Positions 1-64,000 of a stretch of 64,000 nt of DNA are shown here, piece by piece. Source of the stretch: Lingula anatina. Its lineage: Eukaryota; Animalia; Brachiopoda. The notes below the pieces were generated by a model. That model saw only the letters and a list, made by a program, of their open reading frames with translations. It was not told the DNA's origin and did not search any database. The stretch lies in the NCBI GenBank assembly GCA_051362555.1, contig CM120641.1:38074401-38138400 (forward strand), given 5' to 3'. Within the stretch, counting starts at the first letter, position 1, and every line of letters begins with the position of its first letter. A program made the translations under genes and the position numbers.

Positions 1-632
1 GATGCATCTTGGACTGGAATAACTAAAAGCAGAAAAAGTCGGGCAGATGTCATTAAACAATCAGATAACATTGCAACCCCCTCCCTTTTACGTCTTTGAC
101 ATTTAAGTCCACAGAGGTAATACAATTATCTGGTGATATCAGTGAAACAGCATCTGGTTTAAGCTATTCTAAGCATGAAAGTTGTTCTGTACTGTGAAGA
201 CAAAAACTCTAAACGTCATTAGAAACAGGAGCAGATATACTACAGTACAAAAAGAGAGAATGCCCTGCATTTCTTGGAAAATCCAGCAATTTATTGAATT
301 CATACATAAAAAAAGGAGCAAGGGCTTTATAAGCAGGACAATACCTATCCATGTACTAGGTTGCATTCACAATGAAGCTATCATACTTGATATGGATACT
401 CTTGCTGAATGCAATCACATTAACAGATCAACACCCCTTCTCTTGTTTCCAATGCACTTGTTGATCACCAGCTTTTCTGTATTCTACTCATTGCCAGGAC
501 AAAGCATGTTAATATCTTAATCTGATTGCATTCAGCAAGAGTCCCCACAAAGTTAGTTTGAACTATCAAGTATGATAGTTTCAATGTGAACACACCCTTA
601 AACCGCTTGCAGAGAAATGGGCAACCATGTAC

Positions 633-2670
633 CTTGAATTTTTTGATCGCCCCTTTTCCAAATGCTTGATGATCTCTTACACACAGATCCAGGTCTTCAT
701 TGTTCTGAAATTGAAGTAATATTTATTTGTCAATACAAAAAAAAAAAAAAAATGGTCTCAATGAGCAGCCTTGACCCTATATATATTACACACACTTCTT
801 TTGATTACTATATTTTATAGAACTAAATTCTTATTATTATTTTCTTGACTATAAAACCACCACCACCGCCACTGCCACCACCACCACTACCACTATTACT
901 ACAACTACTACTACTACTACAACTAGTACTACTACTAATAATAATAATAATATCAATTTTTGTGTATATCTATCTAAAATTCCTTTAAGACTTACTCATC
1001 AGTTACTACCACTATGGGTTATGAGTTATTGCTTTGAGACAAATCACGTGAAACATAAAATGGTACCTTTTGGTTAAAGGAGATAGCCCTGTCAATGTTG
1101 ACCCCTAGGTCTGGCTCCACTTCCCACAGCAGCCTGACTGGTTCCTTAGAGGCTGCCTCTGGCCAGAGATGGTGCGGCCACACCCTACAGTGACCATCAT
1201 CATCATAGAATTGATCTCTATTCAGACCTCTGAAAGATTATTGGTAAAATCAAACAAAATTATTCAAATTCTTCTCACTTTGAAATATATTTTGTTGAAA
1301 AAGCCAATCAACTTGTTTAAATGATCTTAGTCTAATTTGTTTCAACCAGTTTAAATTTAAATGAGGATAATATGTACTAATTAACGCGCAGGTGGTATTA
1401 CCTCTGTCCTAGTAGTTCAATATGATCTTATATATCTAAGTTACATACGCATATATAAAAATGGATTAAACATTGAAAGTAGTTTGAATACCTAACTCTT
1501 GAAAAGATCTACTTACTCACTGGTAGTCAGGTATTCTGTGAAATGACCCATCACTGGAGCATCGCCCCAGGAGTGTTCACAGTTTAACCCCAACTTAGCA
1601 TTACTGAAGATCACCATGGTGATGCTTTTGTCAAACCAGAGTGTCTTCCCATCACCATGGAGGAGAAATTTGGACCTTGATGTGAAGTCAGTTGGCTCAA
1701 AGGATCGATGTTCAAGAACAACCTAAGAAAGAGTTTAATTTTAATTAATTTAATTATTTAAAATATATATAATTGTTGAAAATCTGACAATATTTTCCAC
1801 ACATCAATCGCACATGTATAAAATCTCAACTGAAACTTATAAATCATGATGCTGAGATTATAACAACCATAATAAAAACAACAAAAAATTATTTCAGTAA
1901 TTCAATGCTGACCCTTGACCTTACCAAAAACATTGCTCTGTCTACAGCCTCAATGGACTCCTTGTTGATTCCAGAGGAGAAATGTTGCTGACGCAGTTTG
2001 GCCCAATCTGTTCTCTCCAAACCAGTCAATGCAGCTACGTTCTTCTCTACATCAGGAAGGGCACCTGAACATCAAAAAATTTAGTATCAATACCATGACA
2101 TAATCAGGAAATTTTTTATTCATTTATTTGTACAGTACATGTACGCCTTACTTATGAAACTCAATACTTAACCCTTTTCTTATATGATCAATGACATGCA
2201 CATTGTTCTATGTAACAGTTTATCTTTTCCAAGTAAAAATAAATGTATGTTGACATGTGTATCCGTTAGAAACTTCCCTCACCTTCATGTTTGTCAGCAT
2301 CATCCATTATCCATTGCATTTTCTTCTCCAGAGTCTGGACATTCAGCATACGTCTATTTGCATCATACATATCCACTTGGTAGAAAAGACCCCTCCTCAT
2401 GACTACTATGTGCTGTAAGATAAAGGAGGAACCAATACTGATAAATTATTCAAATGGGAGTTTTTGCCACTTCTAACATGTCTTTATTTTGCTCAATTTT
2501 ATTGCTTTTTTAAAATTGCTTTTGCAAATAAAAACTTGATTTCATACAATATAAAAAGAAATTTACTAGTAAAATGTAATCTAGTTCTTTAACACTCACC
2601 TTGGAGGACTTGTGAGTAATCAGTTCATCACAATCTTCACCAGGGACCCTGTGGAGACAAATAAATATTA

Positions 2671-2702
<32 letters not shown>

Positions 2703-5700
2703 GGGGGGGGGGGAGGGAGGGGAGGAGGGGGATCTTTTTGACCAATCTAAAGTTTTAAGACAGGACCATAAAATGAGGCAAAATAAGGTTTTATTATGCA
2801 TTCAGCCATCTAACTGTAAGCTTTCATACTATGCCTAATCAATTTAATTAGCAGTACTATACTTGAAGATAAACTGCTTTAGGGCTCCATGCCACATGAA
2901 CATGTAAACTCGTGTGGTTCTTCAACAAAACAATGAATAGACCAACGTACCTGACAGTAGAGCAGGCTTTCCCATACTGCGCCATGCAGAGTGGAATTGT
3001 ACCACGAATGACAAGTGGCTCCACCTGTTCACGGTCAATTTTCTGCTTCAAGTCTGCAAAGTGAAATGCAGCCACTGCAGCCCTGTTCAAGACAAAAATA
3101 ATGATTACAACTGATACAATAAACTAATATTTACAATAAATAAATATTAACAGAGGAAAGGACCCTAGCACTACTTGTAACAAGAAAAGTGAAAAAATAA
3201 CAATTTTTATCACCATTTTATCCAAAGCAACTATAGAAATTATCGATGATGAATTTGATCTATCATGGAAATCCCATCATCTTACCACAATTTTTTCAAC
3301 ACAAAAGTCACAATTAATGCAATATTTACTTACCTTGCTGACTGTTTGTCTGTAGGGCACCAGTAGCTTTGGTCCAATATGTAGTAATTGCTGTTGATAG
3401 ACAAGGAGCTTCTGCCACTGAGGTACACATACTTATTCCTGTAGTGTAAAATGAAATACAATATGTTTTCACCACAGCTTCATTTGTCCTATCACCACTG
3501 AATGGAAAAGACCACTACAATCCATTCATCAATTCAGCCAGAAAACAAGCAAGCAGTGACCAAATATGAAGAAATTTGAAGAAATATGAAGAAAAAAGAA
3601 GCACACAAAATATTCTTCAAAACAATATTTTCTATTGAATTCTGCAATTCCCCTTTCCAGACACAAAATCACACACCTAACAAAGTCAGTATTTGCATCA
3701 CTTGTTATTTACTCCTTTGTAGAGTTGCATGCACTTAACATTCTATGTGAGATTTAATGCATATGGTGATTACTCAATCTTTTCAATGGGGAAAAATTGT
3801 GAATTTTACAGACACTGTATTTCTTTAATCATAATTTCTTATAATTAAAACCTTCATATTGAGTGGTAACAACAAAATTCAAAAGCAGGCTACTCTGGAG
3901 TTGTACTGTATGCAGTACAAGTACTACAAATGCTACATAAAAATAAAATTTTTGTGATTATAAAATCATGAACCTGCAAGTTTGATCATTTTTGCCCAAT
4001 GAAAAGATCGAGTAATAACTGTACATAATTTTGCCAAATATGAGTGTCAAACTTCTTCACTTATACTGTTAAGCATAATCCTAATATATACTAATTTAAA
4101 ACATCACTTACAGAAATACCAAAGAGCATCACTTCTTCTCTTTAAGCACATCTGGGTATATTTAGTAAGCATGAATGAAATCTGATTTGATCATTAAACT
4201 TAGGTTGACCAAGGAGTTATAACTCCTTGGGTTGACATAAGTCACTTTTGATACAAAAGAAAGTTGAGCTTTCTCTGTGAGATTAATGTCTGTATTGGAG
4301 GATGTCTTTAATAACATATTATTTGGAAACCTGGTTTTATTCATAATGAAACTGTAAATACCAGTATTCCCTCTATTTTAAGCTTCTTTCACACGTACAG
4401 CATTAAATGTGCTTGCTTGTAACCCAAAAGCAGAAACAGTATGACTTTGGGACCATTCCCACAGATTTTTGGATCGATCTATCTCCCTGGAGAGTCTCAC
4501 TATAATTTCTGTCAACGTAATAATTAAATAATTTAATCCGGCTTAAATGTCTGGGGGTAATTATCTTTACCCTCTAGCTGATTCTGTAGGCCTGACAGAC
4601 ATTTTAGCAGGTTAGTTGAGAGCTATTTAGTGAGACTCCCCAGGGAGTTAGACCGATCCAGATGGATCAATCTAGGCATGGGAACCCAGTCTTAGAGACT
4701 ACATAGTCAGCACCCTGCTATGTGAATGCTTACCACCAGTCAGTGACCCAGTTGTCTGCCCACCAGGATTTAAGAATCAGAGTGTGCTGAAGTTTCTTAC
4801 CGATGCCTTTCTCAAACTCCTGCAACAAATAGGATGCATGAAGCCTTATCATCATTGTTAATGTTTGCATGCAAAAGCCAAGTTAGATACATGTGCATGC
4901 ACAAGCATGTCCACACACTTAGTTTATGTCCAGTTACTTTGATTGCAATTTGAAGATAAAATGTGCTTCTGATCACTTACCTGTCATATACATGTTGCAT
5001 ATACCTGGGAGATGAGCAGTTAAGATAATTACTGACCGCAATTAATCAAAGATGACTAGAGGCCAGGCCTTTGTTTTGGCAACATGCCACTTACCTGAAA
5101 TTATCCTACACAGGTATGTCCTGGTTCAGAGATTAACAGTAAAGATTATTTAGGTCAAATTATATTCATAGATGGAGGTGATATAGAAGTAACTTTTCTC
5201 CGAGCAAAGGACAAGTCAAAAACACTATTTGCCTTTCCTTCTCAAGAAGACAGCGTGGATTTCCAATGACCAAATTATCAAACTTTTACCATTCCCTGTG
5301 ATGGACCAACGCCAGAGATACAAATTCTCTGTTGATCTTAATGTGTCAGAATAAAAACAAACTGTTTAAACTTTAGCATGAAAAAAAAAAGACTTTTAAA
5401 ATGTAGATATTCTGAATGAGCATTCAACACAGCATTTTAAACAATGACTTTATCAGAACGCAAGGAATCTCTTATTCCTGAAAGTGTACACTGTAGTTGA
5501 TTTTTGTAATTTGAAATAGCTCACAAAAATATTTGAGTTGACGTCAAAAATAACTTTCTATTATGTATATATTTAGTAAATAGTTAACTTTAACCATGAA
5601 TCAATGATTAATTGGACTTTTTTAATGGCTTCTGTGTAAGTTTTGCACTGTGGACAAATTTTCCGTCCGTAATTTTCCGTCCGTAATCTGACATGATTTT

Positions 5701-8700
5701 TTAAACTTCAAAATTTCATAACAAAAAAATTTTTTTTTCAATAACCTTTTACATTTCTAGTAACTAAAATAATGAAATTGTCATGTCTATGCAGTTTTAT
5801 CTTTAAAAAGCCACAAACAGAGAAGAGTTTTGAAGTTGAAGTTGATTAATAAAAACGCTTGTCCATTTTTTTCCGTCCGTAATGGTGATCAATAACCAAT
5901 ATTTCTCAAAAACTAATAAATGTTATTTCAAGTTTTTTGGTCACAAGTTTAGGCTTGCACTAATCAATATTCCTGCCAAATTTGAACAATGTATGTATTA
6001 TAGTTTTTGTAGAATTTATTTTTAAAGTGTCAAAATTCCGTCCGTAATGTAAAATGAATACCACGGAATGCCCCAGAAACAAATGAGAGAGGAAGCTTCA
6101 TATAATACATATTAATAAAAATCACTCCATCAGCACAAATTCAAACCTAAGCACTCTCCGGTGGCTAGACTATTTTGGCAGATTGCAAGCAGTGGAATAA
6201 GATCTCCATGCAATATGTCAGAAAAGACATAACCATTACATAACCAACCATTACATTACACCAGAAAAGACGTAACCATTACATTACATAGCTGTTTGGT
6301 TCCACTTAGTGATTAATATCACTAAAATCAGTAACTAATACACCTTTAAGGTGTGATCAAAACCTGGGTCACTTTAACCAATTTTTAAAATCACCAAGTT
6401 ATAAAAAAGGTCAATTCTACTGAAATTCAATTTTTCTTGCACTTTAGTATATTTAATCCAACCAGCTTAAACTTACCTTTGCTGGAAATTATCCAAAAGT
6501 CCAACCAATGCCAGGAAAATTCCCTGTTTTACTTTATAATGCAATTTCAGTTGCATTCCTTCATTTTGACTACACACATTTTAAAATTTACCTTTGACTG
6601 CTCCTTCAGCTTCTGGATCTCCTCAGAATGTTCCCCGTACAATGGTTTCAGCGATGCAATCAGATCCTTGAGGGACTTCTTCAGTGGAGGCACTGGCATT
6701 CTGGGTAAACTCCTCTGGCAGCTGTATAGAGATGGGTGCCTGCCACTGACCAGGCGCACAATCACAGCCCAGAATATAGTGGAGTAGGACTGGGTTCTTG
6801 GAGGTTGGTCTATAAAGCAAGATGAGGTTTAAAAGTGCTTTTTAAAATAATCAAACTTCAAGTTGGAACAACTTTTCATGAGTCCTATTTACAGATTATT
6901 TAGAAAAATTATCAAAGAGCAAAACTGATTGCTGAATGATGTCTACAATATTTAACAAACCTCACTAACTTAGGTAATAACTATAGAGTATTATAGGGAA
7001 TATGTATTTCAGGTATATAGATTTTTCTTAATGAACAAGCTGTTAAACCACATACACATCCATCCTCTGTATGCCAACAGTGCTCTTAGAGTGTATCTCC
7101 GCACATGTAGGAGGACAAAGAAGAATCCAGTCCCAGCAATACCAGATATCAAAAACACTCGCAGGTAGTAAGGAACATCTGGAAAAACAAAATTAATCCA
7201 CCTCATCATAACAGTTTTTCTAATAAATACTTCTGAAATTGTTTCATAAGAAATATTAATTAACATGTCCAGGATTTTTATAATCGATGTTAATTTTTAT
7301 TTTGTTTAAATACAAAATTATCAATTTTATTTCATTTCAATACTTTTTCATGTTCGGAATAAAGGACATTTTACAGGGTACAAAGTCTTGATAACTTTAA
7401 AGGAGACGAGTCACCTTAAACCACAACACAGACAGACAAAGTGGACTTTGATACACTCTTTTCTAAAATCATTGCAGGCCTTTCAGACCAAATTATTAAA
7501 AACACAATGACAACAACAACATCCCCTTCACCAAACAAGAAAACTGTACAAGATTTCTAACCCACGGTGTTTGTAAATATGATATTTTACCATGTTAGAA
7601 TGTGTAAAATAAAATCAGTTCAAACATGAATATGAGTATCCAACTTAAAGGGTGAAACTTGCGACCCACAATGTCATTGTCAACAACCATTTATCGTTAT
7701 GGTTCAAAAAGGTCTCGTGTATCCTAACAGTGCAGAAGCCCTTTAAATATTCTAATCAATATCTATGTAACTACTTGTGATAACCTTAAATTTAGTATCA
7801 AGCATGATAATTCATTATACACTACCTCAATTCACCATTTATAAATAACATAGTACAATCACCTGTACTTGAACTGTGGACTCTGTTACCCAAATATTGA
7901 TCAACTTCTAAAACCTAACCCATATCACATGCATTTTTATTAAAATGATGTGATCCCTTTCAAACCCCTTCAATACAATGACATTTCCAGGGATGAGGCT
8001 TTTTGGCAATTGGCCGATAGTCGAAAAAAAATTCACAATGTTGTAAGCACCAACACCACAGCAAAAGTAAAAAAAAAATCTGCCAATAGTCGGAAAAATC
8101 TAATCCTTGCATTTCTCTTCACATTTATCCAACTATTATAAATGCAAAATTCCATATAATGTAAGCTTTGAAACAATTCCACACTGGAACATATGGTACT
8201 GGGTAGTAAATAGGATAATTCATTGTAGCAAAAATGATATAAAATTGACAATACACTAATTAAGACAGATAAGTAACAGTGGCACTTAATATAGACTATA
8301 TGACATCAAATGTGATGGTATCAGAAAAATCCTATAGAGAAATGGAAGATGGACATCAAGGAAGTATAATTAAATACAAAATCTCTGCCTGTTCAACTAT
8401 TCCTCTCCTATTATAATGACAAGATGAAATGCAATCTGAACAGTAATCCAAGAACAGGAAACCGTCCTACATATATTAAAATAACATCTCATCATAGGAA
8501 ATCCCATGTACTGTATACTGCAAAACATCTGTAAATTAACAAGGAAGTTAAGTATATCTTCCTTTCTTTGAAAGATGGCTAATTTCAAAATGTACAATTG
8601 ATCTGAGCTGGATTTTGTGTCAATTGATAGTCCAATATGATAAGATAGAAGATATGTATACCAGATATCATCCCATATATACATGTATGTACCTTATTAC

Positions 8701-9579
8701 AACTGATAACCACAGATATGGCAAATATTGGTCAACTCTAATTAATTATTACATGAATGACATAGATGTTATATACACTAATTAATCATTACACGAATGA
8801 CATAGATATGTTATATCACAATATTCCAAAAAGACAATTATAAATTTTCCATAAAGGCGATTCTTTTAATAATCACAACTTATCCCACCACCATCCCAAT
8901 GCTTACCTTCATGAAGACCTAGCAAACCCCCAAATCTCCACAACAAGCTTGTGACTGGCTTCAGGAATTCAGGGTCATAAATAAGACCTGTTGAAAGAAC
9001 AGCTACGGATCCACCAAGGTTCCACAATGAGGTTGGCCACAGGCCATTCTTTATTTGGTTTCTAAAGGGAAAGAAAGATACATGTAATTGCACTTTAAAA
9101 TAAATATACACTGCCCATGTACAAGTACTAGTATACATGTACTCTGTGGGTATAGAAACCTTTCCTTATGTTTTTCCCATATATATACTGTATGTAATCA
9201 ATGATGCTTATTAATTTATTTCAAGCAGGCTCTCTTGTCAATTTGAACAAGTTCTAAAAATCACATATTTACCGGTAACTACCTTTAATTATTATACCAG
9301 ACTAGATCTATACAACCACAGTTTAAAAAGTATTAAAAGTATTTTGTAACAAATTGTGATCTACATGTGACTTCCTTCATAGACTTGCATGTATATCAGT
9401 ATGATCAATTGTACATGTATCAATAATTATATGGATTTGTCAGTCTATAGTTACCTAATTCGATAAAAACTTCGAACAGTTGATCTGCGAAATGCAACCA
9501 AAAAATCCCTTGTCGTGTCTCTCCCCTCTTCTATGTCATGAACCCTTGGTTTTAAAACTGCGCTTCTCGCTTCAGCCAT
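633..9579 (-). CDS. CPT1: Carnitine O-palmitoyltransferase 1-like; first 13 coding exons, 3' part lies beyond the window start
   Basis: Phase-consistent GT-AG exons: 9455-9579, 8907-9061, 7056-7178, 6592-6809, 4734-4819, 3334-3438, 2951-3082, 2600-2648, 2283-2412, 1925-2064, 1517-1722, 1067-1229, 633-704. Peptides: MAEARSAV N-terminus, two hydrophobic segments, YSCQRSLPRMPVP, SWWADNWVTDWW, YLSGRSSLSINSNYY, IPLCMAQY, LLHGDGKTLWFDKS, catalytic NCEHSWGDAP, AFGKGAIKK. Confidence 0.93.
857..951. repeat. Compound trinucleotide microsatellite (CAC)n-(TAC)n-(TAA)n
   Basis: Directly visible in a CPT1 intron. Confidence 0.9.
3780..3888. repeat. Dispersed repeat fragment, related copy at ~53812-53911
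   Basis: Both loci share ttttcaatg.gaaaaattgtgaattttacaga.actgt ... caaaattcaaa. Confidence 0.6.
4449..4691. mobile_element. PIF/Harbinger-like MITE (~240 bp), inverted copy of the 51758-51971 element
   Basis: Imperfect terminal inverted repeats gggaccattccca / tgggaacccagtc, internal inverted blocks (gatcgatc, agtctcacta/tagtgagact), ttt/tta flanks. Shares gacatttaagccggatta and ctaactccctgggg with the second copy. Confidence 0.8.
5650..6073. mobile_element. Non-autonomous DNA-transposon fragment with repeated ttccgtccgtaa motif
   Basis: ttccgtccgtaa occurs 4 times (~5661, 5675, 5871, 6036). Right end reads aataccacggaatgccc. Left boundary and family are uncertain. Confidence 0.5.
7988..8109. 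mobile_element. Possible short hAT-like MITE
   Basis: Degenerate terminal inverted repeats cagggatgaggcttt / aaaatctaatccttg, internal repeated gcc.atagtcg.aaaaa, catttc on both flanks. Confidence 0.4.
8738..8820. repeat. ~40-bp tandem duplication
   Basis: ctaattaat.attaca.gaatgacatagat..gttatat occurs twice. Confidence 0.8.
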
Positions 9580-10513
9580 TCCTCGCCTACAGGTGGTGAA
9601 ATAAACTGCTGTTTACTAAACAGGCCGCTCGATCATCCTTCCCGCTAAGTGAGCTTGATACAAATCATGCAAGGAAATCCCTGTTGTTGATGTATGTCAT
9701 TTGACTTCGAAATCTCAGAAATAATAATTCAAGTTCACAATGCAAATTTAGCTTTAAATCCAATTTATGAAATTGCTCTTTGAATGAATTATTGTAGTGG
9801 AAACTAATGCTTAAAAGACAAGCAACTCAGCGGTCCAAAGTCCATCTCAAAGAGAACAGAATATCAATCACTTATATAAATAATCAGTCTCAACTATCAA
9901 AATGAGGAAATGTTTAGCGCTGTCGACTGCTGCCCTCTACCGATAAAAGTGGCATACTACATGGATAATGAACTACATTTAAATCTGAGATGGAAATTGA
10001 TTTAGTTACAAATCTATGAAATACTCTGTATTCAAGCCCCTTTTAGACCGTCCACAGTGGGGGTCGGTATCTACTTAAACAATTTTGGTATGTTAAAACA
10101 GTTTTTGATCTCAAAACTTAAATAAAATATAACCATGGCAATATTCGGCTCAGACCTGTCCCAGAGAAATTTAGAGGCAATCTGAATGATTTTCCAATAA
10201 TAAAGTTAGCATTTATCTTGAAAATTAAAGCAAAACATTTAAAATTGACAGAATGATCCATCTTATGTAGTTGTTAGCTTCATCGAACAAGCAATCAAAG
10301 AGTCTGATGAATTTACCTTTTTTAAAGTCAAAAACTTTTAAGATGTAAAAGCAAAAAGAGTCTATCTTTACTTTTTTTTCACACTTTGGAGTTGGGTGAT
10401 GGTCTGTTTTTATTTAAATAACTTAAAGTATAGTTACTCTGAAGATTTTATTTAGTATGTCATGAATAAGCTGAACAAAATACCAATGATCGACACAAGG
10501 AGTGTGGAAACAG

Positions 10514-10519
10514 TTTATT
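10514..10519 (-). promoter_or_regulatory. Candidate DIP2 polyadenylation signal (AATAAA), implying a ~2.2-kb 3'UTR
   Basis: tttatt on the + strand downstream of the DIP2 stop. The intervening DNA is UTR-like with no exons recognised. Confidence 0.4.
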
Positions 10520-12595
10520 TGGTTACACCAAACCATGATTATGTACAGATAAACAACTTCTTCTGGTAGCACTTTATATCTATATATGTATATATGTACT
10601 AGACCTTTCTCTTTCTAAACCAATGTCAGTTGCCACAATAATATTCTTTTCCCTCTCTTCATGCTGGCAGATTCATTTATCCATCAGCAATTCTGAGAAA
10701 AAACACTGCATCAATAGTACATTATGTTTAAATTCCAACTATTAATTGGATAATAGAAACCCATTACATATTTGCTGTTAACTTCTTGTGACTCTAGTCT
10801 CTCTTTTTAGTCATTCTACAAAAATTACCTTATTCTCAGGTTTCAACTGAAGAAAATAATGAAGGCAGAGCCTCAATTTAAACATTGTATGCATGGTATA
10901 TCCATGGCACATTGTCTTGTCAATTTTAAACAAGCTACTTTTTCTGTATTAGATGCATTTGGCAATATATATTTTTACAAACAAATTTGCATTTGTATTT
11001 TTCATATGTAAATAAGTAGTTTTTACGTTCAGTTCTAAGAGTTTCCTTTAAAAATGTCTGCGTTTTGAGAGAAAAGAGTTCCTTTCTATGAACAAAATCT
11101 GCTTTGTATAAAACATCAGTGTAGCAGAATAACAATAGGAGCTAATTACAATGCTGTATTCTTTATATGTACATGATCAATTAAAAGAAACATTTTTCTA
11201 TAGTTTACACTTTCATTGCACTGTGCAATATCTTTTACACACAAGCACATACATCTATAATCCTTTCTTAAATATCTTATATCACATAACAAGTTGAAAC
11301 TTTGACATGGAGATAATTTATATATGTATATAATGTGTATATCCAGCCACTAAATGATGCCAATGACATCAACACTGACTGGACAAAATGGCACACGTCC
11401 AGAGCTTGTAAGTGGAAATCAAATATAGGTTAGACTGATATAGCTTCAGTCTGAAAAAAAAAATTTAGCTAACTTGTTTTCAATCTGAGAAAAGCTGGTA
11501 CTAATTCAGCTTAAAAAAACTGTCAAGCCAATTTATATCAGTCCACCTTGTGGGTTTACTGGCAAAAGCTCAAAATGGCATTAAAAGACTTAACAACTTA
11601 ACACTTGACTAAAGCCTGCTTCAAAGCAGGTAATGGTTTCCTTATTTGAGAGTAGGTGCTTGATAACCCTGAAGCTTTACAGAGACAATAGGCCTGGAGA
11701 TTGAGCAGCAAGCCAAACACTCATACTTAAATATAATGTACACTAATCGGAGATAGTGGCATTTAACATGGTTTGTATGTAATAGAATCTGGCAGTTTTA
11801 TAATCAGCTGTATAACAGCTGTAATGTTACATGTCCGTAACTGGAAGGTAAATAACATCCATTGTAAATGTTGCAGAATATACTATGTATTTCAGCTGCA
11901 TTGATATTGGCAGAATATAGTATATTTATAAGCTGCATTGCCATTATACTGTGGTGTCCCAAAACTGTGACTTTTAACTTGGTGTGACAGTCCACTTTAA
12001 TTGTTTTACTGTTTGGTGTATTACAGTAACACAACCTTTCTGTAAATGACTAATGAATCTTGGAAAAGATCCTCATATTCATTTCACAATGACATACACG
12101 TTTTGCATTCCTTTGTATTCATCTTAAATTGTACAAGTGAATCAGTTGGAAATCTCTTATGTTATGTGAGATACAGTATTCGGACGTCTTACAGCCCACT
12201 TATAGCATAATGTGTCAGCATGATGTCTGAGCATCCAATATACTATATAGGATAATATACAGAATGATCTTGTTCTGTATGGAGTCCACAAGCAAATTCA
12301 ATCCATAAAGATAACATGCTGCCCAGTATAGAGTCATGGTTCCACTTAAGGCTTTGAATTTCCCATATGGTAACAGTCTATGGTATCCTTATGCTTTATC
12401 TGGAATTCTCATACTGTATACCATATAAATATATATGGTGTCTGTGCAGTGCCTGAATCTCCCACTTGGTTAAAAGGTCTACAGTTTCCTCAGTCTGTAT
12501 GTGGAATTCTCAATTGGTATTTCAATTTATAAATTGTTTTATCCTCGTGTATATGTTTGCTTTTACCTAACAGAAAGCACTCGCAAAGTAAATGC

Positions 12596-12790
12596 TATAC
12601 CAAGTCCTCACATACTATATGGTATACAATATCATCATTGTGTGCATGTGGAATATCCCAAGTCCTCACAAACTGTATAATATACCAAGTCCTCACATGG
12701 TATATGGTATACCAAGTCCTCACATAGTATACGGTATACCAAGTCCTCACATGGTATTTTAGTATACAAAGTCTTCACATATTATATGCC
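12596..12790. repeat. 27-bp minisatellite overlapping the DIP2 stop codon
   Basis: agtcctcaca core at 12603, 12661, 12688, 12715, 12742 and variant agtcttcaca at 12770. Confidence 0.9.
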
Positions 12791-15700
12791 ACATATATAG
12801 GATCAAGTTGGTCAGCCAGGAAGCCATCCCTGAGGTGCATCCTCTGTTTCTCTCCCCTGGAATTAATAGGCACCACCCCGGGGTCCACCACAACCACCAC
12901 GCCCACAATCAAATAGTGGTCTTCCAGTACAGCGTTTGTCACCAGGGGAACAAGGTCCAGAGCCTCATTCTCATTTCCGTCCAGTTCGACTACAACCACA
13001 AGGAGGTTGGTCCAGGTGAACACAGCACTGTTAAATAGAAATATTAAATGTTTTGTAAAAAGCATTTTAATTTAAACAAATTTTAAATGCATTTTCTGTC
13101 AGCACTGAATTGCATAAAAACTGGTACACAGGTTAAACATGGTCTTTTTTGTCATTGAAATGTTAAATCTTTAACGACAAAATAATAATAATAATTTAAT
13201 GCACTACTTAAATTGGCACTGAACTTTTTCACCCAGATATTGTCAATACTAATAATCAGGAATAATCATATAATAAAGAAAAACATTGACACCACATAAT
13301 CCATCACTGAACGCTTACATGCCAGTGCAAAACTACCAAATACAAGAATATATTGATAATTCAAACAATTTCCAATGGGTATAAACATGATCCCACTCAC
13401 CATTCACAGATCTTCCTATGTGACCTGAGGACAGTGCTCTCTATGTCAATAGGATGGTACCTCATTCCACGTAGCATCACTGTCTCATCCAGAGCACCTA
13501 CTATAAACACAGCATCATGACGCTCTGAAATAAACAATAACAAATGATGCAGGGGCATTAATCCCTTCAGCATGCAATGAAACATTCATCAGTAGGGACT
13601 TGTCCTGCATTCTTTTTTGAACTTATTCCATTAAGGCAGAAAAAAGTTTGTTTTTTTTTTTGAAAAATGATTCCACTTCATAAAACGAGCTATTCTTTGT
13701 GTAAGTTATGCTTTTTTTATGCCATTTTGAACAATTAACTTTACCAATAATAATAATAATACATCTTATCACAACAAACCTCCATCAGACTGTGTAAGTT
13801 CCGTTCTCCTCACAAAGCCAAGGAATCCCGTCCTTGCGTAGGTGGTCTGTGTGTCCCCAGTGACCAACCTGGCATCAAAGTGATCAGCATGCAGGGACTC
13901 ATCCCCATATATCGTGTAGTAACCACTGGCATTGTGAGGGGTGTTCACCCAGATCTGAAACAAAAAAATAAATAAATAAATAAAAATTAAAAAAAAAAAA
14001 AAACATTCTTAAAGTTTTATTGTAATATATCTATCTGAAATGAAACGGTGCAGAAAACATTTTCTGTATATAAACAAACCACGGCACTTAAATTTTGATA
14101 CTCCTTCCAAATATAATACGATACAGCAAGATGAGCTTGTGAAGAAAAAAAAAAGGACTTCTAAACAAATGTTCATATTAACATTCTACTGTCATTTTGA
14201 TTAGTATCATTTGACTAGTATTAGTACAGTAAGAGATGTGTGCACATACAGACAGTCTGTCTGAACTTAAGAAGGTGGATGGGTGACAAAAAAGAAAACA
14301 ATTTTTTGTCATTTTGTACCCTATACTGATCATAAAAGTAAATTGCAGTGACCACACACATACCTCCCCCAGGTGAGAGTCTGCACACTGCCCCTTGGTC
14401 TCTGGGTTGGCAATGGCCACTTTGACCCCAGGAAGAAGCTGAAAGATAAAATTGGAGATTTGTCAATGAATATTTATCAAATTTGGGCACTTCTGATAAA
14501 CAATGAAATCTTTGTTAAGGATATTTTACAGCTGAAAACTTGGATACGGGCAATGGTCCGAAGTTCTTGGAAAAGGCTCCAACAATTTTGAGTCTTGAGC
14601 ATCAGTTTTAGTACTTAAAAAATATATAATTCCTATTTTTTTTAAGTTATCATTTTGCTTTGTCTAATGGAAGAAGACTAAAATCTTACCTTGCCTGACT
14701 CCATTAAACAAAGACTGTGAGGACTTCCCTTTTCCACCAGTGAAACTCTATCATTGCGCAATGCTTTGAGATCACAATAGACTGTGGTGGTGTCTGGACT
14801 AGATGCACCCTGCAACAATAAAAATATAGTTTGGTTAAATCAACATAATATGGCAGTAAAATGTTACAATAAGAGTGTCATTTCTGTGAAAGAGAACTTT
14901 TGTGGTTTCAATTTTTAAAGGATGCACTTGTTCCCACCTTGGCACTGATTATACTGCCAGAGAATGAAGCCGTATATAGTGTTAGCTTGGCAATATTGCA
15001 CAAATATCTTTATCCTTGTCCTATATTGTGAAAATAAAAGAGATGTTTTTTAAAAATCTTTATCAGAATTGTCCCCCCCCCCCCTGCCCCCACTCCCATC
15101 TTCCTTGTTATTTTCTTGTTTTTTCTCTCTTTTGTCTCCAGAAGGGTTCTCATAAAATTCTATAAATTTTTTTTATTTTCAAGAAAAGAGAATTATAGGC
15201 ACCTGCAAACACATGGCCACATTAACTCTGCAGCCAAAACTGGTGCTGACTGCCCTGGGTGCCAATCCCAGACTGGAGAAGATCTTAGTGAACTGACTGG
15301 TCAGCTGAATTCTTGGTCTCTCCTCAGCCACCACCACCAGGGTACGGACACAAGACAGGTTCACACCTTTTGTCTGGAAACGGGAATAATTTTTGTTTAA
15401 ATGAGGATAAACACAATGTGTCATATCACTGTTAGTTAGGGGTCGATAAATGAAATGATGAAAAGTTTCAGTTTTGGGTAACCATTTGTATATATTCAAT
15501 AACATAATTGATTAGCAAGTCCTACAAAATAATCTTAACCAGAAAGCATTTTTGGAAAGACAGATTTCAATGTTATTATAAATAAAACTTTACTTTTCAT
15601 GAAAAATATAAAAGCCTTTATAACATTAAGGATTTTCAAAATTCAAGACAAGGCCTCTAACACTGACTTCAGGCTAAATTTCACTGTAAAGAGAAACATA

Positions 15701-18700
15701 CTTTGAGCATTGCTGTGGAAGTTCCTAGCCCTTTACAGCACAGTTCCATGACTCCATATGAGCAAAATGTGTCTCGAACTGAAAGAAAATGAGAGAAACT
15801 GAAATATATGAAATGTCAAATAGTCTAATATCAGTCTAATTGCAACATAAAAACTGATACAACACTAGACAGATTTTGAAAAAAATACTCTTTCCCATTC
15901 ATCATGCTTACCTTTGCACTGGCTTACAACAGTGAGCCATATTGCTGGGTTAATCTCCACCTCTGAGGGAGGAATCAATATTGAGTGGTGGCCAGAGTAT
16001 ACACTAAAAAAAATACAACACACATTTAACTTAATTCATAGTTTCGTGGTTGCAATAAAATAAAATAAAATGATACATTAGGGATAAATTTTAATGTAAT
16101 GTAATTACATGAATCCCTTTTTCATATTCATTGAAATCGAAAAATCAAACTCCCATACCTTGAAAGGCACCAAAGCACAAAGCCAAGTCCTGAGTATGGG
16201 TCCAGAGATAAAGACACATCCCTGGATGGATATAACTCACACTGAAGTTTGATTGACCTGCATAAAGCTGTGGTAGCAGCATGGGACATCTGAAATAGAA
16301 AGGAGATGTTTGTGATATATGTTGTAATAATTCTAAGAGTAAATTAAAGTTCTATTTAGAATTCAGAAAACAATTTTTAATTTTTTTATCTCATCAATAG
16401 CACATACAAATTGTCTAGATACCAAATAACTTCAAACATGGCAGCCAAAATCTAAATATTAACCAAGTCTACTGACTAAACAAGTAATAGTTTCCACATA
16501 TTAATTCACCTTAATCCCAGCTAGCATGCCTGTGGTGGACACACTGAAGTCTAGGTAACAAATCATCTCAGAAGTGGGAGCCCTGTATAAATTAGCCAGC
16601 TTTTTCTTGGGGAGATCATCAGTGTCTAAGAGGGTAGGCCACGCCTTGATGTCTGTGACAGCTGCAGCCTCCTGGAAGTAGAGAACTAGAGGTCAGTTGG
16701 CATATCTCTATGCACATGTATTATAAAATGTTTTTTTTTTTTTTTTTTTTTTTTTATCTTGAACCCAAAACCCCTGGGGAAGATAAGTTAATATGCAATA
16801 CAGACTTTTGTTCACCTGTCATATTTAAACAAAATCCATATTTGGTTAAGTTTAACCATCAAAAGCTTGTAACTTTGTAAGCCTAACCTACACCTGAAAT
16901 CCTTTACCAGCACCTGTCACAATACCTTACCTTTGATTTTAACAGTTTAATGACATTGGCAGTGGACAGTACAGCTACAGCCTTGCTGACCTCTACTATC
17001 ATGCGGACAGTGGGCAGTGTGGTGGCCAGATTCTGAGGATGAGGGGGGCGCACTGTCACTGGTACCATGCCTGGGGAGGGAGGAAAAAATTCATTTTCTT
17101 AGATATCAATTTCATGACTATGAACACAACTTGTAAAATGGCTTTCTTAGATATCATATTTGTGACTATGAATATAACTAGTAAAATGACTCCCAACATG
17201 ATAGATTATTGATTGTGATATAACATAAAATTGTCTACAACTAACCACTAAATGTCTCTGAATAGCAGATAAAAGAGTTATCACATTTTCACCTTTCCCT
17301 CAATTCTTCATGCATATTACTTATGACATAATATAGAAGATTTATTGTACAGAATAGTTCCAACCTCGAAAGAACAAAGAGATGGGGATTGTCAATTTTA
17401 AATGGCACTTTTTCTTTTCATACTTACCAACATACAGACATCCATAGAAGGCAGCAATCAAGTCAACACCTGGAATATTTCAAATAATATAGTTATTTCC
17501 AACAAGCAAATACTTTGAATTTTCTGCAAACCATTGATTTTCAAATTTCAAAACATCTTTTTTAACAAATTATCTCTAATGATTCAGGGAAAGTTAAACT
17601 TTTTACTATGTAAAAGTCTGATGCTCATTAGGTTCCCTCGGTTTGTCATGAATCAATAGTTTTGGATAGGACAACCTTGGTGATAGAAAATAAATTGTTG
17701 AAAATTCCAGAACAATTAGAAATTTGCTTTACACATGTTAAATGCTCATTTGGTGCCTTAAACATCATTCATTTACCTGGTGAGAACACCAAGGCCACAT
17801 GGTCTCCTGTATTGAGTTTTCCTCTCTCCACAAGTAGACAGCCGATCTTCTCAGCTTTCTTGTGCAGCTGCATGCATGTAGTGGTTAAATGGGGCTGGCC
17901 CTGGTAAAATGGAATTATTTTCATAATTTCAGACTCAATTTGATCAATTCTTTTATTGGATGTTGGATAACAAGTACCATAAGAACCTATTAAAATAGAC
18001 TTATATTCTGATGATGTCAACATACAGACATTGTAAGAAATGAAATTATTTCAATCTCAACTTAACAAAAATATAGTTTTCTTTACATGTGTCAATGGAG
18101 TGCATATATCCAAAAACTAATTTTCACCATAAATTATAGACATGTTAATATTTGTTAAGTTTTCTTTCTGTCAGTATCTCGGAAACGTGTGATCCTCACC
18201 TTTGCATTCATCACTGTAAACAGTTGGTGGTTAGGGGTGGCCTCTGCCCGCCAGCGTAATATTTCAGCCAGGAACTGATACTGAAATCAAGAACATTTTT
18301 GTTTAAAATTGGAATCTCCATTTAAGAGGCCACTTTAAAAAATTATTTGAAATATTAAATATTTAATGCAGAATAAATACCAAAATCAATGCAATGTTAA
18401 ATATTTATAAGTCTTGATACATTTCATAGCTTTCTTTTTTTTTCTTTGTATTGTACTATGACAATGCCGATTCTATATTTCATCTAAGAATTGTAACTGT
18501 GAACACTACCATTCTCAACCATGAAAGTACTAAAACAAGTTCTAATTTCTGATGAATAAATTCCTGTCATTCATTCAATTTCAGAATCCAATACATTGAT
18601 ATTGATATGATATTTCTACCTTTTTTGCTGAGTCGCTGTCATCATCTAAGTAGCCAATGTCTCTTCCCTGAGCCCAAGCCAGCCTGGCCCCCTGGACTAT

Positions 18701-21700
18701 ATTACCTACGTACATAGCAGACGCACCAACATCTGGAACAGAAGAAAATGGCGTACTCATAACTTGACATAAACACAACTGTTTAATAAAATGTAATCAG
18801 CGCTGCATTAAAATGTGCTGAAACAATGATTATGCAAAAGTCAAGTTGTTGGAAATTCACAATCTTACTTTCTTATTTTTATATGACAATGTGATGAACT
18901 ACGACAACTTTCCTCCACAAATTTTAAATGCCTCACTTTCTTGTTCTAAAAAAAAAAAAAAAAGGTCACATAAATAGTGCCCTGTGTTCTACTGACCCCC
19001 AGTGTGATGTTCTCTTGGTTTTGGCAGGTTGGTAACACAGGTATGTGGACACATCAGTACATTGGCTGGGTGGAGAGATCCCTCGAGGAAACGCTTCTTT
19101 GTCTCGTGTATGTGAATACCTCCCAGAGGAGTCTGGAAATATATAAGACATCAAATATATGTCCCATAATGTTATTTTCATATTCTGGCTATTTGTTCTA
19201 AATGCTACAAAAGATGATAATTTTTACAAGCAGAATTTGGGAAGTTAATTCCACAAATAGGCACTTTTTATGAGATCTGTGAGGTTTTTTTCATGCCTGC
19301 TCAGAAGCTTGATCTTATCTTGAAGTAGACACAAACAGTGTTGCTTACTGCAATCTTCAGTGAGATTTAATTTTCATTTTGAATGAGTCACATCACTACC
19401 TTTAAATGCTCAGAATTATCATATCTGGTTAAATAATGTGAGAGAGACAGGTGTCACCTACCCTGGGTAGATAGTTAGGTGGGACCAGAGCCAGACAGTA
19501 GACCCCAGCCTGGTGTATACTGTCCACAGCTTGTAGCACACGGCTCATCCACTGGAAACTCTGCAAATGACAAAGAAAAAACACCAGACATCAATAAAAT
19601 GGAAATCTAAATTACCAGGCTCAAAATGAGAGTAATTATAAAACCATACTCATTTTTAAGGCATGAATAGAACTTAAAAGACCCAAATATTAAATTCAAA
19701 CATTTTTATTTCCAACACAGATAGCAGAATCACAACATTTAGACACCATAAATGGTCTTTGTTCAAGAGAACTTCCAGGATACAATAATGTACAGGTGGG
19801 GAAATTGTATCCTTGAGTTATGAAAATTTGTGAACAAAACACCAACTGTTACCTCTTCTTCCGAGCAGTCTGGCCTCTGTTCTGCTATCACCACAATGCG
19901 CTCGTCTTTTAGCACCGTCATTGAAAACACTGCAATCCTGGAACAGAGATGACGTGTGTGTAAAGTACAAGTTTCAGCTTGGCCCTAATGGTAGAAACTT
20001 TGTTTAAAAGTAAAACGTGTCATCAAGGCGAGTCATCAAAATCATATTATTCCTCATTTATAAAATGGGGAAACACAAAGCTGACAGAAAAATAACTCTT
20101 AGGAATCTAACATACATAAAAGTGCTCACATATCTGGTATATGTATGTTTGATATACTCATCAGTATTCATATATCTGTATATTTAGCCTATGGGAACAT
20201 TCCTACCTCCCCCTGTAAATGAACTTCATAGGTTCCACTGCTAGAACTGTTGCAATGATGTCATCTGTGTTGTGTCGTCTGCCAGTAACTGTCATTAGCC
20301 CCTCTCTGCTACCACACACAAATATCAATCCACCCTGGAAACAGCAGTTATAATGCTCTCTCTTCAACCATCAACTTATTCATATTTTCACTCATATGAT
20401 TTTTACATCCAGCAACAAATACATTTGAAACATTTTTCAAAATTCAGATTAGGAACTATAAAGTAAGGTATTAATTCCTTACCACTGGCACATGCCAGTA
20501 TTAGCAGCAGTACAATAAGACCTGTAGTTTTTTCATACATTCTGTAGTTTACAAACTATGGAGACTTGTACTTACAGGACCCAGAAACCCAAGTAGCCCA
20601 GTTTTAACAAACATGTGGTTCTCTCTTACTGGTCTGCCATCTACAGTGAGGGGTTGAACCTGGAAAAAAATATCAATTTTTTTTTAAAAAATATTCTACA
20701 TCATTGAAAAATTAAAAACATTTTCTTTTGACACATATGAAGGCCATGACAATGACAGCTCATCATTGTCTCAATAATAGTACCCTTCATACAAAAATCA
20801 AGTTTCTTAGGTATAAAACAAATAGGCATATAAAGTGATAATGAAGTTAGCTGACTATTAACTGCAATAAGGATCTAGTCAGATAATATAATAACTATAA
20901 TGTATATCACACCTTGAAGTAAGTACTTGTAATGCCTTGCAGTCCCCAGTACCCGGAGCCCGAGTATGCTGCACTGACACACAGCTCCCCAACCTCATCT
21001 GTTTTGCATAGGTATGGGGGTCCATCAATGCGCACCACAACCATTGTAGCTGGCAAAATGAAAGTGAAACCATCAATGTTTGGGAGGAGAATGCTACAGA
21101 ATTTAAAAATCCTAGGCAGGGTCATTTATAGATGCTACAATGGCTAATGTTTGCTGGATTCACATAAGTAGAAAAACAATATTTTAAAAGGTTTATTCCA
21201 AATTTTGTTATTGTATCTAGCAATACAGTTCCAAATATTATTATAGTATTGTTTCTTACATGCATATTTTGTTCCAGTATCTAACAAAACAAATCCCCAA
21301 TTTTGTTAGAGTATCTAACAATACATACCACCCGGCATGACCTGACCACAGTCCTGTAAAGTGAGAGAGGTCAAGCTGTTCTCAGAGTCCACCCTCACAA
21401 CACCATAACTTAACCCCTGCATGGACAACACTCCTCGTCCTGTGGCACTGGCACTGGTACGACCAGGTCTGAAACAGAAACAGGAAGTTTATTTCCATCA
21501 AAATGTGGAAGACATAAACCATCAAGGAACTTCATCGTCCTTCATCTGTATTATACAGACTAAGTTCCAAAATTAATTTCTTAAAACAGGTAAACTCAAG
21601 GTAAATTTCATGTCAATAATTCTCAAGTGGAGGCTACAATAAAATCATTCTCTGACTAAGGTGTCTTAGTAAACATGATATAATGAGGGCTTATAGCTCC

Positions 21701-24700
21701 AAATTAAGCTGTGGTTTAAAGGGACTAGTATTGTAACTTCGGTTGAGATAAACTTTTAACTACAATGTCCACATATGTTAGAGAAAAAAATTGGGACATT
21801 TTTAAGCAAAATATGACAATCAATCCACTAAAAGCCTTTATTACATTTCTAAATTGATATGTAAAATACCTTCTAACAGAGACTGTCAGTGTTTCTGAAG
21901 AGCTTGCACATGGGCATATTGCCTCTGGGCGGAGACCTTTGTTTTGGAAGACATTCAAGAAAGAATCACAGGATGTCAGCGACCCTAAAAAGATGTCAGA
22001 AGGATAAGTAATTTAATTAAGTTCTTGTCCATGAGTCAAGAGTATCTTTAAATATTGTTTTGTCATATAGTTTCTGTTTTAAAATGGCCTTTTGAAAACC
22101 CTTATGTCAACAAATTATAATTTAGGGGTTGAATGGAAAGCATTTCCTTCCGTTTATTTGTCTCCTGCAGCATACGACATCAAAAACAAATGGTTTCATA
22201 TCAAAAAGGTTTGCTTGGCAGCAGTTTTGTCTCCAAACTTCTTCCTGTTGATCAAAGTTAGGTCACAGATCACGGCTATGTTACGTGTGCCTGCTAGAAC
22301 TACTGAATACAGGGACATTTGACAGATTAGGCAGGGGGCACATCAAAGGAAGAAACAAACAAAAATGCTAAATCTCTCTTTTCTTCTTAAACAATATCTT
22401 AGGGCTCTTTAAGACTGCAATCGACCTTGTACTCTTAATTTAAAATATATATATATATTTTTTCAACCAATAATAAAAAACTTAAATAAATAAATAGTAT
22501 ATGACATATCTTGATAGAAAGCCACACAGATATGTTTTGTCATGAACCTAAACAGACATGATGGCGATGATATTATGACAACTGGTTGTCAGGCCAGTAA
22601 TAAAGACACATCAAGATGCTACTCTATATCATGCTTTGGACTGGTTCCATCACGTCAGGCTTGGCACACTTTGCTCACTTCAGAGATGGTGTATTGCATA
22701 AAATATTAGTCATATCATTACTTGTTGAACAGTTTGTAAATATCTATCCCACATGAGATACAAAGATGTTTTAAAAAGTTGCAAATAGATCGAGAAAGTC
22801 AATAAAGGCCATATCATATCATACCAGCTTGTCTTAATAAATACTTGTCTAATGCACATTGTTGCTAAAATTCTTCATCAAATTGGCTGGTTTATACATG
22901 GCAATCACATTCAAATCATAAAATATTCATGCATTTGAAACTAATTCTACCATGCATCAACGTGCTAGTCAAGTCTCACACAATTCAACTGTTAACACTC
23001 CTTAATAGCAAGAACACAAATTAAGACATATATTAAAGGTATTCAGGTAAATGCTTTGATGTTCTGTATCAGAACTACAGAATTCAGATTCAATCCATAC
23101 AACAATATATGCTTTATAGCCTCATACAAAGAATCCAGCCTCATTCAGTAGATATCAATCTAGATGACAATAGATGCAGTTTATCTCACACCTTGAGGTG
23201 TACACGGCTCATCCGAGTACAAACTCATAATGTATTCTACATCACTCAGAAACTGACTTGCACCTACAGATACAAAACAAGGCAGCAAAGCTGTCAAATG
23301 TACAGACAAAAAGCAGGAAATAACTATGCACAAAACAGGCTACTGTCAATTCTGATGCAAAAGTACATTATGTTAAACTGCAAATTCAACATCAAATTTT
23401 AATTATGCTCAACAGGTAATACCAATGTAAGTAAAATGTGTAACAAGCATAAGGCTTCAGGCCCATGGCAGTTCAAGTTCACACTTTGAAAATGTATAAC
23501 TTCCAGAAAAAGAAGCCAATTAGACTGCTTTTCCAACTCAGGCTGCATTTTAGTCCTGTATTTCTTTTTTGAACGTTTTGCAATCATCAGTAACATGGTT
23601 TTCCCATAATGGACATCATGGCAGCAGCACCCAAAATTGTGTTTTCTTCTATTCTGATGCAATATTACATAATGGTTAACAGCATAATGACCGTCAATTT
23701 TTAATAATAAAATATACGTGTCATGGATTTTCAGAAAATGTGACTAGCATGGGTCTTCAAGCCCATGGAACTTCAAAGTCACACCTTGAAAATGCCAATA
23801 TGTGAAAAATTAAATTTTCACAAAAAAACTGTTTAACTAGCAGAAAGAATTACCAAACAGACTGCATTGCCTACTGAAGCTGTATTTTAGTCCCATGTTT
23901 CTTTCCTGTAAGTCTGAGAACAGTAAGTGACATGATTTTTCTTAAATGGTCATCATGGGAGCAGTGCCCAAAATATTTTTTTTCCAAATTTTGATGCAAT
24001 ATTACATAACGTTTAACAGCATAATGACCATCAATTTTTAATAATAAAATATTTGTATTATGGATATTCAGAAAATGTGACTAGCAAAGGCCTTCAGGCC
24101 CATGGAACTTCAAAGTCACAACTTGAAAATGCCAAAATGTAAACAAGACAGCACTGTTCTGAAATGTTTTTTTTTTTTTTTTTCATTTTTAACACTTTTT
24201 TAACATAAAACGAAATTAACAGTTTACTGCCATTTTTATATGATCAACTAAGAAAATTGATAAGATGGGAAAAATATCAATAGAACAGTGTCAAATGTCC
24301 AATTTCCTCCATTCTGAGTTTCTGAACATAGTGAATGATTGAATCTTACAAACTGCAATGATATGAGTTTATTTCCATTTTTGACACCTTATTACACAAT
24401 ACACGATTACAGGTTTACCATCATTTTTACAAAATCAACTAACAATGTTGTAAAGATGCAGGAAATGTCAAACAAACACTTTTACGTATCTTATTAATTA
24501 AATAAAGAGACTGTTAACATGCCTAAGAATTGAATCTGAGGAAATGTGAAAAAACAGCATAACTTATAAAATAATGGTCCGATTATGCTGATTTTCGAAC
24601 TTGACCTGCGTTTTAGTAAGATTGATTACTCCTGTGAGTTTCATGACAACAGGCCTATGGGTTTTCCTTGAAATGTGTTAACAGTTTAGCATATATGCTG

Positions 24701-27700
24701 AAAAGTGAAAAAACAGCATAACTTATAAAATAATGGTCCGATCATGCCGATTTTCGAACTTGACCTGTGTTTTAGTAAGATTGATTACTCCTGTGAGTTT
24801 CATGACAACAGGCCTATCAGTTTTCCTTGAAATGTGTTAACAGTGTTGCATATATGCTGAAAAGTGAAAAAACAGCATAAATTCTACAATAATGGCCCGA
24901 TCATGCTGATTTTCGAACTTGACCTGCGTTTTATGAATATTCATCAGCTCTGTAAATATAAAGCCAAAAAGTAAAACTGTCTTCCACTTATGGTGTTAAC
25001 GCTGAAAGTGCACGGCGACATGATCGGCGACGGCGACGGCGACGGCGACGACAGACGCAGGTGATGGCAATATGTACAGACACATCTGTGTCTGTACATA
25101 AAAACAATGACAGGGTCCACGGTATTAGTGACACAGATTGAACTACAACACAGAAATGAGCCATTTAACAGAACATTAACGAAAAAGGTACAAAGTATCC
25201 TAACTAAAAGCTTGGCCATTAACACTAAATACATTATTTCTTCCCCAATTTACAGCTGCCACAGTGAATTTTTTGTTTGTAAACAGGAAACTTCCCTGGA
25301 AAAGTGCAGAAATTCGCTACCTGGTTGGATTTCATTTCTAGCCTAGCTAAAACCACAGGAAGGAGTATCCACCACTTAAGTTCTTAGAAGCCATAAATGT
25401 TAACAAGTGCCCTAGGGTATGTGTCTACTTACATGGGTTAGCACCATCAGCCACCAACAGCATACGTAACGAGGACAGGTTGACATCTTTATGGTCCTTC
25501 TGAGCTAGCAGGCCCCAATGCATGTCCCGGGACTTCACCACTGCTATTGTTGCTATAATAATACATATAAAAACATAGCAGGGATTTCTGTGAACTTTTG
25601 AAGTACAGTATAAATTCTGGACAAACCGGTTTGATGATGGCTTTCCAAATGTGTTCACAAACTGCAACTTTAAAAGCAAGCATTAATTTTGGAACACTCA
25701 TAAAATTGTTTCCAAAAATTATATTCTACAAAGCAGCTATTGCATAAAATAAAAACTTTTGTCTCCCAATGGGAGCTTTTAGTAGACAGGTTTTTTAACA
25801 ATCCTCATTTTCTCATCCACACTGACCTTTAAATCTTGTGACCATCTTCATCCAGGAAGCAGGGTCAACTTTCATCAGAGAATATGGGACAAAGATTACA
25901 TGCATGCCATTGAAGACACTCTGAAACAGAACACAGAACATGAAGTAATCCTATTTTAAAAGATGGACTTGGAAAAATATTTTTGTTCAAGAAAGATGTT
26001 GTGCTGATACATATCAAGCATGTTGATTTTATGAAAGAATATTGATATACTTACTGTTAAAATACCATGCCATAGTCCTACGTCTTTCTTGAAGTCTAAT
26101 ACACATACCATAACCTCCCCTGAAACAACAAAAACAAGTTTATGGTTCTATTTTTTCTTTCTTTTTGAATTCATTTTGAGATGCACTGTAAATATAATTC
26201 AAGTAAAGTTGGTATAGGCACAGTATTAGTTCTGAGAGAGTCAAGGGGGTTAATGTGACCATACATTACAACAGCTCTTTTTATTTTTGTAGGTTTCACC
26301 TGTATTGAGGCCAAGTTATAACATCTGACCTGTCATATATTCAAGTTGGCTGTGGGTCTTTCTGACAAATACAACCAATTAAATTACAAAAAAGAAAAAA
26401 AGAAAGAAAGAAAGAAAGTGGACAACCATGACCACACAGTCACTTGTTTTATTCTGAAAGCATTTTTACACCTAAGACTATTATCAACAATGACTGCAGT
26501 GTCATAAAACAAAGAAAACATTATGGATCAATGTTTAATTTCTAAGAGGAGAGGTATTATTTGTTGGTCTGGAACAATACTGATTATGGCCAGGAAACAA
26601 TTCATAGACTATTATTTATTCTCTTATTCACTTAGAGACTCATATTTAAGTGATTTCTGGAGGAATTAAGTCAATACAAAAAAGAGAAGTCTTTTGCTCA
26701 TTACACCTTTCCTGTTTGCTACTTACCTTCTGTATAATTACAAGCTACAGTGAGGGTTCTACAGTGACATAACATATTGTTCCTAGTGACAGTAACCCCC
26801 ATCACACTGCCATCTTTACCACCATGAGTATACTGGAAAAACAACAGAAAACTCCAATAGACTGCCATTACATGCAATATTTTATGTTCATATTTCATTT
26901 CAAAAAGCTTTCACAACTGTTTACCAAGAACAAAACTTTTTTCTCTTTTTTTTTATTTGTTCAAAATTTGCAAACAAATGTTCTTTTTCTAGAACCATTT
27001 CATTATATAATGTCGTTCATACTGCTGGAATCAATTGACATATAAGAAGAGACTGTATATAAAGCATACCTCTATATATGCTGGGGCTTCATCAGACAGC
27101 CGGGGAGGAGGGAGCCAGTCTTTAGGAGGTCGACTTAGGTGCTCTGTTACAAACCAGTGGAGTTTAGGCCAGCCTAAAACATTTTAAAAATACTTCTGAG
27201 TGAAAAATATTTATTTTTATAAAACCCTGGCTTTATCCTTAGTTGTAGCTACATTCCTAAAAGCAAAAGAAAAATCTAAGAATGAACTTTTTTTCTTCAA
27301 TTTCTGTTGACATCTTTGTATCTTATGACTTAACTTGTTTTTAAAGCCTTCGATAGTACAAGTAGCAAGTTTACCTCTGAACTGCATCACGTCCCCAGAC
27401 TGTGTTTTTGGTAAGCCACGGAAACATGCTTCAGAAGTTAGCGCAACATTAACATTTAAAGACCCAAGCAAGAAACCAATGCCTTGAGCCCCAGCATCCT
27501 GGAAAAAATAAAAAACATCAATGTTCAAAGATCATTTACATAAACCAGGACCTTGACAATGGTAATTAAACACAGAAGAGAGGGACAAACTCACCAGTAA
27601 CAGGGAAATTTAGAGACAGATTATAGAATAAAATAATAGGCAAGCTAAGTAGCACAGTGAGCAAATAAACTTTGAAATTTAAGAAAAACATTGTGTCCGA

Positions 27701-30700
27701 CAGAAAGACTTTTCATAATCTTTAACTGTTGTCTTACACTTTCAGGGACAAACTGAAGATAAAATGTAAGGAAAAGCTTCCACCAGATGAGTGCAGTTAT
27801 TGGTCCTAACTCCAACTATAAGAAGCACCACAATCACACCTTTCCCCCTGTGCTGTCCCTCTTTGTTGGGACCCACATTCCACCCACCCACACACCCACC
27901 CTGTACTTACCCTCTTTGATGTGGGCACCTCTATAGGGACTGGGGCCACTCCAGCAGCTAGGCAGCCATAAAAAGCGCAGATAAAGGAACTTGGGTCATG
28001 GTTTGGATATACTAATGCAACCTGAAACATACCACAAAATCATGACAAATACATGCATTGTTTTTACCATGCTGTGTATTCATTTTCGGGGAATACTGAT
28101 ACTGTTGTGATAGTGACAAAACATAAAAGGAAACATCAAATGTAAGTAGAATCCACAAAAAAAATGTCATTTTCCTCATCTCACATCAAGTTTATGTCAT
28201 CTCTCAATTCAAATCCCTTTTTTTTTTTAGATCTAATGTATCAATATGGTTACTTACAAGTTTATTTATTCACATCAAACAATACAACATAAAAACATAA
28301 GAGTCACAATCCCACTTACTCTATCACCTGGCTTCACCCCTGGGTCCACCTTGCTACCTATCTTGTGTAACAAGTTGTAGGCTATTTTCTGAGTCCTACT
28401 CAATAATTTTCCTAAAGGTGAAAAAAATGAGTACAAAATAAGGTATCATAAATCTCCATCTATCTCAATTCCCTGCACCAAGTTTACATGACCCTAAACA
28501 ACCGAGGGACTATTATCTTTTAAGGCAGGTGCAGCCAAGGCTATTTATGAGACACTGGAATGCCAAATCAACCTAAAACACATAAATGACCTGGTATATG
28601 CTCACTTTTGATTTATTACAGCTGCCATGTTGCACTGCGGGTAAGAAAAGGGTAAACATAAAGATCTGATATCTTTTTGAGATATGTGGATTCAAAATAG
28701 TTCAGCATTAACAATAGTTGAACTGAGAGTGGTTCTTCGTTTCGCTTACCGTATGTGAGAGTGGACGTGGGCCTCCCATTCTGGTCTAGTGTGGTAACAG
28801 CTGCAGCTTTATAAGAGGCAGATCCATACCTCTGGACTGCAGCTTCTAGGTTTCTGGGCAACCCAGATGGAATCTGGAGATAGAATAGCAAAGTAAGGAT
28901 AGCAATTTGAAACCACAAATTTAAGGACGTAATCTGGGATTCTTTACGTAATCTGGGATTCTTTGTGTAATCTGGGATTCTATAAGCAAACCATAGGGAA
29001 CCTTGAAAGTATTATTGATAAAGTTAATAGTTAAATGTAACTTTAAATTAACAGTATTCCACTCACGATTAACTGCTCCCCAATGGCAGGAGAGATGGTG
29101 CTGCCCTCTGGCTTGGGGGCATTTGGATCTGATGGTGGGACTATGACACAAGGGAGAAGAAAAAAATTAATGATCTTTTTATGTTCTTATATCTAATGAA
29201 TACATATTGACACTTATACATGTAACAGGTTTACTAAAATTTATTTATAATGAAGAAATTCTTGATTTTTTAAAAATTTCATTTAAAAATCATTTTAACA
29301 CAATATAAAGTGTGGTGTCCATAGTGAAGAAAATCAAAATTAAAGTGACCTAATCTTACCTTGGAGTTCATCTTCATCATCTACAAAATATTCTTTTAAT
29401 GGCTTTCTCTTGGGCCTCTGAAATTGATGTTCAAAATGTGTTCATATATAAAATAGTTCTTTATTTATTTTATGTACTAACTGCAAAGTCCTCTGACAAA
29501 AATTCAATATGATATTAAGTTGACTGAGAATTGAACACTGTATACCTAATCACTTCAATTCATGTGAAGAGATCTCTGATAATTTATCAGGGTCCATGGC
29601 TTACCTTTAATGTATTGAGCAACTGTTGAATCTTAGCAGAAACTTTGCCATGACTCTTACCTAGAGAAAAAAAATACAAAACACATTTAGCACTGTCTGT
29701 TGCTACTCAAGGCTATGATAAGTATCTTTTACACTGAATACTTTTTCATAACACCTTTCTCTCCTTGCTTTCATTTTCAGCACATTAATATATGTTCCCT
29801 CATCAAATAATAATAAGAACTCTTCTCAACCAATTTATTCTCATGAACATGATCAATAAAACTATATTAACAGCCACTGCTCACTCATATCTATCCAAGA
29901 ATAAGTTCTTCAAGAGTAGTTCAATTTGACAGATGAGGCCTATTAAAAGTTCATGGCTGTCAGACAGTTGACATACGCTTATACTTATGGGATTTGCCCA
30001 TCCAATTAAAAACTATCCAGCCCTTAGATATTGTAGAAACAAAATGTACCAGTCGCTAAACAAATGCCTGTTTAGTACCTTTTTGAAATTTCCAATTAGG
30101 TTTACTGATCATGAGCTATCCTGCAGGTTATTCACCTGTTTACATTATTATTTTCATTATCAAGATCTGCTGCTATGGTAATATCAGCTTATTCACTCCA
30201 GTAATCTGCTAGACTCTTCTCTAGGTAATTCTCTCATCTTGAACCATGCATTATCATTACAATAATGTCTAAAATCAATCACAGCTAAAGCCCACGCAAT
30301 AACCACCCCAACAGTTACTTCAGTCTAGGTACTCACTTTCATCAGACATCCCTGTGACAGCACCAGAATGTGACACACGCACGGAGGACACGTGTGCATG
30401 ACTTTGAGCATTGTATCGTTGCTGCACGCGGTCTGCACGGGTCAGAGTGCTGGTGTTGCTGGTAATATCTGGGGGCTGCTGGAAATTTTGGCCTGGAATA
30501 TATTTCAGTTAACGTTATCAGTACCCAATTCCTTGTTTCTCAGCACATAGCCAAACCAAGCTTATAATACCACATGTATATATGAATGATGAGGATACTA
30601 CAAATTTACTCAGACAGCCAGAAATATGTGCAGCTAACTGTGACAATCTACCAAAATAATGTGTTGCTGAAATCCACTTAATCATAGAAAAGAACATAAC

Positions 30701-33700
30701 AGCAATGAGCACTGCTCTTTTACATTTAATATTGATAACCAAGAAATAATCACAGGTCAACACAACAACCACTGAAGATCAACACAAAAGCATTGCATAT
30801 ATATATATATTAGTAAAGGGGACAACTGATATATTACCTGGGGTGGATTCCCTCATAACATCAGCTAAGCCCCCCTTGGATCCTGGAATATTCAGTATGG
30901 CATAGGCACTACCTCTCCTGGGCTCTATCCGTACTCCCTGTGGACGTAAATGCTGGGAAGAGGAGGAGGAAGAGGGCGTCTGGTCACCACTTCCACGCCT
31001 AGAGCGGTCATCATCAAATACACTGTCATCATCTGATGAAGAGTCTGGAAGAAAGATTCAGATATTATTACTACATATATTTACATACACACACATTTTT
31101 CAATTGCAATGCACCTGCACATATGGATCACTGCTTATTTTATCCTTGGGAATTTTCCTGTAATTCAAATACAGACATATCAAACATTGTAAGCAAATAA
31201 TAATAATTTCATCGTTTCTATGCTGCCCCTTCCTCCCATACTTCTATTTGATATTTGTTAATACATAACTAATGCAAAAATGGACGTGAAATGGTTTAAA
31301 TCTAAAAAAAATATATTGAATCAACTGAAAGATGAAATTCAGATTCCAGCATGTATCCATAAGAGTGCTATTTACACTTGACCTTTTATGTATTTTAAAT
31401 TATATCCTATTCATTTCACACTTTCATATCATAACCCTACACCTGTCTTAGGTGAGTGAATAAAAGAGAACAGGTGTGAGAGTCTATGTAATCACGAATT
31501 TCAAAATAAAATGAAAACTAAGGAAAAACAGAATATATCTATAACCATATATCACTTATTTATCAACAAGGTACCTATCAATAAACACAATAACCTTTCC
31601 TCTGCTATACCCCTCTTTTTTACCTTTCTTAATATCCAGAATTTTAATGGGTGAAAGCCCTTGCATTCCCTGGTCTGTCATATTCTTCTCTACACTGTTA
31701 ACATTAAGTCACCCTCAAAATCAATATCACACCACAGAGCAACCCAAAGAGAAAAAACACTCTCTAGATGCTGTAGGAAAGCAAACAGAAATCCAATTTC
31801 AAGTCATTTCCATAGAAGAAGTATATGCTTTGTCAGAGATAATGTGTATTATTTCAATGGTTTTATGTCCTTCACGTCTTCATATTATCTCTTTTCTATC
31901 TAGAATAATTTGTATTTAAGCTTCTCAATGGTGAATAATTTGAGACTGGACATGATCAATTCTTAGTATTTTTCAAATCATAGCTATCAAAAAGGCTGAT
32001 TATTTATGTTCATGACACTGGCATTTGCGTGCCGTCAATTTCAATTTTGAAATGAGCCCTCTTCACACAAAGGTTCTATGTACCCAGTGGCAAGCAAACT
32101 GATACACACAATGAAATAAAAGGACATAATGCACTAAAATGAACAAAATGTATAATGTCATGTTTATCAGGAGAGAGTAAAGTAATCACACAGTAGATAC
32201 ATTAATAGTTGATAACCCACACTGCATACTTACAAAGCCAACGATTTCGCAAGAGAGTGCCTGAAAGTGTGGAAGAATTCCTTCCTGTCAATAATAAAGA
32301 GAATTATCATTATCTCTTTTTCATTTTGATGAAAAATTCTCTTTACTGGTATGTTTACCACAAATATATATTGTGTCCTAACGATAAAAATTTAAGCTAT
32401 ACAGGGACAAAATTTTGGCTTACAGCTATGACCACTTTCCTATCAAGCTCAAAATAAATTAGGAAAAATTTTAGGGGAACAAATGTCTTCTTTGTAGATC
32501 AAAAGAGTTTCTCACATCATCCTGTTCTATAATCTGCAGAATTGCTAGTTGTCGATTTTAATCTCATCAATTCATAATAAATGTTTTTTCAGGAAAGAGT
32601 AATTATGTCTTTTGAGAAAATAGGTTAACTATTCTACAAGAGCCCCCCTTCCTATCCCTTCTTATTATCTTACCTTGTGTCATTACAGAGACACACACCT
32701 TCAACACCTGGCCAAGGTTATTAAATACAAATATGATCTTTAAACCTCACTCAACATTATAACACTAATCACTTCCTATACCAATAAAGACATGTTGGTC
32801 TACTTGGGCACCAGCTCCTTAGCCCATATGGCCTAATATCCTGGCCTAAGTGTGTAATCCTATCCCACTTAAGCATGCCACCCAAACAGGTGCAAGAACA
32901 TTTCTGCTGTTACAGTGTTCAGGTAGAACTTCAACAAGCAGGAGAAACCCCAAATACACATTAACTATCAGGGGTTCCTGTCTAGCCTCCAGTGCCTTCA
33001 TAATATAATTAAAGAAGTAGGCCAGAGTTATAAAACTCTTTGTTTACCGTGACATTTATCCTTCATAGAAGGCTTGTTGTGTCTAGGTGAAGTTATTCTA
33101 ATGTTTACCTTTAGACTGTTTGTTTAGTAGTTATTACCAATCATGCAGACAGCATTGCAGTCAAACTGGTTTCCCTTACTTTAAGGAAAGATATGTCATT
33201 GCAGACATGCAGATATATTAAGATATAACAGTCTGAGTTAAAGTCTTGCATGTGAAGGTGTGTCACTTAGACCCTGTTTCACTGATTAACTGTACAGCAT
33301 GCCTTATGCTATATTCACCCTGGAAATCAGATATAGCACCTGGTCGCAATCACATATACTTACATTCATAGAGAATGAGTGACCGCAAAGAGGAATCCAT
33401 GACTGTTGCAATGTTCCGAGCAGATACATACAATAAATGTCAGGAACTCTCCCACAAGACCACGCAAGTTCATCTTAAAGTCAGTTTCCTCATTTTCCCA
33501 GACAAGTTGAACCAGTGATGCCATACACTACATATGCGGTATGCTGGTAAGATTTGCAGGCATATTAAAAATGACCTTCAGTCTTCCCAGCATCAATTTT
33601 CAGCCTAGCTGGAAGCAAGGCACCAAAAAGTAACAGTTTCCTCTGAGCAATGGCTTATATCAGCTTACACCAGCTCACATATATCTTTATCCCAAATTGA

Positions 33701-36700
33701 CACCCTTTACAATAGAACTTGAAAACAAAACACAGACGTCTGTGCATGCGTGAGCGACTAACGAAATCCATCCATCCTTCCCTGCAGATTGTTTAGCTCC
33801 TTCTCCTTGCTGCTAATTAATAAGATGACAAGGATGCACATGTTAACATCAGTTAGGGGCATTGACAGCTCACTGGAAGATTTGTGAAGAAGAAGGGATC
33901 CTGCCTTCAGTGCCAGAGAGGGAGGAATTCACAGAAAACACCCACCTACTGGGTTCTTTTGAGATGTGGTGGTAAAAAAAACGAGATAATATGTTGATTA
34001 CTGACTCGGGTTAAAAATATAGAAAGGCACAAGAAGGAGGGTATCTCACAGGGTTCTGGAAAATTTTTACCTGGCAATCAAAACTACAATTTTTCCTCTT
34101 TCTTTAAACATAACAAAAATTTTAATAACCCATCAGTGAGAGGTTTTTAAGCCTACTGAAGTAGGTACATGTAGTGCTCATCTGATAAACAAGAATAACA
34201 TTCTGGTTTCTCTGATTCAAGTATGAAGAAAAATATGCGTAACATTCTATAAACCCAAAGTTTAGTCTAATAATAAAAAGTGAATTAGAGGTTACTCTGG
34301 GTTAACAGATCTCTATCTCTCAAAACAACAAGCTTTGGCTGAATAAATCCCTGTGGAAATAAATCACATAACACCCCACAGCTCATCCCAACAATCATAA
34401 CAAAAATTAACTGAAATGTCAACTTCCAATATTTTGCTACAAAGAGGTCCCGATCTTCAACCTTCAGAGCTTCAACTTCCAGTGTAAAATCACTGAAAAG
34501 AATTATGTATCAAAAACATAGCCCAACCATACCAACAACAGTGTCAGTGTTACCGTCCATTTTTGACATTCTCTCCTATTATCCCTGGTGCAGGTATAGT
34601 GACAACTAATATAGACAGAGTTCATATGTGTTACAGATATAAGTGACCTAGCTCCATAAATTTAAGTCAGCCCCTCCTATGATAAAAACAGAAACCACAA
34701 AATCTTCTTTTTTTTTGTTTTTTGTTTAGGAATGTTTTTACAAAAGACCTCAAACTGAATAGAGATCTAAGTTAAAATAGTTTTAGGTGTGGGATCCTCT
34801 GTTACTGATGATATACTGCTTTTTCCATAAGTCTGGCTCAATCAGATATTTCTCCAACTCACTTTACAAGTCCTGTGAAAATGAACTGGCTCATAAAAAA
34901 AGACAAAAAATAATAATAAAATAAAAATTAACTTTTACTAACACTAATCAAAATGTCTCAAAAGAGAAAGCAATTTTTGAAAATAGCATTATTCTGAGAC
35001 CATGTTTATGAGGAAAAAAAATCCAATAAAACAAGCCTACAAAAAAGGACCTAAAAACCAGAATTAGGTACCTCCTAAGAACAGCAACCATGTATTTGCC
35101 TGAGGGTCTTCGCCAACCTACCGACTTTGGTTTATATTGGGAACACAGCACAGCACAGCACACAGCAATTATGCCCCACACAATATAATGAAACACATAA
35201 ATACATTTTCATTGGGCTTAATGAACTCATTTGGCAACAACATTCATGCCAAGGAATCCGAGGAAAGAGATTAACCTAATAACCTGCAACAAATTACAAA
35301 TATTTATAAACCTGGATAACATAAACTGTGGTCTTAGTGCTAAAACTGTATCAAGCAAACATCTCCATTAACATCAGACAAAAGAAAAAAAAACATTCAA
35401 AATACTAGAGACAACTTGAAATTCAAACTGTTGCCATCAATCCATAATTATATCCCCACAGCCTTTTTTTCTACAACTGGATTTCCCTTCTAGCATGAAG
35501 TCTCTCATCCGAATAACAAAGATAAGAGGGCAACCAACCTAATATGCATCACTACAGTGCATTTATCAAATGCTATTTTGTCTGTGGTACATATATTTTT
35601 ACAATGATTCTATATCCCCTGGCTAGTGAATATCATTACTACAGGTCTTTAAGCATTCTTGTAACAATATTCAGTTTAAACTAACTTTTCAACTCAGAGA
35701 TATAATTTTAATCAAAATTTGGCTCAGGATCTCCTACAAAGCACAAGACTCAGCCATCCTTAATCATGACAATGCAATTCCATGCTGTCATGTGTGTCTA
35801 TGACTAACCCATCTTCAAACCTTGTATCCTTGGCAAGCTGCCACTACTTACACTTCCCTGTGCTCATAATGCAAATAACACTTTTTTTTCAGTCACATTC
35901 ACATCCAGGCTATCTTAAACCAGATATCCTCTAACTAACATCACTTATGCTCATATTATATAATAAATATGATTGAAATTAATAATTTTAATTTTTAATC
36001 AATGATAGGGCATCTATTGGACCACATCAAGTCAACGTTAATAAGTCTCAAATGGAATGACTGTCCAAGCAGGTTGTCTGGGTATGATTACATTATTATA
36101 GGTAGCCAATCTAATCCTTCTGTCCCAACCACAGCCACCATAACCCCAAAGGTCTTATGTCTAGTTATGATTAGGTCACTACAGGTAGCCAATCTAATCC
36201 TGTTGTCCTACCACATACTACTCTCTTCCTAATCCAGCCAAATCTTGAATGATTTTATGCCAAGTTGTAAGACTTTAGACTATCTTTTATGATTCTCATA
36301 GAAGCAAATCACAAACTGTTAGATTGACTTCTTTTGGCAAGCTGATCATAATTATATGGTCTGCTGAAATTTCTGATGTTCCCTGAAAGGCTGCTTCGAA
36401 TTGACTGAAAACAACTGTAGTTCAGATGTGAACATAGCCCAGCTCACCCATTTAATTTGTAGAAGTCTATCCAAATATATGCAGTCCATCTTCATACATT
36501 TGGACAATCACATTACCCTGGTTGGCATATAAAACTAAGAAATAATTCCCCAGTGACATTCTTTACCTGTTCCCCTTCGCTGTTCTCTTCTGTTCGGACT
36601 GTATGCTGACACTCTCTTGGAAGGCAGAGGCATAACAGGTACTCGGGGTCCATGGAGAGCCAGAGCCTGCATTACTGCTTCTGTGCGGATTTCTATAAAA

Positions 36701-39700
36701 AAGACAATGCAAAAATTAAACTATGTGATGAAATCCCATAAAAACAACAGACTTCAACCATGAACTGTAATACCAGTATTTCAGCATATTAGTGAATATT
36801 TTCCACTTCTTGCATTTGGATCACACACCAAGTGCAAATGTCTATTCCTAGAACTGATAAAAGAGTAAAATCAAAACCTACATCTTTGATATTTGGATGC
36901 AGATCAATGAGTTGCTTGAGATCACCACAATCACTAGGAAAAAACATCATAAAACAGAATATTTCATCCTTCATCATTGCATTTCTGAATGCCAAATGTG
37001 ACATAAATTCCCTGAAGGGAATGTATAATAGGGTGGATGTGTATTAGTTGTACCCTTAAAATTGGAAATCAATTTTCTCGGTGAAATCTCCATGTCTCTG
37101 TCCATGACGTAAGGAGAAGACTAAACACCTAAAGCATGCTTACATGCAGCTGCCTAGGGAGGATGCAGTGTTCTATGCACCTGATCACAGGAACTTACTG
37201 ATGTCAGCGCAAAAGCATGCATTAAAACTGACCTCTCCCTGCCCTAATGTTCAATTTGAGGTTTATCTAATGACATATTTTTTACTCTTATTCATTCAAT
37301 GTTAAACACTTATGGATGTGCTTAACATCTGCTGTTCAGTCGTTACCTATATATTCATATTACAGAGGAAAAGGGACAAAAAATATTTATACAGCATATT
37401 GTGTAGAGTTCACACTGTCTAGACTCTGCACAGTTGTATATTAAATTCAAGAATGCATGCTTGACTTCATAATTTCATAGCCAACCACTAAGCCTCCCTT
37501 ACATTGGTAATTCCATGTTGATTTTTTATTGTGACATTTACAAAACTTAAGTACCAAAGGAGATCGATTCACATGCACTAGTGCATAAAACATTTATATT
37601 TTACCCTAATGAAAGCAGCATGAAATTCTTTTGTTCTGGTAAGATATTATTAGGTCACTTAGATGCCAACCACTGCAGTAAAAGGGGGGTGTGTTGAGGT
37701 CATTCTATTTGATATAATTCACATGTCTGCGATAGGCTATAACTGGTACTATATACTATTGAGCACGCAATAACAATATAACTTCTACCCTGCAAGTGTG
37801 ACATTGCAAGTTCTTATACATATGGATCAAAAGCCATTTCACCAACATATATACAGGCAAGTGCTCTCATCAATACAATGTATCCTATGTTAACTATACA
37901 AGTGCTCTCATCAATACAATGTATTCTATGTTCACTATTAAGAAAGTTGAAAGCCTTTGGCTAAACAGTGTTGGAAAACAGAATCTTGTGTTAACATTGA
38001 AAACACTGCATGCACTACAAAACTACAAGACACTTTCGACTGAACTGTCTACCCACAATCAATATTTTCACAAGTCCGACACAAAACCTCTCATTTTCTA
38101 CTGATATTGTGCAGTGAAATGCCCATGCACTGTGCACAACAAACCAAAAAATGTATGATGTTGTTTAAGTTATAGATAGGAGAAACATGATGCCTTTCCC
38201 TCTCAAGTGCCATGAAATCATGCATCTGGCCTTGTCTTAACCCCTGGAAACTATTGCTGGAAATTGTTTTTCAGGTTTGACCTTGTACATATATATGTAT
38301 CTGCTGGTATCTATGAACCCAGACTTCCTAAACATTATCAGAAGAGAGAAAGGAATGCCCATGCTCTCCATAGGATATTACTGACCATACAGGTAACTAA
38401 GGTAGTTTGATGAAGGATAAATATTCTATTACACGTTCAGACTTTTGAATTATACTCTGTACCTCTTGTAAATTGAAAGACTTTATTTGGTCAAATTACA
38501 ATTTCAATCATCTATACTGCTTATTAATGGCAGCAAGTTAACGTACTTGAGCCTGTTCAGTCAAGAAAGAAACTAGAATGATATGCACGAATTTCAAGAA
38601 ATGTCACCAATTTTCCGTTTTTACTTTTTCTCCTTCTCTTAAAAAAGAAACTAAAGCAGGAACAAGTAAAAAAGAACACCACTTGTTTATATAAAAAATA
38701 ACAATTCACTAAGAGACTTTAGACTTTGAATTAGACTAACTTACAGCAGCAGATGGCAAGATTACATAGAGGTTTCACTAGCTCTAAGATAAATCAATCT
38801 GGTCATCTGCTGACTTTGGTTAGTTGTATAACTTTAGTTGTCTAAAGCTGCCCACATGTGATTCTGTCCTGTTATTCCAGTGTCCCCATACTCACCTGAC
38901 TGGTACCTGTTATCCTCCCGCGTGGCTCGTCTGGATGCCTTGCGCTGGGCTGCTGTGGCCGGGCTGGGGTTCTGTGGACCCGATACAGCTGTAAACAAAA
39001 ATGGGCATAGCTTAATTGGCGTCTTTTTTCACAGCAAATGATTGATTGATCTGAGCAGTGTAGTTGGTGCTATATGGGTTTACAATACATGCATGTACTC
39101 AATATTACAATAACACTGGTAAAATTCAGTCTTGCTAAAATACAAACTAATGCTAAGTTCTACTGGTAAAAATCAGGCTTGCTAGAATAGGAGTTTAAAA
39201 AGTAAATCAATCTATCAGGTTGAGGGAAACTTTCAGTCAGTATAATGCACACATATCTGGCCATATGTCACACATGCTTCCTGTTTGTACAGACAGCTGA
39301 AGTAGAAACCTATCCCCCTCCTATTAACCATACTCCATATACCACAATATCATACAATGACCAATCCGGAGAAAAATTGTGAATAGCGACAGATGTGCAA
39401 CTACTTCAATTCTATTCATTCCTGATAAATTCTTATCATGGGGAAATATGGTCAAAATTAAATCTCAATCAAATATGGTTTTTGCCCTGAGCAACTTAAT
39501 TGAAATATTAAATGTGGATAAGTAGGGTCTTGTATGACCTAACAGAGGGTACCTTTATTAGTTCTTCATAAATTTTTTTCTAAGTGAATGTCTACATCAG
39601 ATTAGCATTCATGACGCTAACTTTTAATTGATAAAGTGCGATATAAAACAATGTTCTTTATACAGAAAAAAGCCTGCTTCTTCCAATAAATTTTTCTTGA

Positions 39701-42700
39701 TGAAAATGATTGCAATACAGTGAAACGTAAAGCAATCAAATGTGTGTATGGCATGCAAGTCAATCTGTAATTAAGAACCAAATCATGTCTATGACATCTA
39801 GATTGTAATATTTTAAGGTAATGGGACATTTACCAAAATGAGGCACTTGTAACAATGAAAAAACATGATAATTAATGAACAACATGTCTATTTGGCCCAT
39901 TCTACCTTTTGTTACAGCCCCGCTGGCCATATATGGTTGAAGTAGGCGAGCCCGTTTCTTCTCAAACCCCTTTTGTGTGATGTCTCCTGAAATAGAAAGA
40001 AAATCAATAGTGAAAAGAAAGTTCAAACTGTAAGCTGTTGAATAATGGAGAGATGCTGTTGTATATAAGCTAGGATTTATGAGGGTAAAAAGGACAACTT
40101 GTTCAAATATGACATAAATTTCTATTTCATAACATAACATCAGTCTAATTTGTAGATACATTCAGTATGTATACAGTAGAAACACTGTTACCTTAATGTA
40201 TACAGAATTTTTTCCTCAACTGATTAAAACATATCATTTTACATAATTTAAATCCATACCATCACTTGTACGACAGACATCATACCAGTCATCAATAATA
40301 TTATAATTATTATAATTATAATTAAATCTTCTCATTGATGATTTTAAATAATATTAATAATGAGTTATTTAAAGCCACCCTCCACAGTCATTTCAGAGCT
40401 GTATGCAATACAAAGGTTTAAACTCTAAATTCCAAAACATACCATCTAAAATTACCAATTATACACATTCTTAATCATGTATCATTTCAAGTATACCAGG
40501 AAATGCTCAATGCAGGCAAAATGAAACCATCCTTCTCTCACAATCAGGAGGTATTCTGTAAACAACAGTGTGCCACCATTTTGACTGAGTTAAAGCACCA
40601 CCCTCATCAGCATACTTCACACCATCACCAACAGCTTTATTTCTATCAACACCTGTCTACCATTAACATTCTCACTGTTCAAGAACACTGTGGCTGAACC
40701 TCAATTTGGCCAAAAATGTCAGGTGAAGTGACACAGGTCTGTTTTTCTCCAATTTTACTGATCACCATTATCACTGCTATTTGCAATGGATGGCTAACAA
40801 GACTAACAGCAGACCATGACATAGAAAAGTCCATGTGAGAAGACACAAGACAAAGGAATAGACAGAAAGTCTGATCAAAATCTCCTAAGAGTAAAATGTT
40901 AATGACCACCTGCCATACTGCTAAACTGCTTATCTCAAGAACAACAGTAACATAGACATGGTTGAAATGCATGGGTGTTTGGACCACAGAAACCAAGTGG
41001 GTCTCATTGCCAAACCTAAACATTAGGCCAGAGAACTGCCTGAGGATCAACTTTTTTTTTAAAGAGAAGCTATACTTGGAATCTTTATTTTGACTGTTTT
41101 ATCTCTAGGTTAAGGTCAAAATGTATTTTGATCCAGATTTTGGTGAAAGCAGTCTGGTTTTATGTGGGGCACATTCATCTATATCTGAGTTTTGAAAAAT
41201 AATATTTTACCAGACAAATAAATGGCAATGTGATACAAAGTAATCTACAAGTAAATCCACACTTTCTGTATCTTATATTTTTCATGCTACTTATCATTAC
41301 ATCTATCAAATTAAGCAATATATAACTAACAATATTGAAAAGGGTTCCATAACTACTCTAGTCACTCAAACAGAAGCAAAAAAACCATAATATTATTTGG
41401 ACTTCATATTTAATAAACATGGTTGCAACGGTTACATATCTTTAATCAAAGACATTCATGAAAACATAGGTGGCTGAGCAACATAAATCAGACATGAGAC
41501 AGTCTTTTGATAAAATCTGGGTAAATATTCACTTAAGTTTCAGACATCAACACAAACATAAAGGATGCATTTTCCATTCCATCATTTTCTTTACCTTCAT
41601 CTATCCTAAAATAAAACACAACAACTCACTTTTCTTTTACTTTGCAGGCTGACAAGGCCCAAAATAAGTCATGCTACAGTCTGGAATCTCTCAGTCTGTC
41701 CCCACCAAAACAAATAAGACTTGCCCTACATATTGTCCTGAATGGTACTTTATCCACGAGACAAAATGTAACATTACACTAATACAGACTACATGTCATC
41801 ATATAGTGAAAGAACTGCAGGATATTGTATTCAATGGAAATTAAACCATTAAACATATAAAGCATACATCATTACACTTAATGTGACATTCAAGCTAACC
41901 ATCCCCATAATGATCCACAATGAAGGATGGACATTGTTTCCTGCTAATAGAATATTTATCAAAGGAGTTCCATCTTCCATATAAGAGACAGGTTTAACGA
42001 CAGGATACACTCTATACTTCTCAGTTCTTTAATGACATGTTGTAACATAGACTCTTCAGGTGATACCTTGTTAGAACAGATCCTTCTCCCAGCAAATTAT
42101 GTACCTGCGACCAGCAAAAACTCAAAAATATATCATCCACTCATCATAATGATAACCTTTCAATTCAATCATCAAGCCAAACACCTCCATTTAAAACAAG
42201 TCAAACATTTGCTATAAATATTAAGAGGCACAGAAAGTCTGTAGCTTCAGGGCATGATCCCATTATATTAGAAATGTAGATCTTCATCTTTGGTATCCTC
42301 CTTCCTAAGTAACAGACAGAGGGTCTCTCATATGATGTTGAGTAACAGTGGTGTCTAGCATGGGTCTTCTAGCTTTGATGTGTGTGTGTAACAGACTGTA
42401 ACCTGCTGTGTAATGGGTTACAGAGGTTCTTGGGTGCTACAGGTCTGGGAAAGGTGATGTCCTCAACAAAAACTAACACAAAATGTCAAAATTATGAGAC
42501 ATTAACCATTTCTACATGTATTTCAATTTGAACTTTGTGAATAAATATTTCAAGTACAATTTGCATGTTCTATATAGATTCACAAAACTGTGAGATAGGG
42601 TAAGTAGACTTTAAAGAAAATCAAATAAAATAACCTAATATAAACTAAATCCTATATTTTCAAAACTATCCTAAACAACATGACCATGTATCCCATCAAA

Positions 42701-45375
42701 GCTAACACTGGTGTTAAAAGCAGACAGTCTTGTTCTAAATGCACATCCTCTATAGTATCATGTAGGCCATCTTGGCAGTGAAGCGAGACAATCCCTAAAA
42801 TACTTAAGATGAGTCTGACTTATATAACTAGTGGACTCATATACTACTTGGTTCTGAGATTATATAAGTATGGGACAGAAATTTACCTTTATAAGACAGT
42901 GATATAACTTACACACTAGATACAGAAGATAAAAATCCTTATTAGTCAAGTCAATACAAACTGTTGCTCTTCACAAAATGTTGTGCTTTCATGCCCTTGC
43001 CTCAAATACCAGCTAGCTTCCTGTTAGTGATTTTCTTTAATGACTCACTAGCTTTGCACATTTAATGGTTGCTCTTACTCATTTACCTGTTTGAAGCTTC
43101 AAACATATGCTTTAAGTATATAAAACATCCTGACATTTGAAGAGCAATAAATTTTACCACTAAATTCGATAAAATGTGTTGATTTTCATACTAATTCTTT
43201 CACATTCTGCATATATATGCACACAATATATTTTAAAAGAAAGACTGTTTTACACAAGGTGGACATGAGGATTGCCCAGGCACCAAAGCCATGCTAATGA
43301 AATCTCTCTGTCAACTGTAGTCCAGCACTTGTAAGTGTTAAAAAGAAAATAAGCAATTTAGGGAAAAAATGACAGAAGAAAATTGCTTTGCTTTTTCAAC
43401 TCTTCAAATCAATGGTCATGAGATACATAGCTAAGCTACTATATAAATATAGTTCATGTTTGGGCACATTTTATGGCAAACTGACAGATCTGGCAATCTG
43501 AACCATCAAATCCCACGAAAGACAAATATCTGTGTTCCCTTGACAATGACGAAGAGAAACACTCAATGGGTAAAAGAGACTTTTTATCAATTGCATCACT
43601 TTTTTGTGTGGTTATATTATCTCCAGGACGAACTAAATCCTAAGAGAGAAAATGATTTTACTTGATTTTAACAGAAATGGAGCAATGATTGTGTCATATA
43701 CCAGCTGCAGACAAGTCGACAGTTTTCATATCACGCCACAGACAGGGTATGCAGACATGTCAAGTCAGTCCCACCACGTGGCTTCAACTATTTCATGCAG
43801 CATTATCATCTGAAACAATAGCAGCGGGATCACATTTCTTCAGGACACTACTGTTCTGCACTCAAATAAGGGAATGCTATCACATTTTTATGCAAAAAAA
43901 AGGATGAATTCAACTTTCTAAGTAAGACATGGCCTTTTAATTTAAGAGTCTTAACATTACAATACTGACCTCTGTGATGATAAAGTAACAAATTTTTTCA
44001 ATTAACTAAAAAAAATGATCTTTTTTTTAGAATTAAATATCTAAAACAAGAGATGTCTGTTAGCACCTGCAATGCTGTCAAACAGAGTCCATTCTGTAAT
44101 TAGACACTTGCATGTCATTTTCAAAATCTGACAGCATACATATACTCCACATGTTCTTAATAAGAACAATTACCTACAGAGTCCTTCTGGATCCTTGTTA
44201 GCATGCAAGTAACATGTTGCACATTATTAATAGCGTCTATTAGTCTCATCCACCTTATGCAGACTAACAAGATATGCAAGAGTACTTAAGGAGTAAAATT
44301 TACCAAGGCTAATGATGCATCTCCACAGATGCAAATGCCCTATTGGTAGACATCAAGAGCCCATTGTTGACATGTACAAATATGGGAGGGAATTGCTATT
44401 ATACAATCAGTTGTATAATTAACAAATTTTTTTAGTAACAGGGACATCTAGGAGTGTTTAAAGTTTTCTAGTCCATGCAGGCATTATGTCATCTATGTAT
44501 ATTCACTTTGAATGTGTGCATATGTATGTGTGAACATAAAAGAACATAAAAGAAAAGTGTTTGAAAAGTTTGATAGGTAAGGTATGGTATCAGGAAAAGG
44601 GAGGTATACGAGGAGATTAAGAATAAGAAGATTTACATGTTTGATCATGTGCATGGAGCTTATAATATGCATAAAGGTAAACGCAAAATTCCAATCAATA
44701 TCTCCCTAACCAGTAGCACTATCAAACAAGAACAAAAAGTTGGACACTAATTATTGAAGACCCTTAAAAGAAAAGATGAATAACAGACAAATGCAAAAAA
44801 AATTGTCCCTTTATCCATTTTGAGTTTTTTATAAACTGCTCAGTGCTGTGCTCAGTATATATCAGTCTTTTGCAGGGATTTCACAACTTGCATTTCAACA
44901 AACTTAAAAGACTAAGAATATTATGGTCATATCCTTCTGTTGTGGCAACATAATAAGAAGTGGTATATTATGGTGCTTTTAAATTGAATATTTTTTACTT
45001 CTTACAGTATTAATGAGGGCTTATGTTCACAAGCAATAACAAAATTCAATCAAGGCCAAACCTTTTTCAAGTGTCATTAGCAAATGCATTACGACCAGAC
45101 AACTACTAGTTCTATATCACCCATTAAAATGACTGGACACCCAAGTAACTATTGCCAACAAGGGTAATGCCTTCATGTATTCTGCACAAATGAGGAAAAC
45201 TTTGGCAATTAAAACAGAAAATGTGTTGGATATGAGGATTAAGAACTATCTTGAAAAAATGTTTTAACTAATCCCCATGACAGAACTAACAAATGAATAA
45301 CTTATCTTTGGTCTCTTAAAAGAAGCCAAATCCATACACTCAAATCAAAAACTTGCACATGGTTAAATTTGCAAG

Positions 45376-45465
<90 letters not shown>

Positions 45466-45784
45466 TGTATTCTTTCCCCTGCAATAACATGAACAATGTC
45501 GGTACAGTTTACATCACGAAACAAGATGGCACAAAAAATTTTTTCCAACTGAGTCAACATGAGAGGATACAATTATTGCAGACAAGTAAATATTGCATGC
45601 TCTTCTATTTGTATAATGACAAGACTATTTATAAACAAGCTGAATCAAGTAGCAAAAGTTATTATGATAATAATTCCTGAGACTGGTTTTATCAACTACC
45701 TTCTGAAAGTTCGAGGTCCAGCTCGGCAAGTCTTGCTCGGACATCTAGGGGAAGTTTAGAGATATCGATGTTTAACTCAGCCAT
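12775..45784 (-). CDS. DIP2: Disco-interacting protein 2 homolog (DMAP-binding domain plus two AMP-binding/FAAL-like domains), ~41 coding exons
   Basis: First exon 45700-45784 MAELNIDISKLPLDVRARLAELDLELSE, joined to 39906-39986 GDITQKGFEKKRARLL. Further exons 38896-38988, 36567-36692, 30838-31044, 30337-30492, 29605-29660 (VSAKIQQLLNTLK), then RPKRKPLKEYF, GLPRNLEAAVQRYG, DAGAQGIGFLLGS, GWPKLHWFVTE, CVLDFKKDVGLWHG, LRMLLVADGANPWS, RGVLSMQGLSYGVVRVD, TGRRHNTDDIIATVLAVEP, SFQWMSRVLQAVDSIH, YLDFSVSTTGMLAG, VAEERPRI, YARTGFLGF. Last exon 12775-13027 ends KQRMHLRDGFLADQLDPIYVAYNM*. Confidence 0.97.
17095..17190. repeat. ~48-bp tandem duplication
   Basis: tttcttagatatca...tgactatgaa.a.aact.gtaaaatg occurs twice. 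Confidence 0.75.
23440..24135. repeat. Degenerate ~310-340-bp tandem repeat (2 units plus a partial third) in a DIP2 intron
   Basis: aacagcataatgacc.tcaatttttaataataaaatat...cagaaaatgtgactagca...gcccatggaacttcaaagtcaca at ~23678 and ~24016; partial copy at ~23450. Confidence 0.8.
24528..25104 (-). mobile_element. Non-autonomous Helentron-like element (HINE/pearl/DINE-1 type) with ~159-bp internal tandem units
   Basis: T-rich start, palindrome atgtacagacac..gtgtctgtacat, (GTCGCC)n microsatellite, three core units. Homologous to 58663-59383. Confidence 0.8.
28927..28981. repeat. 19-bp x3 minisatellite
   Basis: acgtaatctgggattcttt repeated at 28927, 28946 and 28965. Confidence 0.9.
32234..32284 (-). 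CDS. DIP2: Candidate 51-nt DIP2 cassette exon (GRNSSTLSGTLLRNRWL)
   Basis: tttattattgacag acceptor, gtaagt donor, open frame, phase 1-1 matching the flanking exons. Confidence 0.55.
33364..33400 (-). CDS. DIP2: Candidate alternative first coding exon of DIP2 (MDSSLRSLILYE)
   Basis: gtcATGG start, 12 codons + 1 nt, gtaagt donor. In frame with exon 30838-31044. Confidence 0.45.
36098..36215. repeat. Direct repeat of ~35 bp at 83-bp spacing
   Basis: aggtagccaatctaatcct..tgtcc..accaca occurs twice. Confidence 0.7.
37858..37938. repeat. 40-bp tandem duplication
   Basis: caagtgctctcatcaatacaatgtat.ctatgtt.actat occurs twice. Confidence 0.85.
45380..45461. repeat. (GA)n microsatellite, ~40 units, in DIP2 intron 1
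   Basis: Perfect AG dinucleotide run. Confidence 0.97.
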
Positions 45785-46001
45785 TGTATCCTCTTGTGTT
45801 TTCCTAACACAGATTTTTCTTTGCCGTGGTCTATGCCAATGTTTTTAAACCGATCTTCCTGCTGTCGCCATTTTGTGACTTATACCACACCTAAGTCTCG
45901 CGTAATCAGACGAGTGCGCGAGAGTTGTTCGAGGTTATGGCGACTGGGAGTTAGCTTCATCATCCACTTATTTAGTGAATAACATTCGAAGTAAATAAAA
46001 A
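45785..46001. promoter_or_regulatory. Bidirectional promoter and 5'UTRs of DIP2 and CNPPD1
   Basis: Only 217 bp between divergent ATGs. CpG-rich, with YY1-like cgccattttg (~45866) and atggcg (~45937), plus tctcgcg and cgcgaga half-palindromes. Confidence 0.75.
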
Positions 46002-50953
<4,952 letters not shown>

Positions 50954-51711
50954 GAACAATCATGCTCAATTAAATTTAGGTTTCCTAATGGATGCTGGAA
51001 GAAACTGCAACCTAAAGTGTTTGGTTTTTAAACTTTATTTTTTAAAATCAGTGACTACTGTGTCAACCAGTTAAAGATCAAAAAAGTAATTATTTTGAAA
51101 TTGTAGATCAAAAGCTGTACTTTTTTAGATGAAGTTTGGATTTTCATACAAGCCATGATCATTCTAAATTTGCTGGTCAAATAAATGTTGAATTTCAGCA
51201 TTTTTGCAGCTATTCTTGTTTTCATTTACTTTAAAAGGTGGGTGTGTGTATCTTGAGAACTGATACCTCTTGACCCCTTTCAATGTGTTACGTTTACTGA
51301 GTGGCTTTGTTTGGTTATGAGGCAGGTTGCTTTCGAAAATCGGCACAATCAATTTACATTTACGGTAATTACTCTCCTTTTTTTTTTTTTTTTTTTTTTG
51401 TGAAGTTTCCATTTTTCACACATAAGCATTTTCAGTGGCTTTTAAATCCCATGGAACTGAATCACTTGCTAGCTTTTCAATGTCTATGTTACCTGTTGTA
51501 CATAATGTAAGAGGGTAAGAGTGATTATCCTGTTTTAACGCATTATGTAACAGTGGATCAAAATTTGCCAAAACATTATTCTGTGCACTTTTCTGTATGC
51601 TCTCTGAACATTTGACAGCTTTGCTGCCCTGTTTCCTGTATGGTGTCTGCATATTTGCCAGCTTTGCTATTTAGTTAAAGAAGATTTTAATGTTTATTCC
51701 CATAAATTTAC

Positions 51712-52130
51712 TTTGCTTTGGGGCAGAAGAAAAGCTCCTGTGGGGTTTGTTGTCCAAGACCCCATTCCCAGAGATTAGATCGATCCGAACTAGATCGACC
51801 TAACTCCCTGGGGGTTCACACTAAATAGCTGTCAGCCGAGCGGGCATGAAAGTTAATTAACCCCTTACAGCTTGTAGTAGGCGGGAAGGACATTTAAGCC
51901 GGATTATCTGACAGTAAACTAGTGAGACTCCCTACGGGTATAGATCGATCTAAATGTCTGGGAATACGCCCTAAATCCAAACAGTCTTCGCCCAGTATGG
52001 ATCCTGCAAACAAATGAAAGTGGTATTTTTTTTCCCATTCTTCAAGAATATCTTAAAGAAATTCCGTCCAAAAGCTGTAGACACTTCTAAATATCTTTAA
52101 TTTTCTTAAAAAAAGAAACTCCTTGCAAGG
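51712..52130 (-). pseudogene. Decayed partial duplicate of the D-amino-acid oxidase gene: exon-3 copy interrupted by a MITE, with possible scraps of exon 2 and the exon 1/intron 1 junction
   Basis: 51712-52003, minus the MITE and target-site duplication, is a 75-nt copy of the 77-nt exon 55353-55429 with acceptor and donor retained and a 2-nt deletion. Weak collinear similarity at ~52053-52084 and ~52106-52129. Confidence 0.8.
51758..51971. mobile_element. PIF/Harbinger-like MITE (214 bp) with 3-bp TAA/CAA target-site duplication
   Basis: Terminal inverted repeats gaccccattcccaga / tctgggaatacgccc, flanked by caa (51755-57) and taa (51972-74). Removing the element and one flank copy restores GGA TTT AGA of the host exon. 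Confidence 0.85.
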
Positions 52131-52169
52131 TTCATTTTGAAAGTTGCATCTTTAAAAGTTCAAAACTTC

Positions 52170-52366
52170 ATTTTTGGGGCCTGCTGAAGGTCCCGAAAAA
52201 TGTTGGTATTTCAGTGGGCAAACGGTGCCATTTGGTACGGTTTAGAATTGTGAATTAGCTGGTCAAAATTCTAATTTCAAGAGGCAACAATAGGTGTGAT
52301 TTTTTTCAGAAATCAAAGGGAGAGTCAAGACCTCCCCCCCCCCCCCCCCCCCCAAATCTGCCATTG
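52170..52366. mobile_element. Fragment of a short CAGTGGCGGA-type non-autonomous element
   Basis: PolyC tract followed by terminal aaatctgccattg. The other end was not found. Confidence 0.4.
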
Positions 52367-52830
52367 TCAAAGTGATAGGTCTATACCAGGTTCAAGTATG
52401 TTAAGACTCGTGATCATTATTAATTATCATAAAGTCATATTTTTTATAATATATATCAAACATTTAGTTAAGTGTGATATGAAAAAAGAAATTTTATTTC
52501 ATGACATTAGATATTTCACATAACAACCGAACGAATTCTTAAGTTTGTTTATAACTTTGCAAAGGTTGACATTCTCTCCACAGCGGCACATCTGCAGGAT
52601 TCAACTGAGGAGCTGTGGACAAAGCTCTTTGTGCACAATCTCACAATTTATGTCAATATCAGATGTCTAAAAACAAATATATACTGAATATATATAAACA
52701 TTTATACTCATTTCTCCTTGTTAAAAACTGTACCTTCTACAATTTCATTATCCCCATTATTGTAATTCTTTGTGTAAATAATACTGTTTATAAAGTAAGC
52801 TTCTTTATAATTTATGTCCATTTCACATGT

Positions 52831-55800
52831 TTAAAGTTTGGACACCACACTAGTGCCACCTATTGAGTGGGCCACTAATTTTGCTGCTTCTTTTGCACAT
52901 CCCCAGTGAGTTGTGATACCACCACCTCCATGACCGTAGTTGTAAACAATCTGAAATGGGGGAAAAAATTGATTTGAAGAACTCTGTTATTATCTTGTGA
53001 TGGATCGGAGTTCTTATTACCTAAATTTAAATGATAATTTTCCATGGCATTATGTGATTGATTTCTTGGTCACTCCAAAAATCTTGAACTTACTAAGAAA
53101 GCAAACCACTTTCTATAAACAGTATCAAAGTAGGACACTGTACTGTACCTTCAGCAGTTTTCCATCAAAAACCTTTTCTTCTTTCTCCAGCCGAATACCA
53201 GCCGACCTAGAAGGTCTCAGTCCAGCCCACTGTCCTTTGATTTCAGCATGCTGGGGGGAAAACTCATTATTTGATTAAACAAAGCAATAATTGACAATGC
53301 TAACTGTTAAGTAAGTAAATGTTTAACTGGCATCCCTTAGTGTGTAACTAATCTTGGCATTTTCTGAACATTCTTGAAATTATTTCATTAAATAGTGATC
53401 TCACCTTCAAACTGGGGATTAATTCACAACAGCTCTTCAAGATGAATATGCCATCCTGTACATCTACTTCTGTATTCCAGTCTCCAGTCTGATGTGTTCC
53501 ACCAAGTTTTACTTCATTCAGTCTGAAATAAGTATTTCATTATTTCCCCTTAAATTTGTTCTTTTATCTTTGTTCAACAAAAGATTCCAGTATTATCCAT
53601 GTTAAAATTTGACTTCAAAGCAATATTTTAAGGAGGAATTTAGTAAAGTAACTCACCCTGGAAATATATAAGTGCTGTTCCCAATACCGTAAAAATTTTT
53701 TATCCATGGTGCATTAACCTATTGGAATGAAGACAAATTTTAGCAAAGATATTGTGAACACTTTCTGTGACCTTCCTGAAAAGTTTTTACAGCTATGACA
53801 CTAACTTGATTTTTTCAATGTGAAAAATTGTGAATTTTACAGATACTGTTTTAAGTCATAAATTAGAAAATACAATAATACACTTGCCATGTAATACTCA
53901 AAATTCAAAGCTGTTTTTTTAAACTGTTTATCGCTCTTGCAATTTCAATTTCTTGTGGCTACAGGTATAATGAGAAAGTGATCAAAAACATAAATATATA
54001 AACTTGCTTACCCTGGAAGCATATAATTGAAAGAAGTTTTAGTACTATGTACTAGAAAATGCTTCAACCAAGGTGCATGGGCCTAAAATATAAAAACAGC
54101 ACTTCAATGCTGGATTTTAAGTGTACTGTGGATAGCACATGTACTAGTATTAGGTTGGTGGTAATGCTTCTTTAAATGTGGAAATACCCTGAATGTATTT
54201 TTGAGTGTTTATTAAAGGCTAATTTTGTAACTGACTGACAATGCCTCAAGCACTTTCATTATACCTGATATAAAGAGAAATGAAGAGATATTTGAAGCCA
54301 GTAATACACACACACACACACCTTGATCAACTGTCCTCTAACAGGTACAACATCTGCATCTCCCACTAGCTCTCTTGCACCAAGACCAGTGCAGATGACA
54401 GCCACATCAAAATCATATGCAAGCTACAACAAAATAACTTTCCACAATACATGATAATTTTCATGATGATATAATGTTTGTTTTCTTGAAACTGTTCATG
54501 CAATTTTTTGCAATTAAAGAGATAACTGTTCACTGATTATTGTTTAAAAATCAATATGAAGAATAAGAATAATGAAAATCGTGAGATAGAATCAAAGTCA
54601 ATTTAATACCTCTTCCAAGGTTTTGATTTTCTTCTTCAATACTTTACCATTCCTGCTTTCAAACCTGAAATTTACCGGATTGCTACAGAGTTAAGGAAAG
54701 TGCCAAGAAAAGAGGAACAAAGGTAGTCACAGAGAAATTGGCTGAGTATTTTTTTTTTTTTTTTTTTAGGAAAACCCAACGCTTTGCACCTTGCACATTG
54801 GTTCTGATGTAAAAGATTAAAAACCTTCTCTAAAACTATGTTCAATATGAAAAGCCATTTCACAATAATTTTGAACAGTAATTTCACAGCTGGCTTTAAT
54901 GTCATGATATCATCACAGCATGGTAATTACATTTTACCTTTTCAAAAGCCATCTTAAGTACATACTTGTTTCAACCTTGATAGTGGTGTAAAACCAACCA
55001 TGTCTGGAATATATGACATGCATGAAGATTATCAAAAAAAAAAATCAGTCATTAACAAAGATCAAATAAACAACCAGGTAACTGATAAATAGGAAAGCCA
55101 CAACAATTCATTAAATATAATTATAGAATTATCAAAGAGACTGTGCATATTTATTTGTCAAAATGCATTTTCCTTGAGTAAGACATTTTTCCTAATCACA
55201 AATTATTTCTCAACCTGTCCCTACACTTGGATTTCATGCTTCATTCCATTTTTAATTTAATACCTTAGTGCAACTTATATTATAACTGACCATTTATTTA
55301 TTTATTCATTTTTTTTAAGAAAAAAATTCAATTTTTATTTGTAAAAATTTACTTTGCTTTGGGGTAGAAAGAAAGCTCCTGTGGACTTAGATGCCTAAAT
55401 CCAAACACAGTCTTTGACCAATATGGATCCTGCAAACAAATGCAAGTGATATTTCAATTGTCAAATATCTGAACTAACACTCAGAGCTGCATTATAAATG
55501 TACCAGTATTGGTAATAAATATATTCTTGGTACCAGTTATAATGCAATTTGAAATAGTTTAAATCCAAATCTTCTTCACCCCTTACATCTATATTTTCCA
55601 CAAAAAGTTATGCTCTTTTAAATGCACATTGAGGACCTGGATACTAAAAAAATAAACCATAGACATTATAGTATTCCTAGATTGAAAAAAAAAGCAATGC
55701 ATCTGGTTGTACCATTCATGAAGGGCAATTAACATTGCCATATTAACCTACATGCAGTTACTGTAAATACATGTAAATACATGTACATGCTATGTACAGA

Positions 55801-56591
55801 TCCACAACTTAACTCAAACTTTCAAAGCCAATTTTACAAAAAAAGTCCAACTGCAAATTAATTGCCCCATAGCATATGTTAGTGTTTTGTGTTACCTTAA
55901 CCCAGCCTTAAAAATCTGAGAAATTTTATATGAAGTTTCAAAACTTTTTACTAAAAATGAAAAATGCCATGCCTCTCTAAAATCATCCATCCAAAAGAAT
56001 CCAGACAACAAGCCAACTCCAATCTCCCCAGCCCTCTCACCTCTGAGTAAATCTAACAAATGGTAAAAGGTGCTATCTGACCATTGCCTAAAATTGGAAA
56101 CTACATGTATTTATTCTACAAAAATAAAACATAATTGACTAATTTGATCTACCAAAATTGTAAAAGGTGAATGACTGATCTCAAATGTAACTTAATTTAT
56201 TGGTGGAAATATTTTGTACACAAATGTGCAATGTTGTAAGAGAATAAAGCTTATCATGACATGATACTGTTTAAGAAAAAATACAAATCTGTTTTTAACA
56301 AGTCTCAACTTTGAAAGTAATTCAACAACAAATTCATGACTTAAATTCATGTAAATCACACTAAAAGAAAAATTAAAAAAAGAAAAAAAACCTTTGCAAG
56401 TGGAGTGGTGTGTTTCCCAAAACATGTGGTTCCCAAAACCCTCCAGATCCATCACTAGTAGTCTCTGGGGAAAACTTCTCAGATATCAGTGTAACTCCAA
56501 CACTGGATGGAACACTTTCTGCAATGCATAGTGCCGTAGACAGTCCAACCACGCCCCCTCCGATGACAGCTACATTGATTTTCTTTTCCAT
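52831..56591 (-). CDS. DAO: D-amino-acid oxidase / D-aspartate oxidase family flavoenzyme, peroxisomal (C-terminal SKL)
   Basis: Exons 56392-56591 ([20 protein letters not shown]...[13 protein letters not shown]), 55973-56087, 55353-55429 ([12 protein letters not shown]), 54938-55003 (HGWFYTT), 54610-54664, 54322-54423 ([12 protein letters not shown]...PVRGQ), either 54012-54082 or 53657-53718, 53405-53522 ([11 protein letters not shown]), 53149-53250 (WAGLRPSR), 52831-52950 ([16 protein letters not shown]...SKL*). DAO versus DDO orthology is unresolved. Confidence 0.93.
53657..53718 (-). CDS. DAO: Oxidase alternative exon 7B ([21 protein letters not shown]), 62 nt, phase 0-2
   Basis: cttcattccaatag acceptor, gg|gtgagt donor, open frame, homologous to exon 7A. 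Confidence 0.85.
54012..54082 (-). CDS. DAO: Oxidase alternative exon 7A ([24 protein letters not shown]), 71 nt, phase 0-2
   Basis: ttttatattttag acceptor, gg|gtaagc donor, open frame, homologous to exon 7B. Confidence 0.85.
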
Positions 56592-57149
56592 CCTATAGCT
56601 GTACATCGCACCACATAAAATATATTTATTATAATTTATTGAGCATTAAAATGTGTACAGTTACATTTTACAAGCTCTCTAAACTACAGTTTTACATAAA
56701 TTGTGCACATAAGCTTAAATAAGTATAACTACTTTAGATCATTCAAATACCAAAATACATACAGTACTGTATATAAGCTAACTACTTCATAAGTGATATA
56801 TGAATATAATATAAAATATAAGTGAATAGTAAAATGTAAGGAGTGTCCACGCTCAACTGTCACCTTGATTGGTTAATCAATCCGGAAAACTGACCTTAAA
56901 ACCTCGGGAAACGTCTTTAGAACACCATTCCTGTGTGGGAATGTCTACAATTTACAAAAATGTCGAAATTGAATCAATTAAATTTACATGCACACGCCTC
57001 CTTGCAGTTGAGGCTTCACTAGAGCAAAGTACACATGGGTAATGCAGACAATTACGGAAAGAGAAAACCTCATCCACAGTGTATAAGGTAGGCTACCAAA
57101 ATATTTTTACAAAGGAATGAATTTAAGTTAAACTTGTGTGATATAGTAC

Positions 57150-57456
57150 CTTTGACAAGGAGATCGGTGTGTCGGTCCAAGTCTTCCGATAATGTTTTCC
57201 GAAGCGAGGCAATACGGCGGAGGTCATGTTTGGGAGCATTTTGCATTTATATTCATTGTTCCCTGCTATCAAGACGTTCATTTTTGTTAAATTTCAAAGT
57301 CAAAGAAACGGTTAGTATTTTTTCATTAAAATAAAACTACATTTTTATAGAGTTTGATATGATATATAATAACGAAACAATACTGCACTATTGCACACAA
57401 CTCCGTGTAAAGGGAGCACGTTTGTCATTGGTACTTTCGGCACTTTGATCAGCAAG
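57150..57456. promoter_or_regulatory. Candidate shared promoter region of the oxidase (-) and MICOS13 (+), including a probable non-coding oxidase first exon
   Basis: CpG-enriched stretch. Minus-strand donor caaag|gtacta near 57150 and acceptor tatag| immediately before the oxidase ATG. Confidence 0.5.
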
Positions 57457-60400
57457 ATGAGTTTCAGGTACATAGTGACAATTATCAAACACAGCGATCA
57501 GAAAGATTCAGTTTGGTCTCGCTTATAGAACAGGGCATGATGCTTTGTTTGTTCAGCGTCCTAGTTGACTTTAAGTGCTACACGTGCACTTAATTTTTCA
57601 GTTTGACTTGGTTATATAAGTCTTTGAACTTGAGTTGAACTTGCGTTGAAGAATGTAAGTTCGTTTTTTATCCTGAAAAAGTTATTCAGTGAACATGAAA
57701 CTGCCATAATGCTGAAGTGAATTTATGTGACTTGAGTGCCATATGTAGCCAATGTTCCATACAGAACATGATCTAGTGTTAGTTTTTTAGTACTTAGGTA
57801 CTTTTAAAGTTTTATTGCGTTTGAATTTGGATTTTGCAGTTTATAGTATTAAAATTATTATATATGTACGGAATTCATGTGTAAGCATTCCTGTTGATGA
57901 TTTTTGATACGTACTCTTTGTTAACACATGAAACATTAAACCCCAAAAAGTGTAAAATGACGACCAGATTGCACGTCCACCTTGCCTCCAAATTTTCGAA
58001 CTTACATGCTCACGGTACCTTTACTACTGGTAAGGCCTCGTAGCAATACATGTTTTAACCTTGTGGCCCTTAAATACCTCTGAATATCCATGTCCTGAAA
58101 ATCTTTATGTGTCCTCCGTCGTGTATACAGTATACAAGGTACATCTAAATTTAATTCAAAACGCTTTCTTGTCAGTCACTACGTGAAGGACAGTAAAGTC
58201 TCAGTCTTTTTATTCTAGCCGTGTATCTCTGCTAGCACTTCAGCTCACCATGTTGTGACTCACGTGGAAGGTGAGGCCAGTTTCCAAAAGAAAAATTGAA
58301 GGAAGATCTCAATATGGTGTGCCAGCGTGGTAGCAGAGATACCCAGTGCGTAACTGAAATAAAAAGACCAAGACAGTTCATCCTATTGCTTCCTAAACCA
58401 TTGCAGTGAAGAAGTTGAAACTTTGGAAATTGGTAAACCTATCATCAGGGATGCTCATGGGCACTTAAAAATTTTAGTGTAATTTTGGAGGTTGGGCTGC
58501 CTGGGGGAGAGGGGGGGGTGATTTGAAACTTTCTGAATTGATAGACCTATCATTTAGGGATATACATCGACACTTTGGAATTTTAGTGCAACTGAGGGTT
58601 GGGCTGTCCCCTTAGAATGGATGATTCTTTTTTTTTTTACATTTAGTATTTTTCATAGATACTTTTTATGTACAGACACAGATGTGTCTGTACATATAGC
58701 CATCATCTGCGTTTGTCGTCGCCGTCGTCGCCGTGCACTTTTACCGATAACACGATAAGTGGAAAACCATTTTACCTTTTGACTTGAAACTTGCAGAACT
58801 GATGAATATTCATAATACGCAGGTCAAGTTCGAAAATCAGCATGATCGGGTCACTATTAGGGAATTTATGCTGTTTTTTCACTTTTTTCAGCATATATGC
58901 AGCACCGATAACACGATAAGTGGAAAACCATTTTACCTTTTGACTTGAAACTTACAGAACTGATGAATATTCATAATACGCAGGTCAAGTTCGAAAATCA
59001 GCATGATCGGGTCACTTTTAGGGAATTTATGCTGTTTTTTCACTTTTTTCAGCATATATGCAGCACCGATAACACGATAAGTGGAAAACCATTTTACCTT
59101 TTGACTTGAAACTTACAGAACTGATGAATATTCATAATACGCAGGTCAAGTTCGAAAATCAGCATGACTGGGCCATTTTTAGGGAATTTATGCTGTTTTT
59201 TCACTATTTTCAATATAAATGCAACACTGATAACACAATATAAGAAAAACGGATTGGCCAATTGTAATTATACTCACAGGAGTGGTCAATCTTACTAAAA
59301 CGCAGGTAGAGTTCGAAAATCAGCATAATCGGGCCATTATTTTAGAAGTTATACTGTTTTTTCACATTTCCTCAGATTCAATTATTATATTTTTATTATG
59401 AACATCATTTACAATTTATGCATGATAATCACAAACTCCCAATACATAATTACCAGATGGTATGATACTATCAGTGGGTAGCGTTCCCACAGCCTTACAC
59501 TTCCGCCTTACACTTCCGGACATTGTAAAGACTAGCTATAGCTGGCCATCAGGGACCCCTGTTATGGGACCAAAGCATTGTTATAAATACCTAGACAAAG
59601 GGGTCCCTTAGGGCAAACTACAAATTGATGGTTCAAGTGATGTTCAACAATACATTCAAAGCACAAAAATATTGGGTTTTATATGTGCATTAATTACAAT
59701 GATGTGCTGGAAAAAATGAAGGTGGGAGTTATACAATCCAGTCATTGTAGTAAGTCACACGAGACTATAAAATGATAAGAGTTTGGGACAAGGAAATTAT
59801 TAATATAGGTCAAATTGCTGAACACTGTGGTATAGGTAACTTATACTACATGCAACTGGCTATAATAATGAACTCAATATTCACTGTGATGTCTTTTTAT
59901 GTAATCCATAATAACTGCTACTATTCCAGGGTTGGTGCCAAGGCTGTCATTGGTGCTGGGACACTGTATCTTGTAATTCAAGATGGCTTTTGGAGAAGTG
60001 ATCAACAGTCTAAGACTTTCCAAGTGCTAAATAAATCCTTAACTCCCAAGATTGAAAGGTTAAATGAACAGGTAATTGCAAATTGGCCTAGTACTTATGT
60101 CAAATTATGGCTGCCAAATGCCACCATTTAGTTTCAGATATTATAACTTAAAGAAATACAACAGAGTTTTGTTACATTATTTTCTGAAACATATTTGCGC
60201 AAATATTTTCTGCTTATTTTTTTGTTTTCTATGGACTAGAGAAAAAATAAGTAGAGGTGCATTTTAAAGTCTTTTTTCTGACACCAGGGAAATAAATAAA
60301 TAATTTTATTTAACCCTTGACCTTATTCAAGTTCAAACAGGCCAAAATCTTCAAAAAATCAGAATTTTTTGCAAAATTGTTTTTATTTGTGCCGATTTTA

Positions 60401-61669
60401 AGAAACTACACAGACCATACCTATAATATAATGGCCAGGTGTTACCCTTAGGGTCATCTTTCATCTTCTTGAGTTTGGGGTCAATCGGTCCATTTTCATG
60501 GAAGAAGCGGCCATTAGATCCTAAACTGAAAACTTTTTCTAAGTCTGAAACCGTAATTGCTAGAGACCTCTTTTTTATTCCAATTTATAGAGCTTGTCAA
60601 GCTCAACACTGTAGGTGGTGTATGTTTTTTTTTTTTTTTTTTTTTTTTTTTCATACGGTTTATGAGTTGCACTACGTATATCAAAAAGTACAATGTGGTG
60701 GTCAAAATAAAATGTGAAATATGGTAATTTGCCATGAATTTGTAATGTTGGGTAACATAAGGCTTAGCAAGGGGCAGACAACTTCCTGTCAAAAATAACA
60801 GTATTTTATGAAATTCGAACATATGGAATTTCTGAGCATTTCCCATTTCATAAATTTCAACCAAAACGATCTTTTTTTTTTTATTTCAATCAATTTCTTC
60901 TGTACAAAATCCATGGCCTGCATGACTGCATTTTGTAGAGCTTTTCAAGCATAACACTGGAGGTGGTGTCTCTTTTTTTTTTTTTTTTTTTCATACAGAT
61001 GTGCTTACTCCAGCTAGTAGTACAAAGCCTGGAGGCGGTATTGCCTATCTGATCTTATAGTTTCAGTAATTTTTTTTTTTTTACATGTAGGTTTTATGTG
61101 TTGTGTAAGAAACAGGTACTAATAATTTATATGCGTTACATCAGAGAACTTACTCTTATCTCTTATTGTGTCTTTAAAGATAATAAACATTTGAAAGTTA
61201 TAAAATATGAAAGTATCAGATTAATAATTTGAGTCAAATGAAATAAGTGACAATTTAAAATTTAGATGTCTGACATGAAATAACAGTTAAAATTCTTCTA
61301 TGTGGCAGTAAGTTTTATTTATGATCTCCAAATTTTATTTATGTTTTGTAATAATTGTTAAGTTGTTTTAGCTAAACCATATCTTTCTCTAAGATGCTTT
61401 AAACAATTGTCTTTCAGATTGCATCCAAGGAAAATATTTTAAAATGGTGGAATTCAGGTATGTTTCTTGGTAATGGTTTGTTGGTAATGATTTGGTAGTG
61501 GATTGCAATTGTTATGAACTGAGCAACATAATTTTTTTTTCTTCAAGATAAAAATTTTAAAAAAATTATTGATAAATCTTTTTTCTTTTTTCAAGGTATT
61601 CAAGGATGTTTTCAGACAATATCTTCTACTCTTGAAAGACTACAGAGAAAAGATGCTAAGAATCCTTAA
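57457..61669 (+). CDS. MICOS13: MICOS complex subunit MIC13/QIL1, ~88 aa
   Basis: Exons 57457-57467, 59930-60071, 61418-61457, 61596-61669 give MSFRVGAKAVIGAGTLYLVIQDGFWRSDQQ...ENILKWWNSGIQGCFQTISS...KNP*. It has the N-terminal Gly-rich TM with Y...G.W and the WN.G motif typical of MIC13. The first exon is the least certain. Confidence 0.82.
58663..59383 (+). mobile_element. Non-autonomous Helentron-like element with 161-bp internal tandem units
   Basis: tttttatgtacagacacagatgtgtctgtacata hairpin, (GTC/GCC) microsatellite, units starting at 58743, 58904, 59065 and 59226. Same family as 24528-25104. Confidence 0.85.
59447..59640 (+). mobile_element. 5' fragment of a second Helentron-like family
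   Basis: Hairpin accagatggta..tactatcagtgggt, (ccttacacttccg)x2, then gggacccct ... aggggtccc inverted repeat. Confidence 0.45.
60270..61042. mobile_element. Degraded repeat element with ~350-bp internal duplication in MICOS13 intron 2
   Basis: tagagctt.tcaagc..aacactg.aggtggtgt..(T)n.catac at ~60587 and ~60936; ends ggcggtattgcctatctgatcttatagtt. Confidence 0.5.
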
Positions 61670-62961
61670 AGTTGATGCTTTGCTACTGTCCACAGAAATA
61701 AAAACATTACTAGTAGTAAGACTACTTTTTTTTGGACAGGCAAATAATGCTGAAATTGTAAGCTATCATGTTCACAGTTGTTGTTGAAAATACTTATTCT
61801 TTGACAGAGAAGGAATAATCATTGCCCTTTCTTAAGAACATTTGTAATGCAATTGGGCATCAGCATGGGTATATTGAAACTGTTTGTTGTTTAAAGCTGA
61901 AATGCTTAAAAACTATTGTTGGGTTTTCTTAAGATTTGATATAAAATTTGTGTCACTTAAATATTGAGATTTGAATGTTTCCACATGATTCTTCTGAATG
62001 AATTTTATGAGCTGATGACTTTCCTCCACATTAAAGCAGTTCGTACCTTGGTGCTGGACTTGAATAAAAACATTTTTTTAAAAAATTAGGGTTTTGTTTT
62101 CATAATAAAGCCAACTGGCTAGGAAATATAGTTGTTCTCTAAATGTACATCGAGAAAAAAAGTGTTTTTCTCCTCTCAAACCGTTTTATTCTTGGATTCA
62201 GTGTTAGTATTAAAGTGCTTTGGGGTTAAAGGTTTCCTTTACATGTCAGGGTGATTTGTCGAAATTCGATATATATATAGTTTATAGAGGGGTTTCCCCT
62301 TTTTTTCTGAATTGTGAGATACGTGCACTCTTGTAACATTAATATGTACCTTTTAAATGTTTCTAGTTGCAACAAACGGTTTTCGTGCCATCATTATATT
62401 CACAGAATTTACATAAAACATCTTTTATGTACATTTTTCCTCTCAAAACAATATGTTAGGAAAGACCTGTCACTCCTATAGCAATGAATATTTTGAATTG
62501 CGTCAGCCCCGAACACAGCCATAAACGTTGTATATCATTTGTTTGTAAACTAAATAAGCTAGGCTTGCTTAATTTAGTTTGTATATTATTTACATTAATG
62601 TTACTTTATATTACATGTACTTCGTTTGAAAATTTATGTATCTCAATTATTTTATGAAGCAAGTTAGTAATTCATTAGAAATTTATTACGCGCTCCTTTT
62701 TTCCTCCTTTTCTTGTAAAGAGTTGGTTCGGATCCCCCAAAAACGATTATGTTGGCCCTGATTTTTCCCTTTTCTCGAGTTCACTGCAAAAACTTTCCCT
62801 ATATTATTGCTAAATTCTCGTTGGAGGCGCTATTGTCAGAAGGTAATGACTCCAGCTAACTCTAGATTTTGAGTCTCTTTATTGCGTTCAAACGCGAATG
62901 CACACTGGAAGCGTCAACTATTGATACATGTAAGAATAGATCGGTGTCAAATGCTTAAATG

Positions 62962-63276
62962 CTAATTGTAAATTACATCATGGATTATTTTTAACACATT
63001 GGTTCTCAATCGTGTGATATTGCTATCCTTTGCCATTTTACGATGTTGAACGCAACGACCCCTTTGTTCAATAAAATCAAACTTCTTGCGCTTCTGTTTT
63101 TCGTTATCGTTAATAACAAGAAGCGCAATATATCTGGATTTGAAGTGAAGCTTACTCCTCTCTAAACAGTTTTTATTTAAGAGAAAAAGAAGAGCCTTAT
63201 GACGGTATGAGCACAGTGTGGACTCTTCATACTCGATTGTTGTGAGGAATGCTGCCGCAAAACGTTCATTTGCCAT
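62962..63276 (-). CDS. Uncharacterised 104-aa ORF (possible small gene or terminal exon)
   Basis: aaaATGG context and CpG-richer than its surroundings. The frame stays open ~29 codons upstream of the ATG. No family recognised. Confidence 0.3.
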   Translation of the reverse strand: MANERFAAAFLTTIEYEESTLCSYRHKALLFLLNKNCLERSKLHFKSRYIALLVINDNEKQKRKKFDFIEQRGRCVQHRKMAKDSNITRLRTNVLKIIHDVIYN

Positions 63277-63465
63277 TTTACTAATGCACCACCCCCTTTT
63301 TTTCCTTTGGAAAATGGGGTAATATACTGAATATAACCTTCTTGCGGCTGAAGGTTACCCAGCTTTAACGGGATTTTAATCTGTTGAAGTTACCGGGTAT
63401 GTACCTGTACCAGACCTCCCACTCCTCTGTCTCCTTGCGATACTTAATGATGATGACGATGATGG

Positions 63466-63498
<33 letters not shown>

Positions 63499-64000
63499 GA
63501 AGTCAAGGCTCTGTCACACCTCGCGTAAAGAGGTCATTATGAGTATTGGATGTGACATCGATTATACAATGTGCGCACAACTTTGAGCGTGTGAAATCAC
63601 CTTGTTTCCAGTTTCCTTGTTAAAATGGATACATGAACAATAAGCGTATGAAACTGTTTTTGAACTTGCTCCAAACATTTTATCTGCTGCTTCATCTTCC
63701 AACGTTTGCCTACTTATTCGAGGTGCATAGGCCTACAACGTAAGCCTAAAGAACTGAAACCCTTGCGTTTGTCTGTGTGTGGACGATTTTTTAAATACGT
63801 TAGTGCTATACAAAAAGTATGACAGTACCGGTAGTTCAAAGTTATATACAGTACATTGTAATCAACGAGTTGTGTCAAATTTTAAAAAAGCAAAGTAACG
63901 CCCAAAATAGGAGTGTACATGAATGTGCCAAATTATTCTTTTTCATTTGTTTTTATTTAGTGAGGATGTATCTTTTAAATAGGCCTATGTAATAAATTCT

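Follow-up and report, generated by a model that had tools for sequence, protein, structure and literature searches.

Analysis of a 64,000-nucleotide stretch of Lingula anatina DNA (hereafter, the window) revealed a gene of the D-amino-acid oxidase (DAO)/D-aspartate oxidase (DDO) family in which two homologous neighboring exons, 7A (54012–54082) and 7B (53657–53718), are each spliced into RNA. The best explanation is that one gene, through splicing of either exon, probably gives two oxidases whose substrate pockets are tuned in size and access among non-acidic D-amino acids.

The gene is encoded on the minus strand, as are all features below unless indicated otherwise, and its coding exons span 56591 to 52831. 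Coding exon 1 (56392–56591) contains the ATG, the FAD-binding GxGxxG motif and the pocket residues Phe52, Glu54 and His56 shared by both forms; its boundary with exon 2 was inferred from the frame and the RefSeq protein, the joint being absent among the listed read joints. Exons 2 (55973–56087), 3 (55353–55429), 4 (54938–55003) and 5 (54610–54664) were placed by reads and frame, and exon 2 is followed by a GC-AG intron. Exon 6 (54322–54423) provides the common donor to 7A, to 7B and for the skip to exon 8 (53405–53522), which provides the common acceptor and encodes His239 at the position of DDO Arg237. Exon 9 (53149–53250) encodes Arg280, the equivalent of DAO Arg283 and DDO Arg278, and the last coding exon (52831–52950) ends in a C-terminal SKL, which we take to be a PTS1-type peroxisomal signal.

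Several other features were observed around these exons. Intron 2 (55430–55972) has a GC donor, and its 543-nt joint is present in RNA reads. RefSeq isoforms X1 and X2 contain a 63-aa N-terminal extension, of low model confidence, from upstream exons (window 56599–57281), and an upstream 296-nt intron (56599–56894) is supported by 6 reads of run X1. A degenerate second copy of exon 3 and flanking intron (51686–51743 and 51970–52028; 84–88% identical) is located about 800 nt beyond the stop codon in the same orientation, interrupted by an insert of about 226 nt. On the plus strand, open frames at 49159–50953 belong to a probable neighboring gene directed towards the oxidase 3' end.

Re-derivation of the exon pair reproduced what the first-pass annotation had described: the coordinates and lengths (71 nt for 7A, residues 206–229; 62 nt for 7B, residues 206–226), the AG acceptors, the donors gtaagc and gtgagt, and phase 0-2 in both, with the APW.K.F and Y..PG anchors kept in 7A and 7B alike. 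Their alignment score was 49, compared with a maximum of 37 among 2000 random 71-mers from the window; 7A and 7B are homologous tandem copies of one exon. Being adjacent and homologous, with equal phases and equal length modulo 3, they have the arrangement by which mutually exclusive exons are defined. No third lid exon was found among the 2934 stop-to-stop segments of the window with a lid profile built with 7A and 7B included, which recovered only those two. The reading frame is open with 7A (341 aa) and with 7B (338 aa), whereas inclusion of both exons leads to a stop at codon 235, 263 nt ahead of the last junction, and omission of both leads to a stop at codon 208.

Junction reads were taken from eight of nine RNA runs chosen by species label (X6 was left out), which came from three studies and of which about 6–30% each was read; the figures are reads rather than molecules, some of which may be counted double as mates or duplicates, and joints falling under the listing threshold do not appear. 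Across the eight runs, 16 reads joined exon 6 to 7A and 15 joined 7A to exon 8, while 22 joined exon 6 to 7B and 28 joined 7B to exon 8, giving totals of 31 for the 7A form and 50 for the 7B form. Joints of 7B were present in all eight runs and those of 7A in seven. Neither exon is therefore one that is never spliced in, the outcome that had been named in advance as telling against the exon pair. All four productive joints anticipated by the first-pass annotation were present; the 7A–7B joint (54012 to 53718), for which it had predicted depletion, was scarcer than these yet not absent, with 5 reads in runs X4 and X7, and the joint from exon 6 to exon 8 likewise had 5 reads, in runs X5 and X9. 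Productive joints thus accounted for 81 of 91 junction reads and unproductive joints for 10, and 5 of the 20 reads leaving the 7A donor continued into 7B. Mutual exclusion of 7A and 7B appears real but is leaky, and the statement that exactly one of them must be used, although correct for a full-length protein in view of the frames, does not extend to splicing itself, since both unproductive joints occur. The 7A:7B ratio differed between runs (permutation p ~0.016; 9:9 in X7, 0:11 in X8), but a regulated ratio is not claimed because the reads are non-independent and the runs carry no tissue labels. Within the 7A–7B intron, a dispersed repeat of about 45 nt (53805–53853; further copy near 3777–3821) draws reads of unrelated transcripts with loose ends on both sides.

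The same reads contained allelic differences. Reads of runs X7–X9 were mostly 90–99% alike to the window and probably derive from another population; in these runs 7A has Leu215>Val and 7B has Tyr215>His. No indel was listed within 7A or 7B in the reads of the eight runs. The window protein differs from the RefSeq allele at 10–11 residues, and both frames are intact in each. Allelic replacements affected 5 of 45 lid-exon residues versus 8 of 317 elsewhere (Fisher p 0.014); faster evolution specific to the lid exons was rejected, as 5 of the 8 other replacements sit in exon 8. On comparison of these sequences, the allelic lid differences, including Tyr215 to His, fit relaxed constraint as well as tuning.

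Steric or U2/U12-type exclusion was rejected as the basis of exclusivity, because the 293-nt GT-AG intron between 7A and 7B (53719–54011) is long enough and was seen spliced, being removed in the 5 reads of double inclusion. A stop codon well upstream of the last junction subjects a transcript to nonsense-mediated decay; the early stops of the frameshifted products precede the last junction by more than 200 nt, which makes this pathway a likely filter, and part of the exclusivity is likely imposed after splicing, by decay of these products. Two candidate RNA stems were found and are treated as leads only. The stem around 7A (53962–54267) has perfect 12-nt arms at 54256–54267 and 53962–53973 and was the best among 9 exons (z −2.9, 1 of 60 shuffles), but an equally long perfect inverted repeat occurs in 20 of 105 window tiles. 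In the stem at 7B (53594–53751), the 7B acceptor (53714–53751) pairs with the downstream intron (53594–53631), a pairing reached by 1 of 500 shuffles with a hand-picked arm and by 6 of 60 in a uniform test. On hand-picked windows the two stems gave z of about −2.1 and −2.2. They enclose the exons separately and have no common arm.

The two unproductive joints, with 5 reads each, and candidate stems that could hide each exon separately would suit a gene in which only one form is a working enzyme, the other exon serving as a dimmer that either yields a protein of little or no activity or directs transcripts to decay via double inclusion or skipping; activity is also lost in lid deletions of mammalian DAO, according to PMC6003678. 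We regard this as most improbable, since both exons retain the APW.K.F and Y..PG anchors, the two forms are predicted to fold with similar confidence, both productive forms are common, and a pure decay switch needs no conserved open frame in both exons.

The identity of the gene was established from protein comparisons. Exon 1 matched with 100% identity a protein labelled Lingula anatina "D-aspartate oxidase isoform X2", whose RefSeq cluster contains isoforms X1 and X3 with 7A and isoform X2 with 7B; automated annotation therefore already has both forms, and RefSeq models them without comment, a point missed by the first-pass annotation. Both RefSeq forms contain a full-length Pfam PF01266 domain (136 bits versus a cut-off of 27.9), and the best PDB sequence matches were human DDO (E 6e-90) and pig DAO (E 4e-81). 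AlphaFold models, built from the RefSeq alleles and not from the window sequence, had a mean pLDDT of 92.7 for the 7A form and 83.3 for the 7B form, the latter reduced by the 63-aa extension, and the 7A model superposed on DDO and DAO structures with TM 0.92–0.93. The equivalents of the substrate-binding residues Arg283, Tyr228 and Gly313 of DAO are present as Arg280, Tyr225 (7A) or Tyr222 (7B), and Gly311. In a tree of 65 proteins computed with the swapped exon removed, the vertebrate DAO and DDO clades were each supported at 100/100 and the Lingula gene fell in neither; its nearest deep forks were without support. As judged from these comparisons, the gene is a DAO/DDO-family flavoenzyme gene with predicted D-amino-acid oxidase activity. 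Protein search also recovered a second, distant DAO-like gene of Lingula (P0028).

To place the swapped exon in the enzyme, we refer to what PMC6279847 and PMC8260693 describe for human DAO: the side-chain pocket consists of Leu51, Gln53, Leu215 and Ile230, the substrate carboxylate is held by Tyr228 and Arg283, and the lid is the loop 216–228, which includes Tyr224. In DDO, as reported in the latter source, the acidic side chain is bound by Arg216, the entrance is gated by Arg237 and His54, and the R216Q change confers D-Ala oxidation, so that change at the Arg216 position shifts specificity. The swapped exon aligns to the pocket strand, loop 216–228 and Tyr228 of mammalian DAO, and we infer that it supplies two of the four specificity-pocket positions (Leu215/Arg216 and Ile230), the carboxylate-binding Tyr and a hairpin tip at the entrance. 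In the alignment, the 215/216 position is Val (Val216) in 7A and Gly (Gly216) in 7B, and the Ile230 position is Leu (Leu227) in 7A and Phe (Phe224) in 7B, while the Tyr228 equivalent is kept in both. The remaining pocket residues are common to both forms: Phe52, Glu54 at the Gln53 position, His56 corresponding to DDO His54, His239 corresponding to DDO Arg237, and Arg280. The segment is 24 residues long in 7A and 21 in 7B, versus 27–28 for the four vertebrate DAOs and 22 for the four DDOs compared, and neither exon contains the Tyr224-gate segment of vertebrate DAO. In both AlphaFold models the exon falls on a beta-hairpin, whose turn has 4 residues in 7A (the longer tip) and 3 in 7B. The term "active-site lid" applied earlier to the exons is thus apt as to position, since they map to loop 216–228 and Tyr228, but it overstates the segment, because both exons are short compared with 27–28 residues and form only a short hairpin tip, not a long lid with a Tyr224 gate.

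The first-pass annotation had gone further and proposed that one gene performs by splicing the division between DAO and DDO; taken literally, one form would oxidize D-amino acids that are neutral or basic and the other would act on D-Asp or D-Glu. The 7B exon does resemble DDO in length (21 versus 22 residues) and in its aromatic residue at the Ile230 position, His56 equals DDO His54, and human DDO is the top PDB sequence match. Nevertheless, the residue at the 216 position is Val or Gly, and Arg occurs there in 0 of 24 variants from all species compared versus all four vertebrate DDOs; both forms have His at the Arg237 position; neither form has the 27–28-residue segment; and the gene falls outside both vertebrate clades. 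Glu54 at the Gln53 position, present in both forms, would moreover disfavor acidic substrates. Given the lack of Arg216 and Arg237 together with a pocket Glu, a D-Asp-specific form appears unlikely; the literal division found no support, and we consider it quite improbable. Nor do the two key arginines support the name "D-aspartate oxidase" that databases give these invertebrate genes.

In the preferred explanation, pocket tuning among non-acidic substrates, the two products would likely both be peroxisomal and share a catalytic core, with a predicted difference in side-chain pocket size and access. The 7A form, with Val216, Leu227 and the longer tip, would have a tighter pocket suited to substrates that are small and neutral, for example D-Ala, D-Ser and D-Pro, and the 7B form, with Gly216, Phe224 and the shorter tip, a more open pocket suited to those that are bulky or basic; D-Asp specificity is predicted for neither. 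Which substrates belong to which form is a prediction extrapolated from mammalian enzymes.

Next, we compared the segment among 25 protein clusters of the family, picked partly for isoform labels, of which 21 had at least two members. Isoform sets identical except in this segment were found in 9 of the 21, a proportion that is not a frequency because of this selection, with two to four variants each. Two variants were present in the isoform sets of Lingula (RefSeq), Dreissena, Mercenaria and the hybrid Branchiostoma floridae x japonicum, and in Mya arenaria, where they are split over two clusters and were compared directly; three were present in the sets of Amphiura and Acanthaster, and four in those of Patiria and Branchiostoma belcheri, the latter case repeated in a hybrid genome. 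The swap therefore spans four phyla, in a lamp shell, three clams, two starfish with a brittle star, and amphioxus, as judged from predicted proteins, and is newly described here. No other internal segment was exchanged for a homologous one in any isoform set of the 21 clusters. No swap was seen in the other 12 (two of Ostrea, two of Crassostrea virginica, Haliotis, the second Lingula gene, unionids, Apostichopus, Ptychodera, Stegodyphus, Mytilus and one Logan cluster); species other than Lingula are represented by predicted database proteins alone, in which a missing gene model does not equal a missing exon. The differing stretches begin and end at the exon limits of Lingula, and a deletion in a Ptychodera isoform ends at the same 5' boundary; we infer a tandem-exon basis of the swap in the heterodont clams, starfish, brittle star and amphioxus.

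Among the 24 variants from all species, the Tyr228 equivalent is conserved in 23, and the 216 position is variable. The sole exception, isoform X3 of Acanthaster (P0059), has His in place of the carboxylate-binding Tyr. In amphioxus isoform X1 (P0130 and P0157), Asp aligns with DDO Arg216, reversing the charge in a way that could favor basic D-amino acids, and Mercenaria isoform X1 has Asp at this position in one alignment of uncertain register. The hemichordates Glandiceps and Ptychodera contain several separate DAO-like genes (P0010, P0011, P0048, P0180, P0014, P0027 and P0217) with different loop segments, in which no swap was seen; these sequences possibly reflect gene duplication in place of exon duplication.

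Analysis of the origin of the exon copies showed that most variants in the clams (Mya, Dreissena and Mercenaria), the starfish (Acanthaster and Patiria) and Branchiostoma have their best match in another species; the duplications therefore predate splits within the heterodont clams, starfish and amphioxus, and were kept. A single clade of swap-bearing genes was rejected (AU p 3e-5), which excludes a separate swap-bearing subfamily and is compatible with one gain followed by many losses. The exon tree, which has only 25 columns and 1 starred branch among 31, grouped the seven starfish variants (94/98), a group that also takes in the long Apostichopus row, and placed amphioxus X2–X4 together; these groupings suggest lineage-specific duplications in some groups. 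In the same tree 7B was closest to amphioxus X1 and Mercenaria X1, without support.

These comparisons also bear on whether the swap affects specificity at all. Both forms may have about the same substrate range, with any difference confined to turnover, product release or stability, or with none at all, a small phase 0-2 duplicate being tolerated as decay clears the frameshifts. This would agree with the segment being the most length-variable part of the family alignment, with leaky splicing, with frequent allelic replacements in both exons and with the 12 of 21 multi-member clusters that show no swap, and product release of mammalian DAO is limited by loop motion, as PMC8260693 states. The conservation of variant classes across clam genera and across starfish, the confinement of recurrence to this one segment, and the exchange of Val for Gly at the main specificity position, which is a large change, speak against it, and we judge a shared range to be rather unlikely. 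The position of the segment in the pocket and its recurrence in four phyla point to function. Extending pocket tuning beyond Lingula, we tentatively consider that the pocket exon may serve as a cassette for specificity. Its duplication, in four or more phyla, would have happened either several times or a single time in an early bilaterian, and regulated splicing would draw from each gene two to four oxidases with different D-amino-acid ranges; this broader reading is plausible, though we would not lean on it.

Marine invertebrates hold large D-amino-acid stores and turn them over. According to PMC12259925, D-Ala is an osmolyte in bivalves, whose DAO genes are labelled only "DAO-like". If the cassette reading is true, splicing would give marine invertebrates a means of setting D-amino-acid specificity, comparable to the vertebrate solution of separate DAO and DDO genes. 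For enzymologists, the variants would be a natural experiment: about two dozen pocket-and-loop versions in otherwise identical backgrounds, at the very segment targeted by engineering of mammalian DAO. Edits of the mammalian lid alter activity across substrates, and its shortening or deletion mostly lowers or abolishes activity rather than switching it, as PMC6003678 reports. No description of alternative pocket exons in DAO or DDO was found in the literature searched, which mostly leaves out the subscription journals where invertebrate DAO work may appear.

Comparison with the vertebrate enzymes revealed likeness to each and membership in neither. With vertebrate DAO (PDB 1dao and 2du8) the Lingula protein shares the fold (TM ~0.93), the Tyr228, Arg283 and Gly313 equivalents and, in 7A, aliphatic residues at 215 and 230, whereas vertebrate DAO has a 27–28-residue segment with the Tyr224 gate instead of 24 or 21 residues, Gln53 is replaced by Glu, and the Lingula gene lies outside the DAO clade. 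With vertebrate DDO (PDB 6rkf), the best PDB match, it shares the His54 equivalent and the similarly short loop of 7B, but the Lingula forms have neither Arg216 nor Arg237 and lie outside the DDO clade. Human DAO has no splice variants in UniProt, and the known isoforms of human DDO are distinguished by skipping of exon 4 or by an extended N-terminus and not in the pocket, according to PMC8260693.

Splicing precedents are found in other enzymes. Homologous mutually exclusive exons in general have variable residues clustered at functional sites, which the pair described here resembles; the words "oxidase" and "amphioxus" do not occur in the main text of PMC7954323, the source of this generalization. 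The closest parallels come from PMC7434440, in which remodeling of a catalytic core by a splice switch is called rare and CYP4F3 and mrp-1 are cited. CYP4F3 is alike in that splicing switches the substrate preference of an oxidative enzyme, which for the Lingula oxidase is predicted only, and unlike in being a human P450 of unrelated fold with tissue-specific splicing; mrp-1, as cited there, is a precedent for repeated origin across invertebrate phyla. In coq-2, two mutually exclusive exons, 6a and 6e, remodel the enzyme core in helminths, molluscs and annelids, and here too a homologous internal exon pair in the catalytic core occurs in several invertebrate phyla, is absent from mammals and may have arisen once or repeatedly. 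The coq-2 switch was demonstrated by exon deletions and has two variants, whereas the swap described here is known in Lingula from sequence and RNA reads and concerns a flavin oxidase with two to four variants of unequal length, deuterostomes included. If the swap changes specificity, it would be another case of this rare core-remodeling splice switch, recurrent in four phyla at the same small exon.
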